Assembly: GCA_000004985.1 (NCBI GenBank)
Contig: GG738882.1
Length of the DNA: 64,000 nt
Origin: Naegleria gruberi
Lineage: Eukaryota
Reading direction: 5' to 3' (one strand)
In this document: one piece after another, positions 1 to 64,000 of the stretch
Layout of the letters: each line of letters starts with the position of its first letter
Numbering within the stretch: position 1 is the first letter of the stretch
The notes under the pieces: model-generated
Told to the model about the DNA's origin: nothing
The model's input: the letters and a program-made list of their open reading frames with translations, nothing else
Database searches by the model: none
Made by a program: the position numbers and the translations under genes

Positions 1-2162
1 TTTATAAATGGTAAAATTCTATAATACATATGGATTGGATTAAATACTGAACTATTTAATAATTCAACATTTCTTTCAGTTTCAAATTTTAATATATATA
101 GTAAATCTCTTAATTTGGAATTTACAGAATAGGAATTTTCACCATTTCCAATTCTTTTACCTAAATTTATAATTGGTCTTGCACTTGTTTGTTTTGGTAA
201 TAATCGAACACTTGCATAGGGTAAAATTTTATTTTTTAAAATTTCATTCAATTCAAATTTTTCTAATTTTTTAAAAATATTAATTTCATTTGAAATTTGA
301 TTTTTTTCATTTGTAGTATTATGTAAATTATTTAATAAATTATTTTTTTGTTTTAAATGAAATTGACTTATTTTTAAATAATTACTATTTATATTATATT
401 CATTACTAATTATAGAAGCATTATCATAAAATTTATAAAAGGAAACTCTATTTATATATTCCCATGTTTCTCTTCTTAAATATAATAAACGTGTTCTTTG
501 ATGATCACTTTCTGTTATATAAAAATGTGTTGATAATAAAATCATTATTAAATGTTTAAAAATAAATAAAATTAAATTTTGAATCATTTTAGTTTGTTTT
601 TTAAATTTTAAAATATCTATTTTTTTAAAATTATTATTATTATTATTACTATTTATATTATTATTACTATTTATATTCTTTGTATTATTTATATTATTAT
701 TATTAAAAAAATTAAAATCATTAATTTTAATTTCTAACATTAATTCATGTAAAGTAATACTTTCAAATCTTCCAAGTTTAACAATTTTATCAATATTTCC
801 AAATATAACATTCATATTATGTTCACTTCCAAATAAAGATTTTGGAATTAATTTTTTTAAAATTGATTTTAAAAATTTAGAAATTGCAAATGAAGAATGT
901 GTCATTTGAATTAAATTTTCAAATTGTTCACTTGAATTTAAAAATATTTCACTTTCTATAATTGGAGTTATGCATTCATCTGATAGTGAGGAAGAATTTG
1001 AATCTTCATCTTCTTGTTGTGTGCAAAGTAAATCTTCAAATTTGTTTGTTAAATTTTTACCTTCATTTATAATTTTTTTTAATTTTTTATAAATTATTGG
1101 TTGTTCTTGATCATTTATGGAAATTTTATCATTAATTAATTTCCTTTTTTGGATTGGTTTGAGTGGACAATATAAACTTAATATATATGGTAATGATTTT
1201 AATTTCTTTTGATTATTTTTAAATTCTAATAAAATTTCTAATAAATTTCCAAATCCTTTTAAATTTTGTTTTTTTGGTAATTCTTTAGAATTATAAAAAA
1301 TAAAATTAAATAATTTTTTAGCTCCATTTATATCATTACTTGTTATATTTAATATATCTAAATTATTTTTAAAAAAATTAAAGTATTAAATAAATTAATT
1401 TATAATTTATAACAACTTACGTTTTTGTGGAAAACCCAAAATTGGATTTTTCTTATTTGAATATAAAATCATTTGTCTAGGTAAATAAATATTTGTACAT
1501 TTTCTATCAAGTTGATTATTTTTTTCAACAACTTTTTCCAAATCAATCCATTCATTATTTAAATTTTCATCATCTTTCATTTCATCATTTTCATCCAAAT
1601 TAGTATTAGAATTATTTTTACTATTTTCTAATAATTCCAATTCAATAGTATCTATATTAATGCTATCAATATTTTCATTTTTTTCTAATATTAAATTATT
1701 AAATAAATTGTAATCAGTTTTCATTAATTTTTTAATTGAATCTGTTTGAATTAAATTTGTACAAAATTTACAAATTGGAATTCCAGTAATTTGTAAAAAA
1801 CAATTTCTAGGTAATAATTTAATGACAATACAATGTTGTAAAATATATTTCATCATACAATCACCAATAATAAATAATAAATTTTCCCAATCTTTTCCTT
1901 TTACAATATCAATTACTGAATTTGGATAATAAGATTGAATTGTTGTCATGTGTGAAATTCCATCAGATGCATTTGGTCTAATTTTACTAAATCCACTACA
2001 TAATACATGATTAGGCTTATTTTCAATTCTAAAATTTGATTCTATTATTAAATCTACAATTTCACTTAATTTTGTTTGTTGTTTAAAAATTATTGAATTT
2101 TGTAATTTTAAATTATTTAAAGTATTATTTAAATTATTATTTGAAATATTTTCATCATTCAT
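1..2162 (-). CDS. TERT: Telomerase reverse transcriptase, 5' part (TEN/GQ domain, Asn-rich linker, TRBD T-motif, RT motif 1). The rest of the gene lies beyond the window start. One 53-nt intron at 1368-1420 (GTAAGT..TTTAG).
   Basis: ORF 1407-2162 matches the hTERT TEN domain: NHVLCSGF..SYYPNSV..LLFIIGDCMMKYILQHC vs NVLAFGFALL..SYLPNTV..LLRRVGDDVLVHLLARC. My downstream minus-strand translation gives HFYITESDHQRTRLLYLRREKKW (T motif FFYVTE..FYRKSVW) and VRLLPKQTSARPIINL (motif 1, LRFIPKPDGLRPIVNM). Start ATG at 2162; an in-frame stop lies upstream at 2375. Confidence 0.8.
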
Positions 2163-2407
2163 TGATAGAGATTTTATAAAATTTTCGTGATAATCAATAA
2201 AAACATTTTCTAAATTTGGAGCATTTGGTGGAATGACAATAAAATACTTGCTAAAATTTGAAATATCTCTTGTGGATAGATATTTTAATTTTTGTTTTAA
2301 AAAACAACTATAATCATCATATTTAACAAATAATTCTTCAATAAATTCTATTAAATTCTTCCACTGATTTGGAAATATTAAATTAAATATTGAATTATAT
2401 TCTTGAA

Positions 2408-2863
2408 NNNNNNNNNNNNNNNNNNNNNNNNNNNNNNNNNNNNNNNNNNNNNNNNNNNNNNNNNNNNNNNNNNNNNNNNNNNNNNNNNNNNNNNNNNNNN
2501 NNNNNNNNNNNNNNNNNNNNNNNNNNNNNNNNNNNNNNNNNNNNNNNNNNNNNNNNNNNNNNNNNNNNNNNNNNNNNNNNNNNNNNNNNNNNNNNNNNNN
2601 NNNNNNNNNNNNNNNNNNNNNNNNNNNNNNNNNNNNNNNNNNNNNNNNNNNNNNNNNNNNNNNNNNNNNNNNNNNNNNNNNNNNNNNNNNNNNNNNNNNN
2701 NNNNNNNNNNNNNNNNNNNNNNNNNNNNNNNNNNNNNNNNNNNNNNNNNNNNNNNNNNNNNNNNNNNNNNNNNNNNNNNNNNNNNNNNNNNNNNNNNNNN
2801 NNNNNNNNNNNNNNNNNNNNNNNNNNNNNNNNNNNNNNNNNNNNNNNNNNNNNNNNNNNNNNN
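2408..2863. other. Assembly gap (run of 456 N)
   Basis: Literal N characters in the sequence. The X-filled ORFs in the track across this interval are artefacts. Confidence 0.99.
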
Positions 2864-2914
2864 TTTTTCAAAATTCAAATCCGGAATATGTTATTCAATT
2901 TATATATCAAGAAT

Positions 2915-4274
2915 TGGATAAGATGAATTTAAATCATACTATAATGGCAATAGAAGAGGAAACTAATATTAAGAGTATGTTGTTTAATGTTAATAGTTTT
3001 ATATTGATAATATGAAATATTAATAAATAGGAAAAGAAGAAAATCAAGTTGTAACATCATCTGTATTTAGTAAGGAATTAAACAATGTTCTTGATGGTAT
3101 TTCGGAATATATTAAAAATCCACCAATTCCAATTCAGCATGTTGATAATTCAGATACAAAAGTTAAATCAATTTCTCAATTATTAGAAGAATTTATGAAG
3201 AGTAGTGATGAATTGTTTTTACGATGTTTTGTTTCCTGTTTTACCTTGTTCATTTCACATGATGAATTGATTGAGGAAATTTCAACAAATCTAGACAAGT
3301 GTTTTTATTTGGGTATGAAAATAAGTTATTGGATTGGAAGTTATGAAGATTTGCTGTTCGATCATAATATTAAGGATCAATTTGAAAAATTGTTATATTG
3401 TTTGGAGAAGACTGGGAAATTAGATCTTGAATCGTGTGAAACAATACGAATGATGCTTAATGGTTTGATAACAGTTGGAGGAACTAGTAAGATTCTATTC
3501 TATGCTCCAGACACTTTTGACATTCTGAGTAATAATATTGATTTTTATGATATTCCAAATGTTGAAATTGCCAGACAAATTACATTACAAGATCAAGCAA
3601 TGTTATTATCTTTGAAACCCCATGAACTCTACCTTATTGATTCATGTTGGGAAGCCACAACGGTAATTAATCGATATTCAAAATTATCTCAATGGATATG
3701 TGATATGGTTGGAGATGAAACTCATATTTATGCAAAAGAATTAGAAAAGATAATTAGTATTGCGGAGGTTTGTATTGAAACTGTTTTTAATTATTGACGC
3801 GCAAAGAATTTAAAATTATTCAATAATTATTGGAGTTTATACGCAGTTCTTGAAGGAATTACAAACGCATTGGAATCTGTAAAGGATACTAGAACTGTTC
3901 CAGATTTTCTTTTGAAAAGATTAAATACTTTGAAAAAGACAAGATTTAAAATGGTAAAGGCAAGATTTTTAGATAGTCCAATAATTCCATTCTAGTATGT
4001 ATTTTGAGTTCAATATGTTCTAACATTATACAGCACACCATACTTTAAATGTTTAAAAGAAATTGTACCACAAAATGACATATCTTCCTACTTATTCCAA
4101 TCAGAAGATGAAGTAAAGATGATCAAATGGGACAAAATTGAGAAGGTATTCGAAGTTATTTATGAATTACAAAGATATCAAAGACAAGTGAAAAAGACAC
4201 CATATCCTTTTCGTTCACATTTCAGAATTCAAAATATATTAGATAGTTCCATAGATGAAAAAAACAAAATTTAA
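2915..4274 (+). CDS. Ras guanine-nucleotide exchange factor (REM N-terminal domain + CDC25-homology domain), multi-exon
   Basis: ATG at 2915. A GTATGT..AAATAG intron (2966-3030) joins in frame to the 3195-3797 ORF. N-terminal REM-like segment LEEFMKSSDELFLRCFVSCFTLFISHDELIEEI. CDC25 domain start DIPNVEIARQITLQDQAMLLSLKPHELYL..W. Further exons continue to the stop at 4272-4274; I did not resolve all of those splice sites. Confidence 0.65.
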
Positions 4275-5392
4275 AAAAGTTTTTCATTAGCTAAAAGTTG
4301 TTTTTGAACTCTAACAATACTATTTTGCGTAATGAGAGGTATCTTATCTCTTGAAAGCATTTCCTTAACAGGTATTTGAATAGAACTTTCATAAACATCA
4401 AGAATAGTTTCTGGATAAATTGGAAGGAATTGATATTGTAAAGCCATGATTGCATTTCTAGTTCTACAAATAGCTTCTCTTTCCTTAATAGAAATTTGAT
4501 CTATTGTTTCACCTGATGCAATAAAACTATTTGATTCAAAAGGATTACCTGGTTTTGTTGATAATTTTGAAATTGGTCTCGTAACTTCTTCTTCATCACC
4601 TTCAGCTGCAGCTAATAAATCATCTAAATTTGTTGATGATTTTTTAGAATCTGAAGATGTATCCATACCATCTCCATCTGATTTCCCAGAAGATGAAATC
4701 CATAAATAACCATTTTTACCTAAAATAACTCTAACACCAAATGGGAATATATGAAAATGTTGTGTACATCTTTTAACTAGAGATGGATGTACTCTAATCA
4801 TTATACCATTAACTAATTTACCATATCTAGAACTTCTAGTTTGTAATTGTAATGATGATCCATCAGTTCTATGTACTTCAGCTGTAATTAAATCATCTTC
4901 TTGATAAATACTTCTCATATTTAATTGATCTTCATAGGTTTTTCTTCTTTGACCACCTGGAATATTTACAGAATTTAAATCTAACATTGCATCTTGTCTT
5001 GCTTGAACATCAACTTTCCACTTTTTACCTGCTAACTTTGAAATTCTACCAACAATTACATCACCAACTTCAGCATGATATCTAGCACGAACAGGTCTAA
5101 CTGATATTAATTTGTTTACTTGTTCAACTACACCACAAACACTACTAATTAATTGATTCTTTTCATTTCTATATGTTCCATGTCCACACAATACATTACT
5201 ACCATTTTCTACAATCATTTCTCCTGGAGTGACAATATGAATTTCTTTTAATTGTCCCGATGATTGTCCATCTTTTTGAAAAGCAAATCTAATAATTCCA
5301 TCTTCTTCTTCATCATCATCTACCATATTATTATTTTCATCAGATTGATATTCATCACTATATTCATCCTCATCTTCTCTATGTGGTGGCAT
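4271..5392 (-). CDS. RRP4: Exosome complex component Rrp4 (S1 + KH RNA-binding domains)
   Basis: Single 373-aa ORF with acidic N-terminus and an S1 domain (GDVIVGRI..KWKVDV, RRKTYEDQLNMRSIYQEDDLITAEV). Eukaryotic Rrp4-type overall layout. Its stop overlaps the RasGEF stop in a convergent arrangement. Confidence 0.8.
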   Translation of the reverse strand: MPPHREDEDEYSDEYQSDENNNMVDDDEEEDGIIRFAFQKDGQSSGQLKEIHIVTPGEMIVENGSNVLCGHGTYRNEKNQLISSVCGVVEQVNKLISVRPVRARYHAEVGDVIVGRISKLAGKKWKVDVQARQDAMLDLNSVNIPGGQRRKTYEDQLNMRSIYQEDDLITAEVHRTDGSSLQLQTRSSRYGKLVNGIMIRVHPSLVKRCTQHFHIFPFGVRVILGKNGYLWISSSGKSDGDGMDTSSDSKKSSTNLDDLLAAAEGDEEEVTRPISKLSTKPGNPFESNSFIASGETIDQISIKEREAICRTRNAIMALQYQFLPIYPETILDVYESSIQIPVKEMLSRDKIPLITQNSIVRVQKQLLANEKLF

Positions 5393-5568
5393 TTTTTATT
5401 GTTTTTATTGTTGTTGTTTGAAAAATCCAATTAAATTTTGAATACCATCTTCCACAGGCTTTTTCATCAGACATTTATTAAAAAATATTATTTACTATTA
5501 ATAATTGATGAAGGAGACAGTGTTGGATCGGAATGATGATTAGCTATCAAAATCAACAATATTTGTCT

Positions 5569-5844
5569 TTAGATTGGAATCCAATTTTCAATTAAATTAA
5601 CTATGGTCCTTCTTCTATGTTCTTGAACAGGATATTTGCGAACCAAACATTCACCAACCCCAAAATTTGCATCAAATGGTCTTAATTGGACTTTTCGAAC
5701 CAATCGTGTATGTACGGCTGTAAAACTTCGATCGTTACGTTTATTATTCCAAGCGTAAACACTTGAAAAAAATAAGGCTAAATTATCATCATCTACTAAG
5801 ACAAAACTCTCTATCCAATGGAACAATTGAGGAAGGAGTTTCAA
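5569..5844 (-). CDS. Hypothetical small basic protein (91 aa). It overlaps the 5' end of the divergent EF-hand gene, so it is doubtful.
   Basis: The ORF has coding-like composition inside an otherwise 425-nt divergent promoter region. No recognisable motif; the start may be non-ATG. Confidence 0.2.
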   Translation of the reverse strand: MKLLPQLFHWIESFVLVDDDNLALFFSSVYAWNNKRNDRSFTAVHTRLVRKVQLRPFDANFGVGECLVRKYPVQEHRRRTIVNLIENWIPI

Positions 5845-8800
5845 AAGTTAGATTCTAGGAAAGATGGGAAATGCGATCCATCACAATTTAAAAAAGTTTT
5901 ATCAAGATTTGGTGTTACAAGTGGAATTAATAATGTTGTTAAACGATTTAGTAATGAAGGCTTGGTAAATTATAATGATTTTCTTGGATATTTTGAGGAA
6001 TCAAGAACAATAAGAAAGCAGGCGACAATCAAACAAAATGATATAACACCATCTCCTCAACAAACTTCTCCACGACCAATAGAAAAACCAAGCCCTAGCC
6101 AAAAGCCTCAAGTTAAAAAGGTTGAAAACATTGAATCAAAACTATATACTCTTCGTACCAATATTGAAAAGGATTTAAAAAACATTGATAAGAATAATAG
6201 TGGTTCGGTACCTGTTGAAAATTTCAAGAATGTTCTTGGAAAGTGTTTCGAGAATCAAGATGTTATTAAATCCATTGTAGGAAGCGTTTCAAATGGTAAA
6301 ACAGGTATGTATAACAGATCAGAAGAATTTAACAATTTCCTTAGTGAATTATGAGCTGTTTCTCTCTTTAATTTCATCTCCACCTTCATCAGAAATTGTT
6401 TCTTCTACAATAGAGCAAGGTAGCAAGTCTGATAAGAGAGTGTTTAATAATGGATCCAAAATGATGGAACATTTCAAATCTTCGGATCCTTTAAGGTCAG
6501 GTCTTGTTGACGAGACTTACTTTAACAATGTAATTTCCAAATATGTTGATCCATTTAAAGCAGAGAAGTTTCAAGAAAAAGTAGCTCATCATTCTTTTGA
6601 TGGAAAAGTGGACTATAATGCTTTTATGACCAATTTTGCAGAATTAAGCACTGATGAGGAGGAATTAAGAGGTATCAAGTGTTTCCCTAGACCTCCTTCA
6701 TGTATTTTAGATAGCAATATCACATATCCAAACTTGAAAGGATTGGCAACATTCCCGAGAAAAGATTCATTAGGTACTTTATTAAGTACAGACTTACCAA
6801 GTCCTTCAACACAATCAATCAATGATATAACTAAACCATCTCCAACTTACTATTCACGGATTTTTGCACCTCCAGATCCATTTAGAGAATTCGAGCAAAA
6901 AGATATTGTTTTACAATTTTCAGAATATGATGGTTCAGAAGAGGGACCAAAAAAAAGAGGTGTAAGTTTTTATTTTGAAATGTTTTTTATAACATATTTA
7001 GAAAAAAATAAGTCAACCTTTGGAAAGAGATGAAAAGTCTCCTAGAAAGAGACAAATTAGTGGATCAGAAAAGGAATCTGACGATAATCCTTTAAGTATA
7101 TCTTCTGTTCAAACAACATATGAAAAAATAATGGAAACTAAGAAGAAGAACAATGATATGAGGGAAGGATTGAGGAAAGTGAAGGAAGTGTTCAAAAAGA
7201 ATAAGAATATTTCATCATCCCTTACAGAAACTCTTGATGGTATGTAAAATGTTAAAAATGTTGTTTCATTACAATTGTAAAAAGGAATGGGTCAATTAAA
7301 ACCTTCTGATTTGGATAAGTTTTTATCAAAGAATGGAGTAACTTTATCAGAGGATCAATTAACCTTTGTGGTGCAGAAATGTGATAGAAACGGTGATGGA
7401 ATGTTGGACTATTTTGATATTGCCAATAATTTACTTCACGATACATCTCATGTTAATGCTTTTGATAGTCATCTTTCATTGAATGGATCTGTGAAAGATG
7501 GAAGTTTTGAACAATCCCCAGCATCTCCGAGAAAAATACTTAACAAAGCTCAAATACAATCCCCAGACTTTAAGATTGATTCTTCGAAACCAAATCCAAT
7601 GAAAACACTTGAACATATTCAACACGCTATTGCAGATATCGATGAAAATCTTAAAACTCCTGTAAAATTAAAAGAGAGAACTGAAATGGAAACACCAATT
7701 CAAACACCAATCAATCTAACTGATATATTCGACTCACTCAAAGATGTAATTGTACAATCCCCAGTTATTGAAACACCAAAATCTAAAACTGTAGAAACAC
7801 CAAAAACTCAATCAACAATCAAGAAGAAAGAAATCCTATCCACATCAAAGGAAGTAAGAGAGGTGAAGGAAGTTGACAGAGCTCTCGTTAAGAAAATTTC
7901 TGAAAAAATCAAAATTTCAAAAACAATGCAACAAGCTTTCCAATATTTTGATAAGGACAGAGATGGAAATATTACACCTGAGGAATTTTCAAATGGGTTA
8001 TCAAACATGGGATTCACTGTAACAAAATCAGAAGCATCACAAATTATGGGACTTGTTTCATCTGATCCAAAACTATCATATGCCAATTTCTCCAAACTAG
8101 TTGAAGATTCTTACTGGGATAAATTTCCTGAAAGCAAACAAAGAAGTCCTAAATCAACACCAAAGAAAGTAATTAATAGATCTGATGAAATTGTAAACAA
8201 GAAAATAAGATCAGAATTGATGGACTATAGTTCACTTAGACCTGCTCAAATTAGAGAATCAATGAGAACATTTGATAAGGAGAGAAATTCTTGGTTACCT
8301 CCTGATAAGTTTAAAAAAGCTCTCAAGGTAATTAATCCAAATTTATCAGAATGGATGATTGATAGAGCAGTTAGACAAAGTTTGATAGACACTGGGAAGT
8401 GTGATTACAACAAATTCTTTGATAATGTTGGATTTGATTTACCTAGCGACGAGATTGAATTTAGAAATATTCCAAATGTAAGAAATTACAAAAGAGATAC
8501 AATTTTGGATTTGAGTGATGTTCGTGATCCTTTGTTGTGTTTGGAGATTAATAATTTTGGAAGAATAACTAATAATAGTGTAACAATAGGATCTGGAGAA
8601 ATTATTTCACACAATACACCAGTTAAAGGAGATTATCCTCTTGAGAAACATCTCGGTAGAAAGAGTGCAGGTAAACCACTACCTGATACATTCAATGTTT
8701 CAGATATGGAACCACAACAAAATGAACCTCAATCACCAAGAAGACTGTCCATTTCTCAAGAACCATCCACTCCTCAACCATCAAGTCCAAGAACTGGACG

Positions 8801-9672
8801 ATATTCCAGTACTCCACCTCAAAGAAATCCACTTTTTGGTGATGATAATAACACTAGTCAAAAGCCAATTGGAATTAAGGTTGGTTTTGTACCAACTGGA
8901 ACAATTGTGAGCACTTCACAATTAAGAACTAACTATGATAAGAAGGAAAATTTGAATAAGGGTTTAGCCTCATTTGTTTCTGAAAGATTGGAAAGTCCAA
9001 AGAAGGTTATAAGGTCACAAACACCACAAACAGATGTTAAGAGATCATCCAAGAAATTGTACAGTGATATCAAACAGTAAGTGATTATATTTAACATTTT
9101 GAACTAATATTATCAAAAGACAAACTGAAATTAATATTGAAAGAGGAGAAATTGATACCACAACAGCTAGCCCTAGAAGAAGAAACCAAAGCATACCTCC
9201 TCAAGATACAAAGCAAGCAATTTTAAGCAAAGTAGAAGAACATCATAAAACTGCTCGAGATGCATTCAGAAAGATTAGTAGCAGTGGTAAAAACATTGCC
9301 TCTGTTACTATTAATGAAATGCAAAAAGCATTGAAGGACATGAATTTACACATACCAAGCGATGAACTGAAGAAGACTTTTGAAGTTAAAGATAACACTG
9401 AAAAGATTAACTTTGAAAAGTTTGCTTCTGTAATCAAACCTTCACAGATCGAACCAACACCTCAAGAGCCAAGATATGCTTCTCCACCAATGTCTCCTAG
9501 ATCTCAATTAGCTGTACAAAATAGAAACCAACAATCCTCACTGAAAGAATTATTGAACTGGGATTCCAAGAAAGCAGTTACAAATGTTTCCACATCTCCT
9601 TCAAGATCTCAATCAGTTCCTACCAAAAAGGATGTTTTTAGAGGAAGTGGAAATATTATCACTTGGATGTAA
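5818..9672 (+). CDS. Large multi-EF-hand calcium-binding protein with Ser/Pro-rich linkers, about 6 exons
   Basis: Introns verified in frame by hand: 6305-6392 (GTATGT..CAG), one near 6960-7000, one near 7232-7284, and 9079-9122 (GTAAGT..AAAG). Canonical EF-hand loops are present: DKDRDGNITPEEF, DRNGDGMLDYFD, SRKDGKCDPSQF. The 9319-9672 ORF continues in the same frame after the last intron. Confidence 0.6.
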
Positions 9673-9698
9673 TGATAGATAATAAATTATTTATTAGA

Positions 9699-11117
9699 TT
9701 AAATAGTTTGCTTCTTATAACCCTTGAAATGAATCTTGATACGTTTGTAAATATGTTTAACAGCAAAGAATCCACAAGCCAAAGCAATTGTGCCTAAAAC
9801 AAAGACATAGAGCAAAATTTCAATAATTTGCTTTTGGTCTTGAACTGATCTTTCAAAATAGCTTCCCCAATAAATAGTGTATTGGTTATTCAAAACACTT
9901 GCACCCTTTGTCATGTCTCTCACAGAAGATAATCCTAATCTATCCTTTACAGTCATCAATCTAATACCAGATTCAGTTGCCTCAATAATGAATTCATTGC
10001 CATTACCTGAAGCTTCCTTACCAGCATAAACCATTACGTTTGTAACAATGGTGTTTGATTTAAGGAAAATGAGATCACCAACATGGAATCCATTAATAGA
10101 AATTTCAGTGTCAGCTGCATTGAAAATATCTGTCATTGTTCTAGGTATTCTCTTACAATAGGAAACTAAATAAAGTAATTGAACTATACCAGCAGCATCA
10201 AATCCTGTAGATTCCATATAGTCAACATTCATAGATGTTCTACCACCCTTCAAGTATTTTCCTCCAATCATGCTAGAACCAAATTGAGAAATAGCATGCA
10301 AAGTCCAATCAGAAGCATCAGCCAATGGTCTAAGTGTAACAGAGATAAGTGAACGAATTGATTCTTCAAAAGTTTTAGTTTCACTTTCATTGATATATGC
10401 AGATTCTTGAAGAGAATCATATGATTGAGAAGATGACAATGAACCATTTCCTCTAATAATAAAAACAGCTACCCAACCATCATTAGAACTTTCAGAACTT
10501 TGTCTTTTTAAAATTGTACCAAATGAAACTTCGGAAATGATATCAGATTTTGTACAACCTCCATTAGTTTGGTCATTACATTTCTTTTTAAATAATTGAG
10601 AGGATTTAGATTTTACAATAATTAATTTAGAAGCACCATCTGCAACAGTGATAAGTGTAGAATAATCACTCATAGTTGGACAAATTTCTAATAAATTACT
10701 TGATGATGTTATCTTTGTCTTGTCAGTATTTAAAATATAAATATCGGATCTTTTCAAATAGCCCACTGTACCCATTTGAGTAGTATTTGAATAGGTTAAT
10801 TGCATTGGTAAACTAACTTTCATCCATTCTTGTCCATCTGTACCACTAATGGTATTTAAATCATCTCCAATAATAAATAAACATTCTTGATAGTGTATTT
10901 GAGAAATTCTATCAAATGTTGAACCTGCTCCTGAATATACAAAAGCATTTGGACTTGTAGCTATAGCTGCTCCAACAACATTTGAAGGCACCATTGAATT
11001 GGCTCCATATACACTAGTAGTATAGATGATTATCATGATAAACACAAAAAACGACAAAAATTTGGAGGATCCAACAATTTTCCTGCAGGGTTGTTTTGAA
11101 TGTATGGTTGTGCGCAT
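9699..11117 (-). CDS. Type-I membrane protein with signal peptide, extracellular NlpC/P60-like domain (catalytic Cys replaced by Ala) and C-terminal TM anchor
   Basis: N-terminal hydrophobic segment FLSFFVFIMIIIYTTSVYG; C-terminal TM ILLYVFVLGTIALACGFFAV. NlpC/P60 core GFDAAGIVQLLY..IPR..HVGDLIFL..VMVYAG, where the canonical DCSG is DAAG here. True ATG at 11117. Confidence 0.6.
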   Translation of the reverse strand: MRTTIHSKQPCRKIVGSSKFLSFFVFIMIIIYTTSVYGANSMVPSNVVGAAIATSPNAFVYSGAGSTFDRISQIHYQECLFIIGDDLNTISGTDGQEWMKVSLPMQLTYSNTTQMGTVGYLKRSDIYILNTDKTKITSSSNLLEICPTMSDYSTLITVADGASKLIIVKSKSSQLFKKKCNDQTNGGCTKSDIISEVSFGTILKRQSSESSNDGWVAVFIIRGNGSLSSSQSYDSLQESAYINESETKTFEESIRSLISVTLRPLADASDWTLHAISQFGSSMIGGKYLKGGRTSMNVDYMESTGFDAAGIVQLLYLVSYCKRIPRTMTDIFNAADTEISINGFHVGDLIFLKSNTIVTNVMVYAGKEASGNGNEFIIEATESGIRLMTVKDRLGLSSVRDMTKGASVLNNQYTIYWGSYFERSVQDQKQIIEILLYVFVLGTIALACGFFAVKHIYKRIKIHFKGYKKQTI

Positions 11118-11381
11118 TTTTTTTGTTCTCTTGGCGGAATATTATGATCTTTGTGATTTATGCGAAAAATTGCCAGGCTTTGGTTCAACACAACACAACC
11201 AAACAATTCATTTGAAGGTTTCTAATTATCATATTGTATGGCACTACCACATTCTAATGAGGCTTTGATAGTCCGTTCGAATGTACTGCAACTAAATGTC
11301 CAATGCAGACTTAAATTTCATCAAGATTAAAATATTCATCATCATCACATACTTGAAATTATCATTAGGTATTCACCTAGC

Positions 11382-11887
11382 CTAGTTTTTATTATTGGAT
11401 TGTTCGACAGTCTTCTTCAAGTGAGTGTACACTCTCTTCTTGATCCATTCCTTGTCGTGAGGAACATAGGTATTGGTTTTATCATCAAAACTATTATAAT
11501 ATTATCCATCAATCACACAATACAAAAAAGTATTAATCCACCTCTAAATTATTATTTGATGAAGAAGAAGAAACTTACGTTAAACAAGTAAGATCTGTTA
11601 ATCCGTCAACCCACTTTTGCAAGTCAGCAACATTGTAGATAAGTTTACCCTTTGGAGAACTCAACTTCTTAAGATTTCTTTCAAAAAGTCTGACAACACC
11701 ATCAGCCATATCCCCAACAGATTCATAATCAAAATAGGTTCGGGTTTGGGCAGACTTTTCGAATTGAGCAAGGAGTACAGTATGTTGTGATTTCTACAAT
11801 GTGATGATCACGATTTGGAATTTAACATTATCCACACACACAAGATGACGATGATCAGCAATTAATAAAATAATATAAACATACCAT
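11382..11887 (-). CDS. ERH: Enhancer of rudimentary homolog (ERH), 3 exons. The first exon is only the ATG start codon.
   Basis: My spliced translation is M-KSQHTVLLAQFEKSAQTRTYFDYESVGDMADGVVRLFERNLKKLSSPKGKLIYNVADLQKWVDGLTDLTCLT|FDDKTNTYVPHDKEWIKKRVYTHLKK. Human ERH is [54 protein letters not shown]. Introns at 11794-11884 and 11491-11578. Confidence 0.7.
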
Positions 11888-11962
11888 TTTTTTTAAAATT
11901 TAAATTTTATTTTTAGTTGAAAAACGGTCATACAATTCACTTCTCAATTTGTTGTTGTAGGT

Positions 11963-13810
11963 TCAATAATGCTCAATGACATTGAATCCAAGATCAGTAA
12001 ATATTTCTTTAACATTCCAAAAGTTTTCATAAACTAAAAGATGATGGTTTCCAAATGTAGAATCAACAAATTGTTCAACAGATTGCATTCTTAAACGTAA
12101 TTGAGTTCTACATCTCAATGGAGAAGTTTCTCTATCGTATACTACAACTGGAGCAATAATAACATCATGTGAATTTCTCATCTTGATGAGAGTAGCCATA
12201 GCTTGACTAGCACCAAGTCCAGCAACCATCTTGCTATTCATGCTATTTGCCTTAATATTTGCAATACGATTAACAGCTGGCATATCTACACGAACTGCAA
12301 CTCCTTGACCAGATTCGAAATGAGTGGTAATTTCGAAAGGTAATCCAGGAATAATTGGTGAGGTACAGTGAGCAATTAAGAGCTCATCATGAAGACCATT
12401 TTCAGATGGAGTCCAATCAACAATATTGGCCATGAATGGGGATTTGTTTAAAAACTTTTGACAAATAATCATTCCTAATAATGAATTCAATTCTCCTTCA
12501 CATGCTGATGCTTTCATTGTCAAAAAAGTACCATCACTCAACTTGAGTGATTGAATACCATTCAATAATCCAAGGGCAAGACATGGTGTAGTGTTAATAT
12601 CAGAAATTAAATCAAAACATCCAATTGTAAAACCATCCAATTTGTACTTGGATAATATTCTTTGAATTGCCACGTATACTCTGGATGCTTCAATCAAACT
12701 ATCCTTTGGAACTGTTGGAAGAGAAGAATCAGTTTTAATTTCTCCAGCACAAGAATGTGCATGATCTTCTTCATGTTGTTCTGAAGAACCACATTTTCCT
12801 CCACCACAACATGTGGTCTTTTCCTCAACTTTTGGTTCAACATTTGGTGCAGATTTAGAGCTACAACACTTGGAAGAGTTGAGTTTTTGTTCTTGCATTT
12901 GTTGAACTAGTGAGGCTATTTCTTTGGCATCTTCAGTTGAAACTTGTTTGAACATCTCATACAATTCCTTTGTTGTAATTCTAACGAATGGGAATCTGAA
13001 TGAAGGAGTGACAATTTCTTTACCTTCCATCATGTCTTTTGTAACAAAATCCTTTTCATTGATCAGCCATGGAGAAATATCGCCAATCAAACCCAATTTC
13101 ATATTAAAGAATGATTTCCAGAGTTTTTCATATTTTGAAGCAAATTCTTCAATCTTTGAATGAATGAGTTCTGGCTTATTTACAAGTGATGAAGGAATCA
13201 TGTATCCTCTAAAATATTGTCTCAATTCAAGAGCACTTGCCAATGAATTATTAAATGAATCACCCAATAAAACAATTGGTTTCTTCAATGTGACTAAATC
13301 TCTCAATAATTCCTCTGTACCTCCAGTTAATGGGCAAACCAACAAAACATTACAATCCTGATAAATTTCTTTCAATTGTTCTACAGAAGGTCTATTTTGC
13401 TTTGTTATCGACAAAACTTGTTCTCTATTTACATTATAAGTTGGTAGAACTGAAGTAGTCAAAATATTTTCACACTTTTCCGAAAATTTGTTATTCATCC
13501 TTTCATGTAATCCACTCCAAGAAAAAACAACACCTAATTTGATATTTTCCTTCTTGCTGCTTTCAGAGTTATTAGTATTTCTTAAACTTGTTGTTGTAGT
13601 GTAGAAACGTTCGGATCTAGTTTCCAAATAATTGAGTGTCATCATTGAATTTAAATTTTCATTTCTCAACAAATTGAAACTGTTGTTCTGAACTTTATTT
13701 CCAACCATACCAATATTAGTGGCACTTCTACTCGGAAGAGAATAAATAAATTGCTTTACAGCACTGGATGATGATGATCGAATATTAGCAAGGCTTTTAA
13801 ATGTTTTCAT
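11963..13810 (-). CDS. Uncharacterised 615-aa protein. C-terminal half has weak resemblance to the L-arabinose/L-fucose isomerase superfamily. Central Cys/His-rich linker.
   Basis: Long uninterrupted ORF. Linker CCSSKSAPN..CCGGGKCGSSEQHEEDHAHSC. C-terminal ..GNHHLLVYENFWNVKEIFTDLGF.. is reminiscent of the AraA C-terminus (GGAHHTVFS..). The function call is tentative. Confidence 0.45.
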   Translation of the reverse strand: MKTFKSLANIRSSSSSAVKQFIYSLPSRSATNIGMVGNKVQNNSFNLLRNENLNSMMTLNYLETRSERFYTTTTSLRNTNNSESSKKENIKLGVVFSWSGLHERMNNKFSEKCENILTTSVLPTYNVNREQVLSITKQNRPSVEQLKEIYQDCNVLLVCPLTGGTEELLRDLVTLKKPIVLLGDSFNNSLASALELRQYFRGYMIPSSLVNKPELIHSKIEEFASKYEKLWKSFFNMKLGLIGDISPWLINEKDFVTKDMMEGKEIVTPSFRFPFVRITTKELYEMFKQVSTEDAKEIASLVQQMQEQKLNSSKCCSSKSAPNVEPKVEEKTTCCGGGKCGSSEQHEEDHAHSCAGEIKTDSSLPTVPKDSLIEASRVYVAIQRILSKYKLDGFTIGCFDLISDINTTPCLALGLLNGIQSLKLSDGTFLTMKASACEGELNSLLGMIICQKFLNKSPFMANIVDWTPSENGLHDELLIAHCTSPIIPGLPFEITTHFESGQGVAVRVDMPAVNRIANIKANSMNSKMVAGLGASQAMATLIKMRNSHDVIIAPVVVYDRETSPLRCRTQLRLRMQSVEQFVDSTFGNHHLLVYENFWNVKEIFTDLGFNVIEHY

Positions 13811-14023
13811 TTTTTTTCTTTGTCAAATCAACAACAACCAAATAAGAGACTACTCTTATGAACACCATTATTGGCCATTAATTCAATTGCAATCAACAAT
13901 GTACATCCTTCATGACCATTACAAATTGAATAGTCAACCTTCTTTCAATTAAACTCCTCGAAGAAAATAGAGCGCACAATTCAGTTTCTAAGGATGCACA
14001 CATGGAAAATCTAATTAAAAAAA

Positions 14024-14776
14024 ATGTTAGCAACAAGAGAGGATGTTGCTGAGTATAGTAGTGATGAAGATCAGCTTCAAGTAAAACCAAATCATCACAA
14101 ACATGAGGCTAAACATAAGAAATCAACTCCAATTGTTATTGAATCTAATAGGGACAAGTTGACTAGCACCACTCTTACACCATCCTCATCAACAACAAGT
14201 ACGGAAAAATTGTCACAATCATCAATTGTAAATAATAGAGAAGAAAAGATTCAGGAATATAAACATATTAAACCTTTATCTGTTGATGATATTTCTAAAG
14301 GAGGAGGAAGAATTTCATATCCAAGCTTATCCGATATTTTGAGTGCAAGTAATAATGATTCATGGATGTCAATGGTTTTACCTTCTGCACCTCCATTAAT
14401 TGAAGATGAACAGGACCAAGTGATATCATATCCCCATTTATCTGATTTATCTAATCAAACACTTGAATATATTTTACCACCAATTGTAAAAAAGGAAGAA
14501 GAAAAGGAAAAAGCTGAACCAATTTTACCTCCTTTAGTAATACACAAAATTCAAGAAGGTGAAACATTGATTTCAATTTCTATCAAATATGGAGTTACAG
14601 AAGAGGCAATTAAATTGAAAAATAGAATGATGGATAGTGATTTAACATTGTACAATAAGATTGAACTACTCATTCCAGAACCAACTCAACTTCCACCAGA
14701 AGATTCTTTCAAAAAGAAAGAGTTAACTGAAGAAGAAAAACGAAAGATGAAGAGAGAAAGAAAGCATGGACTTTAA
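14024..14776 (+). CDS. LysM-domain protein with Ser/Thr-rich N-terminus
   Basis: ATG at 14024. LysM motif VIHKIQEGETLISISIKYGVTEEAIKLKNRM. Lys/Glu-rich C-terminal tail. Confidence 0.55.
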   Translation: MLATREDVAEYSSDEDQLQVKPNHHKHEAKHKKSTPIVIESNRDKLTSTTLTPSSSTTSTEKLSQSSIVNNREEKIQEYKHIKPLSVDDISKGGGRISYPSLSDILSASNNDSWMSMVLPSAPPLIEDEQDQVISYPHLSDLSNQTLEYILPPIVKKEEEKEKAEPILPPLVIHKIQEGETLISISIKYGVTEEAIKLKNRMMDSDLTLYNKIELLIPEPTQLPPEDSFKKKELTEEEKRKMKRERKHGL

Positions 14777-14784
14777 CTTTATTC

Positions 14785-15093
14785 ATGAGATTATGTAATG
14801 TTTGTGAAGATGAAGCAAGGTATTATTTATCTATACATGATTTCGATTTTAAAGAAGCACTTCAAGAACATAAGAGTGATTTAGAATGGGAGCGAGAACA
14901 TAATGAGAAATTGAGCAAAAAGAAGAGAAAGAAGCAAATTGACAATTTTTTAGATGAAAACCCAAGAGTAATGAACATTTTAAGATTTTTATCATTTTGC
15001 ATTCCAAACAACACCAATTCTCGAAAAAAGAACAAGGATGTAGAATTAGATTTGATTCAGGATGATGTGATAGAATATGATAGCGATTATTGA
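14785..15093 (+). CDS. UBA-like-domain small protein. Possibly the C-terminal part of the LysM gene after a frameshift, since only 8 nt separate the two ORFs.
   Basis: MRLCNVCEDEARYYLSIHDFDFKEALQEHK matches the UBA-like fold pattern (L..F..IT......A..YL....WDLE.AL) of DCN1/p47/TAP-C type N-termini. Confidence 0.4.
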   Translation: MRLCNVCEDEARYYLSIHDFDFKEALQEHKSDLEWEREHNEKLSKKKRKKQIDNFLDENPRVMNILRFLSFCIPNNTNSRKKNKDVELDLIQDDVIEYDSDY

Positions 15094-15215
15094 AATAAAG
15101 CAAAACCTTCGTAATATCATTTTATATCAGTAAGATCTTTACTAATCATATGACTACCTCCAAGTGTCTTGAATCTAACATGTTCTTATTAGAATCTTGT
15201 TGAAGATTTTCGTTA

Positions 15216-16151
15216 GTGAAACTATTCGGGATATTGGACCAATCCTCTTTGCATAAAAAGAAAATTGGAAAAAGACTACAGCATTCCTCAAATGACAAAA
15301 TCATCTCGGAAATTCAATCCACAGTTCATAAAATTTTCACGAATGGTATGATTGATGGAATTCCAAAATATTATTTTAATGAATATTCGGAATTTATTGG
15401 ATTATTATTTGGTGATGGATTATTACATACTGTGAAATTTAATTCTTGGATGGCACTGTTTAAGGATTATTTTGGATTTAAAATTCATATTGCTGTCTGG
15501 TCTGTTTTGTGCATTTGTTGGTGGTTGATTGGCATGATTTTGAAAGTTGGTACATTTCAAGTATCAGCAATCAAAATATTACTTTTCATTTCAATTATTT
15601 TCTTTCTAATTGGATTAAGTTTTTCATTTATAAAACTTTTTGTGGTGCCAGAAATAGTAAAGCACATGAATGAATACATTTCGAAAAGTAGAAATTCAAA
15701 TGAATTGGGAGATTTATTTAATTATTATTCGAAAAACTCTGAAAAACCTGAAAATAACTTCTTTTTGGCTGTAGATGGAGAAGAAATTGTTGGACATGTT
15801 GCTCTTGACAAGTGGATTTATCCAGGAGATGCATTTGAAGATGCTGAATTTATTCAAGAATGTGACCGAGTACAGAATACCTCTTTGAAAATGCTTGAAA
15901 TTAGAAGAATGAGTGTGAAAAGCTCATATCGTGGAGGAGGTGTTGCTACTGCTCTATTAAAACATGTTTTTAAGTATTCTAAAGAATTGGAAATGGATAG
16001 AATTATACTCAAGACAAGTTCACTTCAGGTTGGTGCCAGAAGATTGTATAGCAAACTTGGATTTGAAATTTTGGGAGTTTTGAGATTTGGTCCACCATTT
16101 TCAGTTTTTAAATTCATGATTGACACCTCGAAAATAAATATATCTAAATAA
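15216..16151 (+). CDS. Membrane-anchored GNAT-family N-acetyltransferase (NAT8/camello-like). True start codon uncertain.
   Basis: Two hydrophobic helices (IAVWSVLCICWWLIGMIL, ILLFISIIFFLIGLSFSFI). GNAT core FLAVDGEEIVGHVAL..LEIRRMSVKSSYRGGGVATALLKHV..GFEILG. The track start is GTG. Confidence 0.6.
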   Translation: MKLFGILDQSSLHKKKIGKRLQHSSNDKIISEIQSTVHKIFTNGMIDGIPKYYFNEYSEFIGLLFGDGLLHTVKFNSWMALFKDYFGFKIHIAVWSVLCICWWLIGMILKVGTFQVSAIKILLFISIIFFLIGLSFSFIKLFVVPEIVKHMNEYISKSRNSNELGDLFNYYSKNSEKPENNFFLAVDGEEIVGHVALDKWIYPGDAFEDAEFIQECDRVQNTSLKMLEIRRMSVKSSYRGGGVATALLKHVFKYSKELEMDRIILKTSSLQVGARRLYSKLGFEILGVLRFGPPFSVFKFMIDTSKINISK

Positions 16152-16550
16152 TTATTTTTCCAAATTCCTAATTTATTGAAAATAAACCATTTTTACACAT
16201 GGAACAATTCTGTTCGACTTTTTACAATAAATATTTAGTGATTCAATTCAACTCTGGAAATTAAAAAAAAAGAAGAGTGCTTGGTGATTGCGATCAAATA
16301 ATAATTAGCCTGGTTTCCATTGGAGTCGAATCCTGTGCTGTATTCGGGTTGGATGATGAATTGTTGGATATGGTGCCTATTGTCTTGTTGCTGTTCAAGA
16401 AAAGGAAGTTGCTGAAATGGAAAAGAATCAAGACGCCATTCAAGATCCACCTTTTATTCGCTCAAACTTAAACTCCTTAGAGGCACTCACTTAACACACT
16501 CAGAAAATTATAATTTTTAAATACTATACTTTTCTATGAAAAGACGTGAA

Positions 16551-16623
16551 GGGGTCATGGCGCAGTCGGTAGCGCGTAGGTCTCATAATCCTAAGGTCGT
16601 GAGTTCGATCCTCACTGACCCCA
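16551..16623 (+). tRNA. tRNA-Met (anticodon CAT), elongator type
   Basis: Cloverleaf GGGGTCA/TGACCCC acceptor, D-arm GCGC-AGTCGGTA-GCGC, anticodon loop CTCATAA, T-arm GTGAG-TTCGATC-CTCAC (T54, elongator type). Followed by a TTTTT Pol III terminator at 16625-16629. Confidence 0.85.
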
Positions 16624-16630
16624 ACTTTTT
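16624..16630 (+). terminator. Pol III T-run terminator following tRNA-Met
   Basis: The sequence CTTTTT lies immediately 3' of the discriminator base. Confidence 0.6.
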
Positions 16631-16764
16631 GCGTTGGTGCTTGTTTGTTGTTTTAAGGTATTAATAATTTAGGGCACTGTTACATTTTAAGTTGAAGCGT
16701 TGGTTTCCTGTCATTTTAGGTTTTCCATCAAGTTTTTAAATCAATTTTAAAAAAAAATCAAAAA

Positions 16765-18234
16765 ATGATTCCTGTCCGAAGATTACTTGCAGGTGGTGAT
16801 GACAATGGTGATGATAATACAAGCAACGCTTCAAGTCACAATGAGGAAGAAGAAGAATTTGGAATTGTTTACATCAATGATGAAGAAAATCAACAACCAG
16901 TAGATGAGGAAATTCATTACATGGTCGATGAAGAGGAACTTGTAGAAGGAGGAGAATTTGTTAGATCTTCAACAAGTAGAATACGTAAAAATGTTCAATT
17001 AATTGAATCTGTACCTAATAACATTATTCAAAATGAAGATTGTCTTTCGGATTATTTTAGATTTAGACTTGGCAGTTTGGCTTTATTTCAAAAGAAGACT
17101 ACACAATTGGGTTTTCCACTCCGATTAATTTTGAATGAACAAGAGAATCCAACCAGAGTAGAATTAACTTCAGAAAATTTACCATCCTATCTCCTACAAG
17201 AATACATGTTTAATCAAGAGAATTATGAAATGGTTAATAACGAAGTGGAAGAATATGTACAATCAATAATGAAGGATACAGGAAGGGAGAAACAGACACT
17301 CCTTTGTCCAATGATTCATTTGATTAAGGATATTAATAGAATGAAATTTGGATGGAAATCAGCTACATCATTGGAATATAAACATGCAAAAATTGAAAAA
17401 AATCAAAAAAGAGAAAATGAAATGATTGTTTCGAATCAAGAGACTCAATCACATGAATATTTGGAAAATTTACCATCTGTCTTTAGTAAGTATTTCAAAT
17501 ATTATTCATAAAACTAAACATCATTAATAGGAATTGAAAAACTACCAGGATCTCAACCAATATCCTATTATTATAATCATAGAGTAGTTATTCAATTACA
17601 TCCATATTTATGTTTACAAGTTAAACCTTCTGAATTGAGACAGAATCAACACTATAACATTTCACACAGCAAGACAACCAAATATAAGGGATATTACTTT
17701 TATTTTGAAATTACAATATTGGATTCGAAGTTTACTTCAAAGTATGGTGATGAAGCAGTTACTGAGGTAGGAGTTGGATTATCAGAATTTAGATATGAAG
17801 ATGGAATGACTGGATGGTATCAAAATTCAATTGGTTATCACACTGATTGTGGAAGAATTTATCTTAATCAACCTGAGAATACTGAAAAGAATTATGCAGG
17901 AAGAGCAAAGATTGGCGATACCATTGGTGTATCGTGGAGTTTAGACTCTGGAGATATTGTATTCACACGAAACGGTGTTGTATGTAGAACTGCTGTTGGT
18001 GTATCTTGTTGGAATAAGGATTTTTGGTCGAAAGAATTTAAAACATTTTGCCCAACTATTAGTAGTGATTATGAAGAACAGGTATTCTACGTGAATGTAG
18101 GATTGAATAGAGCAATTTATCCTTTCAGATACTACCTATTTAATACCTATGAGGAACAGGAGATTATGTTTTCATATGTCGATAATAGTAGACATCCTTT
18201 TATTGATATTAATATAATTACAACAAGTGAATAG
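16765..18234 (+). CDS. Acidic-N-terminus protein with C-terminal SPRY (B30.2-like) domain. 2 exons, 45-nt intron at 17486-17530.
   Basis: GTAAGT..AATAG intron joins PSVF|RIEKLPGSQ.. in frame with the 17635 ORF. SPRY motifs GYYFYFEITIL, GVGLSEF, IGYHTDCGRIY, GDTIGVSWSLDSGDIVFTRNG. Confidence 0.6.
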
Positions 18235-18405
18235 ATTTATCCAAATGAATTGAGAAACAACTAAATGATACTTATTTAGTGATTACAAAAAGAGATCGTT
18301 ATTAGTAGATTCATTTGATAACTTTGGAATTGAAAAGGTAGTTTTGATTCTCCTTCTCGCATCCAATTTCTTTTGTGATTTTTTGATCCAACACATAATT
18401 AATAA

Positions 18406-19464
18406 TTATTCCAACTGAATTACAATATCTGAGAAACTCCTCAACGATATTTTTCTATTTACAAAATTGGATTTTAACAAATTTGAACTAATAAATATTT
18501 CAAGTTCTGAACTCGTTGATTTGTCCAAATTTTCAATAATTGCATTCATAACTGAACTATTACTAACATTTCCACTCAACAAGTGGTATTCAAATTTTGT
18601 AAAGTATTGCTTGTTCCTCTCTTCTAAACACATTTCTTCTACTCTCGAAACAATATAAGAAATCCTTTCTCTAAATCCATTCCACTCATATAACTCACTA
18701 AGTTCAGGGCGAATTGCTGAGTGTTCCTCAATGGAAAATTCTCCACTCATTGAATGCTTTAAAACTAGCTCCACATCAGTAAATAGAATAACCACTCTAG
18801 TGGAATAATTTAAACCGATCAGTATTACCAATTCACTCAAAGCCATCACCAGTATTAAATTATATCGTTCACTTTTCAATGAAATACTCATGATATATAT
18901 TTCACTATTTCTCAGACTCTTTAATTCTGCATCAAAATGATCCAATATTTTGTCATGATAAACTAGAACATATTCCTTTGAATTGAAATATTTTGAAAAG
19001 TGAAAATCTGAACTTTGCATTTCTTCCACTGCTAATTTCCTTTCTAATTTCTTTAAAACTCGATTCACATTTAATAATTTAATATCTTTCCGTATTTGAT
19101 TAGATAATAACATTAATTCCATTTCAAAATCAATTGATCCATAAATTTTCATTCTACTCAATTGATCCAATCTTCTCTCCACAACATTTAATAAATAATT
19201 AGAACAATCACCACTATATTCCGAAACGAAATGTTCTATTACTTGTGTCATTATATGGATTCGTCCTTTTTTTGATTGGATGGAAATTGATTCTTCCTTT
19301 AGAATATCAAGTAGTGGATGTGAAGTAGTTCCGAAAAGGATTAGTCTGGATTTTCTATTACCATTGAATGATATTTCACTTTTAAATTGTTCCGTTTCGC
19401 CTTCTTTTGCTTTGATCATTTCCGAATAGGATGGAAATAGTGGTTTAAATATTAATTGTCCCAT
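18406..19464 (-). CDS. Hypothetical 352-aa protein with an N-terminal MGQ (possible myristoylation) motif
   Basis: Clean single ORF with ATG at 19464. No recognisable catalytic motif. Confidence 0.5.
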   Translation of the reverse strand: MGQLIFKPLFPSYSEMIKAKEGETEQFKSEISFNGNRKSRLILFGTTSHPLLDILKEESISIQSKKGRIHIMTQVIEHFVSEYSGDCSNYLLNVVERRLDQLSRMKIYGSIDFEMELMLLSNQIRKDIKLLNVNRVLKKLERKLAVEEMQSSDFHFSKYFNSKEYVLVYHDKILDHFDAELKSLRNSEIYIMSISLKSERYNLILVMALSELVILIGLNYSTRVVILFTDVELVLKHSMSGEFSIEEHSAIRPELSELYEWNGFRERISYIVSRVEEMCLEERNKQYFTKFEYHLLSGNVSNSSVMNAIIENLDKSTSSELEIFISSNLLKSNFVNRKISLRSFSDIVIQLE

Positions 19465-19681
19465 TTTTTTTATTCGAATCTTTACAATTTCTAATTACAA
19501 TAAACATTAAATTGAACAATCATTATTCTACCAGTATCTGTTCAACTCCATCTTTTGTAAATGAATTTCCATTTATTGTTTGAAAAAAAATTTTACAAAA
19601 AAAATAACTCAAAGGCTAGCCTTATCCACACACAAGCCTTTGCACGCGGCTATCCCGGGACAAAATTCGTACAACAGTGTG

Positions 19682-21673
19682 ATGGAGGAAATTAATGTTC
19701 ATATTGCAGGTAATGGAATTGGCAGTGAGGGTGATGGTGGTTTAGCCATCAATGCGGAATTGGAGGAAGAAATTTTCTTCCTCTACTTCCATCCCATCAC
19801 CGATGATATCCTATTTCCTGACAGTGGCAGAATTAGAAAAATTGATTCATCAACGCAAGTGATTAGCACAATTGCAGGTAGTACAAAAAAGATTTATGAT
19901 TCAGCAGAAAATGAAAATAATGGAGATGGAGGATTGGCAATTGATGCATCCTTTTATAGATACTCTTATGGTCTTGTGATTCATCCCATAACTTTGGATA
20001 TTTATGTGTTTGGTGGTGCATATATTCGTAAAATTGATTCAAAAACACAAATAATTTCCACAATTGCTAAAGCTCAAAACCAAATTTATAATTTTACACT
20101 AGATCCAAAGAATAATATTCTCTATTTGGCAGAGAAAAATAGAATTGTTGGTTTAGACCTTTCAACAAAAAATCAGCACATTCTGTTCAGTACTAAAGAT
20201 GAAATAACCTCGCTTGATTGGGACATTAATGATCAAAGATTGTACTTTGTGAAGTCATACATACAATATTGCAAGCTAGATCCAATAACAAAGAGAATAA
20301 CAATTTTATTGAAAAGTGATTTTGACGAAGAGTCTTTGGTTACCCAAAGTCAAAACAAGCTAAGAAATATTGTAGACATGATCAAGGATCCAAATAGTGA
20401 CTTTGTTTACTTTGTAGATGAAGGATTTAATGAGATGAGAATAGTTAGAATGAATTCTCTAGATAACTCAATAGTTACTTTAACCAAATCCAAAGATACT
20501 CTCTGGCTTTTGAATGTGGATTCGAATGGTGATATTTATTATCATATTCAAACAGGTAGTAGTATTTTCAAAATTGTAAGAATGTCCCTATTGAAGAAAT
20601 ATGAAAGAGATGAAATTGATAATACCAGTTTGGTTTGTTGTAGATATTTATTAGATGTATATGCTCCTCATTTTCATGATTTTCTATTTAATGATGAAAT
20701 AGTTATTAAATCATTGAATAAGAATCAAGAATACATTATTCAACATTTGATTAATTCAATTATTTATCAAGAGGAAGATCAATGGTTCGATAAATATGAT
20801 TTGATTGATATTCTTGATATATTGGGTAAAATTGAAGGAAACAATTTCATGAAATTGAAAAGATATTTAATTAACAAGTTTATGGCCTCAATTAATAATC
20901 AGTCATGTATTGAGACTCTTGAAAAAGTGAGCAAGATGAAAAACAATTCAAAATTAATGCAAGAAATGTTTGAATTTACTATTGAGAAAATTGCTGATTT
21001 GATGAAATTTACTTCTTCAGAATTGGTCAATCATGAAATTATTCAACAAAATATCCTATTAATTTCTGGAAAGTTTAATAAGGTTCATAACGGTCAACCT
21101 TCTCCCATAATTATTCAACATTCACCAATTTCAAGGAAAATATCTTCCATTGAAAGTCTATTCAATGACGAAAAGACAAGTGACATTAGAATCAAAATTA
21201 ACAATACTAAATATCATTGCCACAAGACCATACTTTCAAGTCATAGTACCTATTTTGAATCATTATTCAGCAATAATTTCCAGGATATTAATAATAATGA
21301 CTATGAAGTGACTACAGAAGAATTTGATGAAAACGCTCACGAAATTATTTTGAAATATTGTTATTCTATTAGTGGCAATATAGAACTTGATACAAGAATT
21401 TTTAAATGTGCAACTTTTTATGGAATGCAAAAATTGGCAGATGCATGTGTAGAAAAAATAGTCCTTAATGAGAATAATTATTTTGAAATTGTTCAACAAT
21501 TTTCTTCTATTGAAAATGATCTGCTTAACCAAAAGATTATTGAATTTGGATTTATTAATGCTAAAAGGCTGTTTGCAGACGAAGAAAATTATTCTAAAGT
21601 GGATGAAAAAATCAAGGACAAGATATTACAAAAATTTATAACACTAGCAAGAACACCCAAAAGAAAACACTAA
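19682..21673 (+). CDS. NHL-repeat + BTB/POZ (+BACK-like) domain protein
   Basis: First ATG at 19682; the track ORF begins at TTG 19580. NHL repeats: GDGGLAINAELEEEIFFLYFHPITDDILF, GDGGLAIDASFYRYSYGLVIHPITLDIYVF. BTB: TSDIRIKINNTKYHCHKTILSSHSTYFESLF. Confidence 0.65.
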   Translation: MEEINVHIAGNGIGSEGDGGLAINAELEEEIFFLYFHPITDDILFPDSGRIRKIDSSTQVISTIAGSTKKIYDSAENENNGDGGLAIDASFYRYSYGLVIHPITLDIYVFGGAYIRKIDSKTQIISTIAKAQNQIYNFTLDPKNNILYLAEKNRIVGLDLSTKNQHILFSTKDEITSLDWDINDQRLYFVKSYIQYCKLDPITKRITILLKSDFDEESLVTQSQNKLRNIVDMIKDPNSDFVYFVDEGFNEMRIVRMNSLDNSIVTLTKSKDTLWLLNVDSNGDIYYHIQTGSSIFKIVRMSLLKKYERDEIDNTSLVCCRYLLDVYAPHFHDFLFNDEIVIKSLNKNQEYIIQHLINSIIYQEEDQWFDKYDLIDILDILGKIEGNNFMKLKRYLINKFMASINNQSCIETLEKVSKMKNNSKLMQEMFEFTIEKIADLMKFTSSELVNHEIIQQNILLISGKFNKVHNGQPSPIIIQHSPISRKISSIESLFNDEKTSDIRIKINNTKYHCHKTILSSHSTYFESLFSNNFQDINNNDYEVTTEEFDENAHEIILKYCYSISGNIELDTRIFKCATFYGMQKLADACVEKIVLNENNYFEIVQQFSSIENDLLNQKIIEFGFINAKRLFADEENYSKVDEKIKDKILQKFITLARTPKRKH

Positions 21674-21715
21674 CTTATTCAAACTTACCTCAGGTTTTAC
21701 AAAAAATCTATTTTA

Positions 21716-23588
21716 TTACAATAATAATTGTTGAAGTGTTGCTTTTCCAGCACCGCTTTCACAAAACTTTTCAAAAGATAACTCTTTCAATTGAGCTAAA
21801 GTATCATTTAAAGCCAAATCAAACATGTCAGATGCTGGTGTTAATAAATGATATTTGACATGACTCTTTGAATCATAGGGTATATTAACATTCTTTCCAG
21901 ATGTATCTGATAAATATTTTTCGTAAATATTCTTTGCTTCCTCTTCCATGCTACTCACAACACCTTCAATATGTGAATATTTGTTTTTGTAATCTTCTGC
22001 CTCCTTGTAGAACATGCACAAATCTTGTGTATCATTCCTTGCACAATATTCCACAAATATTTTAAATGTTGATTCATTTTTCAGTAATTGAACTAGACTA
22101 AACTTGTCACTTGCTTTTTGTAAAACTCCAAGTTCTTCTTCTAATAATTTGATATGTTCATGTTGTTTTTCAGTTTGTTGGAATAAACGTTCATTTTCCT
22201 GCTCTAAAACATTGACTTTTTGTTGAAGAACTATAAACTTTTTTTCCAAAACTCCATATTCATTATCAATCACTCCTTTCATTGATTTTAAAAATCCAGT
22301 CAATCTCTGATCTAATTTTTCTCTATTGGTGTGAATGGATTTTTCAATATCGTGATCCAATGAATAGGATGAAATACTTGGATTACTTCCTCTGCTCCTT
22401 ACTGAAAATTCATCTCTTGATTCAGAATTTTGAGAGATTGGACTAGTATCTGATGAATTTTCTGATAAATCACTACCAATACTACTTGCACTAGTACTTT
22501 TCATTATATTATCTTCATAGGAAGGTCTAAATACAGCAACAAATGCCAAATTATCATTGGATCCTTCATCTGATGGAATCTCTCCCAACGATAATTCAAT
22601 TGGAAAATTATGACCTTGTTTATGTTTAGCCAACATTCTTCTAGGTTTACCAATTAATCTCTTATCATTATTCTTTTTAAATCTTTCTAAATAACCATCA
22701 TGAAATCTGGCATACATTGACGGCATTAAAATTGAAACATTTTTAGATAAAATTTCATCTCTTCTCCATCCAAATAATTCCTCAGCTGATTTGTTAAATC
22801 CAACAATGACACCCTTCTCATCTGAAATAACAGTTGGATCCAAAACTGCCTCTAAAACATGCAGCATTGATTCCATTCTTGATTGTTTAATTGGAATTGA
22901 TTGTTCTAATGAAGAATCCAATCCAAAACCACTTCCACTTCCACTACTACCCAATACACTATGTCCAATTGCATTACCACCACTCGTTGCTCCACCAATC
23001 ATTCCACTCAATGAAGAATTTGAACCTGAATTGGTTATATGATGATTCGAATCATTTAAAATACTCTGACTTGGTGAGATACGTAATGCTTTTGGAAGTG
23101 ATAAATTTAAAGCATTCATCCATTGAGAATGTAATTGTTGATCTTCTGCTAGTAAAATTAGAGTTTCACTTCCTTCTTGAAATAGAGCTATGGAAAAATC
23201 TTTTCCACAGACGTGTTTTCCATTGTGTAATACTCTTGCTGGTTGCTGTTGTTGATGATTACTGGATAGAGAAGATGATGAAGATGAATTATTCGAAATT
23301 TCACCTAAACTACTCGAAGATGAATTAAATGATGATGAAAATTTATGTGAATTTCTTCTTCCGCATAAATCAAACTCTTCCATAGGTTGAACACTTTCTT
23401 TAGTTTTGAATTTGTATAGAATTCCATCTGAAAGCACAAACCAAAATCTGTTTCGTATACAATGTTCGAATCGATTATTAATATAGAGTATTATATAATA
23501 CAAACTTTTTCCAACGACCAAAAAAGCCTGCTTTCTGCTGTAAATATCCCGAAAGAGAGGGAAAAGAAGATTCACTCGACAATGTCAT
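21716..23588 (-). CDS. PH - PAS - coiled-coil - RGS domain signalling protein. 2 exons; start corrected to ATG at 23588.
   Basis: Exon 1 gives MTLSSESSFPSLSGYLQQKAGFFGRWKK. A GTTTGT..AACAG intron of about 57 nt joins it to FWFVLSDGILYKFK, the canonical PH beta-strands. PAS: ISDEKGVIVGFNKSAEELFGWRRDEI. RGS: FSLVQLLKNESTFKIFVEYCARNDTQDLCMFYKEAEDY..AKNIYEKYL..SFEKFCES. Confidence 0.7.
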
Positions 23589-24418
23589 TAGCGTGGTAAA
23601 ATGTCAACACTCTTTTTTTTTAAATTGAGACATTTGAAATACCAAGTGTCGACACCCATAACGGAAAGAACCAATATTTGCATTATTTTGGGTCTATGAA
23701 TCACATATGATATCCAACATTCATTTCCACTCACTAGAACAAAATTTTAACTTTTTCTTTTCATCAGCAAGCGACGATCGATTCTAGGCTGATAAGAAAA
23801 AAATTTCCCGCGCTCAAGTTTTTTTTTTGGAAATTGAAAAAATGAAGAAGAGCAACAGTAGTAGGAATAGTATTATTAAGAATGGTAGGTGTTTTTTGTT
23901 GTGAGTTAATGAATTTGATTGTTGTTTTGTATTAAATATTGGTTGGAACATGTGAATATGTGTATTAATATTAATTAATTATTTAATGTGATGTTTTTGG
24001 ATGAATTAATTTTATCGGATCATTTTAATTTTTAATTTTTTTTAAATCATCACGTGATGGTTCAACGTTGATGATGATCGGAACGAAACTCTTGACAATT
24101 TATAACACCATCATATTATTACAACATATGACCACTATTATTCAATAACTACCGACATGTTCATCTCGTGATTCGTTCTCATCAATAATATTTGTTGTGC
24201 TCATTGCGATAACCAACTTTGGGCTCGACATAACTCTCAAAAAAATTAACTCCATAACAAAACTCCTCCCTTGTTGAATCTGTGGTATAATCCATCATCA
24301 ACACATTACCCATCATCATCTTTGTATATATTTTACCTGTAACCTATATTAATTGGTGCATTATTTAATCATACATTCTGCACAATAATTTATAATCAAT
24401 TACTACTTGCGATACACA

Positions 24419-25593
24419 ATGAAAATTCCAAAATCATCTTCGCAAAATCACCATGCTGAATTAACTCATCCATACACTAAATCAGTCCGATTAAACAAGG
24501 GCATTGTTAATGACATGACTACGTTTAAACAAACAAGAAAAAGGCTGAACGAACTTCAACTCAAGATCAATGAAAAGCATAGAAAAATACGACACGGAGA
24601 AGAAGAGTTGGAAATTAATGAAGAATTGAGACAATTGTATGCAGAGTTTTTCGAAAATTCTAAAAGAGAACAAGAGTAAGTATTTGCAATCTTTGCAATT
24701 TACTAATAATTGAAACTAGTTTGATCATTGCAATTTTAGCTAATCTTTCTCAGCTTGTAGAAAAAGCCGAAGAAAGACAAAAAGAGGAAACTAATAGTTT
24801 GGCACAACAACAACAGCTACAAACAGAAACACAAGTACAAACAACACCACCAACAGTACCTTCATCAGAAACAAGTGTACCAGCAAGTGTTGTAAGTTCA
24901 CCAAGCAGCTCTTCAAGCGTTCCTGTAAAAGATCCAATGCAAGTAGATGAAGATGAAGAAACGATCAACTCACAAGCAAGTAGCTCTAATGCACAAAATA
25001 CATCAGATTCTGAAAAACAAACAACAAAAGCAAGAACAGCTGCTGGTTCAAAAGGTGGAAGAAACAAAAAAGGAGGAAAATCAGTCAAAGAACCAGCAAG
25101 TTCTTCGGAACGTAAAGTTGAAGCATCTCAACCAATTACATCAGACAAATATCTTCAACTCGAGGAAGGTATTCCAGTTAAATCTAAAGTTGCTGCTAGA
25201 ATTAGTGGTGCAACTGAAGAAAGTGGAGATTCCGGATTCTGGATTTTGGCTTCTATATTGAAATACTATCCAGATAAGAATAGATATGATGTTATTGATG
25301 AAGATAATAGTGATGATGAAGAATCAACATCAACTGATAGAAAAACATACAAACTTAATAAGAATCACATTGTACAGTTACCAACAGATATGTCACAACA
25401 CAAACTTTTCAAAAAGGGAGATAAGGTGTTTGCTGTTTTTCCAGATACTACAACATTTTATCCTGCTATTGTAGACTCAGTACCAACAAAAACATCTAAG
25501 AATTATAGTTTGAAATTTGAAGATGATGAAGAAGATGGAAAGACACCACTCAGAAAAGTCAACTTTAAATATGTAATGTCAGTGCCCAAATAA
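24419..25593 (+). CDS. SGF29: SAGA-associated factor 29 homologue (N-terminal coiled coil, C-terminal tandem Tudor). 2 exons, intron 24680-24723.
   Basis: C-terminus GFWILASILKYYPDKNRYDVID..GDKVFAVFPDTTTFYPAIVDSVP..NYSLKFEDDEEDGKTPLRKVNFKYVMSV. Human SGF29 has WILAEVVSY..YEVDDIDEE..ALYPQTTCFYRALIH..DYSVLFEDTSYADGYSPPLNVAQRYVV. Intron is GTAAGT..AACTAG. Confidence 0.75.
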
Positions 25594-25753
25594 TTTATTT
25601 CAACACCTAAGTCAATTCTCTAGTCAAAATAAAACCATCATAAGATTGAAAGTTACTGTAAACTAGATGAAATCCAAAGCAATAATTTTTCACTTTTCAA
25701 TCGTTCAAGACACTTGACAGGAGACAATTATTTGCCTCTCACCAAACAAAAAA

Positions 25754-26662
25754 ATGCCAAGCATCTTGTACGTAACAAATCATCATTTATTATTGAAGAG
25801 TTGAATTGATTACTGACTGATCATTCATAACGGAATATATAGTAGTGCTTTTGATAGGAACAAAACTTTTAAACCTGTAAAAAATGTTCAATCATCTCAT
25901 CATCAAGAACTTCATAAAAAATTGGAAGCAACTTTAAACAAGGACAGTTATACTGATATGTTAATACAAGAAAGTGTAAAATTACCACCAACTGGTATGT
26001 TTTTTATATTGTTATATTATTATTCAAAGAAGATTTATCCGACAATTTATTAATTATCGTGTCGATGATAACACTATATTACAATGTATATATAATTGAT
26101 CAATTATTCTTCTTCTTCAACTTTGATGATAACAGAAACTGTTAATGAGTGGATTTCATTTCACATGATTGAATTTGTAAGTTTTCACAATGAATGAAAT
26201 TCTCTCATTCTCCAAAATTAGTATAACAAAATTAATGGAATTTTTGGACAAATGCAAGAATGTTGTACTGATGAAAGTTGTCCTAAAATGATGTCTAGTC
26301 CTGGATATATGTATTTATGGAGAGATTCAAGCTCTAAAAAGTATAAGAAAGCAACAGAAGTGTCAGCACCTGAATATATTGCATTATCAATTGACAAGAT
26401 TGAATCACTTCTCAATGACACATCAATCTTTTCAACAAGTGGAGATTTTCCAAAAGAATTTCGTAAAACAGTTAAAGACATGTGTAAGAAAATATTTCGT
26501 GTCTATGCTCACGTCTTTCATCATCATTACAATGAAGTGACAGATAGAAAAATGGAACCAAACTTTTTGTTTGCATTTAAACATTTTCTATTCTTTGCTA
26601 TGGAATTTAGATTGCTTAATGAAAAGGAATTAGAACCAATGATTCCTTGGATTGAAAAGTAA
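25754..26662 (+). CDS. MOB1: MOB kinase activator (Mob1/phocein family), about 4 exons. Possibly continuous with the next gene.
   Basis: QECCTDESCPKMMSSPGYMYLWRD..SAPEYI..FPKEFRKTVKDMCKKIFRVYAHVFHHHY..FKHFLFFAMEFRLL. Human MOB1 has CNEESCPVMSAGPKYEYHWAD..SAPKYI..FPKNF..ILKRLFRVYAHIYHQHF..FKHFIFFVQEFNLI. N-terminal exons KTFKPVKN.. (MOB1 KTFKPKKN). Exon boundaries are approximate. Confidence 0.7.
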
Positions 26663-26734
26663 GTTTATTCCCTACTTCAATTGAACTGATCGAACATTAA
26701 TTGAAATTTGTGAAATTCTATTCTTTTATTTTAG

Positions 26735-28730
26735 GTCAACTGGTATTGATGTTGAAAAGTATTTGAAAAGTAAAAAGAAGGAAAAGCATAACCAAAAGAA
26801 ATCTGGAGAATCTTCATCAAATCCAAGTACAAGTTCCAATTCTAATAATAATAGCGCCAATGATTTATCTGCAAGCTCAGAAGATAAACAACCTAAAAAG
26901 AGAAATGGACACAAACGTAATGATTCATTGAGGGCAGAAGATTTCAATTTAATTCGAAGACGTTCAGCTTCAGTGATGGCACCAAATGACCAGATCCAGT
27001 CACATAACAGTAACTTGGGTCCAAACATGTTAAACACTTCATTAGATTCGAATAGTTCAGCCACTGATAGTGAAAAGGCAATTTATGCTATTGAACCAAA
27101 TAAGATTTCAACACTTCTTGTGGAGGTGATCGAAGCATGTAATTTGGATGCAAAGAATACCAATGATACTTCAGATGGTTTTGTTGTACTCAAATTTGAA
27201 GGACAAGAAGTTAAAACTGAAGTTATTTGGAAGGAATTGAATCCAAAATGGAATGAACGTTTCACATTCATTGTGAAGAATATTTCCTCCAATTTACAAT
27301 TAACAGTTTATGATGAAAATAGACTTTCAAAGGCAGAATTGATTGGTGTTGTTGATTTCAATTGTCAAGAATTGGCAGATGAAGTTAAACATGATATTTG
27401 GCTTGATTTGAAGAATAAGGATTCCAACACATTTGCTGGACGTATTCATCTCAAATGTATTTTTACCAGTTCTGAAAGTGGTAGTATGGGCTACTTGAAG
27501 AAGATTACAAATTTGAATTTTTATGATACTTTGAAAGAGTTTTTGGTTAATACTTCACCTTCTGTTTTTATTGGATTATTTGACAATAACAAGTTAAATG
27601 TAGATGATAAGATTTTCAAATCACTCATTTATTTAACAACTTATGGAGATAATAAGAATACGATATCTGACGCATTTAATGTTTCAGTGATGAAATATAT
27701 CATTCGTTTAGAAGTGGAAAAGACCATTAGAATATCTCAATTATTGAGATCTAACACCATTAGTACCAAACTAGTTGGAATGTATCTGAAGATTTTTGGA
27801 CAGGGATATCTTAAAAAGACTCTTCAAGAACTCACTCAAAAGATTTGTGAAGAAGATAGATTTTTGGAATGCTCCCCTGATACTATCAGAAAGGAAGATA
27901 GTTCAGTCGATCCAGATGCAAAGGCAAAAGAAAATTTGAATGAAATTATTGCCTATGCAAGACAGTACATGCAATTAATCAAGAATTCAGTTTCAAATAT
28001 GCCACCAGATATTAGACAAATAACTTCTCATTTGAGAGAACAAGTAATGAAAAAGTATGAAAATGTTGTTGCTGTTAGCGAGAGTACTGAAACAAATCAA
28101 TTGGATAGTGCTAGTATGGGTACTATTGCAGCAACTTCACTATTATTCCTTCGATTTATTACACCTTGTATCACTGCTCCTCATTTGTTCCAACTTGTAC
28201 AAACAATTCCTCAGAAGAATGCTCAACGTACTTTAATGTTGGTTTCTAAAATTTTACAACAACTTGCCAATGAAACAGAATTCAGTGAAAAGAAGGAAGC
28301 TTTTATGGTTCCTGCCAATGAATTCTTGAGAGAACAAAAATCAATTTTGAGAAGTTTCCTTGATGATGTTTGCGATGTTAATAAGAGTGGTTTCACACTT
28401 CGTAAGAGTACTGACGGAACTGAAAGTGAGGAAAATAATGATAGATTATTGTGGTCTCTCTACAATATTCATGTACTTTTCTATGATAATGATTCTATTT
28501 TATTCCCATTATTACAAGAATCTAAAAAGAAAGGAACCACAGCACCATTCTCCTACTTTGATCTCAATAATGAGAGTGCAGAAGAACTGGCTGATAAATA
28601 TGATCAACTGAGAAAAGTTATTGCTCGTTTAGGATCACCACCTCAGCTTTCTCTAGCAACCAGACAAAAGATTGCTACTGCCTTCTCCAAGCGAAGTGAT
28701 ACTGATATACCAGCAATCAACCTGAATTAA
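26735..28730 (+). CDS. C2 domain + RasGAP domain protein. The 5' exon boundary is an acceptor at 26734 with no own in-frame ATG before 26970.
   Basis: C2: LLVEVIEACNLDAKNTNDTSDGFVVLKFEGQEVKTEVIWKELNPKWNERFTF. RasGAP signature ..LLFLRFITPCITAPHLF (FLR..CPAI..P). Confidence 0.65.
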
Positions 28731-28761
28731 TAAACTTGTATAATACTAAAATGTAATTGAT

Positions 28762-29283
28762 TCACTCGTATGAAGAATAGGATTGAAAATAATCCTTAAC
28801 TGAATATTCCTTCTTTTTGATTAGTCCATCGTTGGCAATTCGCTGCTCTTTTTGAGCATTTCTCTTCTCTGCTAAAGGTTTAGTAATTTCATCTCTATTA
28901 TGGTGATCATAAACTCGTTTCGAGGTCTTTGATGATTCTTCAGGCAAATTCTCTCCAGTAATAATGTTTACTCTTGTTTGGAATTTTGTTTGTTCTAAAA
29001 AGTTTTTTCTCAATTCTCTTCTATTCTCCCTTCTTTGCTCCAACATTTGTTCATTCTCCTTTCTCTCTTTATCCTGTTGAATAATTGTTTGTTGTTTCCT
29101 TCTGAACCCAGAGCCAAACTTGCTAGCATTCAAATCCGACTTGCCCAACTCTGGACCAACCGGATTCATATTAGCCTCAAGAAAATGATCACCCATATCC
29201 GATGATTTGGCTTCTTGAACAATCTTTTTCCTATCCATCCTGTAGATATCAGAGGATTGAGACATCATTCGTTGTTTGTTCAT
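28762..29283 (-). CDS. Hypothetical 173-aa basic, charged protein (possibly HABP4/SERBP1-like or similar RNA-associated)
   Basis: Single ORF that is Lys/Arg/Glu-rich and low-complexity. No firm motif. Confidence 0.4.
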   Translation of the reverse strand: MNKQRMMSQSSDIYRMDRKKIVQEAKSSDMGDHFLEANMNPVGPELGKSDLNASKFGSGFRRKQQTIIQQDKERKENEQMLEQRRENRRELRKNFLEQTKFQTRVNIITGENLPEESSKTSKRVYDHHNRDEITKPLAEKRNAQKEQRIANDGLIKKKEYSVKDYFQSYSSYE

Positions 29284-29537
29284 TCCTATTATTTAAGGGA
29301 GTAAGTTGATGGATGGGTTATTTTTTTCAACTGAATTGTTTTTAAATTTGTTTTGCCGTAATTTTTTTGGCGCCACTTTCAAAGCCACTCTGCAATAATA
29401 CATTGACCATTAACTTTTGTAAATTGTTTAACAATTTAATAGAAATTTTTAAAGAGATTCACACACGGATCACTTCATTCAAAGCCAAATAGAACTCCAT
29501 CTCTTCGAACGTCACTTGCCTTTCGTAAATATGATGA

Positions 29538-30644
29538 ATGACAACCACCAAAAGTCTAAATCAAAAAAAAATGAATTTCAATCCCTACAGCAATCCAAAC
29601 TTTGTTTTTGCTAATAAACAAGCAACAACTCCAAGTAGAACAACACCATCATCCGTTACCTCACCAACATCTAAAACACCAGTTTCTTCTTCCACAACAA
29701 TAACACCGACAGTTTCGAATAGTAATTCGTCCACGTCAACCTCTACCACAACAAATACAACCACCACAGCTGCAACACCAACAAGTGAAACTAATCGTAG
29801 AATCACCACAATACCCAAGTTAGATGCTTCAGAAGTAAAGAATTTAACACAAGAAATTGAAGAAGAACTTTCTTCACCAAAACGTTCTACAATTAATTCT
29901 AATCTAATCAATAATTCAAAACCAAGACCTAGATCACAAAGTAGATTAGTTAATTTGGATAAAGATTCAGATGATGATCAAGATGAAGAAGAAGAAGAAT
30001 CAAAAAATCAAGATCAAGTCAGAACAATTTTAACAGTTGAAGTAACAGTTATTAAACCATCAAATAATGGATGGAGAGTTGTTTCAAATTCTTCACTTTT
30101 GAGTTTATATTCATCTGAGAGAAAACAAGCATTGACAAGTGAAGTTGAAATACCAACTGAAATGGCACTTTGGAAAGAATCTCAAAAAAAGAAAGGTTTC
30201 GATTTATATTTATTCTTAAAATTGAATGAAAATGTTCAATTTCAAATATTGAAGAGTGTTAATGATGATTCAAATAAGGAAATTAGTTCTTCTTATTTGG
30301 TTGTTAAATATGTTGATAAGAGAAGTGAAAAGATTCAATTTATTGGATTAATATTTTCAACTGTTGCAGATTTACAATCAACTTATAATTTACTTCAGAG
30401 ATGTATTGTTTCAGTTCCAACTATTCCAGTTTCGTCTGCTCAAACTCCAAGTAAATCAGTTTCGTCTGCTGAAGAACTTGAAAACTCATCAAGTGAAAAG
30501 GATAGTTTAAAAATGGCTGTTTATAAGAAAGGTTTAATAGATCATATTCAAAACCAAATATTGTACCATACAAAGCAAATGTGTTATCACGAATTGCAAA
30601 AAGAAGAATTGTTAAAACAATTACAAAAATTAGAAAATGAATAA
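29538..30644 (+). CDS. Hypothetical protein: Ser/Thr-rich N-terminus, acidic linker, globular C-terminal domain, terminal coiled coil
   Basis: ATG at 29538; 368-aa ORF with no recognised catalytic motif. Confidence 0.5.
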   Translation: MTTTKSLNQKKMNFNPYSNPNFVFANKQATTPSRTTPSSVTSPTSKTPVSSSTTITPTVSNSNSSTSTSTTTNTTTTAATPTSETNRRITTIPKLDASEVKNLTQEIEEELSSPKRSTINSNLINNSKPRPRSQSRLVNLDKDSDDDQDEEEEESKNQDQVRTILTVEVTVIKPSNNGWRVVSNSSLLSLYSSERKQALTSEVEIPTEMALWKESQKKKGFDLYLFLKLNENVQFQILKSVNDDSNKEISSSYLVVKYVDKRSEKIQFIGLIFSTVADLQSTYNLLQRCIVSVPTIPVSSAQTPSKSVSSAEELENSSSEKDSLKMAVYKKGLIDHIQNQILYHTKQMCYHELQKEELLKQLQKLENE

Positions 30645-30774
30645 ATTATTGTTCATTCATTATTAAATCAGTTTGTAATCTCTCAATTGTTGAATCAATA
30701 TTTTTTTGTAATTTTTAAACTTTGCAAAGTTCCATAGTAAATAAGGTTAAAATTGTGAACTTGACAAAAAAAAA

Positions 30775-32769
30775 ATGTCTGAAGTATTTACTCACTGTTT
30801 CCCTCACACAACTTCTATCAATGCATCGGCCGATGAGGGTAGTGCTGATCAACATGTTGATATATTTAAATTTCATAAATTCACTCAAGAAATTCAGCCA
30901 GGATTACACTTAACAATTGAAGCTGCAAGAAAATTAGGGCACTATTTATTGATCATCATGTGGAGATTTGTATTGAAGAGTCCCATGTTGTTCCGAGTCA
31001 GAGATGAATATGTGGAACAAGTTAAAATATTGGAGAAATTTTGCTTTGATAGAATTGAAGAGTTTGATAGGAAAGTTTGCTATCCAAATCATTTGTTTGA
31101 AGATACAAATGTGGAATTGTTTGATGACATGACACAGGTTAGAGAAGGTGAAGAAAATGAAGAATATGAACGAGAGGAGAAGAGAATTAAATTAGATAGT
31201 GAATCACGAAAGAAAGTTTACTCACTTTCAAATTATTTCAATACAATTGTTAGCAAGTACTTGATTGGAGAGTTGGCAAAAATGGGAATTACAACGATTA
31301 ATGATTTTTTAACAAAAACAAATAAGGAACCACTTACTATTAGATATGAGGAGCTAAGAAATATGGTATTGAAATATTTTGAATATAATCCTTCAATTTT
31401 TCCCATTGAAGATCAAGACATTAATTTGTATTTTGTTGGAGTGGCGGCATTATTGGAATATTTCACATCTGAGTTGATAGAACTGGGAGGAAATACACTA
31501 AGAGGAATGGGATTGGAATTTATTATTCCATCTGGTTTTGAAATTAACGTTGTAGCAGATGGTGAATTGAATAGAACAGTGTTATTTCACATGAGTCATT
31601 TACCAATTGTTGATTTTAATTATTTTTATGGAACAAATCAAGTAGTATTACCTCCCATTACAGTGAATGAGAAACCCAGTAGTGGAGAATATAATTTTAC
31701 TCTAATTCCATCTGATTTACACTACACTATCATACTAAAAAATCTCTCTTCTTTGGAAGAACTTTTGGCTATGAGATTGGTATGCAAACAATGGAATTAT
31801 TTCATCATGAACGATAGCAATGTTTGGAAACGATTGATTTGTAACAATATGATTTCAGAAGATTTATTCAGATTCTGTGATTCTTCCTTTACTGTTGAAG
31901 AATTGGAAACTATTTTGGGTAGAGGAAGAAATCAAATACCTCTTCATTTCAGTCAGCAAGTGATTAATTACTTTTATGAAAAGAATGATTGGAAATCTCT
32001 GTATTTCACTCTCGTACGAAGACATTTAACATTTATCAGAGACTTGGACGAAATGAAATCAAGAGAATTTTTTAACAAGCATTTCCAAGTCAGCTCTTCA
32101 ATAGAGGAATATAATAATTCCAAAAAACAACTTCAAATAGGAGTTACAACAGGTTTGCTAAATTATACGAATCTTACAAAAAATCCCTCATCACATGATG
32201 ATTCTGAGATTTACATTCCTAGAGATGCTATTTCTGAATTTAAGAAATTGGGAAGTAATTATTCATTGATAGGGGTGGTTGACTTTACAAAATTCTCCAC
32301 CTTCATTTCATGCCGCTTATTCCCAAAGAGTGGACTATTATATTGCTTTGGAGATTTCACTTCAGGTCAAGGTGAATTTCTCTACTTTGAAAATTATTCT
32401 TTCGAATCTGATGATGTTATTATATTTGAAACTAATGACGATACATTTACAGAACCAGAACCAGTGAATCCATTCCAGGTCTGTAATGAACAAGTTGTGG
32501 TCAATCAGTCAAATTGTTGCCCACTCTTTTATTTACAACAGGCAGAGGGAGAATTGTCAGGTATTTCATATTTGGCTCCAAGTGTTTTTTTCAACAACAC
32601 TGCACATGAAGAAAGGGGTGAATCCTATCAAGAGGACAATATTGTACTACTTTCAGCAACATTTAATGTGGGAAAAACTATTTCAGTTTTTATTTCTAGA
32701 GATGATTTAATCTTACGAAAGTTCAGTAATGCAAAACTTGATATTTGTGCAATCAATATTTATTATTGA
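30775..32769 (+). CDS. F-box domain-containing protein
   Basis: F-box: LIPSDLHYTIILKNLSSLEELLAMRLVCKQWNYFIMNDSNVWKRL. 664-aa single ORF. Confidence 0.55.
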   Translation: MSEVFTHCFPHTTSINASADEGSADQHVDIFKFHKFTQEIQPGLHLTIEAARKLGHYLLIIMWRFVLKSPMLFRVRDEYVEQVKILEKFCFDRIEEFDRKVCYPNHLFEDTNVELFDDMTQVREGEENEEYEREEKRIKLDSESRKKVYSLSNYFNTIVSKYLIGELAKMGITTINDFLTKTNKEPLTIRYEELRNMVLKYFEYNPSIFPIEDQDINLYFVGVAALLEYFTSELIELGGNTLRGMGLEFIIPSGFEINVVADGELNRTVLFHMSHLPIVDFNYFYGTNQVVLPPITVNEKPSSGEYNFTLIPSDLHYTIILKNLSSLEELLAMRLVCKQWNYFIMNDSNVWKRLICNNMISEDLFRFCDSSFTVEELETILGRGRNQIPLHFSQQVINYFYEKNDWKSLYFTLVRRHLTFIRDLDEMKSREFFNKHFQVSSSIEEYNNSKKQLQIGVTTGLLNYTNLTKNPSSHDDSEIYIPRDAISEFKKLGSNYSLIGVVDFTKFSTFISCRLFPKSGLLYCFGDFTSGQGEFLYFENYSFESDDVIIFETNDDTFTEPEPVNPFQVCNEQVVVNQSNCCPLFYLQQAEGELSGISYLAPSVFFNNTAHEERGESYQEDNIVLLSATFNVGKTISVFISRDDLILRKFSNAKLDICAINIYY

Positions 32770-32845
32770 AAAGGAGAATGAGGAGGAACAATGTGTGAAC
32801 TTTAGAACTAATCAAAACATATCATTGAAAATTCATCAGAAAAAA

Positions 32846-33442
32846 ATGTTAGGACGTTTAAGAAACTATGGGCCAACATTCCCAGAGCTAGAAAAAGATT
32901 TATCCACTTGTTTTGTTCATGATTTTGGCGACATGATCACTGTTAATGAAATTAGAGTTGGTGGAAAGACAATTTCCGATCGATATGAAATTCTCTCCCA
33001 TATTATTGATCACAGAAATGGGTGGTCACAGGATGGGAAAAGTACCGATGATATTGTTAAACAAGTTGCCTATGATTTTGTAAAGATGGAATATGGTATT
33101 AATAATCTATTGGATAAACCGTGGACAAGTGAAGAAATTTCTAAAGCAACCAAGAATGAAAAAACCATGTCGTTTAGTCTTCTCAGTTCTGTACCTGTTG
33201 AAGAACCTGAGCCATCAACTGCTATCTATCATCCATTGGAGAAGAGTATTATTGAATATAATGGAGACAAAGTTGTTAGAATTGCTTATTGGAGTAAACG
33301 TAAGAGTGGTGATGGACCTCGTGGAGGGCCTCCTTTTACAACAAAGTTTATAAGAGTTAAACATGAATTTTATGTAAAGAATGGAAAGAGAGTTAATGTT
33401 GGAGAATCTCCTGCAACTTGCCAACATTTTATATTGGCATAA
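32846..33442 (+). CDS. Hypothetical protein of about 199 aa
   Basis: First ATG (MLGRLRNYGPTF..) at about 32846 within track ORF 32729-33442. No motif recognised. Confidence 0.4.
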   Translation: MLGRLRNYGPTFPELEKDLSTCFVHDFGDMITVNEIRVGGKTISDRYEILSHIIDHRNGWSQDGKSTDDIVKQVAYDFVKMEYGINNLLDKPWTSEEISKATKNEKTMSFSLLSSVPVEEPEPSTAIYHPLEKSIIEYNGDKVVRIAYWSKRKSGDGPRGGPPFTTKFIRVKHEFYVKNGKRVNVGESPATCQHFILA

Positions 33443-33523
33443 TTAACATATATACATAAGATTACTTTTTTTTATTGAATGAAATAAAGCAAATTGAAGA
33501 TAATATACAATTTATTAAGGTAT

Positions 33524-35655
33524 TTAAAAGTTTTCCTTGTGGAAAACAAATTGAACAGTTGAGTTCTTGCTCTTATCAACAGCGTACGAGTACACCTGCT
33601 TTGAAAGACCTCCTGGCCCACAAACAAAGACACCCACATTTGGTTTCTTAGCTCCTGAACTATTCTTTTCAACATATCTTCTAATATCTGAGAATTCAGC
33701 ATCCCAATTAGGTCTACCAAAGTTTCTCTTTGAAGAGTCAGCCATCTTTGTCACATGGTCAACCTTGACAACAAAATTGCCAGGGAAGAGACCTGTTTGT
33801 TTGGTTGTAGTGTTGGTACCAGTCCACCAACCAGATTCATCTTGTTCAGATACAACAACGATATCATTTCTATCCAAACTAATTTCATCTGAGCTTTGAG
33901 CATCATATTTGTGCAAAGCACGAACCATAAAATCAACCTTACCAGATTGTTGAACATTACCAGCAGTGTTTGATTGAGTTTGATATTCAGAGGAAGTAAA
34001 CATAATCTTTTTAACATCATCTGCCTTAAGCATACCTGTCATGTATGTGTGAATATCAAAGAATTCTGGATTTTCAGTTTCAAGTTGATTCAAAATATCA
34101 GAGAACCATTCCCAACTTCCTTCATCACGATTAATCCAGTAGAAACTAGCACGACGAATCTTGAGAGGAGGAGCTTGCCCAGAAGCAGCAGCATCCAATC
34201 TAAATTTGAAATGTTTTAAAAGTGAACTGTATGGAGTAACACCAATACCAGCAGCAATCAACATGACATATTCAAAATCGAAACAATATTCAGCACAAGT
34301 ACCAAATGGACCATCAACACGAATTAAATAATCAGTTCCATCAGGAGTAGTTGGTTTGTTAATTTCAACTGTTGGTCTTTGAGCTGGATTGAAAACATCC
34401 ATCAAAGTATTGGTCCAATCACCAACACATCTAATGTGGAATTGTAAGAATTCTTCCTCAGGAGCAGAAGAAATAGTGAAAGGATGCCATTCGTGTTGAG
34501 AAATCATTGGACAATTCAAGAAACAATATTGACCTGATTCATATCTGAAACTTGGCTTTTCCAATTCCAAGTGAATAACACGTGATGCCAAACAGTGAAC
34601 ACGTTTAACAATGGTCATTTCAGAACCACGCAAATTTCTCATAACTCTTTCAAGAGCATACAATGCCTATGTAAGATCAGTTTCGTATAAAATCAAATTA
34701 TTAGAAACTTACCATTGGAATAAAGAACCAAGCCCAAAATTGCTTTCCATGAACCAACAACAATACGAAAAATACCACAAACAAGTGATGAGCATACCAA
34801 AAGACTGTAAAATTCTTTGTACGACGATAGGACTTGGCAGAGGCAGCATACATGACTAATTAAAATATATTAAACTAAACATTAAATAATATTACTAAAC
34901 ACATACTAAACATGACAATGCAGAGAACATTTCCTGTAGTTCCGTATTTGTTCCACCAACAAGCTTCCAAAGGAGTTCTAGCACTATTATATAATTGCCA
35001 ACAACAAGCATAATTGAGATAGTGTCCTAATGTGTGACCAATTACACATACTACAATCCTATATATTATTATTATGTTATTATATTATTATTATCATTAA
35101 ATATTGATACATTTCATCGTTTTTTTTGTGTATCATCATCATGAGATTCGAATAAAATTTCAACCATCACATCATTAAAAACTAAACTAAACTAAACAAT
35201 AAAACATACCAATAGGCCAAATAACGATGAAAAACCAAATTCTTATCTAATGGGAAAATCGAACCAAATTTCAAACTTCTAAAAACATTCAACAATGTTC
35301 TCATAGTTGGTAAAATCAATAGGGCACAATTAAAATTCAACAATTGGCCGAAACCTCTCGCCAAAGCCACATAGAAAGGAACCACCGTAACACCAGTAAT
35401 ATTAACCAACAGAAGAGCATAATAATATCTGACGAAAGCTTCTGTGAAAAGGAATAGATTCAAAATGACCCAAATTAAAACAACCACTAGTTTTTGACCC
35501 TCTGCTGACCAATAATTCATAAATTCATGTCGATTGGTGAAACGTTTCTTCCACTTGAGAAGGAATTTACGAACGGACGAAATAGATTCGGATGAGAAAC
35601 CATTGGCGAAACAGCCGTAAAAGAAGAAATCACAACAATTGCTAAGAGCACCCAT
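33524..35655 (-). CDS. NOX: NADPH oxidase (NOX/ferric-reductase superfamily), 4 exons, with an SH3 domain inserted in the NADPH-binding lobe
   Basis: Exon 1 (35655-about 35214) has TM helices incl. LNFNCALLILPTMRTLLN. Exon 2 carries the heme-ligand segment GHTLGHYLNY. Exon 3 carries FWYAHHLFVVFFVLLLVHG. Exon 4 (33524-34663) carries the FAD motif HPFTISSAP, the NADPH motifs GIGVTPYSSLL and CGPGGLSKQ, and C-terminal FVFHKENF (NOX2 FIFNKENF). Splice frames checked by hand. Confidence 0.8.
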
Positions 35656-36032
35656 CTTTTGTTTGTTTGGGTGTTGTGGAAATTTGTTGTTTGGTTTTTT
35701 TTTGTGATGATTTGATGAGTGACATTTAATAGCCTTGTCTTTCTACTTGATAAATCAGGTGAAATTTTTCCTTGACATTGAAAGAGAGGTGAGACAATCG
35801 TTTCCCTTTCTTCCTTTTAGACATGGATCATTTATGTTTGTATACTTTGTAACATTGGTTTGATTATCCAACCTTATTGTAATGTTAACTTGTAAACTAT
35901 TCGAAATGAATAGATATTTTGTTGACTCTTCTTATTTGTTCAAGTTTCTTTTAAAGACAAAAAAGTAGTTCGGTTTCTGATACTTCAAAACTGTACATAT
36001 CCAATTTTTAACAATCGAAACTAAACGAAACT

Positions 36033-37202
36033 TTATTGATGTAATTTACATCCAGGACACCTCTTTGGTCTATCCATTCCATGATAAATATCAGGTCGAG
36101 GTGCACCTGCAATCTTTAAAAACCCAACAGCTCCCTTCTCTATTCGAAAGATAGCATGATCCACAAATGAATAAGTTCCTGGCACAATTGCCTCAAACTC
36201 AATCATTGTTGCACCACCTGGTGGAACTTGTGTCACTTGTACATTTCTCTCTGGAGGACTCACTAAATCTCCCTCTCTGAAAACCTTATCAAAAATTGCA
36301 CCAATGACATGAAATGAGGAGGAAAGATTTGGACCTGCATTTCCAAAGTAGAATCGAATACGTTCTCCAGTGTTGGCAAGGAGAGGAGTATCAATGAGAG
36401 AACCTTCTCTTCCATTAAAGACGACATAGGTTGGTTTCTCATCTAATCCATTGGCATACGAATGTTCCATTAATTTTGGATCATCATCTGATGGTTCACA
36501 ATAGAATTCACTTTGCATGACATAGAATTCCTTATCTACTTTTGGCAATCCCTCTTCTGGTTCAACTAACATTAATCCATACATGCCATTACTTATGTGT
36601 GAAGGTACTGGACCTGCAGCACAGTGATAGATAAATAAACCTGAAGTTAATAATTTGAAAAATCCTGTTTTTTCTTCATCTTTTTCTGCCAATAACATTT
36701 CTGCACCTCCTCCTGGTCCTGTCACACAGTGAAAATCAATATTGTGAGCCATACCGGTTTCGTCCAAGTTTAGGTAATTGACTTGCATGACATCTCCAAC
36801 TCTTGCTCTGATAAATGGTCCAGGAACTGTTCCATTAAATGTCCAATATGGATACTTGTACTGTTTGCTGATTGGCTTCACTTCAATTGTGGTATCTAGA
36901 TTAACAACTAATTGAACTGGATAATCACGGTCAATTGGTGGAGGAATTCCAGGAGCTTTTGTTAAAATTGCTTCAACAACTGGCAACTCCAAATTTAATT
37001 CAGGAGCTTTCTTGAATTTCTTCATCATATTTTCAGGAAACAAACTATGTTTCTTTGGTGTTTCTTGTGCTTCAAGTAAACTATCACATTGGTATTTGTA
37101 GTATTGATAAACACCTGTGCCAACAGCACAGGTTAGACCTAGGGATAACACAATGTCAAAAGTCTTTGGTTTGACAGTTCTTAGTCTGTGGAACAGTTTC
37201 AT
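36033..37202 (-). CDS. nirK: Copper-containing nitrite reductase (NirK) with N-terminal presequence/TM anchor
   Basis: All T1/T2 copper ligands are present in the canonical spacing: HNIDFH (His95/His100), YHCAAGPVPSHISNGM (His135-Cys136..His145..Met150), SFHVIG (His255), VDHAIF (His306). N-terminus MKLFHRLRTVKPK + hydrophobic FDIVLSLGLTCAVGTGVY. ATG at 37202, TAA stop. Confidence 0.8.
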   Translation of the reverse strand: MKLFHRLRTVKPKTFDIVLSLGLTCAVGTGVYQYYKYQCDSLLEAQETPKKHSLFPENMMKKFKKAPELNLELPVVEAILTKAPGIPPPIDRDYPVQLVVNLDTTIEVKPISKQYKYPYWTFNGTVPGPFIRARVGDVMQVNYLNLDETGMAHNIDFHCVTGPGGGAEMLLAEKDEEKTGFFKLLTSGLFIYHCAAGPVPSHISNGMYGLMLVEPEEGLPKVDKEFYVMQSEFYCEPSDDDPKLMEHSYANGLDEKPTYVVFNGREGSLIDTPLLANTGERIRFYFGNAGPNLSSSFHVIGAIFDKVFREGDLVSPPERNVQVTQVPPGGATMIEFEAIVPGTYSFVDHAIFRIEKGAVGFLKIAGAPRPDIYHGMDRPKRCPGCKLHQ

Positions 37203-37779
37203 TAGTGTTGTATTGTTATTTTTTAATTGAAATGTTGAATAAAACTTTTTTTATGATTCTTTGATTTCCATTTGTCCTCTAACATAATCCCATTAGTACA
37301 GAGAACGGCTGTTTTTTAAAATATATAAAAAAGGTTCTGAGCGATGGATTATGATTTATTGGATTATGAGTTGAGTACTTAGAAGTATTTGGATAATTGG
37401 ATGCTGCTTATTGTTAAGTTCAGTTTAATTTTTGATTAATTTGAATTCAAAAAATTGGCCAAGTCTCCAGGGAATCTATCTCGTTGGATTCTGGTGTTGT
37501 TGGCATGTTGTTTATTCAATTCAATGACAAACTGTATGGGGTTCACATAAAAAATTCCCAGAGATGGGTTGAGCTTTGCTTAATTGCTTGTGCATGTAAT
37601 GAATAGTTACTGAAACTCAATTACAAACCCTTGAACCATTAATGAACGAGATTAGTTTCTTGAATAGTGTTCCCAATACGTTAAATCAAGCCTTTTCTAA
37701 TGAACGGACAGAAAGAAAAATAATAGTATGACATTAAAAACTGGGTGTGATAAATTTGTTTTAGAAAAAGTTAAAATTA

Positions 37780-37852
37780 TGCCGACACCAGGGATCGAAC
37801 CAGGGACCTTAAGATCTTCAGTCTTACGCTCTCCCAACTGAGCTATGTCGGC
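37780..37852 (-). tRNA. tRNA-Phe (anticodon GAA)
   Basis: Reverse complement is GCCGACATAGCTCAGTTGGGAGAGCGTAAGACTGAAGATCTTAAGGTCCCTGGTTCGATCCCTGGTGTCGGCA, near-identical to the eukaryotic consensus tRNA-Phe. T-stem has one U-U mismatch (51-63). Downstream T-run on the minus strand. Confidence 0.8.
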
Positions 37853-38003
37853 TTATTGAACATTGTATTTAGGACAAAATGATGATTCATATGATTCATA
37901 TACCATTTCTTCCGCAATAAAGCCGATTTATGCCTATTCAATCAAAATTCCTCATATTCGAAGTTGGTTTCCGATTAATTGATTTTAAAATCAACAATAA
38001 AAA

Positions 38004-38894
38004 ATGTTAACTTCCATTCAAGCCACATTCAAATCCCTTCCTAACAAATCTATCCGAGTAAGCAAAAACTGCTCTGTTTTGCCAAACTTTACCCAACATA
38101 AATTGTATAATTACTCTACAAGTAGCTTTGATCCTTTTGAAGGAAAAACCGAAGGATTAAACAAGATTGATTTTATTGATGTGTTGCCATCACAAGTTAC
38201 ATCATCTAATAGAACACTTCTTCCTCAAGATATGATAGCAGTGAATGAACAAAATGTTGGTGACTCATATTATAAACAAAATATTAGACAAAATGCCTTG
38301 TTGTGGAGAAAAAACATCAAGAAATTGAGAAGGGTTGACCTCGGACCAATCGGATCGGCCACCTTTGAGAATTATGACATTAATTGGTATGTAAATTAGC
38401 AAATTAATATTCTAATAATTTTTAAATTGATATATTTAAATAGGATTCAATGTCATGAAATGGTTCTAGTTGAAAAGGGATTAAATAGTCAATTTGTGGA
38501 CGAAGGTAAAGCTTATGATCCACTCATTCCAAAAGGAAAGGATATTACTATTACATTTATGTTTGAAATTGAAAATGAAGTTATTAGAAGAGCCACCCTT
38601 AAAAAGTTTGGTGATATTGAAAATAATTTCAAAATTCAAGTTTGTAAAAAGGCAACTGGTGAAATAATTTATACAAATTCTTGTGTTCCAACTGAAGAGG
38701 GAAGAACTACAAATTCTGGAATGACATCTGCTGTTCACTTTTTTACAGTTCCTTTCTCACAAGAGCAAATTGACTTTTTGAGAAATAATACAGATTCTAT
38801 TCGGATGAAGTTAACTGTTGATGATGAAAGATATCCTCATACTACTGTACTCAGTCCAGCACTTGTAACGGAATTGCTTAAAGAATTTGATTAA
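38004..38894 (+). CDS. Hypothetical protein, 2 exons (intron 38387-38442, GTATGT..AAATAG), possible organellar targeting N-terminus
   Basis: Hand-checked in-frame join ..DINW|IQCHEMVLVEKG... No motif recognised. Confidence 0.5.
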
Positions 38895-38895
38895 A

Positions 38896-39303
38896 TTAAT
38901 CCAAATCTTCACTATCAGTATCCTCATCTCCCTCTTCTTCACCTTTAAATGATTCAACTAATTGTTCATGCATATTTGAATATTCAATCACATCTTTTGG
39001 ATCTTCTGCAGATTCCCCTTTCAACCAGCAAAACATATAAACAATGGAAAGTAAGGAAAATGCAAACCCTGAAATTATTCCAATTCCAACTGCATAACAA
39101 GGTATTGCAAGAATAAAGTAAATTCCTCCTCTGAATAGATAATTACACCAAATCTTACTCACTCCTGGAATTTCTCTATAACAAGGACAAGGAAACTCAA
39201 AAGCAAATAGACAAGCTCCAATTATAATACAATAAATTCCCATATACCATCTTTCTTCCGACAGTAATTTCAATACAGCAATGATTCCACATAGAACATT
39301 CAC
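38896..39303 (-). CDS. Small multi-pass membrane protein (3-4 TM) with acidic C-terminal tail. 5' exon(s) probably upstream to about 39420.
   Basis: TM segments IYCIIIGACLFAFEF, GGIYFILAIPCYAVGIGIISGFAFSLLSIVYMF. Tail EEEGDEDTDSEDLD. GTAAAT/TGTAG-type junctions upstream suggest additional exons. Confidence 0.45.
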   Translation of the reverse strand: MNVLCGIIAVLKLLSEERWYMGIYCIIIGACLFAFEFPCPCYREIPGVSKIWCNYLFRGGIYFILAIPCYAVGIGIISGFAFSLLSIVYMFCWLKGESAEDPKDVIEYSNMHEQLVESFKGEEEGDEDTDSEDLD

Positions 39304-39557
39304 TTGAGTGGTAATAAGTGATCAAAAGGGAGAGATCTATTCAACCTACATATTGCAACAATGGCCCCAGCAATAAATAAGAATTTACCAAACTTTGGTA
39401 TGGCCCCAAGTTTGTTCTGTATAAACTTCTTTGCGAGCTTAAACTTTGTTGCGTTTGATACTGGCAAGGCTATTTATTACATCAATACAACACAAGCATC
39501 ATGATCACACCTTAGTCACATTTTCAACAAGGCTTTGAGAAAACTCACCAGAAGCTA

Positions 39558-40614
39558 TTGAGAGCATTTTATTTAAAAATACCACAAAAAAAACTCAACA
39601 CACTACCACACAGAGAATCAGACGATATGAATCACGTTACTGCTCATTACAAGCCTTTATTGGATCAAATTAATGAATTGGAAAATTCGAGAAGGCTTCA
39701 GGAATGCAAGCTGGTGGAAGAGAGGACAAGACACGCTAAGACTCTTAAGGAATTGGAGGAATGTAAGTATCGATGATTGTCAACAGATTTCTCAAAGGCT
39801 AACTTTTTCAGTCAACTTGAAGCATCAAAAGCTGCTCGCTAATGAAACATTATTGAAGGAAAAGATTACTCATTTGGAAGCTGATTTGATGCATGAAATC
39901 AAGACTGGTGAACAACTCAAGCAATCTGCCAAATACTGCAAGCAAGAGGAGGAGGTTTTTCAAACTCATTTGGCAAGATTTGAGGTGGAAAGTAATCAAG
40001 TAATGTAAGTTGAGAATATTAATTGTATAACCTAGTTGTGATGAAAAGTTGTGATTTGAAAAAGGAACTTGAGGATGCAGAGAAGAACTTTGAGAAGGCT
40101 TGTGAAATGTGGAACAATCGACAAAATGTTAGAGAAATGCAAATGTTGAAATCTCAAGTTGAAGAATATGAAGGAAGTAAGTAGTCAATGTTCAATAGTG
40201 ATAATTGTTTCAGGACTAAGGGCTGATGAGAGTGTGTATGAGGAAAAATTGAAGAGAATTAAAAGTTTGGAGGCTCAAATCAAGATGAAGAAGGAGCAAT
40301 CGAATGAGATGGACTCTTTCATCAAGTCTTTAGATGACAAAATTGCACAGATGCGTAATGATATCGAGAAGGCGAAGGGAAATTGTTCATTGGTAAATGA
40401 TGTTATTTCTACTGAACAGGCAGAGTTGGCCATTCAACAATTTATAACTGAGAGCACTCAACTTCAAAAAAATCTTGAAGATATCCAAAACTACAACCAA
40501 ATTACAAGAGAGGATATCGAGCACCACGAAAGAATGCAAGAAACCATCCTTCAGCTCATAGAATCAAAAATTTGTGAAGCTTGTTATCAACTTGAAAACT
40601 CAATGATAGATTAA
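39558..40614 (+). CDS. Coiled-coil protein, at least 3 exons
   Basis: Consecutive same-strand ORFs with heptad-rich sequence (LEAQIKMKKEQSNEMDSFIKSLDDKIAQMRNDIEKAK) and GTAAGT donors at exon ends. Exon joins not fully resolved. Confidence 0.45.
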
Positions 40615-41015
40615 TTTATTGAGCTAATAAATCTTTGAGATGAATATCAAATTCAATTAATAACAGAGTGGGATAGCTCCAAATCTGACGGACAGTGCAA
40701 TGTCTTATTGAAGCCAGCCAAAGTGTGCAATTAAGCACTACTCTGAACCCAACAAAAAATTGAGATAATAGTATTGCACCCCGTAGGATGCTTTCAGCTA
40801 TTACACTGAAAAGAACTGATACTACACTCGATCAAAGCCAATTGGCGAGAAAGATACTATGAAGAATTGAGAAAAGCACAGAGTATAAATAGTGCTGTTG
40901 TTATAAAGATAGGAATGTAGGTTCTTGTGGTATTGTTTTATTTTGATGAGTTTACCAATTGCTTGAACATGCAGCAAGAGGACAAAAATTCTGTTAAAAA
41001 AGCTAAAAAATTAGA

Positions 41016-41089
41016 TACCGACAATGGGGCTCGAACCCACGACCCCAGGATTAGAAGTCCTGTGCTCTATCCAACTGAGCTATGACGGC
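41016..41089 (-). tRNA. tRNA-Arg (anticodon TCT). Acceptor stem has a G1-U72 wobble and a U5-U68 mismatch.
   Basis: Reverse complement is GCCGTCATAGCTCAGTTGGATAGAGCACAGGACTTCTAATCCTGGGGTCGTGGGTTCGAGCCCCATTGTCGGTA. D-, anticodon- (CAGGA/CTTCTAA/TCCTG) and T-arms are canonical. Confidence 0.65.
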
Positions 41090-41188
41090 TTACATCGGTT
41101 TTCTCAACATTACAATTAACAACTTGAATGTACATGGATACTCAAGGAATACCTTATTTCTTTCCAATTATTCAATTTTTAATCACAT

Positions 41189-43144
41189 ATGATGGTGTTA
41201 CTGTTCTCAATTATTCATTCCTTCACAAACTCAATCATTTCGGTATTTAGGAAAAAAATGAGTGGTGGAGAATCTCAACTGCTACCAGCAGCAGTGGCAA
41301 CACCATCTCTTCTCTCAAATAACTCTCTGTCATCATCTTCTTCAAGTAATAGACAATTGAATGGTGGTGATTTATCATCAGTTATGATGGCTGCTCTTCA
41401 ATCTTCATCGGATCATTCTTTGGATCAATTATTTACCGATAATACTAACAATACATTTCCAACATCATCATCTTCAATAACACCAAATAATAGTGATAAT
41501 GCTACAAGTATTTTACTTTTCCTATCTAATGCAGGAAGTGTAATTGCAAAAAGCGAAATTGCTTCGGTTTCAGAAAGAGTAAAAGGCTGGATTAAAAAGA
41601 TTTCTCAATCAAGTAATCAAATTAGATTTCATTTACAATTTAATATTAGTTTAACTCTTGGACAAATACTTAAATATGGAATTCCGATTACTGCTGTATT
41701 ATTATATTGTATATATAAATTAATTAAATATGTAAAATATAAGTATTTAAGAGATAAATCAAAGGATATTTCAAATCCGAATAATAAGTATAGAATATCC
41801 TTACGAAAACTTTGGAAGAAGAATACAAAGGCTTCTAGTCAAGATATTATGGACCAATCTGATGAGGAAAACTCAATGTATAGTAAAAATGTAATTGTGG
41901 ATGATTCAAAATCTGTACAAACTAACTCGGAATATGCATTTCCTATTTCATCTAGTTATTCATTTAATGAGAAAACAATTAATGGTGTTAAGGGTGTAAT
42001 GCTCAATTCAGGAAGATGGTTATCATATGAAGAATATGGAAACACTTCAACTAAAACAAGAGTTGTCTTCTTTTTCCATTCTATTGGTCAATCTAGATTG
42101 GAAACTCCAACCAATGAACATGATAGTATTGGTAAAAGATATGGAATTAGATTTATTCATGTTGATAGACCAGGATATGGTCAATCAAGTCAACAAAAAT
42201 CAAGAAGTTTTTTATCATTTGCGAGAGACATTGCACAAATGTCAAATATATTAGACATTGAACAGTATTCAGTTATTGGAGTGTCTTCTGGAAGCTGTTA
42301 TGCATGGGCTTGTGCCTATTTAAATATTGATAATAAGGTAGTTTCTTGCAGTATATTAAGTGGAGAACTACCATACTTGTATATACCTCCGTCTCAAACC
42401 TCTAGGTTTCTAAAAGATACTTCATTACTTGTAAATTATTTACCGAAATTTATATTTAAAGGATTATTGAATACTGCACTCAAAAGTACTGTATTTAGTG
42501 AGCCTGAAAGATTTTCAGGATATGTGAGACAAAGTTCTTACTTTTCAAAAGAAAATATTGAAGATTTGCAAAACTTTTGCAGTAATTGCGTATTGAGCAT
42601 GAGAGAAGGAATGAATGCTTTTGGAGTTACAGAAGTAATCAGAGAGCTTAAAATGGAGAGAGAAGATTGGAACTTTTCACTTAAAGATGTATCAATACCT
42701 GTTCATATGTGGCATGGAGAACATTCTCTGATACTACCACTACCTTTGCTTAAATCTGCCATTCCAAGTTTAATTAGTGATAGGTACAATGAGTTTAGAG
42801 TAACAGAAAACAAGATCAACTCTCAAAAACAATCAAAAAAGTCATCAAACTCAAATACTTCCCAAGGTCTTCACAGAATAGGTTCTACAGAAACAATTGA
42901 GACGATGACAACCTCTGTAACTGTTGAGACAAAAACAAAAACTGAAGAGTCCTCAAACAATAATTACAGATACACAAATGTCAATCTTCATACTGTGGCA
43001 GATCATGGTCATTTGTTCTGGAGAAGTGCTACAATGTTTGAAGAAGTTGTCAAATCAATATCTGAACATTTGGAAACAATTTATGATAACAACAGCTATT
43101 TTTCAGAAACTACCTCGATATTTGAATTTAGAACTGACTTTTAA
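41189..43144 (+). CDS. Membrane-anchored alpha/beta-hydrolase fold protein. Probable true ATG near 41257.
   Basis: Nucleophile elbow GVSSGS in context VVFFFHSIGQS..HVDRPGYGQS..YSVIGVSSGSCYAWACAY. N-terminal TM ILKYGIPITAVLLYCIYKLI. Confidence 0.55.
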   Translation: MMVLLFSIIHSFTNSIISVFRKKMSGGESQLLPAAVATPSLLSNNSLSSSSSSNRQLNGGDLSSVMMAALQSSSDHSLDQLFTDNTNNTFPTSSSSITPNNSDNATSILLFLSNAGSVIAKSEIASVSERVKGWIKKISQSSNQIRFHLQFNISLTLGQILKYGIPITAVLLYCIYKLIKYVKYKYLRDKSKDISNPNNKYRISLRKLWKKNTKASSQDIMDQSDEENSMYSKNVIVDDSKSVQTNSEYAFPISSSYSFNEKTINGVKGVMLNSGRWLSYEEYGNTSTKTRVVFFFHSIGQSRLETPTNEHDSIGKRYGIRFIHVDRPGYGQSSQQKSRSFLSFARDIAQMSNILDIEQYSVIGVSSGSCYAWACAYLNIDNKVVSCSILSGELPYLYIPPSQTSRFLKDTSLLVNYLPKFIFKGLLNTALKSTVFSEPERFSGYVRQSSYFSKENIEDLQNFCSNCVLSMREGMNAFGVTEVIRELKMEREDWNFSLKDVSIPVHMWHGEHSLILPLPLLKSAIPSLISDRYNEFRVTENKINSQKQSKKSSNSNTSQGLHRIGSTETIETMTTSVTVETKTKTEESSNNNYRYTNVNLHTVADHGHLFWRSATMFEEVVKSISEHLETIYDNNSYFSETTSIFEFRTDF

Positions 43145-43148
43145 TAAA

Positions 43149-45474
43149 TTAATGATCTTCGTGGCCTATTATTTCCTTTGATCCTTTTGTGATATGGTGT
43201 TCTTCTTCCTTTTCCTTTTCTCCATCAAGTGTTTCAGAAACTACATCAATCTTGGTTCCTAATAGATCCCACAAATACTCATCTAAGGTATTTCTTGCTA
43301 CCAAGTAGTGAACATTCACTGTTGATTTCTGTCCAATACGGTGAGCTCTATCTTCTGCTTGAGCTAAAAACCCACTGTTCCAAGTCAATTCACCAAACAC
43401 CACGGTTGAACATGGCACAAAATTGAGTCCAACACCTTAATTATTGTATTCCGAAGATAAATAGGTTCATCAATACAAGCCTAACAATAAATTACATACC
43501 TGCTACTGCAATACTCAAAATAGCAACTTTAACATCTGGATCCTCTCTAAATTCTTGAGAGATTGCATGTCTTTGTTCAACTGGAGTTTCTCCATCAATT
43601 CTTACAAACTTTAGTTTTTTTCCCTCATTCTTTTCAACCTCCTCAATCTCTTTTTTAATTTCTTCTTCGATGGCATTCATTACAGATCTGTGATGAGCAA
43701 AAATGATAAACTTTTCTCCTTTCTTGAAAGTATATCTGGCATATCTTGCTACAGTTTTTTGCTTAGCAATAGCAGTCAAATTGAATTTTTGAAGAATTTC
43801 AATATCATTTGGATCAAACCTCAAATTTTTACCCTTTCTTTGATTGAAATTCTCAAATGTTAATCTGTGAGGACCTATATCCTCATCTGGAAGACTCAAA
43901 TATGTCAAATAACGTCTCTTTGGAGGTAATTGAGTTAAGACATCTCTTTTCAGTCTTCTAATCATTATCGAACGACTAAGCAACAAGTTAAGTTCTGAAA
44001 GGAATCTATTGCCTCTATAGTCTGCACCCGTAAAGAAATTAGTTTTGAGATCACAATATCTATATCCAAATTCAGTCTTTTTGAGTAATGTCTTTTTAGA
44101 TTTTGGACCACATAAAAGAGCCTTCATTTGTGTGAACAACTCAATTGGTCTGGAAGGACTTGCTGTTCCTGATATGAGAACTAATCTCTTTGCGCTTCTC
44201 AATAGTGGAATAATATTCTGGGTTCTCTTAGATCCATCATTCTTGAGCATGTGAGATTCATCTGTGATAATAATTGAAAAATCTAGTAACCATTTCACAG
44301 CATCAGAATTTTCATCTTCAGCATTCTTTGAAGCCAAATCATACGAGATAATATATACAAGATATTTCTTTGGGTTTTCCCTAGTTTCTTCAATCACTTT
44401 GGCAAGTCCTTGTGAACTATCAACAATACAAATATAAGGATCTAAAGAATCTCCAGTAAAATTAAACTCCTTTCCCATGTGCTTTTTCAGCCATTCAGCA
44501 TCTATCCATGTATTAAGCTCCCTTCTCCAGTTATTGTGAAGACTACAAGGTCCAATAATTAACATAGGCCATTCTTTCGGATAAAAAGAGGCAATTCCCA
44601 AGGCCTGTAGTGTCTTTCCCAGACCCATTTCGTCACTAATTTCAATAATTATTACATCTGTTGTAAGAAACAGTTAAACTTACCACAGCATAACTCTTCC
44701 ATCTCTTGAAATGGCATACTCAATGCCCTCTTTTTGAAAAGGTAAAATGTTATTATATAAATTAGATGGAAGTCTCAGTGAAAGGTCGTAATCTTTAGGT
44801 GATTTCTTCGATTTGTTTTTAAAAGATTTGATTTGGTTTTCGTAGTGATCCAAAACTTGAAAAACGAATGGTGGTATAGGTTCAAAAGAAACATCCTCAT
44901 GTTCCTCAGTGAAAAATCTTAAAATTTCATCATAATCATAATATGAAAAGTATAAAACTGGTGGTGCCTTAGAATTGTCCTTTTTCTCTATTGGTTCATC
45001 TTGTAAATATTCGTCCTTTTCTTGTTCTTCATCTTTTGGAAGAACTTCATGCTCTATGTGGAAAGTAGATTTCAGAGATTCAGCCAATCTATCATAAACC
45101 TTTTTACTTGGAAATGACATTTTAATACTCAATTTATCAGTTATTGAGTGTAATCCCAATTCTTTCTTATTTCTAAAAGTTGCAATTTCCAATTGTATCC
45201 TCTTTGATCTTTCCTTCTCCTCTATTTTGTGATCAGTCATCTTTTGCACTGCCACTCTCTTTTTCCAATCCCATCCTGATTTTAAATTCTTTCCGAAATG
45301 AGAACTAAAACTTCTACAAGTTGTTTGATAATTGTTCCTTTCATTCATCATCACAGAATTTGTAAAATTAAAAGAAACTGCTCCGAAGGAGTGATGATCA
45401 TGGGAAGAAGCACAAACTTTCCAACAAGATTGCAATCGGATTGTCGAAGACAATCGTTTAGTGTTGGTGAGCAT
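43149..45474 (-). CDS. SNF2-family DNA-dependent ATPase, SMARCAL1/HARP-like annealing helicase, 3 exons
   Basis: Introns at 44629-44676 and about 43419-43491 were verified in frame. This gives LPFQKEGIEYAISRDGRVMLWCDEMGLGKTLQALG (motif I), IIITDESHMLKN (DESH box), [43 protein letters not shown] (motifs V-VI). The N-terminal region has a W..WK HARP-like segment. Confidence 0.7.
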
Positions 45475-45773
45475 TTTTTTTGACTTTGTTTTCCAATCAA
45501 TTAATGTTCATCAAATCATTAGAAACTCATTCTTAGAGGATCGAGTAATCTCTAGAATTCCAATCAAAATCATCAATTTTTGATAAGATTACTCCATAGA
45601 ACAGAATGAAGGCAAACTATTTATCATTCAAATAAAATTGATAAGGAAAGCCCTTAAGATTTTTGATTAAAAATTTGGCGCCAAATCTCTAGACATCAAA
45701 TGAAAACCTTCCGAATCGATTTACCCTGGAATGTTTGTTGAGGTAAAATTACAAATTTCAAAGCCTTCAAAAA

Positions 45774-47342
45774 ATGTCTCTTGTTGTCTATCGGCTTGAG
45801 AATAGTCAAGCGGTTTCAGAGAAGAAACATCAAATCTTTGAAAAGACTTTAAATAATACTAATGATGAAAAAACGAATAGTGGAAATAATGAGGATAGAA
45901 CCAAATCAACCGTATTGGATTTAAGAACATGTACTCAAGTTGCTCAAACATCATCATTATTAGGAATGTTGGAAAATTTAAAAAAGCTCTCACTGACCTC
46001 TCAGGTGGCTATTGAGAGTATAACTAGAGAGGCCGATAAAACATTCGAAAGAGTCTATCAGGTACATGAAAAAGTTATCATTCTAACGGAGAAAGTAAAT
46101 AGAATTAAGGAGTTTTATGACAACTCTCAATTTGAAGAAATTCAGAGAAAGCAAGTTATTCAACGAGTGGATTATAAGGAACCAGAACAAGGAAGATTTA
46201 ATAGTGAGACTATACCCTATGGTTGGTTTGAACAATATCAGAAATGTGAGGATATGCCAAACTTTAGGATAGTTGATGAGTATTTATTGAAACCTCCCTA
46301 TTTACAGTCTTATTACAAGAACTATTCGAATCCTGATGGTTTATTCTCGACATGGAAAGATACCTTTGTTAGGCATTTGAGGAACGAGCAGCAGAAAGAA
46401 CGAGAGCTGCATAATCAAACACAATCATCCCAAACTCAATCAATAATCTTTCTGAAGAAGAAACATTCCGTTGGTGATGTAATAGTTCCAGAAAAGAGAG
46501 TGAAGAAAGTGATACCTGTGTGGAAGAAATATGATAAGAACAATGGATCTAAGGTAACGCTACAGCAAGAAGGAACAATATTCGAAAATATTCAACAAAT
46601 TACAATTTCTGAGAATCAAAATCAATCTCTTTCAAGAACAAGAAGCTCTGTTTTGAGAAGCGCTGGAAGTCAAAAGAAGATTGACAATTCTGTTCTTTCC
46701 CCAGAGGAGCCAAAGATAAAATCACCAATGGAAGAAAAGATGAAGACGTTGTTAAAGAAAACAAGAAGTCAAAACAACACCCTAGAAGCTGTAACTACTC
46801 AAAAACTGCCAGAAATACAGCCGAACCAAAACACCTTAACACCTGATTACTCACCAGAATCTAAGGTAATAGAAATTGCTCCCTCTTCTGAGCAAGTTAA
46901 CCAACCTGTCAGCATCATTCCACCAGTTCCTAATATTCCTCCTCCACCTGTGAATATCGTACCAGTCGCTAAACCTGTTGATCTTAAGCCAATCGTTCCA
47001 CCAGTTCCAAAAACTCAACCAGTGCCTCCTTCTATTAACATTTCTCTTTCTCAAAGTTTGGTCAACTCTGCAACAGCAATATCTGGAAAGGCAATGTTGA
47101 AACCAACATCACCAAGAGAACAGACAGCTAAAAATGATGCTGTTGCTGATCTTCTGGAAGGAATAAGAAACGGAATCAAACTTTCCAAAGCATCAGAACG
47201 TGTTCTTGCTGAAAAACCAGCTGCAAAGCAGTCATTTGATGTGTTCAGTGTTTTGAAAGAAAAATTCAAATTTGCAAATGCTGAAATGTCAACAGATTCA
47301 TTCTGTCCTTCAGCTTCTGGAACTTTTACTGAGGATTGGTAA
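45774..47342 (+). CDS. SCAR: SCAR/WAVE-family actin nucleation-promoting factor (SCAR homology domain, Pro-rich region, WH2, C-terminal acidic region ending in Trp)
   Basis: N-terminal region aligns to the SCAR homology domain (..EDMPNFRIVDEYLLKPPYLQSYYKNYSNPDGLFSTWKD..). Polyproline IPPVPNIPPPPVNIVP..PPVPKTQPVPP. WH2 DAVADLLEGIRNGIKLSK. Terminal ..FTEDW. Confidence 0.6.
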   Translation: MSLVVYRLENSQAVSEKKHQIFEKTLNNTNDEKTNSGNNEDRTKSTVLDLRTCTQVAQTSSLLGMLENLKKLSLTSQVAIESITREADKTFERVYQVHEKVIILTEKVNRIKEFYDNSQFEEIQRKQVIQRVDYKEPEQGRFNSETIPYGWFEQYQKCEDMPNFRIVDEYLLKPPYLQSYYKNYSNPDGLFSTWKDTFVRHLRNEQQKERELHNQTQSSQTQSIIFLKKKHSVGDVIVPEKRVKKVIPVWKKYDKNNGSKVTLQQEGTIFENIQQITISENQNQSLSRTRSSVLRSAGSQKKIDNSVLSPEEPKIKSPMEEKMKTLLKKTRSQNNTLEAVTTQKLPEIQPNQNTLTPDYSPESKVIEIAPSSEQVNQPVSIIPPVPNIPPPPVNIVPVAKPVDLKPIVPPVPKTQPVPPSINISLSQSLVNSATAISGKAMLKPTSPREQTAKNDAVADLLEGIRNGIKLSKASERVLAEKPAAKQSFDVFSVLKEKFKFANAEMSTDSFCPSASGTFTEDW

Positions 47343-47420
47343 TCTTAATTGATTATTATTAACATTCCTAATTAATGAAACACCTTGTAAACTTATAATT
47401 CAAACAACATTGAAATAAAA

Positions 47421-47876
47421 ATGAAAGATCCATCCTATTTCCATCACAAAACGCCCAATCAAATTAAATCATCAATAACCTCTCCGAACACTAACAAAAC
47501 CTTCATCAAATACTTTCAATATTCTAAATTGAAATACATTATACCAATTTCAATATGTACTTTTATTCTAGGTTATAATAAAGAATATATCGAATGGGAA
47601 TGGGATCAATACAAGTCAGCACAAAGAAAACGAGACAAGTTTTTAGCCAATAATGCCTATTATCAAAAGTATCAAACAAGACCTCCTGGATATAAAGGTT
47701 CAATGGAAGAATTACATGAGAATAGAGAACCTGTTGGATTAATTTCTAGAACCTTCTTCCGTATTAAATTATGGATTATGGAGCATGAGAGTAAATTAGA
47801 TCCTATTCTGAATCCAACCGGAAATACAGAAAATCGTGAAAAGGCCTATGAAAGTCTGAGGAAAAATCGTCAATAA
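47421..47876 (+). CDS. Hypothetical 151-aa protein with one TM segment
   Basis: ORF with TM YIIPISICTFILGY. No motif recognised. Confidence 0.35.
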   Translation: MKDPSYFHHKTPNQIKSSITSPNTNKTFIKYFQYSKLKYIIPISICTFILGYNKEYIEWEWDQYKSAQRKRDKFLANNAYYQKYQTRPPGYKGSMEELHENREPVGLISRTFFRIKLWIMEHESKLDPILNPTGNTENREKAYESLRKNRQ

Positions 47877-47878
47877 CA

Positions 47879-48136
47879 CTATTGACTATTGTCTGAATTA
47901 TTGTCACTGTGTTGTTGTTGCTGTTGTTGTTGTAACGGAAATTGTTGGTTAATAATTTCAAATATTTGTAATCTTCCACACTCTGTAAATTCCAAGTCCT
48001 CAACTTGTTGCAAAGAGTCTGCGTATTGAAGAATATCTTTAATTTTCTCTTCAAGAGGACGAGACTTTATCGTTGATATTTCCTCAACAATTTCTTCAAG
48101 TGTCCAAGAATCAGCGTGAGTTTCCGAAGGCTTCAT
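47879..48136 (-). CDS. Hypothetical 85-aa protein with C-terminal poly-Gln
   Basis: ORF. The CAA/CAG repeat at 47913-47940 encodes QQQQQQQ. Confidence 0.3.
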   Translation of the reverse strand: MKPSETHADSWTLEEIVEEISTIKSRPLEEKIKDILQYADSLQQVEDLEFTECGRLQIFEIINQQFPLQQQQQQQHSDNNSDNSQ

Positions 48137-48399
48137 TCTTTAATGATTTAATTCTAAGTTTTTTTTAAAGCGGGCTGGTTTCAAATTTTTGTAAACTAGG
48201 CAAGGACGACAAATTTAAAAAAATGCTCAACAGATTAGCCACCACTGTACGTTATTTTTTAAACAGCTCTTGCTTACCACTCTTCAATTTCGCACACTTT
48301 TTGTACAACAAAAACAACAACATCATGATGAATTATTATTATTGCAAATTGTTATTATAAATTAACAACAATGTGTTATATTACTAAAATTTTAATAGA

Positions 48400-48914
48400 A
48401 GGCAACAAGCAAGATTCTCTGCAACAACAACTCCAAGAGATCATACGCTGTCGTTGCTCAAACTCCACGTGCCTACGATACTTCAAAGGAAGCTTTCAAG
48501 GCCGCTTCTCCACTCCAATCTCTCTGGAACAATGGTGCCTATGAGGATAGATTAATTTCTTTGTTGACTGCTATCCGTCCATATAAAATTACCCCAGAAT
48601 TCATTGCTGCTGCCAATGAAGCTCTTAACAAACAATACAAGACTGAAGATCTCATTCCAAAGGAAAAGAATCTTGAATTTGCTAGAGCTATGGATGGTGT
48701 TGATACTATTGAATTGGACGAACATACATTGATTTCCTTCTACGGTGAAGATTACAAAGATATTTTGAATGAATTCTTTGAATTGAAGCCTGTCCTCTCC
48801 CAAAGAGCTATGGATAGATATCTTCAATTGAATCATGAAGAATATCTTAAAATCAAGAAGGAAAGAGCTGAAAAGATTTTGACTTGGTGCCAAGAAACTG
48901 CCAAATCTTTGTAA
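48400..48914 (+). CDS. Hypothetical small protein, possibly mitochondrial; 5' exon/start unresolved
   Basis: Continuous frame ..YAVVAQTPRAYDTSKEAFKAASPLQSLW.. runs into ORF 48561-48914. Confidence 0.35.
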
Positions 48915-48954
48915 ATTCAAGTATCATAAAAATTAGGGTTTTTTACTCCGTAAA

Positions 48955-49575
48955 TTATGATTTGGTTTCTTGTACTTTTTGTTCTAGTGAAACTTTTTCA
49001 AAACTCAATCTTGCCAATTCTCTATTCGAATAGAACTTTTCACGATTTAGGGCTTGTGTTTCTCTGATATCTTTGGTTGGTTTTTGAGAATAAAGTGAAA
49101 GCATATACATTGTGAAACTTCCTTCATCACTAAGTGTTTTGGCAATTTCTTGTTTGACATGTTGTTCAGTCCAATCACTGATTGCTAAAAGGTTGAAATT
49201 TAAAAAGAAAATAATATGAAATAGACAGACAGCAAAAAAGAATAGACCTCTATGCCATTTCCCTCTTCCTGACCTTGATTTTTCAATCTTTTCAAGTTGG
49301 TCATTTGTAACTTGCAATCTGTGACGCCACTGTGAGAAGGTAGTTTGAATACTACCCAAAGTATCTGTTAGTCCGTGTAAGAATGATTTTTCATTGTCTG
49401 ATTCAATTTCTGTATTTACAATATTATTTTGTTCCTTTTTTTCTGTTAATTCCGAAGCATTAATTTTACTATCATTAATTGTAGAATAACAACATTTCCG
49501 TATATTTCCAATTTTGAAATGATGATAGAGTTGAATGCTAATTTTCGAAGAATGATTCAGTTTACGTCTTATCAT
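48955..49575 (-). CDS. Hypothetical mitochondrial-type membrane protein (basic presequence, coiled coil, one TM)
   Basis: MIRRKLNHSSK.. N-terminus. TM GLFFFAVCLFHIIFFLNFNLLAI. Confidence 0.4.
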   Translation of the reverse strand: MIRRKLNHSSKISIQLYHHFKIGNIRKCCYSTINDSKINASELTEKKEQNNIVNTEIESDNEKSFLHGLTDTLGSIQTTFSQWRHRLQVTNDQLEKIEKSRSGRGKWHRGLFFFAVCLFHIIFFLNFNLLAISDWTEQHVKQEIAKTLSDEGSFTMYMLSLYSQKPTKDIRETQALNREKFYSNRELARLSFEKVSLEQKVQETKS

Positions 49576-49696
49576 TTTTTATATGACTTAATATTTTAAT
49601 TTTCTAATATTTATTTATCATTATTATTGTTATCAAATTTAATGATCAACATATTAAAGATTAATATATGAATAAGTATTAAAATTAATACTTTAT

Positions 49697-50506
49697 TTAT
49701 CGTACTTTTTGTTTCAATTTTTGAAGATTTTGCAAATCATTAATTTTTCCGCTGCTCTTTCCTTCAAAACCTGCTCTCTTCTTTGTTGAATTTGGTTTTT
49801 GTTTCTTCTTCTTCATATCTTGTTGTCTCTTCAATTTAGATTGTAAAACTTTAACATCAGAGTCATCTCTTCCTTTAACAATTTTAGTCATGGCAGACTG
49901 TAACTTTTCTTCCTTAGCAATCTTATCACCATGCTTCATATGACTCAACTTGGTTTGATGTTTACGTTTTTCCGAGAGTGCTTTTTTGATACTCCTTGAA
50001 CTCTTCAAACTATCACCACTTGTGGTATGAACATCAGTATCATCTTGCAAAGAGTCGATAACTTTAGAGAATTTCATAGAGGATGTATCAGTTTCTTTTC
50101 GTTTTCTCTTCTTTCCGTCCATTTCTTCATCTTCGAAAATAGGTTCATCATCTTCATCATCGGATCCTTCAATTCCCAATTTTTTGTTGTATCTCTTTTG
50201 TGCTTTCTTAGACATTTTAGATTTTTCAAACTTTTCCTTTTGTTTCTTGACTACATATTGTTTAAGTAATTCATCTTCATCATCCGAGTCTTCTGGGCCT
50301 GCTGTAGTAACTACAGTATTATTGGTAGAAAACATGGAAAAGACTGAAAAAAATCATTTAGTAAACAATTAACAAATCAACTTACAATTTAAAAATTGAT
50401 GAATATTGTTTGATAATTGTTCATTGTTTTCTGTCGTCGAAGAAGTGATGCCTGCTGAATTCTTGTCCGTAATCGATTCTGTTGATGAAGCTTGTTGTGA
50501 TGTCAT
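49697..50506 (-). CDS. Lys-rich acidic/basic nucleolar-type protein, 2 exons
   Basis: Exon 1 MTSQQASS..NIHQFLN joins via GTAAGT..TTTCAG (about 50335-50389) to FFSMFSTNN..DSDDEDELLKQ..KKRKRKE... Confidence 0.45.
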
Positions 50507-50673
50507 TTGTTTTTTTTTAATCAAATTAATTTCAAATTTAATGTTGAAAATTGTCTTTGAAGCGATTTCTTGCACAAAGTTTGTTGGAGGATCCAAAAGA
50601 AAGAGATTGCAGTAATAATAACAGAGAGGTTTTAAATTGTTACATTAGGTTTTGTTATTATATTGTTAGCAGA

Positions 50674-53516
50674 TTAGGCAGTGGTTGTTGTGTTGAATAA
50701 ATTTGTACCAGTGTAATTGAGATAGAGAGGACCAACAACAAGAGTGATGGTGGCTAATAATTTACAAAGAACGTGAATACTTGGACCAGTTGTGTCTTTG
50801 AAAGGATCTCCAATAGTATCACCAATAACAGCTGCTTTGTGAATGGCAGATCCTTTACCTCCGAGAACCTTGTCCATTTCAGTCAACTTCTTAGCATTAT
50901 CCCAAGCTCCACCAGCATTATTGAAGAAGAGAGCCATTAAGATACAAGTAATAGTAGCAACCATCAAGAAACCAGCACTAACTTCTGCTCCTAGATTTGG
51001 TTGCCCCACAGCAGCACCAACACCCTTAAATATAAACCCAACCAAGACTGGAACTAAAACAGACAAAAGACCTGGGAAGATCATTTGTATGAGAGATGCA
51101 CGAGTAACAATGGCAACACATCTTTCATAGTTTGGCTTTTCTCTGAATTCGAGAATACCTGGCATTTCTTGGAATTGTTTTCTAACTTCTTCAATAACAG
51201 TTTGGGCTGTTGTACCAACAGCTCTCATTGTCAAAGAGCTGAAAACAAAGACTAAGCAAGCACCAATGAGACCTCCAACAAAGACTTCTGGAACTGCAAG
51301 ATTAACAACCTTAAAGCTAGTTCCAATGTATGCTTCAACAGTATCAAGGAAAGCAGAGAATAAAAGGAAAGCAGCAAGGGCAGCAGATCCAATAGCATAA
51401 CCCTTTGTAAGAGCCTTAGTAGTGTTACCGACAGCATCTAATCTGTCAGTAATCATTCTTACATTAGCTGGTAATTGGGACATTTCAGCAATACCACCTG
51501 CATTATCAACAATTGGTCCAAGAGTATCCATAGCTAAAATATAACTAGAAGAACTAAGCATACCAATGGTAGCGACAGCTGTACCAAATAATCCACCAAT
51601 TGGTAATCCATTTTCATCAGTAATTCCACTACTTTTGCCGAGGTAGTAAGATGAAAGAATAGCAACACAAATAACAAAAACAGGGGCACCAGTTGATTCT
51701 AAACCTACAGCAATACCTGAAATAATGTTAGTAGCAGGTCCACTCTTAGACGATTCAATAATTTCCTTCACAGGTCTCCAATTAAAGTCAGTATAATAAA
51801 TGGTGATAAAGACAAATGCAAAAGAGGTAAGAACACCAATCAATCCACAAAGCATAAACTTCCACCAAGCATTTGGATAAACATCAGATCTCAATAACCA
51901 ATATGAACAAACTACAAAGAGGCAAGTTGTGACCAGAACGCTGACATAAAAACCACGGTTGAGGGCCTTCATTGGATCATCAAGGAACTCTTGTCTGATA
52001 GATGATTCTTCATTTTCTTCATTTTCCATTAAGGTTGTTTCTGACAACTCAGTATTACGAATGAGAGAATAGCTATCGTCTCCAGCACTTCCCATCTCTG
52101 TGACATCTCTAACACGAACAAAGAACATTCCTACCCAAGTTCCAATCATACCACAAACGTGAACAACAAGTGGGAAAATAATATATGAAAGTGGGGTTGA
52201 AATTTGAGGGAATGCATTGGAAGTAAGGGTACCTGCTAAAATCATTACACCTATATTTTCAGCAGAAATACTTTCGAATAAATCAGAACCTCTTCCTGCA
52301 CAATCACCAACGTTATCTCCAACAAGATCAGCAATAACAGCAGGATTTCTAATGTCATCTTCTGGAATATTTTGTTCAACCTTTCCGACAAGATCAGCAC
52401 CAACATCTGCAGCCTTGGTAAAGATACCTCCTCCAAGTTGAGCAAATAATGCTGATAAGCTGCAACCAAAAGAAAATCCGACAATCATTCCAACAATTTG
52501 AGTAGGAGTAATCATTTCCTTTGGAATGGCAAGATATAAAATAGAGAAAAGTACAATAACTCCCAATACAGATAAAGAAACTACTAAAAATCCAACAAAA
52601 GCTCCAGATCTCATTGCAATATTTAAAGCTTCTCTGTAGCTTCTTGTAGCAGCATTGGTTACTCTCGAGTTTGCATTAACTGATACAAACATTCCAACAA
52701 ATCCAGATAATCCAGAAAATAAAACTCCAATCAAGAAACTAATAGTAACTATAGCAGCAATGGCTGCAATATGAATATCAGGGTCTGTAGAACTTTTTGA
52801 CCTTAATAAATAAAGACCAAATAATAAGAAAGCAACTGGGATAGTAATACCACCTATTGCCAAATATTGAGTTTTTAAGAATCCACTGGCTCCTTCCTTA
52901 ATAGGATCAGCTACAGCAATCATTGCACTAGTACCTCTATTTTTTCTCATCACATAAACAGCAATAAAGAAAGCTCCTACCATTGAAAGCAAACAAGAGA
53001 CAATCACAAATGAAATTTGTCCCCAAGCTTCACCGTAAACAGGTGCTGTAACAGTATATGAAAATGAAACTGCTGTTGTATCATTTGTATATTTAAGTTT
53101 GCTATTAAGAGATGCTGAAATTGAGCCAACACCTGGTGTGTTACCAGCTGTGAGGGAAGTAAATACTCTTCCATCGATTCCCGATTTTGCAATTGATGGG
53201 GAAAAGTATGGTTTCATCTTATAATTTGATTTTGGGGTTGCGTAAAAATACACAGTTACATTCGGAACAGGATTACCCAATTCACCAAGAACCTGAACAA
53301 CCAATGATTTGGAGTATTTTGTTGAGGCTTCGAGTGTAACAGCTTCCATTGGCTGCATCAACTTAATTTTATATGTTTGAGCAACTGTGATCATCATCCG
53401 AAGTTAAATATTAATAAGATAATTGTTATCAACCTACCGATCGATCCAATCATCGTTAAAAGAATCATACAGACCACAAACCATGATGGTCTTTCAGTGA
53501 TTCTTGTTCTGTGCAT
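50674..53516 (-). CDS. H+-translocating inorganic pyrophosphatase, K+-independent type II (AVP2-like), with signal peptide/TM and an N-terminal lumenal extension. 2 exons.
   Basis: Core PPase motifs GGIFTKAADVGADLVGKVE, DNVGDCAGRGSDLFES, and GNTTKA (Lys at the K+-dependence position, hence type II). Exon 1 MHRTRITERPSWFVVCMILLTMIGSI joins via a 46-nt intron (53398-53443) to VAQTYKIKLMQ.., an extension of about 140 aa before the first core helix. Confidence 0.8.
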
Positions 53517-54097
53517 TTTTTTGTGTGATGAATTGTTTATGGTGTTTGTACGGTTATCATTTACGCTAATCTTTTCGTTTCCTTGGAATTGTTTGTGGAA
53601 AGTTTCTAATATTGGCCATTGTGGAAATTAATTTGATATCATTTGTGCAACAGAAAGGCCCAATGTTTTTTTTAAATATTAAACTCTGATCAAACCTGAC
53701 TTGTTATTAATCTTTTACAACTTTTTTCTTCATTTCAGATTGACCTTAATCAAGGTCAGCACAACAAGTAATAAGATTCAAAATAAATGTTGTTTAAAAA
53801 AGCAATTGAAATCCGTGTTCCAGGAATTAAATAGATGATGGTTGATATTCGGACAAACAGTAATAACCTCTCATCAAAAAACCAAGTTCAAGAATTACAA
53901 CATCTTATTGGATTGATGGAATAATCGTTACATTTGTTGACACTTATCGATAGAGAGATGAAGCGCGCAATTATTAATAAATAACCATGAGAAAGACTGT
54001 TGCTGTCTTGCAAGCGAACTGTAGTTTTACTCAAAGGCTATCCGTTACATAAATCCTTAAAAAAAAATTTAGCTCAAAGTACAACAGCAATGCGGCC

Positions 54098-55538
54098 TTC
54101 CTCTGCATTGAATAAGACTTCATCAAGTAGTGTTCGTTTAACTCCGGTGAGAGAGAGGGATGGCAGACCCCTCACTACTAAGGCTCGTAAGTTGTCGATT
54201 ATTTTCATTATTAAAATGATCAACTTCATCATTTCTTTTTCCCCCATTAAATAGAGATGGAAGTACCCGGACCAGGAAATTATAATATAAAATCATCGAT
54301 TGGAGAAGGAACAAAAGTTTCCCTTCATGGAAGATATGGCGATGTGAGTAAGTATTTTCTTTTCAGCACAAAATTGAAAATATTTAATAGTTGAGAGAAG
54401 AGCAGGACCAGGACCTGGTTCTTATACAACCCGAGGAGACTTTGAGATGGATCAAAGCGTTCGATCAAGAAAAGGATTCAGTTTAAGTTCTAGACATAAG
54501 GAAATAGCCTCTGGTGCAAATCCAGTAGGTCCTGGTGCTTATACTTTACCTTCAGAGTTTGAACAATCACCAAGAAAGGGATTTTCAATTTCTGGAAGAA
54601 CATCATCTGCATCCAAAATCAATAATCCAGGACCAGGAAGCTACTTTAAGGAAAATAGTTTTCTAAATAATCAATCACCAAAGTATTCATTATCGGGAAG
54701 ACACTCCATTTCATCAGCAATTAATCCAGTAGTAGGACCAGGATCATACAAGTCAAAATCAGATTTTGAGATCTCTTCAAAGGGATTTTCAATTTCAGGA
54801 AGAACTAAATCAAACACAAAATCATTTGTTCCTGGGCCAGGTCAATATTCTCTAGGCACTGATTTCAATACAGAAGGAAAGAAGGGATTTTCTCTTTCCT
54901 ATCGTCATAAGGAATTATCCCCAACAAGTGTAGTACCTGGACCTGGTGCATATACTGTTCCTACATCATTTAATGGTTCACAAAGTGCAAGTTTTAAGGG
55001 AAGGACGAAAGAAATGAATGGCAAATTTGATAATCCAGGTCCTGGAGCTTATCAATCTAAATCCGATTTTGAACTAGGAAAGAAGGGATTCAGCCTTTCT
55101 GGAAGACATAGAGATAATTCACCAAATTCTTTTTCTCCTGGGCCAGGTGCTTATCAAAACAAATCAGATTTCGAATCTCATTATGGATCACCTAGATTTT
55201 CATTCTCTGGAAGACACAGAGATATGTCACCAAATAACACATCTGTTGGACCTGGAAGTTACAACTTGCCAACAGATTTCAATAATAGTCCAAAGAAAGG
55301 ATTTTCTCTGTCGTCTAGACACAGAGATTTATCCCCAACCAGTGTAGTACCTGGACCTGGAGCTTATCAAAACAAATCAGACTTTGAGGGGTCAATGAGA
55401 TCTCCAAAAGGTTATTCACTTTCAGGAAGAACGAGTCTAGCTAACAGGTCGATGGAAGGTGTTCCAGGACCTGGCCAATATTCTCTTGGAAGTACAATTG
55501 GAACATCACCAGCCCATGTATTTGGTACTGGAATTTAA
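54098..55538 (+). CDS. Sperm-tail PG-rich repeat (STPG/SHIPPO) protein, about 4 exons
   Basis: At least 10 tandem repeats of about 33 aa, each with PGPGAY/PGPGSY plus a K-GFSLSGR motif. Short 5' exons with GTAAGT donors near 54187 and 54349. Confidence 0.7.
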
Positions 55539-55552
55539 CATGTATTATAAAT

Positions 55553-57494
55553 TTATTTTTGTAAAAGAGCATTAATCTCATTAATTTTCACTGGGAGAAG
55601 CGAGACCATTTGTTGTGCCAACTCGTACTCTGTTTTCGAATCGTCTAGAATAGTATTATTAGCCTTGAAGAATTTAACACAAAATTCATATTCTTTCAAA
55701 CTTTTTGCCATATACTCAATTGTCTTAGTTGGATCGGATGAAATATAATTATAGTACATTCTTGCAACAATTAAACGGGATCTAAAGTATGCTGGTTTGT
55801 TTTCATCTTCAATATTAACTTTGGAAGACTCTACAAATAATTCAGAAAACTTTCCAAATATTGTTATAGTTTTGGAAATACTTTCATTCGTTAAAATTAA
55901 ATAGCTCAAACATGGTACTTACATTGTGTTAATTTTCTTCATACTTGCTTCCTTATATTTGTCCTTCAACTTGTTCTTCAACAATAATAACTCAAAAATG
56001 GATACATAAGTTTCTCCCACTTCAAATGCAATTTGTTTAAGGATGGATCTATAATGAGCCACATTCAATTCATCAATATTTTTCTCCAACAAATCGAGAC
56101 GTCTTTCATGCATTCCACTTTTTGAAATTAAGCAAATAATTTGAGCATGTGATAAACTTACATTTTTCTATCGAGATTTTCTTCGAAAAATATTATCAAT
56201 TTGTAGAGAGAGCTGAGATCTTGTTGTAACTTAATATGATCGGTAACAAATCCGTCAATTACATAGTATTCCATTGATTTTTCAAAACACTTCTTTCCTT
56301 CTCTGAAAATTTCGAGAGCCTCACTAAAGTTTCTGCAAACATACGAGTCAGCTTCATTGTGTTCAATTGGAATGTTATTGAAATAGAATGTATCAAAATC
56401 GTGTCTCTTTTGAATAATTTCCTTCTTTCCATCTTCAGCAACTGCTAGGATACCCTCTGAAATTCTATTGCTTTCATTTAATTCAACCCACGATTTGCTA
56501 TAAATTAACTTGTCGAGACATAATTTTCCTTTGGCCATTGCTACCTTAGCAACAACTTCTTGTTCAATTGTTGAACCGGATGGATTTTGTAAGAGCACGT
56601 ACTCAGCTGCTTTTATAAAGTGAAGAGCAGTCTTATAATCCAAGGCATCTAAAAAGAATGCTGATAATTGTAAACAATTTTCAGCCCAGTCTATCTTGTT
56701 GAATTCAAGCCCACTATCCAATTGTCTTTGAAGAGTGAGATAGCAATATCTTGCTGCTAATTTTGGTTCAGTTGAAACTTGAGCAAGATAGTAGGCTGTT
56801 AATGTGAATGCTCCTTCCATATTCTTTGCAACTTGTTGATCTACTTCTTGTTCATTTTGTTTGAAGAATGAGTAAATATCCTCAGCCCTTTTTAAATATT
56901 CTCTGGCTTTCTCAAAATCATTTCTTTTCGACCAAATTGCACCCAAATAGTTGTATGATTCTGTCATATTATGGATATATTTTAGTTGGGTTGGAGTAGT
57001 GGTATCGGAAATCAAACATTCATGAATAGAAACCAATGAAGAAACTGGTTCGTTTGTAGTGCCAGTCTTTTTAGTTTCACAAACATTTCCTTTCGTATGA
57101 TCTCCTATACAATTAATAGCCTTAATTAAATGATTTTCAGCAGAAGAAACTTCATCTGTGTCATAACAAATTTTTGCTATATTCAACAATACTTTTCCAA
57201 ATAAACATTTTAATTTTTCATTTCCTACTAATTCTTTTGCCATTGCTTCCTATTCCAAGTTAATATATTTCTCCAAATCCCACTTACCAAATCATCTCTG
57301 GCCTTATACTTGTTAGAGTACGGCTGTTCCTCATCCTCTGGTTCTGTTTCCGCCAATTCAATAGCTTCAGCAATCCCTTTGTTGATTTTTTCAATTTGTT
57401 CATCATCGGAAGTGGTCTTGCTCATCATTGTATTGTTGCTGGTGTTTTGTGTTGCTGGATCGATGATAGTGGCTTCCTCTGGCAATAAACTCAT
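55553..57494 (-). CDS. KIFBP: KIF-binding protein (KIFBP/KBP) homologue, 4 exons
   Basis: AYYLAQVSTEPKLAARYCYLTLQRQL aligns to human YYLAQVYQHLEMFEKAAHYCHSTLKRQL. EYYVIDGFVTDHIKLQQDLSSLYKLIIFFEENLDRK aligns to EFFQIDGYVTDHIEVVQDHSALFKVLAFFETDMERR. MHERRLDLLE aligns to MHKRRIAMLE. ..ELAQQMVSLLPVKI aligns to ..ELSKEMVSLLPTKM. Introns 57243-57283 and 56115-56156 verified. Junction at 55893-55910 is ambiguous. Confidence 0.75.
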
Positions 57495-57713
57495 TTTTTT
57501 GTTGTTTTAAATTATTACTCACTTGTGATTACGAAATTGGCGCCAAAATTTCATTCCTCACAATACAAACAACAGAAAAATCATTTTTACTTGTAATTGA
57601 AGACTAATTTGATAATGAGAATTGTTTTCAGTGAAAGTTTACAATAATAAACTCTTCCCCATCACTTTTCAATGTTTGTGTTGACATTCGAATAGAAAAA
57701 CAAATCAAAAAAA

Positions 57714-59281
57714 ATGAAACTTGGAGCACTCAACAGTCTTGTCAGAAACCAAAAGCTTCAACAGGCAGCAAAGAGTTTTAGACCACAAGAAGAATCAACT
57801 AGTCAAGAAAATTCCACACAAAGTTTACTCTTCGATATCGGAACCTTTAGTCTTCATGGTGGTTTATTGAATGGACAAGATCAAGTGGTACCACTTGTGA
57901 AAGATTTCCATTCATGGGTTTATAGATATGATCTTACACGTGGTTTTGCTAAAGGATTAGATGAAAACAAGTTATATTTTGGATTACAATCACATGAATC
58001 TGCTTCTTTCATTCCATATCCAATTGTTAAAAGTGGTGGATGGTTCAGTAATTTGAATGATTTTTCAAAATTGATTAAAGAAGTTGTTAGCAATGTTGAT
58101 GAAAAGTTTAAATCCAAGACTGAAAATTTACCATTCTTAATGACTGGTTATGAATATTTAAATGGACAAAATAAGGCATTGGCAAAGTTGACTCAAGTTG
58201 TTTTTGAAGAATTGAAAAGTTCTAAATTTGCATTCCAGGAACAAACTAAATGTGGTCTAGTTGCCTCAGGTTTGACAAATGGAACAGTTGTAAATATTGG
58301 TTTTGGAACTAATTATTCAATTACCTATGAAGATGGTTGTCCAAAATCTCACATTATTAATCATGGATTGAATGGAAATTACTTTTCAGACCTTTTTGTA
58401 AAGATGATGACAGATCGTGAACAATATGTTGACACACGTAGTGATAGAGCTCGTGTTGTAAAAGCTAAGGATGCAAATTCATTTATTTCTTTGAATTATG
58501 ATTCTGAAAATGTACCTCCAATTGATTATCAATTACCTGATGGAAAGATTATTCATTTGGAAAATGAAAGATACGAAGCTTATGAAAGGTATGTGTTTCA
58601 ATTGAATTGATTATTGAATTTTTAACTTTAAAAAGCTTATTCGAACCAACAAGAAACTTTATTAATCCATACAAACCACTTGAGGAATCATTCATTCCTC
58701 TTCCACAAATGATTCTCAAACACCAAACTACCAACAAATCAGTGTTAGAGAATATTCTATTGATGGGTGGAGTTTCGACATTGAACGGTTTAAGACAGAG
58801 ATTATTCATGGAATTGGATTTGCTTGCTAAGGATGACACTATCAATTGGAATATTATTCAAGCTCAAGATAAATATTTGGCTTATAAGGGTCTTTCAATG
58901 ATGGCTTCAATGAGCTCTTTTGAGAGTTGTTACATTACCAAGCAAGAATATGAAGAGAGTGGTGACTCTGTCTATGTGAGAAGATTCCCAAGAGTTATTT
59001 CAGTCGCTGATGAAGATGAGGAAGATTACAAGAGAACCACTGAGGAAAATACTGAGAGAGAAGAAAACTTCAAATCTCAAGAAGAACCAAAAGAAGAACA
59101 AAAAGCTGTTGAAAATACCAAGCCTTTAGTAGAACAAGAACAACCAAAGATTGAAAAGAAGGCTTCAACTGATTTTGACACTCAAATGGAACAACTCAAA
59201 AAGTTGAAAGAATTACTGGACTCGGGTATTCTTACTCAAGAAGAATTTGCCGAAAAGAAGAAGAAAGTTCTTGGATTATAA
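57714..59281 (+). CDS. Divergent actin-related protein (Arp) with acidic C-terminal extension ending in a SHOCT-like motif. 2 exons, intron 58584-58630.
   Basis: Actin-fold signatures GLTNGTVVNIGFGTNYSITYEDGCP (actin GIVLDSGDGVTHAVPIYEG), YQLPDGKIIHLENERYEAYE (YELPDG..I.IG.ERFR), ILLMGGVSTLNGLRQRLFMEL (IVLSGGSTMFPG...R..KEL). GTATGT..AAAAAG join checked in frame. Confidence 0.65.
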
Positions 59282-59314
59282 ATCTATCTACAAGAGTATA
59301 TTGTTTTTAATAAT

Positions 59315-60325
59315 TTACTTTTTCTTTTCAGCTTGTTCTTTAGCTTTTTCAATTAAAGGTAACAATTCTTTTTCTTCGGCCAAAATCTTCAATAAATTTA
59401 CAAGGAAAGGAACATAATTGTGTCTTCTTCTGGCATTTTCTTGCTTCCATTGGTTGTGTTTTTCTTCTTCCATTTGGAGGTTTGCTTGAACAAGACTAAT
59501 CTTTTCGAATGAGTTTGGTTCTTCTGTTTGGAGACGTACCAATTCTTGTTCGAGTTGTTGTTTCTTATTTCCAATAACAGCCATCAAATTGAATTTAATT
59601 TCATGTTCGGAATACTTTTGAATTCTATTTTGAATTTCAGGAATAATCTTTTCAACCCAATTTTCGTTTGAACATTCACCCAAAAGAATTGGACCACCCT
59701 TCAAACCATCTAATTCATATAAATTTCCTTTAAATGGCAAATATGCAATAAAGTGGAATACATCATCGTCTTTCTTTGGTTTCTTACTCTCCTCAATAAT
59801 GAATGGTTCTGGTCTAGCAAAAGCATTGTGTGCTTGTTTTATCAATTCACTACTTCCAATACTTTCTCCAATAACATCGGATGGAAGACCCAATGAAAAG
59901 GATTTAAATTGTGTAAGCTCATCTCCAAGTTCAACTTTGGCTTCATTTGTATCAATATTCATGAGAATGGACAAAATGGCTTGTGTTGCACAAGCATTTG
60001 TAACAATTTGTTGGGCATAAAACATTCCTTCTGGTGCTTGTTCAAGAATTGGTCTTTCATCTTTTTCCGACATCCACTTGAAAAGAAAGATTAAACCATA
60101 AATTGGTCTTTAGATGAAAAATCAAACAAAATAAATATTAAATATTGTGATCACACCATACTAAAATTAGGCTTGTTTCTCATCATCAACTTACTTTAAT
60201 TCCGAAAGAGTTTCATGATCTAAAGCCCAAAGTTCTTCAACTTGCACTCCTTTAACTCCAAACTTTTCGATCAATTCAGTGAATACGCCAGGATCAGATT
60301 CAATAGTTGTCCAGTTTGATGACAT
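59315..60325 (-). CDS. UCHL5: Ubiquitin C-terminal hydrolase UCH37/UCHL5, 2 exons (intron 60108-60194)
   Basis: Spliced product [135 protein letters not shown]. This is collinear with human UCHL5 throughout. Confidence 0.85.
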
Positions 60326-60526
60326 TTTTTTTTGGAATTGCTCTAATAATAGATTCTTCTTTTTGTTCTTTAAAAGTATTATTTTTCTATTTTATTTAAT
60401 AGCAAATAAGAATATTACTCATTAAACAAAACACTGATTATTGTTTCAAATATTTAATATAAGTGGATTTTGTATAAAAATTGGGCGGAATAAAACGATA
60501 CAATCTAATTTTCAAATAATTAAAAA

Positions 60527-62513
60527 ATGTCTTCAAAAGGTGGAGGTGATGATATTAAATTGGAGATTGAACGAAGAAAAGAGGAAATAAGGAGGAAGAA
60601 GGAAGCTCTGGAGGCATACAAGAATAAGAAATCTGCCTCAGGACAAAAAGTGTCTTTCATTGAGGGATTAGTGCCTCCGAGATCAGCACAACCTCAACAA
60701 ACTCCAACAGAATTGGAAGATAAACAAGAGAAAATATCTACTGCTGTGGATGATTCTAAAATATCAAAACAATCTGTTGTGCCCTTAGTGGATACTAAAA
60801 AAGCAGCAGCAATACAAAGAGGCGAATTATTTGATATTACGAATAATGGAACGATAATTTCAGAAGTTGGAGGAGAGGTAAAACGAGTGAGGGAATTAAA
60901 ATTAATTTCGAGAGTTAATGTAATTGATCTACCTCCGATTGTAAGTTGTCGAATATAACAGAAAATTTGAATTGGAATAGTCGAAAATGATTTATGAAAA
61001 ATCGTCACAAACCGATAGGGAATTCGAGGAACAAACAGTTGCAAAAATAATTGAGGTAGGACCAAATACAAAACAAGGAATTAATGTGGACGACTTGATT
61101 GTCACTGACGATTCTGATTTTACAATACCAGCAGAATACCTTACTAGTATTGAGACAGTCAAGGAAGAGAAATTGGAACAAGAGGATATTGAAAAGAAGT
61201 ACAAAGAAATTTCATCGACTAAGGAATTCCAAGAATTCTTTTTCAAGGCTTCAAGATTTGTTGAAAAGTGTGTCAGACAGCCCTTTGATCCTTTGTTGGA
61301 TTATGCAGATGATTTCACCAACAGCTTCCAAGTTTCAAAATCTGAAAAAGTTAATTTGGAAACAACATTTTTCGATCAAAATATTTGCCAACAGAAAGCT
61401 GTCACTAGCTTATCGTGGTCCCCTAAATTTGAGGAGTTGTTCCTAGCAACATATTGCAGTAGTGATGTTTTGCACGAAAATGAAGGTTTGGTACTTGTTT
61501 GGAATCAACATTATGCAAGAAAACCTGAGCTTCATCTTCATTGTGAAACTCCAATTAGTACAGCTCAATTTTACTCATATAATCCAAGCTTGGTGATAGG
61601 AGGAACATACACTGGTCAGATAGTTGTTTGGGATATTAGAGAAAAAACCTCAGCTCCTGTTATTAGAACTGCCATTAGCTCAAGAAGCCATACTGAGCCA
61701 ATCTTTGGTATGGAAATTGTTGGAAGTTCTGAAGCAGGTCACAATCTTGTGACAATGAGTACTGATGGAAGAATTTGCACTTGGTCGATGAACAAGTTGG
61801 ACACACCACCAGAAGTTGTTGATCTAACCATAACTAAATACGAGCAGCAAGAAAATTCAACACCAACCAATCCAGTAGAATTGATTCAAGGATTAGAACG
61901 TAATTCAGTATATGCACCAACCTCAATTTTGTCCCAAGTAATGAAATTCCCAAAGGGAGAAATTAATAGATTCTATGTTGGTAGCGAGAATGGAATAATC
62001 TACTCTGCAGATAGGTTTGGAAGTAAGAAAGGACTCAATACTGACAAATATCAAGGTCACTTGGCTCCTATTACCTCACTTGATTCACATCCAACGATGG
62101 AATTCTCAGATTTGCTAATTTCATCGAGTATGGATTGGACTTGTAAATTGTGGTGTCAAAGAAAGCAAACATCCCTAATTTCATTTGATGAATTTGAAGA
62201 TTATGTGTACGATGTGAAATGGTCACCTCAAAATCCATCCTTATTTGCAGCAGTTGATGGAGCTGGTATTTTGAGTCTTTGGAATATTAATATTGATCAA
62301 GAAATGCCTATTTACAAAACATCTGTTTGTTCATCAGCATTGAATAAGTTAGAATGGTCAAGAGATGGCAAGAGATTAGTGACAGGATCACTATCTGGAA
62401 GTGTGTATATGTATAATATTGATGAAGAAATTGGAATACCTAAACAAAAGGAATTAGAAACTAAATTATTGGAATCTGTAATAGTTGATTTAGTGGCAGC
62501 TGATACTCTATAA
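60527..62513 (+). CDS. Cytoplasmic dynein intermediate chain (N-terminal coiled coil + WD40 propeller), 2 exons (intron 60943-60982)
   Basis: N-terminus MSSKGGGDDIKLEIERRKEEIRRKKEALEAYK vs rat IC74 [40 protein letters not shown]..AATAG intron joins in frame to the WD-repeat ORF 60987-62513. Confidence 0.75.
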
Positions 62514-62529
62514 ATTAATTATTTACAAT

Positions 62530-62958
62530 TTATTCTTCCTCTGGTTCTTGTTCTTCTTCAGTAGTTTGTTCCACATTTGTTGGTACAGAAATCTTTTTAA
62601 CAATACAGACATTTGTTGATTTATCTTGAGATGATTGAAGAAGATATTTTGTTGATTCACATTCAATTGTTACTATTGGTGAATTTCCTAATCTTTCAGC
62701 TCTTTTCAAAACTCCTCTGACAAAACCCGATGTCTTTTCACAATTATTTTCCAACGTTCCGAAGGCTTTAATACAAAATCCATTATTATCTACACAACAA
62801 TATCCTAAAACTTCTTCCTCTTGTGATGATCTAAATCCACACAATAATTTTCCAATAAATCATAACGATTTTTATAATATTAAAAATCACCTCCACCTTT
62901 TCTATTATGCAATCATCACTTACATTTGCTGAGGCAATCGTTGCAATGATTCATCCAT
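62530..62958 (-). CDS. LAMTOR5: Ragulator subunit LAMTOR5/HBXIP-like roadblock-fold protein, 2 exons (intron about 62830-62922)
   Basis: Spliced MDESLQRLPQQISSQEEEVLGYCCVDNNGFCIKAFGTLENNCEKTSGFVRGVLKRAERLG..PIVTIECESTKYLLQSSQDKSTNVCIVKK. Human LAMTOR5 is [81 protein letters not shown]. Confidence 0.6.
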
Positions 62959-63287
62959 TTTTATTTATTTAATATTTGATTTTTTATTTCTTCTCAAAAA
63001 GATCCAATGTTCAAGTCGTTTATCGTACCATACACACTAAGGAAATCAATCTCTGCATTACAATTTGTTTGTTTTACTCAATTTCCGATAAGAGGACATT
63101 TGAAAATAGGTAGGGACCGCCACCTTCCTATCAAAACGGACATTTTCCTTGTTACTCAAAGTATCCACTCTTCTTAATTGACAAACATAAAAATCAAGAA
63201 AAAAATAGACAAAGAAGCACTCACGGTTGCACCTTTTGATTTTAAAAACCAACACACTTTTGTATCGGAATTGAATTAGGAAATAAT

Positions 63288-64000
63288 ATGACCTCTGATT
63301 GTACTTCATCAATAGGAATATTCATGATGGCTATGGGGGCTGTCTTATCAGCCATTTTCTATCATCACTTGTTATCCTTGAGGACTATTCAGGAACAGAG
63401 TGGAGGATCATCATGGTCAAATATTGATAATTACAAACCAAAGATTTATACAAGTGAACCAAATGAATATAGATTTGCAATGATTGCTGATTTGGACAAG
63501 GATTCAAAATATAAGAATGATTTCAAGTGGAGGAGTTTTGTGATTGTAAGTTTTAATGATGACAATATTGATGATGATTAATCCATTATTGGAATATAAA
63601 TTATAGAAAGGAATAGTGAAAAGAAAAGCAAATGGAAAATATTCCATAGAGTTTGGAAAGGATAATTCTAAATTTGAAATTCAATCCTTATTAGCAAGAA
63701 GAAATAGAAGTATGGAATTGAGTACTTTATCTTTGTGGAGAGGAAAGTTTTATGCTACTTGTGATTATACTGGAATTGTTTATGAAATTGATATGGAACA
63801 AGAAAGAGCTTATCCAAGACATGTTTTATATTCTGGAGATGGAAATACCAAGATTCCATTAAAGGCAGAATGGTCCACTGTTGGTCCTGATGATAGACTT
63901 TATATTGGATCTATTGGAAAGGAATGGGTTGCTAATGGAGAAGCACTCAATAGACATTGTGAATGGGTTAAGGTTATTGATAGAAAATCATACAAGGAGA
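63288..64000 (+). CDS. CANT1: Calcium-activated nucleotidase/apyrase (CANT1 family), 5' part. Intron 63547-63607. Gene continues beyond window end.
   Basis: Signal-anchor IGIFMMAMGAVLSAIF. Apyrase motifs FAMIADLDKDSK..W.S, RRNRSMELSTLSLWRGKFYATCDYTGIVYEI, VLYSGDGNTKIPLKAEW..YIGSIGKEW. Confidence 0.65.

Follow-up and report, generated by a model that had tools for sequence, protein, structure and literature searches.

A MOB1-C2-RasGAP fusion gene predicted from the genome sequence of Naegleria gruberi

The gene and its layout

The window analysed here is a 64-kb stretch of the Naegleria gruberi genome (contig GG738882.1), and all coordinates given are positions in that window. Between 25754 and 28730 on the plus strand, the first-pass annotation had noted a MOB1 gene that might read through a short intron into a C2-RasGAP gene. 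The sequence strongly supports a single gene of five exons at 25754-28730 (+), predicted to encode one MOB1-C2-RasGAP protein. The parts of the gene and its neighbour are:

25754-25767, plus strand: exon 1, encoding MPSI and the first two bases of an F codon (ATG at 25754-25756, GTACGT donor at 25768)
25843-25994, plus strand: exon 2, the MOB N-terminal regulatory region by alignment to human MOB1A, with equivalents of human MOB1 T12 (KTFKP) and T35 (EATL)
26136-26176, plus strand: exon 3, ETVNEWISFHMIEF, the acidic kinase-binding helix with equivalents of E51, E55 and W56
26222-26658, plus strand: exon 4, the MOB core with zinc ligands (C..C, H..H) and basic phosphopeptide pocket (KKIFR), ending in ..PWIE plus AA of a Lys codon
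26659-26734, plus strand: junction intron, 76 nt, phase 2, GTAAGT...TTTTAG, 25% GC
26735-27110, plus strand: linker at the start of exon 5, a MOB-to-C2 spacer with no stop, and no ATG before 26976
26736-26780, plus strand: conserved junction peptide STGIDVEKYLKSKKK; a Ser/Asn/Lys low-complexity stretch also lies in the linker
26907-26978, plus strand: conserved linker block GHKRNDSLRAEDFNLIRRRSASVM, 24 codons
26955-26966, plus strand: RRRS motif, a basophilic Ser motif in the linker of all lineages
27111-27410, plus strand: C2 domain (Pfam C2 341-440, E=6e-22)
27690-28271, plus strand: RasGAP catalytic domain (Pfam RasGAP 534-727, E=5e-28)
27747-27749, plus strand: Arg codon of the arginine-finger motif LLRSNTISTK, aligned with neurofibromin GRD, SynGAP and p120GAP
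28146-28181, plus strand: RasGAP FLR motif FLRFITPCITAP, aligned with neurofibromin FLRFINPAIVSP
28629-28685, plus strand: C-terminal motif LGSPPQLSLATRQKIATAF, LG[SPA]PPQ[LV].. in all lineages
28728-28730, plus strand: TAA stop of the fusion ORF, with a second TAA directly after it
28765-29283, minus strand: neighbouring ORF, an exact match to N. gruberi NAEGRDRAFT_50704

Removal of 26659-26734 yields one ORF of 879 codons that reads ..PWIEK followed by STGIDVEKYLKSKKKEKHNQ.. and ends at the TAA at 28728-28730; the downstream exon thus lies in the same frame as MOB1, as had been claimed. The other three introns of the gene are 75, 141 and 45 nt long, a range into which the 76 nt of the junction intron falls. 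The N-terminus of the gene, MPSIFSAFDRNKTFKP, is the same as that of the N. fowleri model, and the gene order PAS-RGS(-), SGF29-tudor(+), MOB, C2-RasGAP is kept in relatives. Exact look-ups of the MOB-only, RasGAP-from-Met and fused sequences found no N. gruberi protein model in the protein collection. A ciliate-type code (TAA = Gln) was ruled out, as the 2-kb exon 5 contains neither TAA nor TAG in frame up to its terminal TAA TAA. We put the probability of the explanation as a whole, namely a single five-exon fusion gene with an ordinary spliceosomal intron, an ancient architecture and the mechanism proposed below, at roughly 0.87.

Fused homologues in relatives

A search of orthologous genomes for MOB-RasGAP fusions had been suggested, and we found such proteins in N. 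fowleri, Willaertia magna and environmental lineages. The N. fowleri protein FDP41_003704 (880 aa, 71% identity) and the W. magna protein ABK040_007183 (859 aa, 55% identity) each match over 100% coverage and contain Mob1, C2 and RasGAP domains. Both are listed in the database as 'hypothetical proteins'; they are orthologues and share the flanking SGF29-tudor gene. They differ from the N. gruberi gene in that the Willaertia gene has no junction intron and the N. fowleri model is without part of the MOB core, the latter because of an assembly frameshift in exon 4. These two fusions are automated gene predictions; the intron-less ORFs are independent of prediction. Environmental fusions are P0085 (753 aa), P0087 (797 aa), P0234 (827 aa) and an ORF on contig L013 (839 aa). 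The fused homologues form four deep lineages with a mutual identity of only 33-40%. Judged by these comparisons, the fusion architecture is ancient within the clade that includes Naegleria and Willaertia (Heterolobosea). The in-frame MOB-C2-RasGAP fusion raised as a possibility by the first-pass annotation is therefore supported by cross-species evidence in the form of fused homologues, intron-less ORFs and frame-restoring introns.

We searched for homologues with a profile built from an alignment of P0002, P0001 and exon 5 of the window. High-scoring multi-stretch matches to this profile that were sampled with Pfam were multi-C2 proteins, with no fusions among them. Among the other top MOB matches, the extended proteins scanned with Pfam comprised six without a second domain and one with an F-box. 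Our literature search found no paper describing a MOB-RasGAP fusion, FDP41_003704 or W. magna ABK040_007183, and a Stentor kinome preprint names Mob1 solely as a free regulator. What is new is the MOB1-C2-RasGAP architecture; all of the domains are individually well known and the system is not new in kind.

The MOB, C2 and RasGAP domains

The N-terminal domain matches Pfam Mob1_phocein over residues 43-209 (E=3e-52, 177 bits, cut-off 27). Among solved structures, human MOB1A is the closest (E=9e-47, versus 1e-34 for Mob2 and 3e-11 for phocein), and by sequence similarity the domain is of the MOB1 class, with 40-44% identity to human MOB1A/B. MOB1 (Mats/Mob1p) is the NDR/LATS/Dbf2 co-activator of the Hippo, MEN and SIN pathways. 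The Cys2His2 zinc site is kept (CCTDESC and AHVFHHH, aligned to human MOB1A), and the basic pocket K153/R154/R157 of human MOB1 is K/K/R here (KKIFR). The acidic NDR/LATS-binding residues E51, E55 and W56 are conserved, with the ETVNEW glutamates present, as are the equivalents of T12 and T35. The roles of the zinc-site, pocket and acidic residues are those established in the MOB1 structural literature. Canonical MOBs are free-standing proteins of ~210-240 aa, whereas here the domain opens an 879-aa protein with several domains, and its C-terminal helix runs unbroken into the linker, C2 and RasGAP.

The C2 fold match scores 78 bits in Pfam. Compared with Syt7 C2A, the Ca2+-ligand positions are N, D, D, N and E in N. 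gruberi (2/5 canonical Asp) and D, D, D, N and E/Q in N. fowleri and Willaertia, so that, set against known C2-RasGAP proteins, this C2 is without most canonical Ca2+ ligands. With two to three of the five ligand Asp residues kept, Ca2+-dependent membrane binding by the C2 domain appears doubtful.

The RasGAP domain scores 99 bits (Pfam PF00616 cut-off 28.3), and the solved structures closest to it are those of neurofibromin GRD, SynGAP and p120GAP (E 4e-19 to 4e-16). LLRSNTISTK aligns to neurofibromin FRGNSLASK, and SKILQQLAN to SKILQSIAN. The arginine finger, the FLR motif and the lysine of SKILQxLAN are invariant in all homologues. As the catalytic motifs are intact, GAP activity is predicted. 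The conservation observed thus extends from the fusion itself to its catalytic and binding residues, alongside the gene structure and domain content. The C2-RasGAP core resembles SynGAP/DAB2IP, RASAL/CAPRI (RASA4) and p120RasGAP (RASA1), with a C2 directly upstream of the RasGAP and, in common with these proteins, an arginine finger (xLRSNx), an FLRFxxPAxxxP motif and the catalytic-site lysine. Where known C2-RasGAPs have PH, SH2-SH3-SH2 or tandem C2 as their N-terminal targeting module, the N. gruberi protein has a MOB, and it contains no PH or BTK domain (compare P0103, P0137).

This arrangement bears on what the MOB domain does. The fusion may be real while its MOB, rather than co-activating a kinase, recognises phospho-Thr/Ser on partner proteins and brings the RasGAP to them, as a functional analogue of the p120RasGAP SH2 domains; we consider this a tentative possibility. 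The retained K/K/R pocket is in its favour, as is the parallel with p120GAP, SynGAP and RASAL, in which an N-terminal targeting domain also precedes a C2-RasGAP, and MOB1 is an established phospho-recognition module (PMC5461540). However, E51, E55, W56 and the equivalents of T12 and T35 are conserved too, which speaks for a fully functional MOB1, and phospho-recognition and kinase co-activation can coexist.

The junction, the linker and a possible signalling role

At 26651-26662 the MOB frame reads ...ATT GAA AAG TAA, and the same bases can be read as GAA AA followed by GTAAGT, just as the first-pass annotation had it. The in-frame TAA at 26660-26662 corresponds to intron bases 2-4 and mimics a MOB stop codon because a phase-2 intron here begins with GTAAGT. 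The TTTTAG acceptor proposed at 26729-26734 is present in the sequence, but the intron length of 72 nt given earlier has to be corrected to 76 nt (26659-26734). This segment has the consensus GT...AG ends and a length in the range of the gene's other introns; its removal restores the conserved frame, and its position is shared in some relatives and precisely absent in others. In N. gruberi, 26658 is thus predicted to be spliced to 26735 in vivo.

An intron occupies the same codon and phase in three Naegleria sequences: N. gruberi (76 nt), N. fowleri (134 nt) and L003, a Naegleria-like metagenome contig (42 nt). These lengths are 1, 2 and 0 mod 3, and in each the frame is restored into the peptide S/A-T-G-I-D-V-E-x-Y/F-L-K-S-K-K-K. 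The intron sequences are unrelated, with only the splice sites in common. In W. magna the junction has neither intron nor stop, and ..QDWIEKAIGIDLEKYLKSKK.. is part of one ORF. An uninterrupted MOB-to-RasGAP ORF is also found in four environmental lineages (L008/L009, L010, L011, L013, P0234), and the intron is precisely missing in Willaertia, L008, L010, L011, L013 and P0234. From L009 nt 112 on, L008 and L009 have the same sequence; upstream of that point they differ. When metagenome and metatranscriptome contigs were scanned with a degenerate DNA pattern for the junction, spliced or intron-less, there were 0 matches.

The position of the intron leaves room for a dual output in Naegleria: spliced transcripts would encode the fusion, and transcripts in which the 76-nt intron is retained in a regulated way would encode a free 215-aa MOB1 (..WIEK-stop), so that adaptor and adaptor-GAP would come from a single gene. 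In a retained transcript the reading frame closes one codon past the splice site, where a MOB domain naturally ends. Protists commonly use intron retention as a form of alternative splicing, and the domain-boundary intron is kept in all three Naegleria sequences. Nevertheless we judge regulated retention unlikely: an immediate TAA is automatic for any phase-2 GTAAGT intron and needs no selective explanation, the Naegleria introns share nothing past the splice sites, and the six intron-less relatives can make the fusion only.

Downstream of the junction the frame is open from 26685 and the first ATG is at 26976-26978, giving 97 stop-free codons in total. The first-pass annotation had reported about 230 nt without an ATG, where we count 241 nt after the acceptor, and a first Met at about 26970, which lies instead at 26976. 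In DNA of 32% GC, the probability that such a stop-free leader arises by chance is ~5e-4 when computed from window composition and ~1e-4 when the leader is shuffled; there are 4 and 17 stops in the other two frames. The 24-codon block ending at Met-26976 exhibits 0 nonsynonymous and 8 and 11 synonymous differences relative to N. fowleri and L003, respectively, and the junction peptide 1 nonsynonymous versus 4-5 synonymous codon differences. These substitution patterns indicate that the leader before Met-26976 is coding and under protein-level purifying selection. Met-26976 itself is unconserved outside Naegleria (Leu in Willaertia, with no aligned counterpart in the other lineages).

An arrangement of two genes, in which MOB1 stops at TAA 26660-26662 and the C2-RasGAP starts at Met-26976 after a fortuitously open 5' leader (26685-26975), was offered by the first-pass annotation as an alternative. 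In its favour, prokaryote-style callers split metagenome contigs in this way, with P0003 beginning at the equivalent Met and P0006 and P0008 closing at TAA, and a MOB that finishes in ..IEK would be at most 6 residues away from where human MOB1A ends. It is nevertheless very improbable, given the single ORF in Willaertia and four other lineages, the selection on a leader open by chance at only ~1e-4 to 5e-4, with synonymous changes alone in 24 codons, the lack of conservation of the Met, the restoration of frame by all three different intron lengths and the mere 76 nt available for a terminator, promoter and 5' end.

Within the single fusion gene, the linker is ~120 aa long, basic and Ser-rich, a composition in which RRxS motifs can also occur by chance. 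The aligned forms across lineages are IRRRSASV, IRRRSSSV, MRRQSRIS, ARRQSRAG, RSKSRAV, RRGSRIT and RRGSRIV, a conserved island within a linker that otherwise cannot be aligned. RRRS at 26955-26966 is a candidate AGC/NDR-type phosphosite.

Taken at the level of sequence, the product is likely to be a RasGAP that associates with membranes and is physically tied to kinase signalling of the MOB/NDR type. The RasGAP, with its intact arginine finger and FLR motif, would switch off a Ras-family GTPase, and the C2 domain would position it at membranes. The fused MOB would link the GAP to NDR/LATS/Dbf2-type signalling by docking the kinase and/or a phosphorylated Ste20-like upstream kinase, and RRxS would be the most likely linker site at which a docked AGC kinase regulates the GAP. 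Residue conservation is what points to coupling with NDR/LATS kinases; kinase binding, linker phosphorylation and a Ras-family substrate are all predicted. A conceptual precedent for control of a GTPase regulator by a MOB-kinase, by analogy only, may be fungal Orb6-Mob2, in which a MOB-bound NDR kinase phosphorylates a basophilic site on the Cdc42 GEF Gef1 and so controls its availability (PMC4591695). The fungal system consists of three separate proteins, a kinase, a MOB and a GTPase regulator, and its target is a Cdc42 GEF, whereas here MOB and RasGAP are one polypeptide.

We speculate that these elements could form a self-contained node: at the membrane the MOB would bind an NDR/LATS/Dbf2-type kinase and turn it on, the kinase would phosphorylate the RRxS in the protein's own linker, and the attached RasGAP would thereby be switched on or off. 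In Naegleria, intron retention would also free MOB1. If so, Ras inactivation would be wired directly to NDR-pathway activity, be it in cell-cycle exit, in polarity or in the amoeba-to-flagellate transition.

For annotation, the consequence is that ORF-based callers split the gene and that an assembly frameshift has corrupted the N. fowleri model. MOB proteins have been treated as small free-standing NDR/LATS adaptors and as the most ancient Hippo/MEN/SIN component (PMC7761452, PMC7035326). A MOB1-class domain joined to a RasGAP predicted to be catalytically intact, and conserved across lineages sharing 33-40% identity, would constitute a natural "Rosetta-stone" fusion. It predicts a direct functional link from MOB/NDR signalling to Ras-family GTPases in early-diverging eukaryotes, in a group that includes the human pathogen N. 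fowleri.

Gene structure in N. gruberi

By reading 25000-29500 of this AT-rich eukaryotic DNA (GC ∼32% in the window) and locating splice signals, we built a five-exon model for the MOB and C2-RasGAP locus.

Exons and introns of the gene
25754-25767 (+), exon 1
25843-25994 (+), exon 2
26136-26176 (+), exon 3
26222-26658 (+), exon 4, MOB core
26735-28730 (+), exon 5, linker-C2-RasGAP
between these exons (+), introns 1-3 of 75, 141 and 45 nt
26659-26734 (+), intron 4 (junction), 76 nt, GTAAGT...TTTTAG

The spliced ORF has 879 codons, and Pfam identifies Mob1_phocein (43-209, 3e-52), C2 (341-440, 6e-22) and RasGAP (534-727, 5e-28) in its protein. The locus described by the first-pass annotation is found in the sequence, with a junction intron of 76 nt rather than the 72 nt given there; its open leader without an ATG is also present, and the first in-frame ATG, which it had put at about 26970, is at 26976-26978. 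The annotation had correctly ascribed the apparent MOB stop to the splice donor: TAA 26660-26662 is bases 2-4 of GTAAGT, and any phase-2 intron with this donor makes a TAA automatically. It is possible that intron retention in Naegleria yields a free MOB ending ..WIEK, but the WIEK-stop needs no special explanation.

Directly downstream, the minus-strand ORF at 28765-29283 is identical throughout to the N. gruberi protein NAEGRDRAFT_50704 (XP_002674757). The protein collection searched contains this neighbor and no N. gruberi model for the locus in any form (fusion, MOB alone or RasGAP alone), and the fusion gene may be absent from the reference annotation. The run of N at 2408-2863 is an assembly gap; because of it, artefactual ORFs appear in four frames, and the GC content of the first 4 kb looks lower than it is.

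RNA genes elsewhere in the window
16551-16623 (+), tRNA-Met(CAT)
37780-37852 (-), tRNA-Phe(GAA)
40669-40857 (-), full-length U2 snRNA gene, 103 bits
41016-41089 (-), tRNA-Arg(TCT), ∼160 nt from the U2 snRNA gene

The junction in relatives

When homologues of the spliced protein were sought, FDP41_003704 of N. fowleri (880 aa, 71% identity) and ABK040_007183 of Willaertia magna (859 aa, 55% identity) came up as full-length annotated fusions with 100% coverage and precomputed Mob1, C2 and RasGAP domains, both already in databases as "hypothetical protein". The gene order SGF29-tudor, MOB, C2-RasGAP is common to N. fowleri, W. magna, a Naegleria-like metagenome contig (L003) and the window, and a PAS-RGS gene lies further upstream in the window, as in L003. 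In the window this is a 619-codon ORF with PAS and RGS domains (21716-23575, minus strand); in L003 the gene caller split the pair upstream of SGF29 into two genes.

The decisive observation is that in Willaertia the MOB C-terminus continues directly, ..MQDWIEKAIGIDLEKYLKSKKSKHSKK.., without stop or intron. N. fowleri and the metagenome Naegleria have an intron in exactly the same codon as N. gruberi, after the second base. The three introns (134 nt in N. fowleri, 42 nt in the metagenome Naegleria and 76 nt in N. gruberi, or 2, 0 and 1 modulo 3) are unrelated in sequence except at the splice sites, and each splice returns the frame into S/A-T-G-I-D-V-E-x-Y/F-L-K-S-K-K-K. The in-frame passage from MOB1 into C2-RasGAP proposed in the first-pass annotation is supported by comparison across species: the locus reads as one gene whose single ORF, once a normal intron is removed, predicts a MOB1-linker-C2-RasGAP protein.

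In N. fowleri assembly GCA_008403515.1, MOB exon 4 is divided over two reading frames (4786-5290 of N. fowleri DNA L001 versus 4974-5477 of the second assembly, L006), and in the other assembly it is one ORF (protein P0007). Because of this assembly frameshift, the zinc-binding Cys segment is missing from the MOB core in the FDP41_003704 model, which has ..IFVLATCICGETQVPKKYKK.. in place of ..IFGQMQECCTDESCPKMMSSPGYMYLWRDPSSKKYKK...

With a HMMER profile we searched 1.84 billion representative proteins exhaustively and then ran Pfam scans, which gave two further Mob1+C2+RasGAP representatives, <50% identical (environmental proteins P0085, 753 aa, and P0087, 797 aa), together with P0086, whose gene call begins at the Met of ..EPMKNWLQTQMGLDIEKVLKQKKK..; the frame upstream of this start in contig L011 encodes MOB C-terminal helices. 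The contigs of all three carry single uninterrupted ORFs. L013 (2715-nt contig, one 839-codon ORF with both halves) came from a metagenome locus scan combined with an HMM scan of ORFs in all six frames, and the full-length P0234 (827 aa), which shares 71% identity with the L011 protein, from a third homologue search. All nine sequences, from four deep lineages 33-40% identical to one another, share the Mob1+C2+RasGAP architecture, and the junction intron is confined to the three from Naegleria. Named members are exclusively heteroloboseans. Pfam sampling of the remaining high scorers showed multi-C2 proteins; of the seven extended MOBs scanned, one had an F-box and the others no second Pfam domain. 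Judged from the profile search and the sampled Pfam scans, the architecture seems to be rare and restricted to certain lineages.

The F-box-MOB hit from the representative library, P0206 (371 aa), is a second non-canonical MOB architecture and could be a gene-model artefact. Environmental contigs L008 and L009 carry the same 797-aa fusion ORF and match at 100% identity from nt 112 of L009 onward; L009 1-111 and L008 about 3082-3192 differ completely, and the cause could be a chimera made in assembly, a variant (allelic or structural) or a 5' exon lying upstream.

Coding potential of the leader

The downstream frame opens at 26685 and runs for 97 codons before the first ATG. The chance of no stop across this leader is ∼5e-4 from window composition and ∼1e-4 from 20,000 leader shuffles; the other two frames contain 4 and 17 stops. 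The 24-codon block GHKRNDSLRAEDFNLIRRRSASVM (26907-26978) encodes identical protein in N. gruberi, N. fowleri and L003, with 8 and 11 synonymous and 0 nonsynonymous codon differences, and in the junction peptide 4-5 differences are synonymous and 1 is nonsynonymous. The first-pass annotation had offered the alternative that MOB1 ends at the TAA and a separate RasGAP starts at the downstream Met. There is very little room for two such genes, because the leader codons change synonymously, Willaertia has Leu in place of the putative start Met and the other lineages lack any counterpart of it, and the intron-less relatives carry an uninterrupted junction.

Domain conservation and proposed function

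The MOB domain is of the MOB1 class (human MOB1A 9e-47, yeast Mob2 1e-34, phocein 3e-11). Alignments show that it keeps the KTFKP and EATL threonines (human T12, T35), the acidic helix residues (E51, E55, W56), the Cys2His2 zinc ligands and, as K/K/R, the basic phosphopeptide pocket; we take these residues to have the roles established in the MOB1 structural literature (see also PMC5461540). The RasGAP domain aligns to neurofibromin, SynGAP and p120GAP, and its arginine-finger motif LLRSNTISTK (Arg codon 27747-27749), FLRFITPCITAP (28146-28181) and the SKILQQLAN lysine are invariant among homologues. Of the 5 canonical Ca2+-ligand aspartates, the C2 domain keeps just 2-3. The linker is unalignable except for two conserved islands, one the junction peptide and the other an RRxS motif. 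A C-terminal motif, LGSPPQLSLATRQKIATAF (28629-28685), is kept as LG[SPA]PPQ[LV]S..R.[RK][VI]..[AS]F in all four lineages and matched no Pfam domain. By alignment, the predicted fusion protein is conserved over deep divergence with its catalytic and binding residues intact.

In full-text searches of the literature, no paper was found in which a MOB-RasGAP architecture is described; reviews present MOBs as free-standing adaptors, and N. gruberi features in them just as a species with Mats/MOB1. Inferred from residue conservation, the GAP would inactivate a Ras-family GTPase at membranes. Alternatively, MOB may act chiefly in phospho-recognition and target the GAP much as SH2 domains do in p120RasGAP, a role that would not exclude a kinase link. 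In the kinase-linked mechanism that we propose, MOB would connect the GAP to NDR/LATS/Dbf2-type kinase signaling, with the kinase, a phosphorylated Ste20-like kinase upstream of it, or both docking on the MOB domain. AGC kinases of the NDR/LATS/Dbf2 family have a basophilic RxxS preference, which the linker RRxS fits, making it a likely candidate regulatory phosphosite. A conceptual precedent for coupling a kinase to a GTPase regulator is found in fungi, where Orb6-Mob2 controls Gef1, a GEF for Cdc42, and the components are separate proteins (PMC4591695). We rate as new the conserved combination of a known adaptor domain with a known GAP module.

What the first reader, a model, noticed from the sequence alone, without database searches (positions are those of the whole stretch)
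33755..33928. SH3 domain embedded inside the NADPH-binding lobe of a NOX enzyme
In the last exon of the NOX gene, between the FFDIHTYMTG segment and the GRPNWDAEF..CGPGG C-terminal NADPH-binding motifs, there is an insertion of about 110 aa. It sits at the position of the NOX1-4 'NOX insertion sequence' and contains a textbook SH3 domain (ALHKYDAQSSDEISLDRNDIVVVSEQDESGWWTGTNTTTKQTGLFPGNFVVKV, with the ALYDY/WW/G.FP.N.V hallmarks). In animal NOX2, SH3 domains reside on the cytosolic regulators p47phox/p67phox and dock onto the p22phox proline-rich tail. An SH3 built into the catalytic subunit suggests a differently wired, possibly self-contained, regulatory mechanism.
Basis: partly seen in the sequence, partly recalled or inferred. 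Interest (0 to 1): 0.6.

Follow-up and report, generated by a model that had tools for sequence, protein, structure and literature searches.

The report
SH3 domain inside Naegleria NADPH oxidase
The window holds the Naegleria gruberi NADPH oxidase gene, and its enzyme really does carry a protein-docking SH3 domain inside its NADPH-binding lobe, but this was already reported in 2013 and neither its binding partner nor its function has been tested.

Summary
On the minus strand, a four-exon gene (35655..33524) encodes a 627-aa NOX. It is 100% identical to N. gruberi 'NADPH oxidase' XP_002674758.1 / UniProt D2VM77.

Residues 495-549 (33925..33761) score as SH3 in Pfam (E about 1e-16 for the 58-aa segment alone). 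In an AlphaFold2 model they fold as a confident small beta domain (pLDDT 95-97).

Alignment to human NOX2 shows that 99 residues (460-558) replace NOX2 484-506. That is the NOX insertion sequence (NIS), which docks p67phox and Rac in activated NOX2.

The same architecture occurs in 25 homologues: Naegleria, Willaertia, Acrasis, Pharyngomonas and the jakobid Andalucia. The SH3 ligand-groove residues are conserved across them.

The feature is not new. Zhang et al. [quoted passage not shown]

My best mechanism, inferred and untested, is a built-in docking module that recruits a proline-rich activator or organiser to the NIS.

New here are:
- the exact NIS placement
- the spread across Discoba
- an independent N-terminal SH3-NOX fusion in Fabomonas
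- a clade-restricted internal PxxP

Interest is low to moderate.

The parts
35210..35655 (-). NOX exon 1 (ATG at 35655; aa 1-149, cytosolic N-terminus, TM1-TM3 start, haem His143)
   Evidence: The ORF, the GTATGT donor at 35209 and the spliced model are 627/627 identical to N. gruberi XP_002674758.1.
34907..35058 (-). NOX exon 2 (TM3 remainder with haem His157, loop, TM4)
   Evidence: It is bounded by the AG acceptor at 35059-35060 and the GTATGT donor at 34906. Frame is kept, and the model is identical to the RefSeq protein.
34713..34855 (-). NOX exon 3 (TM5 with haem His222 and His235)
   Evidence: It is flanked by the 51-nt and 46-nt GT..AG introns. The His residues are invariant in 91 NOX sequences.
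33524..34666 (-). NOX exon 4, the last exon: TM6 end and the whole dehydrogenase domain including the SH3; stop codon at 33524-33526
   Evidence: One uninterrupted 1143-nt exon. Pfam gives FAD_binding_8, NAD_binding_6 and SH3. The AF2 model has pLDDT 93.9 and pTM 0.89, and its best Foldseek match is NOX2 8wej_B.
34298..34609 (-). FAD-binding lobe (aa 267-370; HPFT at 34475-34486)
   Evidence: PF08022 at 2.9e-20; coordinates.
34031..34276 (-). N-terminal part of the NADPH-binding lobe (aa 378-459; GIGVTP at 34232-34249), ending in FFDIHTYMTGM
   Evidence: This is the first half of the split PF08030 hit, and it aligns to NOX2 up to residue 483.
33983..34030 (-). Conserved helical segment LKADDVKKIMFTSSEY (aa 460-475), the start of the NIS-equivalent region
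   Evidence: S472 and E474 are present in 25/25 SH3-bearing NOX. The segment is helical in the AF2 model (exon-product residues 215-234).
33926..33982 (-). Variable linker (aa 476-494) leading into the SH3
   Evidence: It is poorly conserved and variable in length across the family. It has the lowest pLDDT of the model, 69-83.
33761..33925 (-). SH3 domain (aa 495-549)
   Evidence: Pfam SH3_1, SH3_9 and SH3_2 all hit. PDB SH3 hits reach 1e-11. The model shows five beta strands at pLDDT 95-97. W527, W528, G530 and G539 are present in 25/25, P542 in 24/25, Y501 in 23/25 and D507/E508 in 23/25.
33734..33760 (-). DHVTKMADS (aa 550-558): the D-x-V-T-K-M motif that closes the insertion. It is inferred to be equivalent to NOX2 D500-V-I-T-G-L505.
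   Evidence: D550 and T553 are invariant in the 32-sequence alignment and at least 90% conserved in the 91-sequence alignment. The equivalence to NOX2 D500 rests on motif and spacing, because the HMMER alignments stop at 559/507.
33527..33733 (-). C-terminal part of the NADPH-binding lobe (aa 559-627; GRPNWDAEF, CGPGG at 33608-33622, C-terminal HKENF)
   Evidence: It aligns to NOX2 507-570 and forms the second half of the PF08030 hit.
34343..34357 (-). KPTTP (aa 351-355), the only recurrent PxxP in the SH3-bearing NOX family and a candidate internal SH3 ligand (speculative)
   Evidence: A PxxP is present here in 14/25 SH3-bearing NOX and in 0/66 NOX without the SH3.

Best explanation
The gene is the Naegleria gruberi NADPH oxidase (NoxA; XP_002674758.1 / D2VM77). 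It is a NOX1-4/NoxA-type flavocytochrome without EF-hands.

A canonical, ligand-competent SH3 domain plus a short linker (a net gain of about 75 aa) is inserted into the NOX insertion sequence (NIS) of the NADPH-binding lobe, immediately before the conserved D-x-V-T motif (NOX2 D500 equivalent).

The most likely mechanism is inferred, not shown. The SH3 would be a built-in docking module on the cytosolic face of the catalytic subunit. It would capture a proline-rich motif of a separate protein: an activator or organiser, or the tail of a p22phox-like membrane partner. That would bring the partner to the element which in NOX2 docks p67phox and Rac and triggers the rearrangement of the dehydrogenase domain needed for hydride transfer.

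This reverses the polarity of the animal p47phox(SH3)-p22phox(PRR) link and of the proposed fungal Bem1(SH3)-NoxA(PRR) link.

Shown: gene identity, the domain, its position, and its conservation. Inferred: ligand binding, the identity of the partner, and the effect on activity.
For: Identity: the spliced model matches the N. gruberi protein at 627/627 residues.

The SH3 is real:
- Pfam E-values are about 1e-16 for the 58-aa segment alone and about 1e-14 in the full protein.
- PDB SH3 hits reach 1e-11.
- The AF2 model has pLDDT 93.9 and pTM 0.89, with SH3 strands at 95-97.

Position: query 460-558 replaces NOX2 484-506. The NIS is NOX2 484-504, and D500G and L505R are CGD mutations that disturb assembly or p67phox-dependent activation (PMC4550764). 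[quoted passage not shown] The best structural match of the model is the activated-state NOX2 chain 8wej_B.

Selection on the binding groove: across 25 homologues from Heterolobosea and a jakobid, W527/W528/G530 are present in 25/25, P542 in 24/25, Y501 in 23/25, the RT-loop D507/E508 in 23/25 and N544 in 20/25.

Independent fusion: two Fabomonas tropica NOX carry an SH3 at the cytosolic N-terminus instead, with an uninterrupted NADPH lobe. This argues that an SH3 on the cytosolic face, meaning recruitment, is what is selected.

Other regulators: no phox-type regulatory subunit was found in N. gruberi by Kawahara and Lambeth 2007. Zhang et al. 2013 reached the same inference.
Against: - No partner is identified. 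I could not search the N. gruberi proteome for p22phox-like, NOXR/p67-like or other proline-rich candidates with these tools.
I therefore could not check that the SH3 groove is solvent-exposed rather than packed against the dehydrogenase domain.
- The high pTM (0.89) would also fit a fixed, possibly intramolecular, arrangement.
- In this copy the first ALYDY Tyr is His, which could alter or weaken ligand binding.
- I found no functional study of any Naegleria NOX in the library.
Confidence: 0.55

Rival explanations
1. Targeting rather than activation. The SH3 would tether the oxidase to actin-rich or endocytic structures (pseudopod, phagocytic cup, contractile vacuole) by binding proline-rich cytoskeletal regulators. 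It would set where superoxide is made rather than switch catalysis on.
For: The closest solved SH3 domains belong to actin- or membrane-associated proteins: myosin-1E at 9.8e-12, sorbin at 4.6e-10, vinexin, CD2AP, Acanthamoeba myosin-IB and cortactin. p47phox SH3 scores only about 7e-7. The Fabomonas NOX carry their SH3 at a quite different cytosolic position, which suits a generic tether.
Against: SH3 sequence similarity is a poor predictor of ligand. The insertion point is exactly the NIS, the activator-docking element of NOX2, and it is kept at that point in all 25 homologues. That looks more specific than a tether would need. The two roles are not mutually exclusive.
Confidence: 0.2
2. Intramolecular latch. 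The SH3 would bind a motif within the same polypeptide, for example the KPTTP loop of the FAD lobe (aa 351-355) or the QAPPLKIRR loop (aa 410-419). This would hold the NADPH lobe in an inhibited or an active conformation, giving a self-contained switch released by phosphorylation or a competing ligand.
For: A PxxP at 352-355 occurs in 14/25 SH3-bearing NOX and in 0/66 other NOX. The AF2 model places the SH3 with high overall confidence (pTM 0.89), consistent with a fixed pose.
Against: Eleven of 25 SH3-bearing NOX lack that PxxP, including Acrasis and Andalucia, although their SH3 groove is conserved. The co-occurrence is confounded by shared ancestry. KPTTP lies in a well-ordered beta-hairpin region, lacks the basic residue placement of class I/II ligands, and is followed by Asp. 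APPLK is not a PxxP and is confined to the Naegleria/Willaertia NoxA clade. Contacts could not be inspected.
Confidence: 0.13
3. Inert passenger. The SH3 fold would merely be tolerated in a surface loop and would have no ligand-binding role.
For: The NIS is a variable surface element, absent from FNR-type reductases, so it can accept insertions. His replaces the first ALYDY Tyr in this copy.
Against: The domain is retained at the same site across Heterolobosea and a jakobid, with the ligand-groove residues among the best-conserved columns of the insert while the adjacent linker drifts freely. Both N. gruberi paralogues keep it at 55% overall identity.
Confidence: 0.08
4. Artefact. The SH3-coding stretch would be an unrecognised intron, or an assembly or annotation error.
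For: None found. The only caution is that I saw no cDNA or RNA-seq evidence for this exact locus.
Against: The stretch is in frame with no stop. Its GC (0.395) is like the exons (0.36-0.385) and unlike the introns (0.14-0.24). There is no GTAAGT/GTATGT-like donor inside it. It is identical to the RefSeq protein and 88% identical to the N. fowleri orthologue with the SH3 intact. It is present in the transcript-derived Pharyngomonas kirbyi protein from TSA GECH01006356.1.
Confidence: 0.01

Closest known systems
N. gruberi NOX with SH3 in the NADPH-binding domain (architecture 'M17' of Zhang et al. 2013, PLoS One 8:e58126)
   Same: It is the same protein. The window gene is 100% identical to N. 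gruberi XP_002674758.1 / D2VM77. [quoted passage not shown]
   Different: Nothing differs in kind. Four things are added here: the precise insertion point inside the NIS, groove conservation over 25 homologues, the wider taxon range (Willaertia, Acrasis, Pharyngomonas, Andalucia), and a structure prediction.
Human NOX2 (gp91phox) NOX-NIS, residues 484-504
   Same: The location is the same in the NADPH-binding lobe, between the Y-x-T-G strand and GRPNW. In both cases it is a NOX-specific surface element. In NOX2 it docks p67phox and Rac and is needed for assembly, as shown by D500G and L505R.
   Different: In NOX2 it is a roughly 20-residue flexible acidic segment, disordered at rest, with no domain of its own. 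Here it carries a folded 55-aa SH3. Whether p67-like or Rac docking occurs in Naegleria is unknown.
p47phox tandem SH3 binding the p22phox proline-rich tail (animal NOX1-3 assembly)
   Same: An SH3-PRR contact would be used to assemble an oxidase on the cytosolic face of the flavocytochrome (established knowledge; summarised).
   Different: The polarity is reversed, with the SH3 on the catalytic subunit. There is a single SH3 rather than a tandem pair, and no PX domain or autoinhibitory region. The SH3 is not specifically related to p47phox SH3 (7e-7 against 1e-11 for myosin-I SH3). No phox regulators were reported in N. gruberi.
Fungal NoxA/NoxB with a conserved PRR near the NADPH-binding sub-regions, proposed to bind the SH3 scaffold Bem1 (Kawahara and Lambeth 2007)
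   Same: An SH3-PRR link is placed directly on the NADPH-binding lobe of a NoxA-type enzyme.
   Different: In fungi the oxidase carries the proline-rich motif and the scaffold carries the SH3. In Naegleria the oxidase carries the SH3.
NOX5 / DUOX / RBOH / NoxC (EF-hand NOX)
   Same: A regulatory domain is fused in cis to the catalytic subunit instead of being supplied by separate subunits.
   Different: Those domains are N-terminal Ca2+-binding EF-hands. No EF-hand hit occurs here, and the SH3 is an internal insertion in the dehydrogenase domain.
Fabomonas tropica NOX with N-terminal SH3 (EukProt EP00163 P025137 and P023000)
   Same: An SH3 is fused to a NoxA-type oxidase on the cytosolic side.
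   Different: That SH3 is at residues 8-63, before TM1, and the NADPH lobe is uninterrupted. It is therefore an independent fusion and not a homologous insertion.

Membership tests
NADPH oxidase, NOX1-4 / NoxA-type (no EF-hand) | Ferric-reductase transmembrane domain with two bis-His haem sites (NOX2 H101/H115 and H209/H222) | tested here: met
   PF01794 hits at 3.3e-12. H143, H157, H222 and H235 are invariant in 91 NOX sequences, with spacings of 14 and 13 residues as in NOX2.
NADPH oxidase, NOX1-4 / NoxA-type (no EF-hand) | FAD-binding lobe (HPFT) and NADPH-binding lobe (GIGVTP, CGP, C-terminal aromatic) | tested here: met
   PF08022 hits at 2.9e-20 and PF08030 at 2e-43. HPFT, GIGVTP, CGPGG and HKENF are present. 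Foldseek gives 8wej_B at E 2e-28 and csNOX5 DH with TMt 0.86.
NADPH oxidase, NOX1-4 / NoxA-type (no EF-hand) | No N-terminal EF-hand or peroxidase domain; nearest relatives are NoxA-type enzymes | tested here: met
   There is no EF-hand hit. The closest NOX without the SH3 are amoebozoan 'superoxide-generating NADPH oxidase flavocytochrome' proteins at about 38-41% identity. Best PDB hit is NOX2.
NADPH oxidase, NOX1-4 / NoxA-type (no EF-hand) | Superoxide production; dependence on a p22phox-like partner | not testable with these tools
   No biochemical data were found. The N. gruberi proteome could not be searched for PF05038/NoxD-like proteins.
SH3 domain (Pfam PF00018 / PF14604 / PF07653) | Profile-HMM score above the curated threshold | tested here: met
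   SH3_1 scores 59.1 bits (cut-off 22.9) and SH3_9 scores 60.2 bits (cut-off 30) for the 58-aa segment.
SH3 domain (Pfam PF00018 / PF14604 / PF07653) | Small five-stranded beta-barrel fold | tested here: met
   DSSP on the AF2 model gives strands at exon-product residues 246-250, 269-275, 280-285, 291-295 and 299-302, at pLDDT 95-97.
SH3 domain (Pfam PF00018 / PF14604 / PF07653) | Ligand-groove residues (ALYDY tyrosines, RT-loop acidic pair, WW Trp, Pro and Tyr of the P-x-N-Y motif) | tested here: met
   Y501, D507/E508, W527/W528, P542, N544 and F545 are present and conserved in 20-25 of 25 homologues. The one exception in this copy is H499 in place of the first Tyr.
SH3 domain (Pfam PF00018 / PF14604 / PF07653) | Binding of a proline-rich (PxxP) ligand | not testable with these tools
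   This needs binding assays or complex modelling with candidate partners.
NOX-NIS (NADPH-domain insertion sequence) | NOX-specific segment between the Y-x-T-G strand and the GRPNW motif of the NADPH lobe (NOX2 484-504) | tested here: met
   Query 459 aligns to NOX2 483 and query 559 to NOX2 507. The NIS definition comes from PMC4550764.
NOX-NIS (NADPH-domain insertion sequence) | Docking of the activator (p67phox) and Rac; the D500-equivalent residue is required | not testable with these tools
   D550 is invariant, but its equivalence to D500 rests on motif and spacing only. No binding data exist.
phox organiser/activator SH3 proteins (p47phox, p67phox, p40phox, NOXO1, NOXA1) | Soluble protein with PX or TPR/PB1 modules plus SH3 domain(s), with the SH3 specifically related to phox SH3 domains | tested here: not met
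   The SH3 is part of the membrane flavocytochrome. There are no PX, TPR or PB1 hits. p47phox SH3 structures score about 7e-7, well below myosin-I, sorbin and CD2AP SH3 domains.

The most novel reading that the evidence does not exclude
The embedded SH3 would make the heterolobosean/jakobid oxidase a self-contained switch. It would either latch onto an internal proline loop (KPTTP, aa 351-355) or clamp the proline-rich tail of a still-undetected p22phox-like subunit directly onto the NIS. Activation would then need no soluble organiser. SH3-PRR coupling at the NIS would also be an ancient mode of NOX control, one that animals later moved out to p47phox and p67phox.
Probability: 0.12. Interest if true: 0.6.

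Novelty: already known. Interest (0 to 1): 0.3.

Why it matters
NOX enzymes of the NOX1-4/NoxA type are controlled by separate subunits that assemble through SH3-proline contacts. In human NOX2 the NIS is now known to be the docking site for p67phox and Rac. A lineage that has built an SH3 into exactly that element is a natural experiment in how the activation switch can be rewired. It also points to unidentified partners in Naegleria, a genus that includes the pathogen N. fowleri, whose orthologue is 88% identical.

The architecture itself has been in the literature since 2013 and is visible in public domain annotations. The value here is confirmation and sharper framing (NIS placement, conserved groove, breadth across Discoba, convergent fusion in Fabomonas), not discovery.

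Tried and rejected
I modelled the exon-4 product (aa 248-627) instead.
- SH3 exposure and contacts.
- AlphaFold-database fold search. The afdb50 library was not installed.
- Extending the NOX2 alignment through D550. A shorter query did not help, and HMMER still starts at S559/Q507. D550 = NOX2 D500 therefore stays an inference from the D-x-[VI]-T-[GK]-[LM] motif.
- p22phox-like partner. It is not in the literature for Naegleria or excavates. I ran no further search on human p22phox, because only the best 120 hits are listed and animal sequences would fill them. Ten large neighbouring ORFs contain no p22phox-like or phox-like domain.
- Intron or artefact reading. Rejected.
- Internal ligand. 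KPTTP is the only recurrent PxxP, but it is absent from 11 of 25 family members and is non-canonical, so I kept it only as a minor rival.
- Early guess at the organism. I first took it for a Willaertia-like heterolobosean on the basis of the 74% top named hit. The cluster look-up corrected this: the 90%-identity cluster representative was only the exon-4 ORF, which hid the full-length N. gruberi entry.
Full report
**What is in the sequence**

The finding lies on the minus strand. Reading 33400-36100 in reverse complement and listing ORFs shows a gene of four exons: 35655-35210, 35058-34907, 34855-34713 and 34666-33524. The three GT..AG introns are 151, 51 and 46 nt long and start with GTATGT or GTAAGT. 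The spliced CDS is 1884 nt and encodes 627 aa.

It lies wholly inside the last exon.

**Is it an SH3, and is it more than chance?**

Yes.
- The 58-aa segment alone scores SH3_9 at 1.7e-16, SH3_1 at 3.1e-16 and SH3_2 at 3.3e-11, all two- to three-fold above the Pfam gathering scores.
- In the full protein the SH3 (aa 496-546) is nested inside a NAD_binding_6 hit that spans 378-609. It is preceded by FAD_binding_8 (267-370) and Ferric_reduct (110-232), and there is no EF-hand.
- A sequence search of the PDB gives NOX2, NOX5, DUOX1 and csNOX5 for the oxidase body. For residues about 493-550 it gives a long list of SH3 domains, led by myosin-1E (9.8e-12) and sorbin (4.6e-10). p47phox SH3 is much weaker, at about 7e-7.
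- An AlphaFold2 model of the exon-4 product, built on a 91-sequence alignment, has mean pLDDT 93.9 and pTM 0.89. The SH3 forms five strands at pLDDT 95-97, and only the preceding linker dips to 69-83.
- Foldseek against the PDB returns activated-state human NOX2 (8wej_B, E 2e-28) first, followed by resting NOX2 and the csNOX5 dehydrogenase domain.

**Where exactly is it?**

HMMER aligns query 239-459 to NOX2 269-483 and query 559-627 to NOX2 507-570. So 99 residues (460-558) stand where NOX2 has 23 (484-506). The NOX-NIS is defined as NOX2 484-504 (PMC4550764).

Family alignments divide the 99 residues into four parts:
- a conserved helical piece (460-475, with S472 and E474 invariant in the clade)
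- a variable linker (476-494)
- the SH3 (495-549)
- the motif D550-H-V-T553-K-M

D550 and T553 are invariant in a 32-sequence alignment and at least 90% conserved over 91 NOX sequences. By motif and spacing they correspond to NOX2 D500-V-I-T503-G-L505. This last equivalence is an inference, because the pairwise alignments do not extend that far.

The net insertion relative to NOX2 or amoebozoan NoxA is about 75 aa, not 110.

**Not an intron or artefact**

- The segment is in frame and free of stops.
- Its GC content (0.395) matches the exons (0.36-0.385) and not the introns (0.14-0.24).
- It contains no donor-like hexamer.
- It is present in the RefSeq protein, in the 88%-identical N. fowleri orthologue, and in a Pharyngomonas kirbyi protein derived from a transcript (TSA GECH01006356.1).

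**Whose gene is it?**

A look-up of the 90%-identity cluster that contains the exon-4 ORF showed the member 'NADPH oxidase [Naegleria gruberi]', XP_002674758.1 / EFC42014.1 / UniProt D2VM77, 627 aa. BLASTP of my spliced model against it gives 627/627 identity. The window is therefore N. gruberi genomic DNA and the gene is already annotated. The second N. gruberi paralogue (P0009, 55% identical) carries its SH3 at 500-550.

**Prior art**

Zhang et al. [quoted passage not shown] Kawahara and Lambeth 2007 had identified the N. gruberi NoxA gene and found no phox-type regulatory subunit in that genome.

I found no functional work on any Naegleria NOX, and nothing on p22phox in excavates, in the held library. 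The mechanism remains open.

**Distribution and selection**

In the 5.8-billion-protein collection, 25 homologues at 43-76% identity have the SH3 at the same site. They include:
- two Willaertia magna paralogues
- Acrasis kona
- N. gruberi and N. fowleri
- Pharyngomonas kirbyi
- the jakobid Andalucia godoyi
- environmental sequences

NOX proteins without the insertion begin at about 41% identity: amoebozoan NoxA, Acanthamoeba, Balamuthia and Thecamonas.

Within the insert the conservation pattern is that of a working SH3. W527, W528, G530 and G539 are present in 25/25. F541 and P542 are present in 24/25, Y501 in 23/25, the RT-loop D507/E508 in 23/25, N544 in 20/25, and Y/F545 in 23/25. The adjacent linker varies in both sequence and length. 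In the Naegleria NoxA copies the first ALYDY Tyr is His (3/25 in the alignment).

**A convergent case**

Two NOX of the ancyromonad Fabomonas tropica (P0053, P0062) also have an SH3. Theirs is at residues 8-63, ahead of TM1, with an uninterrupted NADPH lobe. Two independent fusions of an SH3 to the cytosolic side of a NoxA-type oxidase suggest that recruitment of a proline-rich partner to the oxidase is the selected property.

**How it most likely works**

[quoted passage not shown] D500G and L505R in or next to it impair assembly and p67phox-dependent activation. It has also been modelled next to the p47phox C-terminus (PMC11647612), and it carries an inhibitory phosphorylation site, Ser486 (PMC8228183).

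An SH3 with an intact groove, grafted just ahead of the D500-equivalent residue, is therefore best read as a permanent docking module. It would bring a proline-rich activator or organiser, or the tail of a p22phox-like membrane partner, to the switch region of the dehydrogenase domain.

This would be the reverse polarity of the animal p47phox(SH3)-p22phox(PRR) contact. It would also reverse the Bem1(SH3)-NoxA(PRR) contact proposed for fungi, where the proline motif sits on the NADPH lobe of the oxidase.

I put about 0.55 on this. Only the anatomy is shown; ligand binding, partner identity and effect on catalysis are inferred.

**Rivals**

- Targeting to actin-rich or endocytic structures (0.2). 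It is suggested by the cytoskeletal flavour of the nearest solved SH3 domains, and it is compatible with the main reading.
- An intramolecular latch (0.13). The only recurrent PxxP in the family, KPTTP at 351-355 in the FAD lobe, occurs in 14/25 SH3-bearing NOX and in 0/66 others.
- An inert passenger domain (0.08), argued against by groove conservation.
- An artefact (0.01).

**Verdict**

The feature is the published SH3-in-NADPH-lobe architecture of the N. gruberi NADPH oxidase, so novelty is 'already known'.

Four details are modestly new:
- exact placement within the NIS, in light of the 2024 activated NOX2 structure
- conservation of the groove
- presence across Heterolobosea and in a jakobid
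- the convergent N-terminal fusion in Fabomonas

Interest is 0.3. It is a real and curious rewiring with an unknown partner, but it is neither surprising to a NOX evolution specialist nor newly testable because of this scan.

Noticed in passing
P0053 and P0062 (EukProt EP00163 Fabomonas tropica P025137 / P023000): Two ancyromonad NOX proteins carry an SH3 at the extreme N-terminus (aa 8-63) instead of in the NADPH lobe, whose Pfam hit is uninterrupted. This is an independent SH3-NOX fusion.
   Followed up: partly
window 34343-34357 (-), aa 351-355 KPTTP: This is the only recurrent PxxP in the SH3-bearing NOX family. It is present in 14/25 of them and in 0/66 NOX without the SH3. It could be an internal ligand or a shared-ancestry artefact.
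   Followed up: partly
window 34151-34180 (-), aa 410-419 GQAPPLKIRR: A Pro-Pro-Leu-Lys-basic loop lies about 20 residues after GIGVTP, roughly where Kawahara and Lambeth 2007 describe a conserved PRR in fungal NoxA. It is conserved only in the Naegleria/Willaertia NoxA clade and is not a canonical PxxP.
   Followed up: no
window 36033-37202 (-): Directly upstream of the NOX gene on the same strand is a 389-aa two-domain multicopper oxidase (Cu-oxidase_3 + Cu-oxidase_2) with an N-terminal hydrophobic stretch. From my own knowledge it looks like a copper nitrite reductase (NirK-type), which is unusual for a eukaryote.
   Followed up: partly
window 2408-2863: A run of N (an assembly gap) produces four spurious overlapping ORFs on both strands in the mechanical ORF list.
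   Followed up: yes
window 21716-23575 (-), 26763-28730 (+), 30775-32769 (+), 50674-53397 (-): Neighbouring genes include a PAS-RGS protein, a C2-RasGAP, an F-box protein and a 907-aa H+-pyrophosphatase (E 9e-241). None resembles a phox regulatory subunit.
   Followed up: partly
window 16551-16623 (+), 37780-37852 (-), 41016-41089 (-): Three tRNA genes (Met-CAT, Phe-GAA, Arg-TCT) are scattered among the protein-coding genes.
   Followed up: no
P0001 (Willaertia magna ABK040_001626): The deposited W. magna orthologue (74% identical) ends prematurely at '...KPKVGKY', just before the CGP motif, and lacks the C-terminal 35 or so residues. This is probably a gene-model error such as a missed intron or frameshift.
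   Followed up: no
P0019, P0020, P0025 (environmental SH3-NOX), alignment A1 columns about 330-385: A sub-clade of SH3-bearing NOX has an extra extracellular insertion of about 40 residues between TM3 and TM4 that the others lack.
   Followed up: no

Follow-up and report, generated by a model that had tools for sequence, protein, structure and literature searches.

Adjacent nitrite reductase and NADPH oxidase genes in Naegleria gruberi are probably a chance pairing of two known genes

The described copper nitrite reductases (NirKs) that resemble the Naegleria gruberi enzyme come from both bacteria and eukaryotes. The cores of Neisseria gonorrhoeae AniA (1kbv) and of the Ralstonia pickettii enzyme (3ziy) align with it over about 300 residues (E 5e-94 to 8e-92), with identical copper ligands and catalytic Asp and His. 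AniA is a lipoprotein of the bacterial outer membrane, and a cytochrome c is fused to the R. pickettii enzyme. The Naegleria protein has instead an N-terminal extension of eukaryote type, 71 residues long, and its CxxC-x2-H tail is missing from AniA. The NirKs of fungi (Fusarium oxysporum and others) and of Acanthamoeba castellanii belong to the same tree lineage as that of Naegleria and share with it a basic presequence, a single hydrophobic segment and a tail, CxxCKLH. In N. gruberi 15 residues precede the hydrophobic segment, far fewer than the 40-70 of the fungal presequences. In bacterial denitrification clusters, nirK occurs with nor, nirV or nnrS. The N. gruberi gene encodes the same catalytic enzyme, but its locus is no such cluster, as its neighbours are NADPH oxidase (NOX), tRNA-Phe, DUF3501, F-box, RasGAP and SNF2 genes in an arrangement that is not kept across Naegleria species. 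The described relative of that oxidase is NOX2 (gp91phox), with which it shares a six-TM ferric-reductase domain, four haem histidines, and FAD and NADPH domains. Animal NOX2 lacks the SH3-bearing insert of about 100 residues found in the NADPH-binding domain of the N. gruberi protein.

The two genes lie in a 64-kb stretch of the N. gruberi NEG-M assembly, which we call the window. Their products, XP_002674759.1 (NirK) and XP_002674758.1 (NOX), are both annotated on one 381,539-bp contig. The NirK stop codon is 377 nt upstream of the NOX ATG on the shared minus strand, with the spacer at 35656-36032. The pairing consists of real, ordinary and known genes. Our reading, to which we give a probability of roughly 0.85, is that these are two independent, already annotated nuclear genes that happen to be adjacent in a genome very densely packed with genes.

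The NirK coding sequence is a single exon (36033-37202, minus strand) of 389 codons plus stop, and its translation is identical over its full length (100% identity, 100% coverage) to the N. gruberi protein annotated as XP_002674759.1, EFC42015.1, D2VM78 and NAEGRDRAFT_50708. The catalytic core of two cupredoxin domains spans residues 72-373 (36084-36989, minus strand), as judged from the AniA alignment, Pfam matches (Cu-oxidase_3, 1.1e-08; Cu-oxidase_2, 5.2e-07) and ligand mapping. AniA is the best solved-structure match over this region (E 4.9e-94). NirK gave full-length alignments to at least 60 solved NirK chains, and in its core it shares about 50% identity with known structures. The type-1 copper ligands His153, Cys194, His202 and Met207 correspond to AniA H94, C135, H143 and M148, and the type-2 ligands His158, His193 and His349 to H99, H134 and H289; the catalytic Asp156 and His298 correspond to D97 and H240. 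The first-pass annotation had described a NirK with a complete copper ligand set 377 nt from NOX on the same strand, and the mapping of all seven ligands and both catalytic residues, like the gene coordinates, agrees with it. The AniA and R. pickettii cores place the protein in class II (AniA-like), the class I enzymes giving weaker scores (1nia, E 3e-38; 1hau, E 6e-36). Judged by these features, it is a functional-looking class II copper nitrite reductase of the eukaryote-type lineage. Such an enzyme would form a trimer and reduce nitrite to NO at the type-2 copper, located between subunits, while the type-1 copper would take electrons from a small soluble donor. N. gruberi has been described as a strict aerobe (PMC6856725), which counts against a clear physiological use.

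Near its end NirK has a tail, Cys382-x-x-Cys385-x-x-His388 (36039-36059, minus strand), with a single residue between it and the stop codon. It is present in 118 of the 121 aligned NirK homologues, and none of the solved NirKs extends over it in the alignment. Of the 39 named prokaryotic species representatives, only those from Planctomycetota and Omnitrophota carry it. The tail thus connects the eukaryotic NirKs with the enzymes of these two phyla, not with alphaproteobacterial ones. Our literature search found no description of a C-terminal cysteine tail in NirK.

The phylogenetic trees of NirK were rough neighbour-joining trees from Kimura-corrected p-distances, with weak deep nodes. In 183 of 200 bootstraps, the N. 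gruberi sequence formed a cluster with its N. lovaniensis and N. fowleri-type counterparts and further heterolobosean-like sequences. In agreement with published trees, its place was among the NirKs of fungi, algae and other eukaryotes; this eukaryote-type group (Naegleria, fungi, green algae, nematodes and others) was recovered from the core alignment in 172 of 300 bootstraps. A split between the bacterial cluster plus AniA and the rest appeared in 91 of 200. The phylogenetic interest that the earlier annotation saw in a eukaryotic NirK is real but not new: a tree grouping the eukaryotic NirKs was published by Woehle 2018, Pold 2024 names the Naegleria NirK explicitly in a NirK phylogeny, and PMC4686598 cites Kim et al. 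2009 for the proposal that eukaryotic NirK is a protomitochondrial relic.

Under that proposal, the eukaryotic NirKs, the N. gruberi gene included, descend vertically from an alphaproteobacterial protomitochondrion. The tendency of eukaryote-type NirKs to cluster (172/300), their similar grouping in published trees and the predicted mitochondrial location discussed below all fit it. Against it, the closest prokaryotic NirKs are those of Planctomycetota and Omnitrophota (50-55% identity), the sole prokaryotes with the tail, whereas the alphaproteobacterial matches from Pelagibacterium and Devosia (50-52%) are tail-less and no closer. The distribution of NirK among eukaryotes is patchy, and a clade of all tail-bearing NirKs was found in just 44 of 300 bootstraps. 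We consider vertical descent from the protomitochondrion possible but doubtful. Because the neighbour-joining trees leave the deep nodes unresolved, we claim no origin for the gene.

The N-terminal 35 residues of NirK (37098-37202, minus strand) have, by charge and hydropathy, the features of a targeting and anchor region. Residues 1-15 include five Lys or Arg and no Asp or Glu, and residues ~17-35 form a single, moderately hydrophobic segment. Homologues from N. lovaniensis, N. fowleri, nematodes and fungi show this design of a basic stretch followed by one TM. In those of N. fowleri and fungi, a basic, Ser/Arg-rich, acid-poor presequence of 40-70 residues comes before the hydrophobic segment. 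Members of the related bacterial NirK cluster have signal peptides, whose median length is 31 aa. Acanthamoeba NirK has been detected in a mitochondrial proteome (PMC13632651), and fungal NirK activity is mitochondrial according to PMC4686598, citing Kim et al. 2009; in these sources, experimental support for a mitochondrial NirK is limited to Acanthamoeba and Fusarium. NirK was not among the entries listed in an N. gruberi mitochondrial proteome table, which says little. By analogy with its homologues, the N. gruberi enzyme is most likely mitochondrial, and its basic N-terminus and hydrophobic segment most likely act as an import signal and a stop-transfer anchor. NirK would then be tethered in the inner membrane with its catalytic domain facing the intermembrane space, where cytochrome c could supply it with electrons. 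The mitochondrial-type N-terminal anchor proposed in the first-pass annotation holds for the basic stretch and the anchor. In N. gruberi itself there is little sign of an amphipathic helix: the maximum hydrophobic moment is 0.39, and the mean for shuffled sequences is 0.52.

The same N-terminus could instead be a type II signal anchor that directs NirK to the secretory or phagosomal pathway. Such an anchor would be in keeping with the lone hydrophobic segment near the N-terminus and with the weak hydrophobic moment, and one environmental homologue (P0004) starts with a signal-peptide-like segment. However, 15 acid-free residues, five of them Lys or Arg, make a long n-region, and the 40-70-residue presequences of N. 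fowleri and fungi, like the mitochondrial reports for Acanthamoeba (PMC13632651) and, in PMC4686598, for fungi, point the other way. A cytochrome c-type donor would also be expected in the intermembrane space and not in a phagosome lumen. Since the amphipathic signal is weak and the mitochondrial reading rests on homologues, the signal anchor keeps a small share of probability, but we think it unlikely.

The NOX gene (33524-35655, minus strand) has four exons, with its ATG at 35655 and its stop codon at 33524, separated by GT-AG introns of 151, 51 and 46 nt. The spliced product of 627 aa is identical to "NADPH oxidase [Naegleria gruberi]" (XP_002674758.1, D2VM77), and the exon boundaries given here are those of this splice model. 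Exon 1 (35210-35655) encodes the N-terminus and the stretch from TM1 to the beginning of TM3, where the first TM3 haem histidine lies, and exon 2 (34907-35058) the remainder of TM3 with the second haem histidine, a loop and TM4. The two TM3 histidines align with NOX2 His101 and His115. Exon 3 (34713-34855) encodes TM5 with its haem histidines and continues to the start of TM6; its segment YAHHLFVVFFVLLLVHG aligns to the TM5 histidines of NOX2. Exon 4 (33524-34666) holds the FAD-binding and NADPH-binding dehydrogenase domain and the stop codon. All four exons are on the minus strand.

Human NOX2 (8gz3_B) is the best solved-structure match of the NOX protein (E 6.6e-75). Pfam matches cover the ferric-reductase TM domain (Ferric_reduct, 3.3e-12), which has the four haem histidines in TM3 and TM5, and the dehydrogenase domain (FAD_binding_8, 2.9e-20; NAD_binding_6, 2e-43). 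The motifs HPFT, GIGVTP (GxGxxP) and CGP are present in the translation, and Pfam gave no EF-hand match, as for the NOX1-4 type. The alignment with NOX2 is broken between query residues 459 and 559, and within this interval an SH3 domain (SH3_9, 1.4e-14; SH3_1, 1.9e-14) lies inside the NADPH-binding domain at residues ~495-547 (33767-33925, minus strand). The insertion has already been reported for both N. gruberi NOX genes (Zhang et al. 2013, PMC3591440), and homologues from N. fowleri, Willaertia, Acrasis and Andalucia share the architecture. Cytosolic NADPH would donate electrons that travel through the enzyme's FAD and two haems and reach O2 beyond the plasma membrane or an endomembrane, and the SH3 domain would presumably recruit a proline-rich regulator.

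The 377-nt spacer (minus strand, from the gene coordinates) presumably contains the NirK 3' UTR, the NOX promoter and the NOX 5' UTR, and the two genes would be transcribed independently. It contains no ORF of at least 50 aa in the ORF list and no Rfam match; the only Rfam match in the region is the tRNA-Phe. The spacer length is unremarkable, since the 64-kb window contains 49 ORFs that are 130 aa or longer. The surrounding genes (F-box, RasGAP, SGF29, DUF3501, COPI-associated and SNF2) are functionally unrelated.

We compared synteny with N. fowleri, N. lovaniensis and the environmental contigs L004, L005, L090 and L091. The N. fowleri NirK and NOX orthologue are on separate contigs (VFQX01000002.1 and VFQX01000037.1), NOX is missing within 10 kb on either side of the N. 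lovaniensis NirK, NirK is missing from the heterolobosean NOX contigs L005, L090 and L091, and the pairing is also missing at L004. A tblastx search of the whole window against these loci gave matches at NirK or NOX only, with no other gene syntenic. Because the pairing is missing in every relative checked, the neighbourhood is most likely due to chance, a coincidence that the first-pass annotation had itself allowed for. The gruberi sub-lineage was represented by NEG-M alone, and the adjacency could be kept among very close N. gruberi relatives.

The earlier suggestion that the pair reflects co-regulated reactive N/O metabolism finds no support in these comparisons. It would make NirK and NOX a module in which NO and superoxide are produced together, for example as peroxynitrite against prey bacteria or in signalling, with the tandem serving co-expression. 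The genes do share a strand at a distance of 377 nt, both enzymes would make small reactive species, and NO crosses membranes, so the two need no common compartment. Yet neither N. fowleri nor N. lovaniensis has the adjacency, nor do three environmental contigs from heteroloboseans, the upstream regions of NirK and NOX have nothing in common beyond 12-nt chance matches, and the predicted compartments differ (the intermembrane space for NirK, a plasma or phagosomal membrane for NOX). We know of no polycistronic expression in Naegleria, and a dense genome gives every gene close neighbours. A co-regulated module is therefore very improbable. Equally improbable is a tandem that functions in the N. 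gruberi lineage alone, where bacterial prey, nitrite or low oxygen, for example, would induce both genes and the NO and superoxide made together would serve against microbes or in signalling; if it existed, this "reactive N/O" gene pair would be eukaryotic and peculiar to one lineage. The main use of the chance reading is negative, in that the NirK-NOX adjacency should not be taken as a gene cluster. The pairing itself adds little, as both genes are in the public annotation and both families have been published for Naegleria.

Bacterial contamination of the assembly, or a very recent bacterial transfer, has next to no probability as the source of NirK: the gene is intronless, its family is mainly bacterial and its best solved homologues are bacterial, but it is flanked by spliced genes and a eukaryotic tRNA-Phe inside a eukaryotic contig of 381 kb, its GC and GC3 match the host (GC3 0.252 against 0.224 +/- 0.045 for 28 window ORFs), its N-terminal extension is of the eukaryotic type, and it falls in the heterolobosean clade (183/200) and the eukaryote-type group (172/300), not in a bacterial contaminant clade. 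Contamination is effectively refuted because orthologues with 71-72% identity are present on Mb-scale contigs in the other Naegleria genomes, N. fowleri and N. lovaniensis. We reject it on composition, context and orthology, and the eukaryotic flanks noted in the first-pass annotation are confirmed.

The eukaryotic NirK is still a good subject for questions of mitochondrial anaerobic and NO metabolism. A literature search on nematode NirK found nothing relevant; several nematodes have intron-containing, bona fide NirK genes. These genes and the C-terminal tail are by-products of more interest than the NirK-NOX pairing and could feed into work on NirK.

NirK, the copper nitrite reductase gene (36033-37202, minus strand), lies directly upstream of the NADPH oxidase gene NOX (33524-35655, minus strand), separated from it by a 377-nt spacer (35656-36032) with no ORF of at least 50 aa and no Rfam match. 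The adjacency and the spacing are as described in the first-pass annotation. Its suggestion that the pair could reflect co-regulated reactive nitrogen and oxygen metabolism is unsupported, as the adjacency is not conserved and no common upstream motif was found. The two N. fowleri orthologues sit on different contigs, NirK (FDP41_000576) on VFQX01000002.1 (1.24 Mb) and NOX (FDP41_004540) on VFQX01000037.1 (605 kb). In N. lovaniensis, the 10 kb to each side of NirK contain no NOX gene. Among the environmental contigs compared, L004 (4.4 kb) carries NirK without NOX, and NOX without NirK is seen on the heterolobosean contigs L005 (59% identity) and L090/L091 (about 80%), where the upstream neighbours are an F-box gene and a member of the GTP_EFTU family. 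When the whole 64-kb window was compared with these loci by tblastx, matches occurred only at NirK or only at NOX, and microsynteny between N. gruberi and its relatives is essentially nil in this region.

The regions upstream of NirK and NOX have nothing in common beyond chance 12-mers. The genes around the pair (F-box, RasGAP-C2, SGF29, DUF3501, COPI-associated, alpha/beta hydrolase and SNF2) have no link to nitrogen or oxygen chemistry, and the window, which holds 49 ORFs of 130 aa or more, is very gene-dense. Because the pairing is absent at related loci, no motif is shared and the neighbours are functionally unrelated, the comparison with N. fowleri, N. lovaniensis and the environmental contigs leads us to read the pair as most likely a chance neighbourhood. 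N. fowleri and N. lovaniensis share another gene directly downstream of NirK (L001 11402-14458, L007 11462-14475 and L002 11336-14349, loci in other genomes), which is conserved (68% nucleotide identity over 2.7 kb) but lacks an equivalent in the N. gruberi window. Its product, of about 940-1018 aa, contains no Pfam domain.

NirK, NOX and their peculiarities are already known. The 389-aa NirK ORF matches, at 100% identity from end to end, "predicted protein [Naegleria gruberi]" (EFC42015.1 / XP_002674759.1 / D2VM78 / NAEGRDRAFT_50708), named "Copper-containing nitrite reductase" in UniRef, and its contig is 381,539 bp long. Pfam detects both cupredoxin domains. Among solved structures, the class II (AniA-type) enzymes match best (1kbv, E = 4.9e-94; Ralstonia pickettii 3ziy, 7.6e-92) and class I structures far more poorly (1nia, 2.7e-38; 1hau, 5.8e-36). 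The complete copper ligand set claimed earlier is correct: when aligned on AniA, the Neisseria gonorrhoeae reference, all type-1 (H153, C194, H202, M207) and type-2 (H158, H193, H349) ligands are conserved, as are the catalytic residues D156 and H298.

Our splice model of NOX, made by eye and by script, has four exons on the minus strand (35210-35655, 34907-35058, 34713-34855 and 33524-34666) and three GT-AG introns of 151, 51 and 46 nt. Translated, the model gives 627 aa identical to the protein annotated as "NADPH oxidase [Naegleria gruberi]" (EFC42014.1 / XP_002674758.1 / D2VM77), with Ferric_reduct, FAD_binding_8 and NAD_binding_6 domains and an SH3 domain at residues ~495-547. The alignment to human NOX2 (8gz3_B, E = 6.6e-75) runs from end to end and takes in the histidines of TM3 and TM5, with a break between NOX residues 459 and 559 at the SH3-bearing insert in the NADPH-binding domain (33767-33925, minus strand). 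This insertion has been published for both N. gruberi NOX genes (Zhang et al. 2013, PMC3591440). In precomputed domain assignments, the same set occurs in homologues from N. fowleri, Willaertia magna, Acrasis kona and Andalucia godoyi, and in many environmental homologues (P0121-P0145, P0242), suggesting a Discoba-wide architecture beyond N. gruberi.

NirK has a 71-residue extension ahead of the catalytic core. Residues 1-15 include five Lys/Arg and no acidic residue, and a single moderately hydrophobic segment (~17-35) is followed by a charged linker. The N. lovaniensis, N. fowleri, nematode and fungal homologues have the same design; in N. fowleri, about 33 mostly basic, Ser-rich residues precede the hydrophobic segment and the first 64 residues are acid-free. 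In the related bacterial cluster, signal peptides are about 31 residues long. A matrix-targeting signal with a stop-transfer sorting segment behind it yields an inner-membrane anchor with the domain in the intermembrane space, as in cytochromes c1 and b2. We infer that the NirK N-terminus has this classical bipartite layout, which would place the enzyme in the intermembrane space, a location that would fit the periplasmic ancestry of NirK and put cytochrome c at hand as donor. Proteomics of Acanthamoeba mitochondria detected NirK (PMC13632651), and Fusarium couples its nitrite reduction to the mitochondrial chain (PMC4686598). Of the mitochondrial-type anchor proposed earlier, the basic, acid-free stretch and the hydrophobic segment stand, but the amphipathic moment in N. 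gruberi itself is unimpressive (0.39 versus a shuffle mean of 0.52), so the predicted mitochondrial targeting is rated as likely.

That NirK is a contaminant or recent transfer is rejected on four grounds: its GC content (0.381) and GC3 (0.252) fall inside the spread of 28 ORFs of the window (GC3 0.224 +/- 0.045); it is flanked by spliced genes, as the first-pass annotation had argued, and by a tRNA-Phe; other Naegleria species have orthologues with 71-72% identity; and in a neighbor-joining tree of the 120 best matches and AniA it joins N. lovaniensis, the N. fowleri-type sequence and three sequences from the environment (183 of 200 bootstraps), not a bacterial contaminant clade. The window is nuclear DNA of N. 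gruberi NEG-M, AT-rich over most of its length (about 30-36% GC).

The origin of eukaryotic NirK is of real phylogenetic interest, but the topic is already established. A possible protomitochondrial origin goes back to Kim et al. 2009, as cited in PMC4686598, and the question was also treated by Woehle et al. 2018; Pold et al. 2024 grouped Naegleria fowleri NirK with fungal clade 1g. In a rough, core-only neighbor-joining tree, 172 of 300 bootstraps united the eukaryote-type enzymes. Among GTDB species representatives, the nearest prokaryotic NirKs are from Planctomycetota (53-55% identity) and Omnitrophota (50%), and the alphaproteobacterial ones (Pelagibacterium, Devosia) are no closer. As deep nodes are unresolved in these rough trees, we choose neither a mitochondrial relic nor a later transfer as the explanation.

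A Cys-x-x-Cys-x-x-His tail, ending 0-2 residues before the stop codon, is invariant in 118 of 121 aligned NirK homologues (C382/C385/H388 in N. gruberi, residues 382-388; 36039-36059, minus strand). It reads C-x-x-C-K-L-H-x in eukaryote-type enzymes and C-x-G-C-L-V-H-P in the related Planctomycetota and Omnitrophota. Our survey covered homologues P0001-P0120, loci L008-L011 and 39 named prokaryotic representatives; among the last, the tail occurs only in those two phyla and is absent from 35 other named bacterial NirKs, alphaproteobacterial ones included. AniA, unlike N. gruberi NirK, is without it, no solved NirK structure aligns over it, and our literature search found no description of it. 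One may speculate that it is a metal-binding or maturation element, and it may be a lineage marker.

Nematode NirKs (P0006, P0007, P0014, P0040) are 57-64% identical to the Naegleria enzyme, and 165 of 200 bootstraps recover them as a clade. The genes of Ditylenchus destructor (L088 8001-11146, JAKKPZ010000097.1) and Aphelenchoides avenae (L089 8001-10324, JNEY01000175.1) lie on contigs of 214-233 kb among eukaryotic neighbours (p450, BTB, Elf1); further homologues occur in D. dipsaci and Panagrolaimus davidi. The nematode genes extend over 2-2.5 times the length of their CDS and therefore contain introns. Their N-termini have the basic stretch and transmembrane design, and their tail is CxxCK[LV]H. 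A literature search found no paper on animal NirK. The Naegleria-like NirK on L004 (P0004, 69% identity) has a signal-peptide-like segment followed by a second hydrophobic segment, and the gene beside it (3014-3322, minus strand) matches an IS66-family transposase domain (DDE_Tnp_IS66).

Upstream of NirK, a tRNA-Phe(GAA) (37780-37852, minus strand) precedes a divergent DUF3501 (PF12007) gene (38004-38894, plus strand) made up of two ORFs with a short GT-AG intron between them, at about 38388-38443. PF12007 is a mostly bacterial family. The N-terminus of this protein, Ser/Lys-rich and acid-free over ~40 residues, resembles a mitochondrial presequence. At the left end of the window, positions 1-3000 are extremely AT-rich (14-20% GC, and as little as 6% at 2501-3000) and contain several tandem repeats rich in AT, as well as an ORF matching the TERT TEN domain (1407-2162, minus strand). 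The nearby RRP4 exosome-subunit ORF (4271-5392, minus strand) has a GC3 of 0.08, versus about 0.22 elsewhere.
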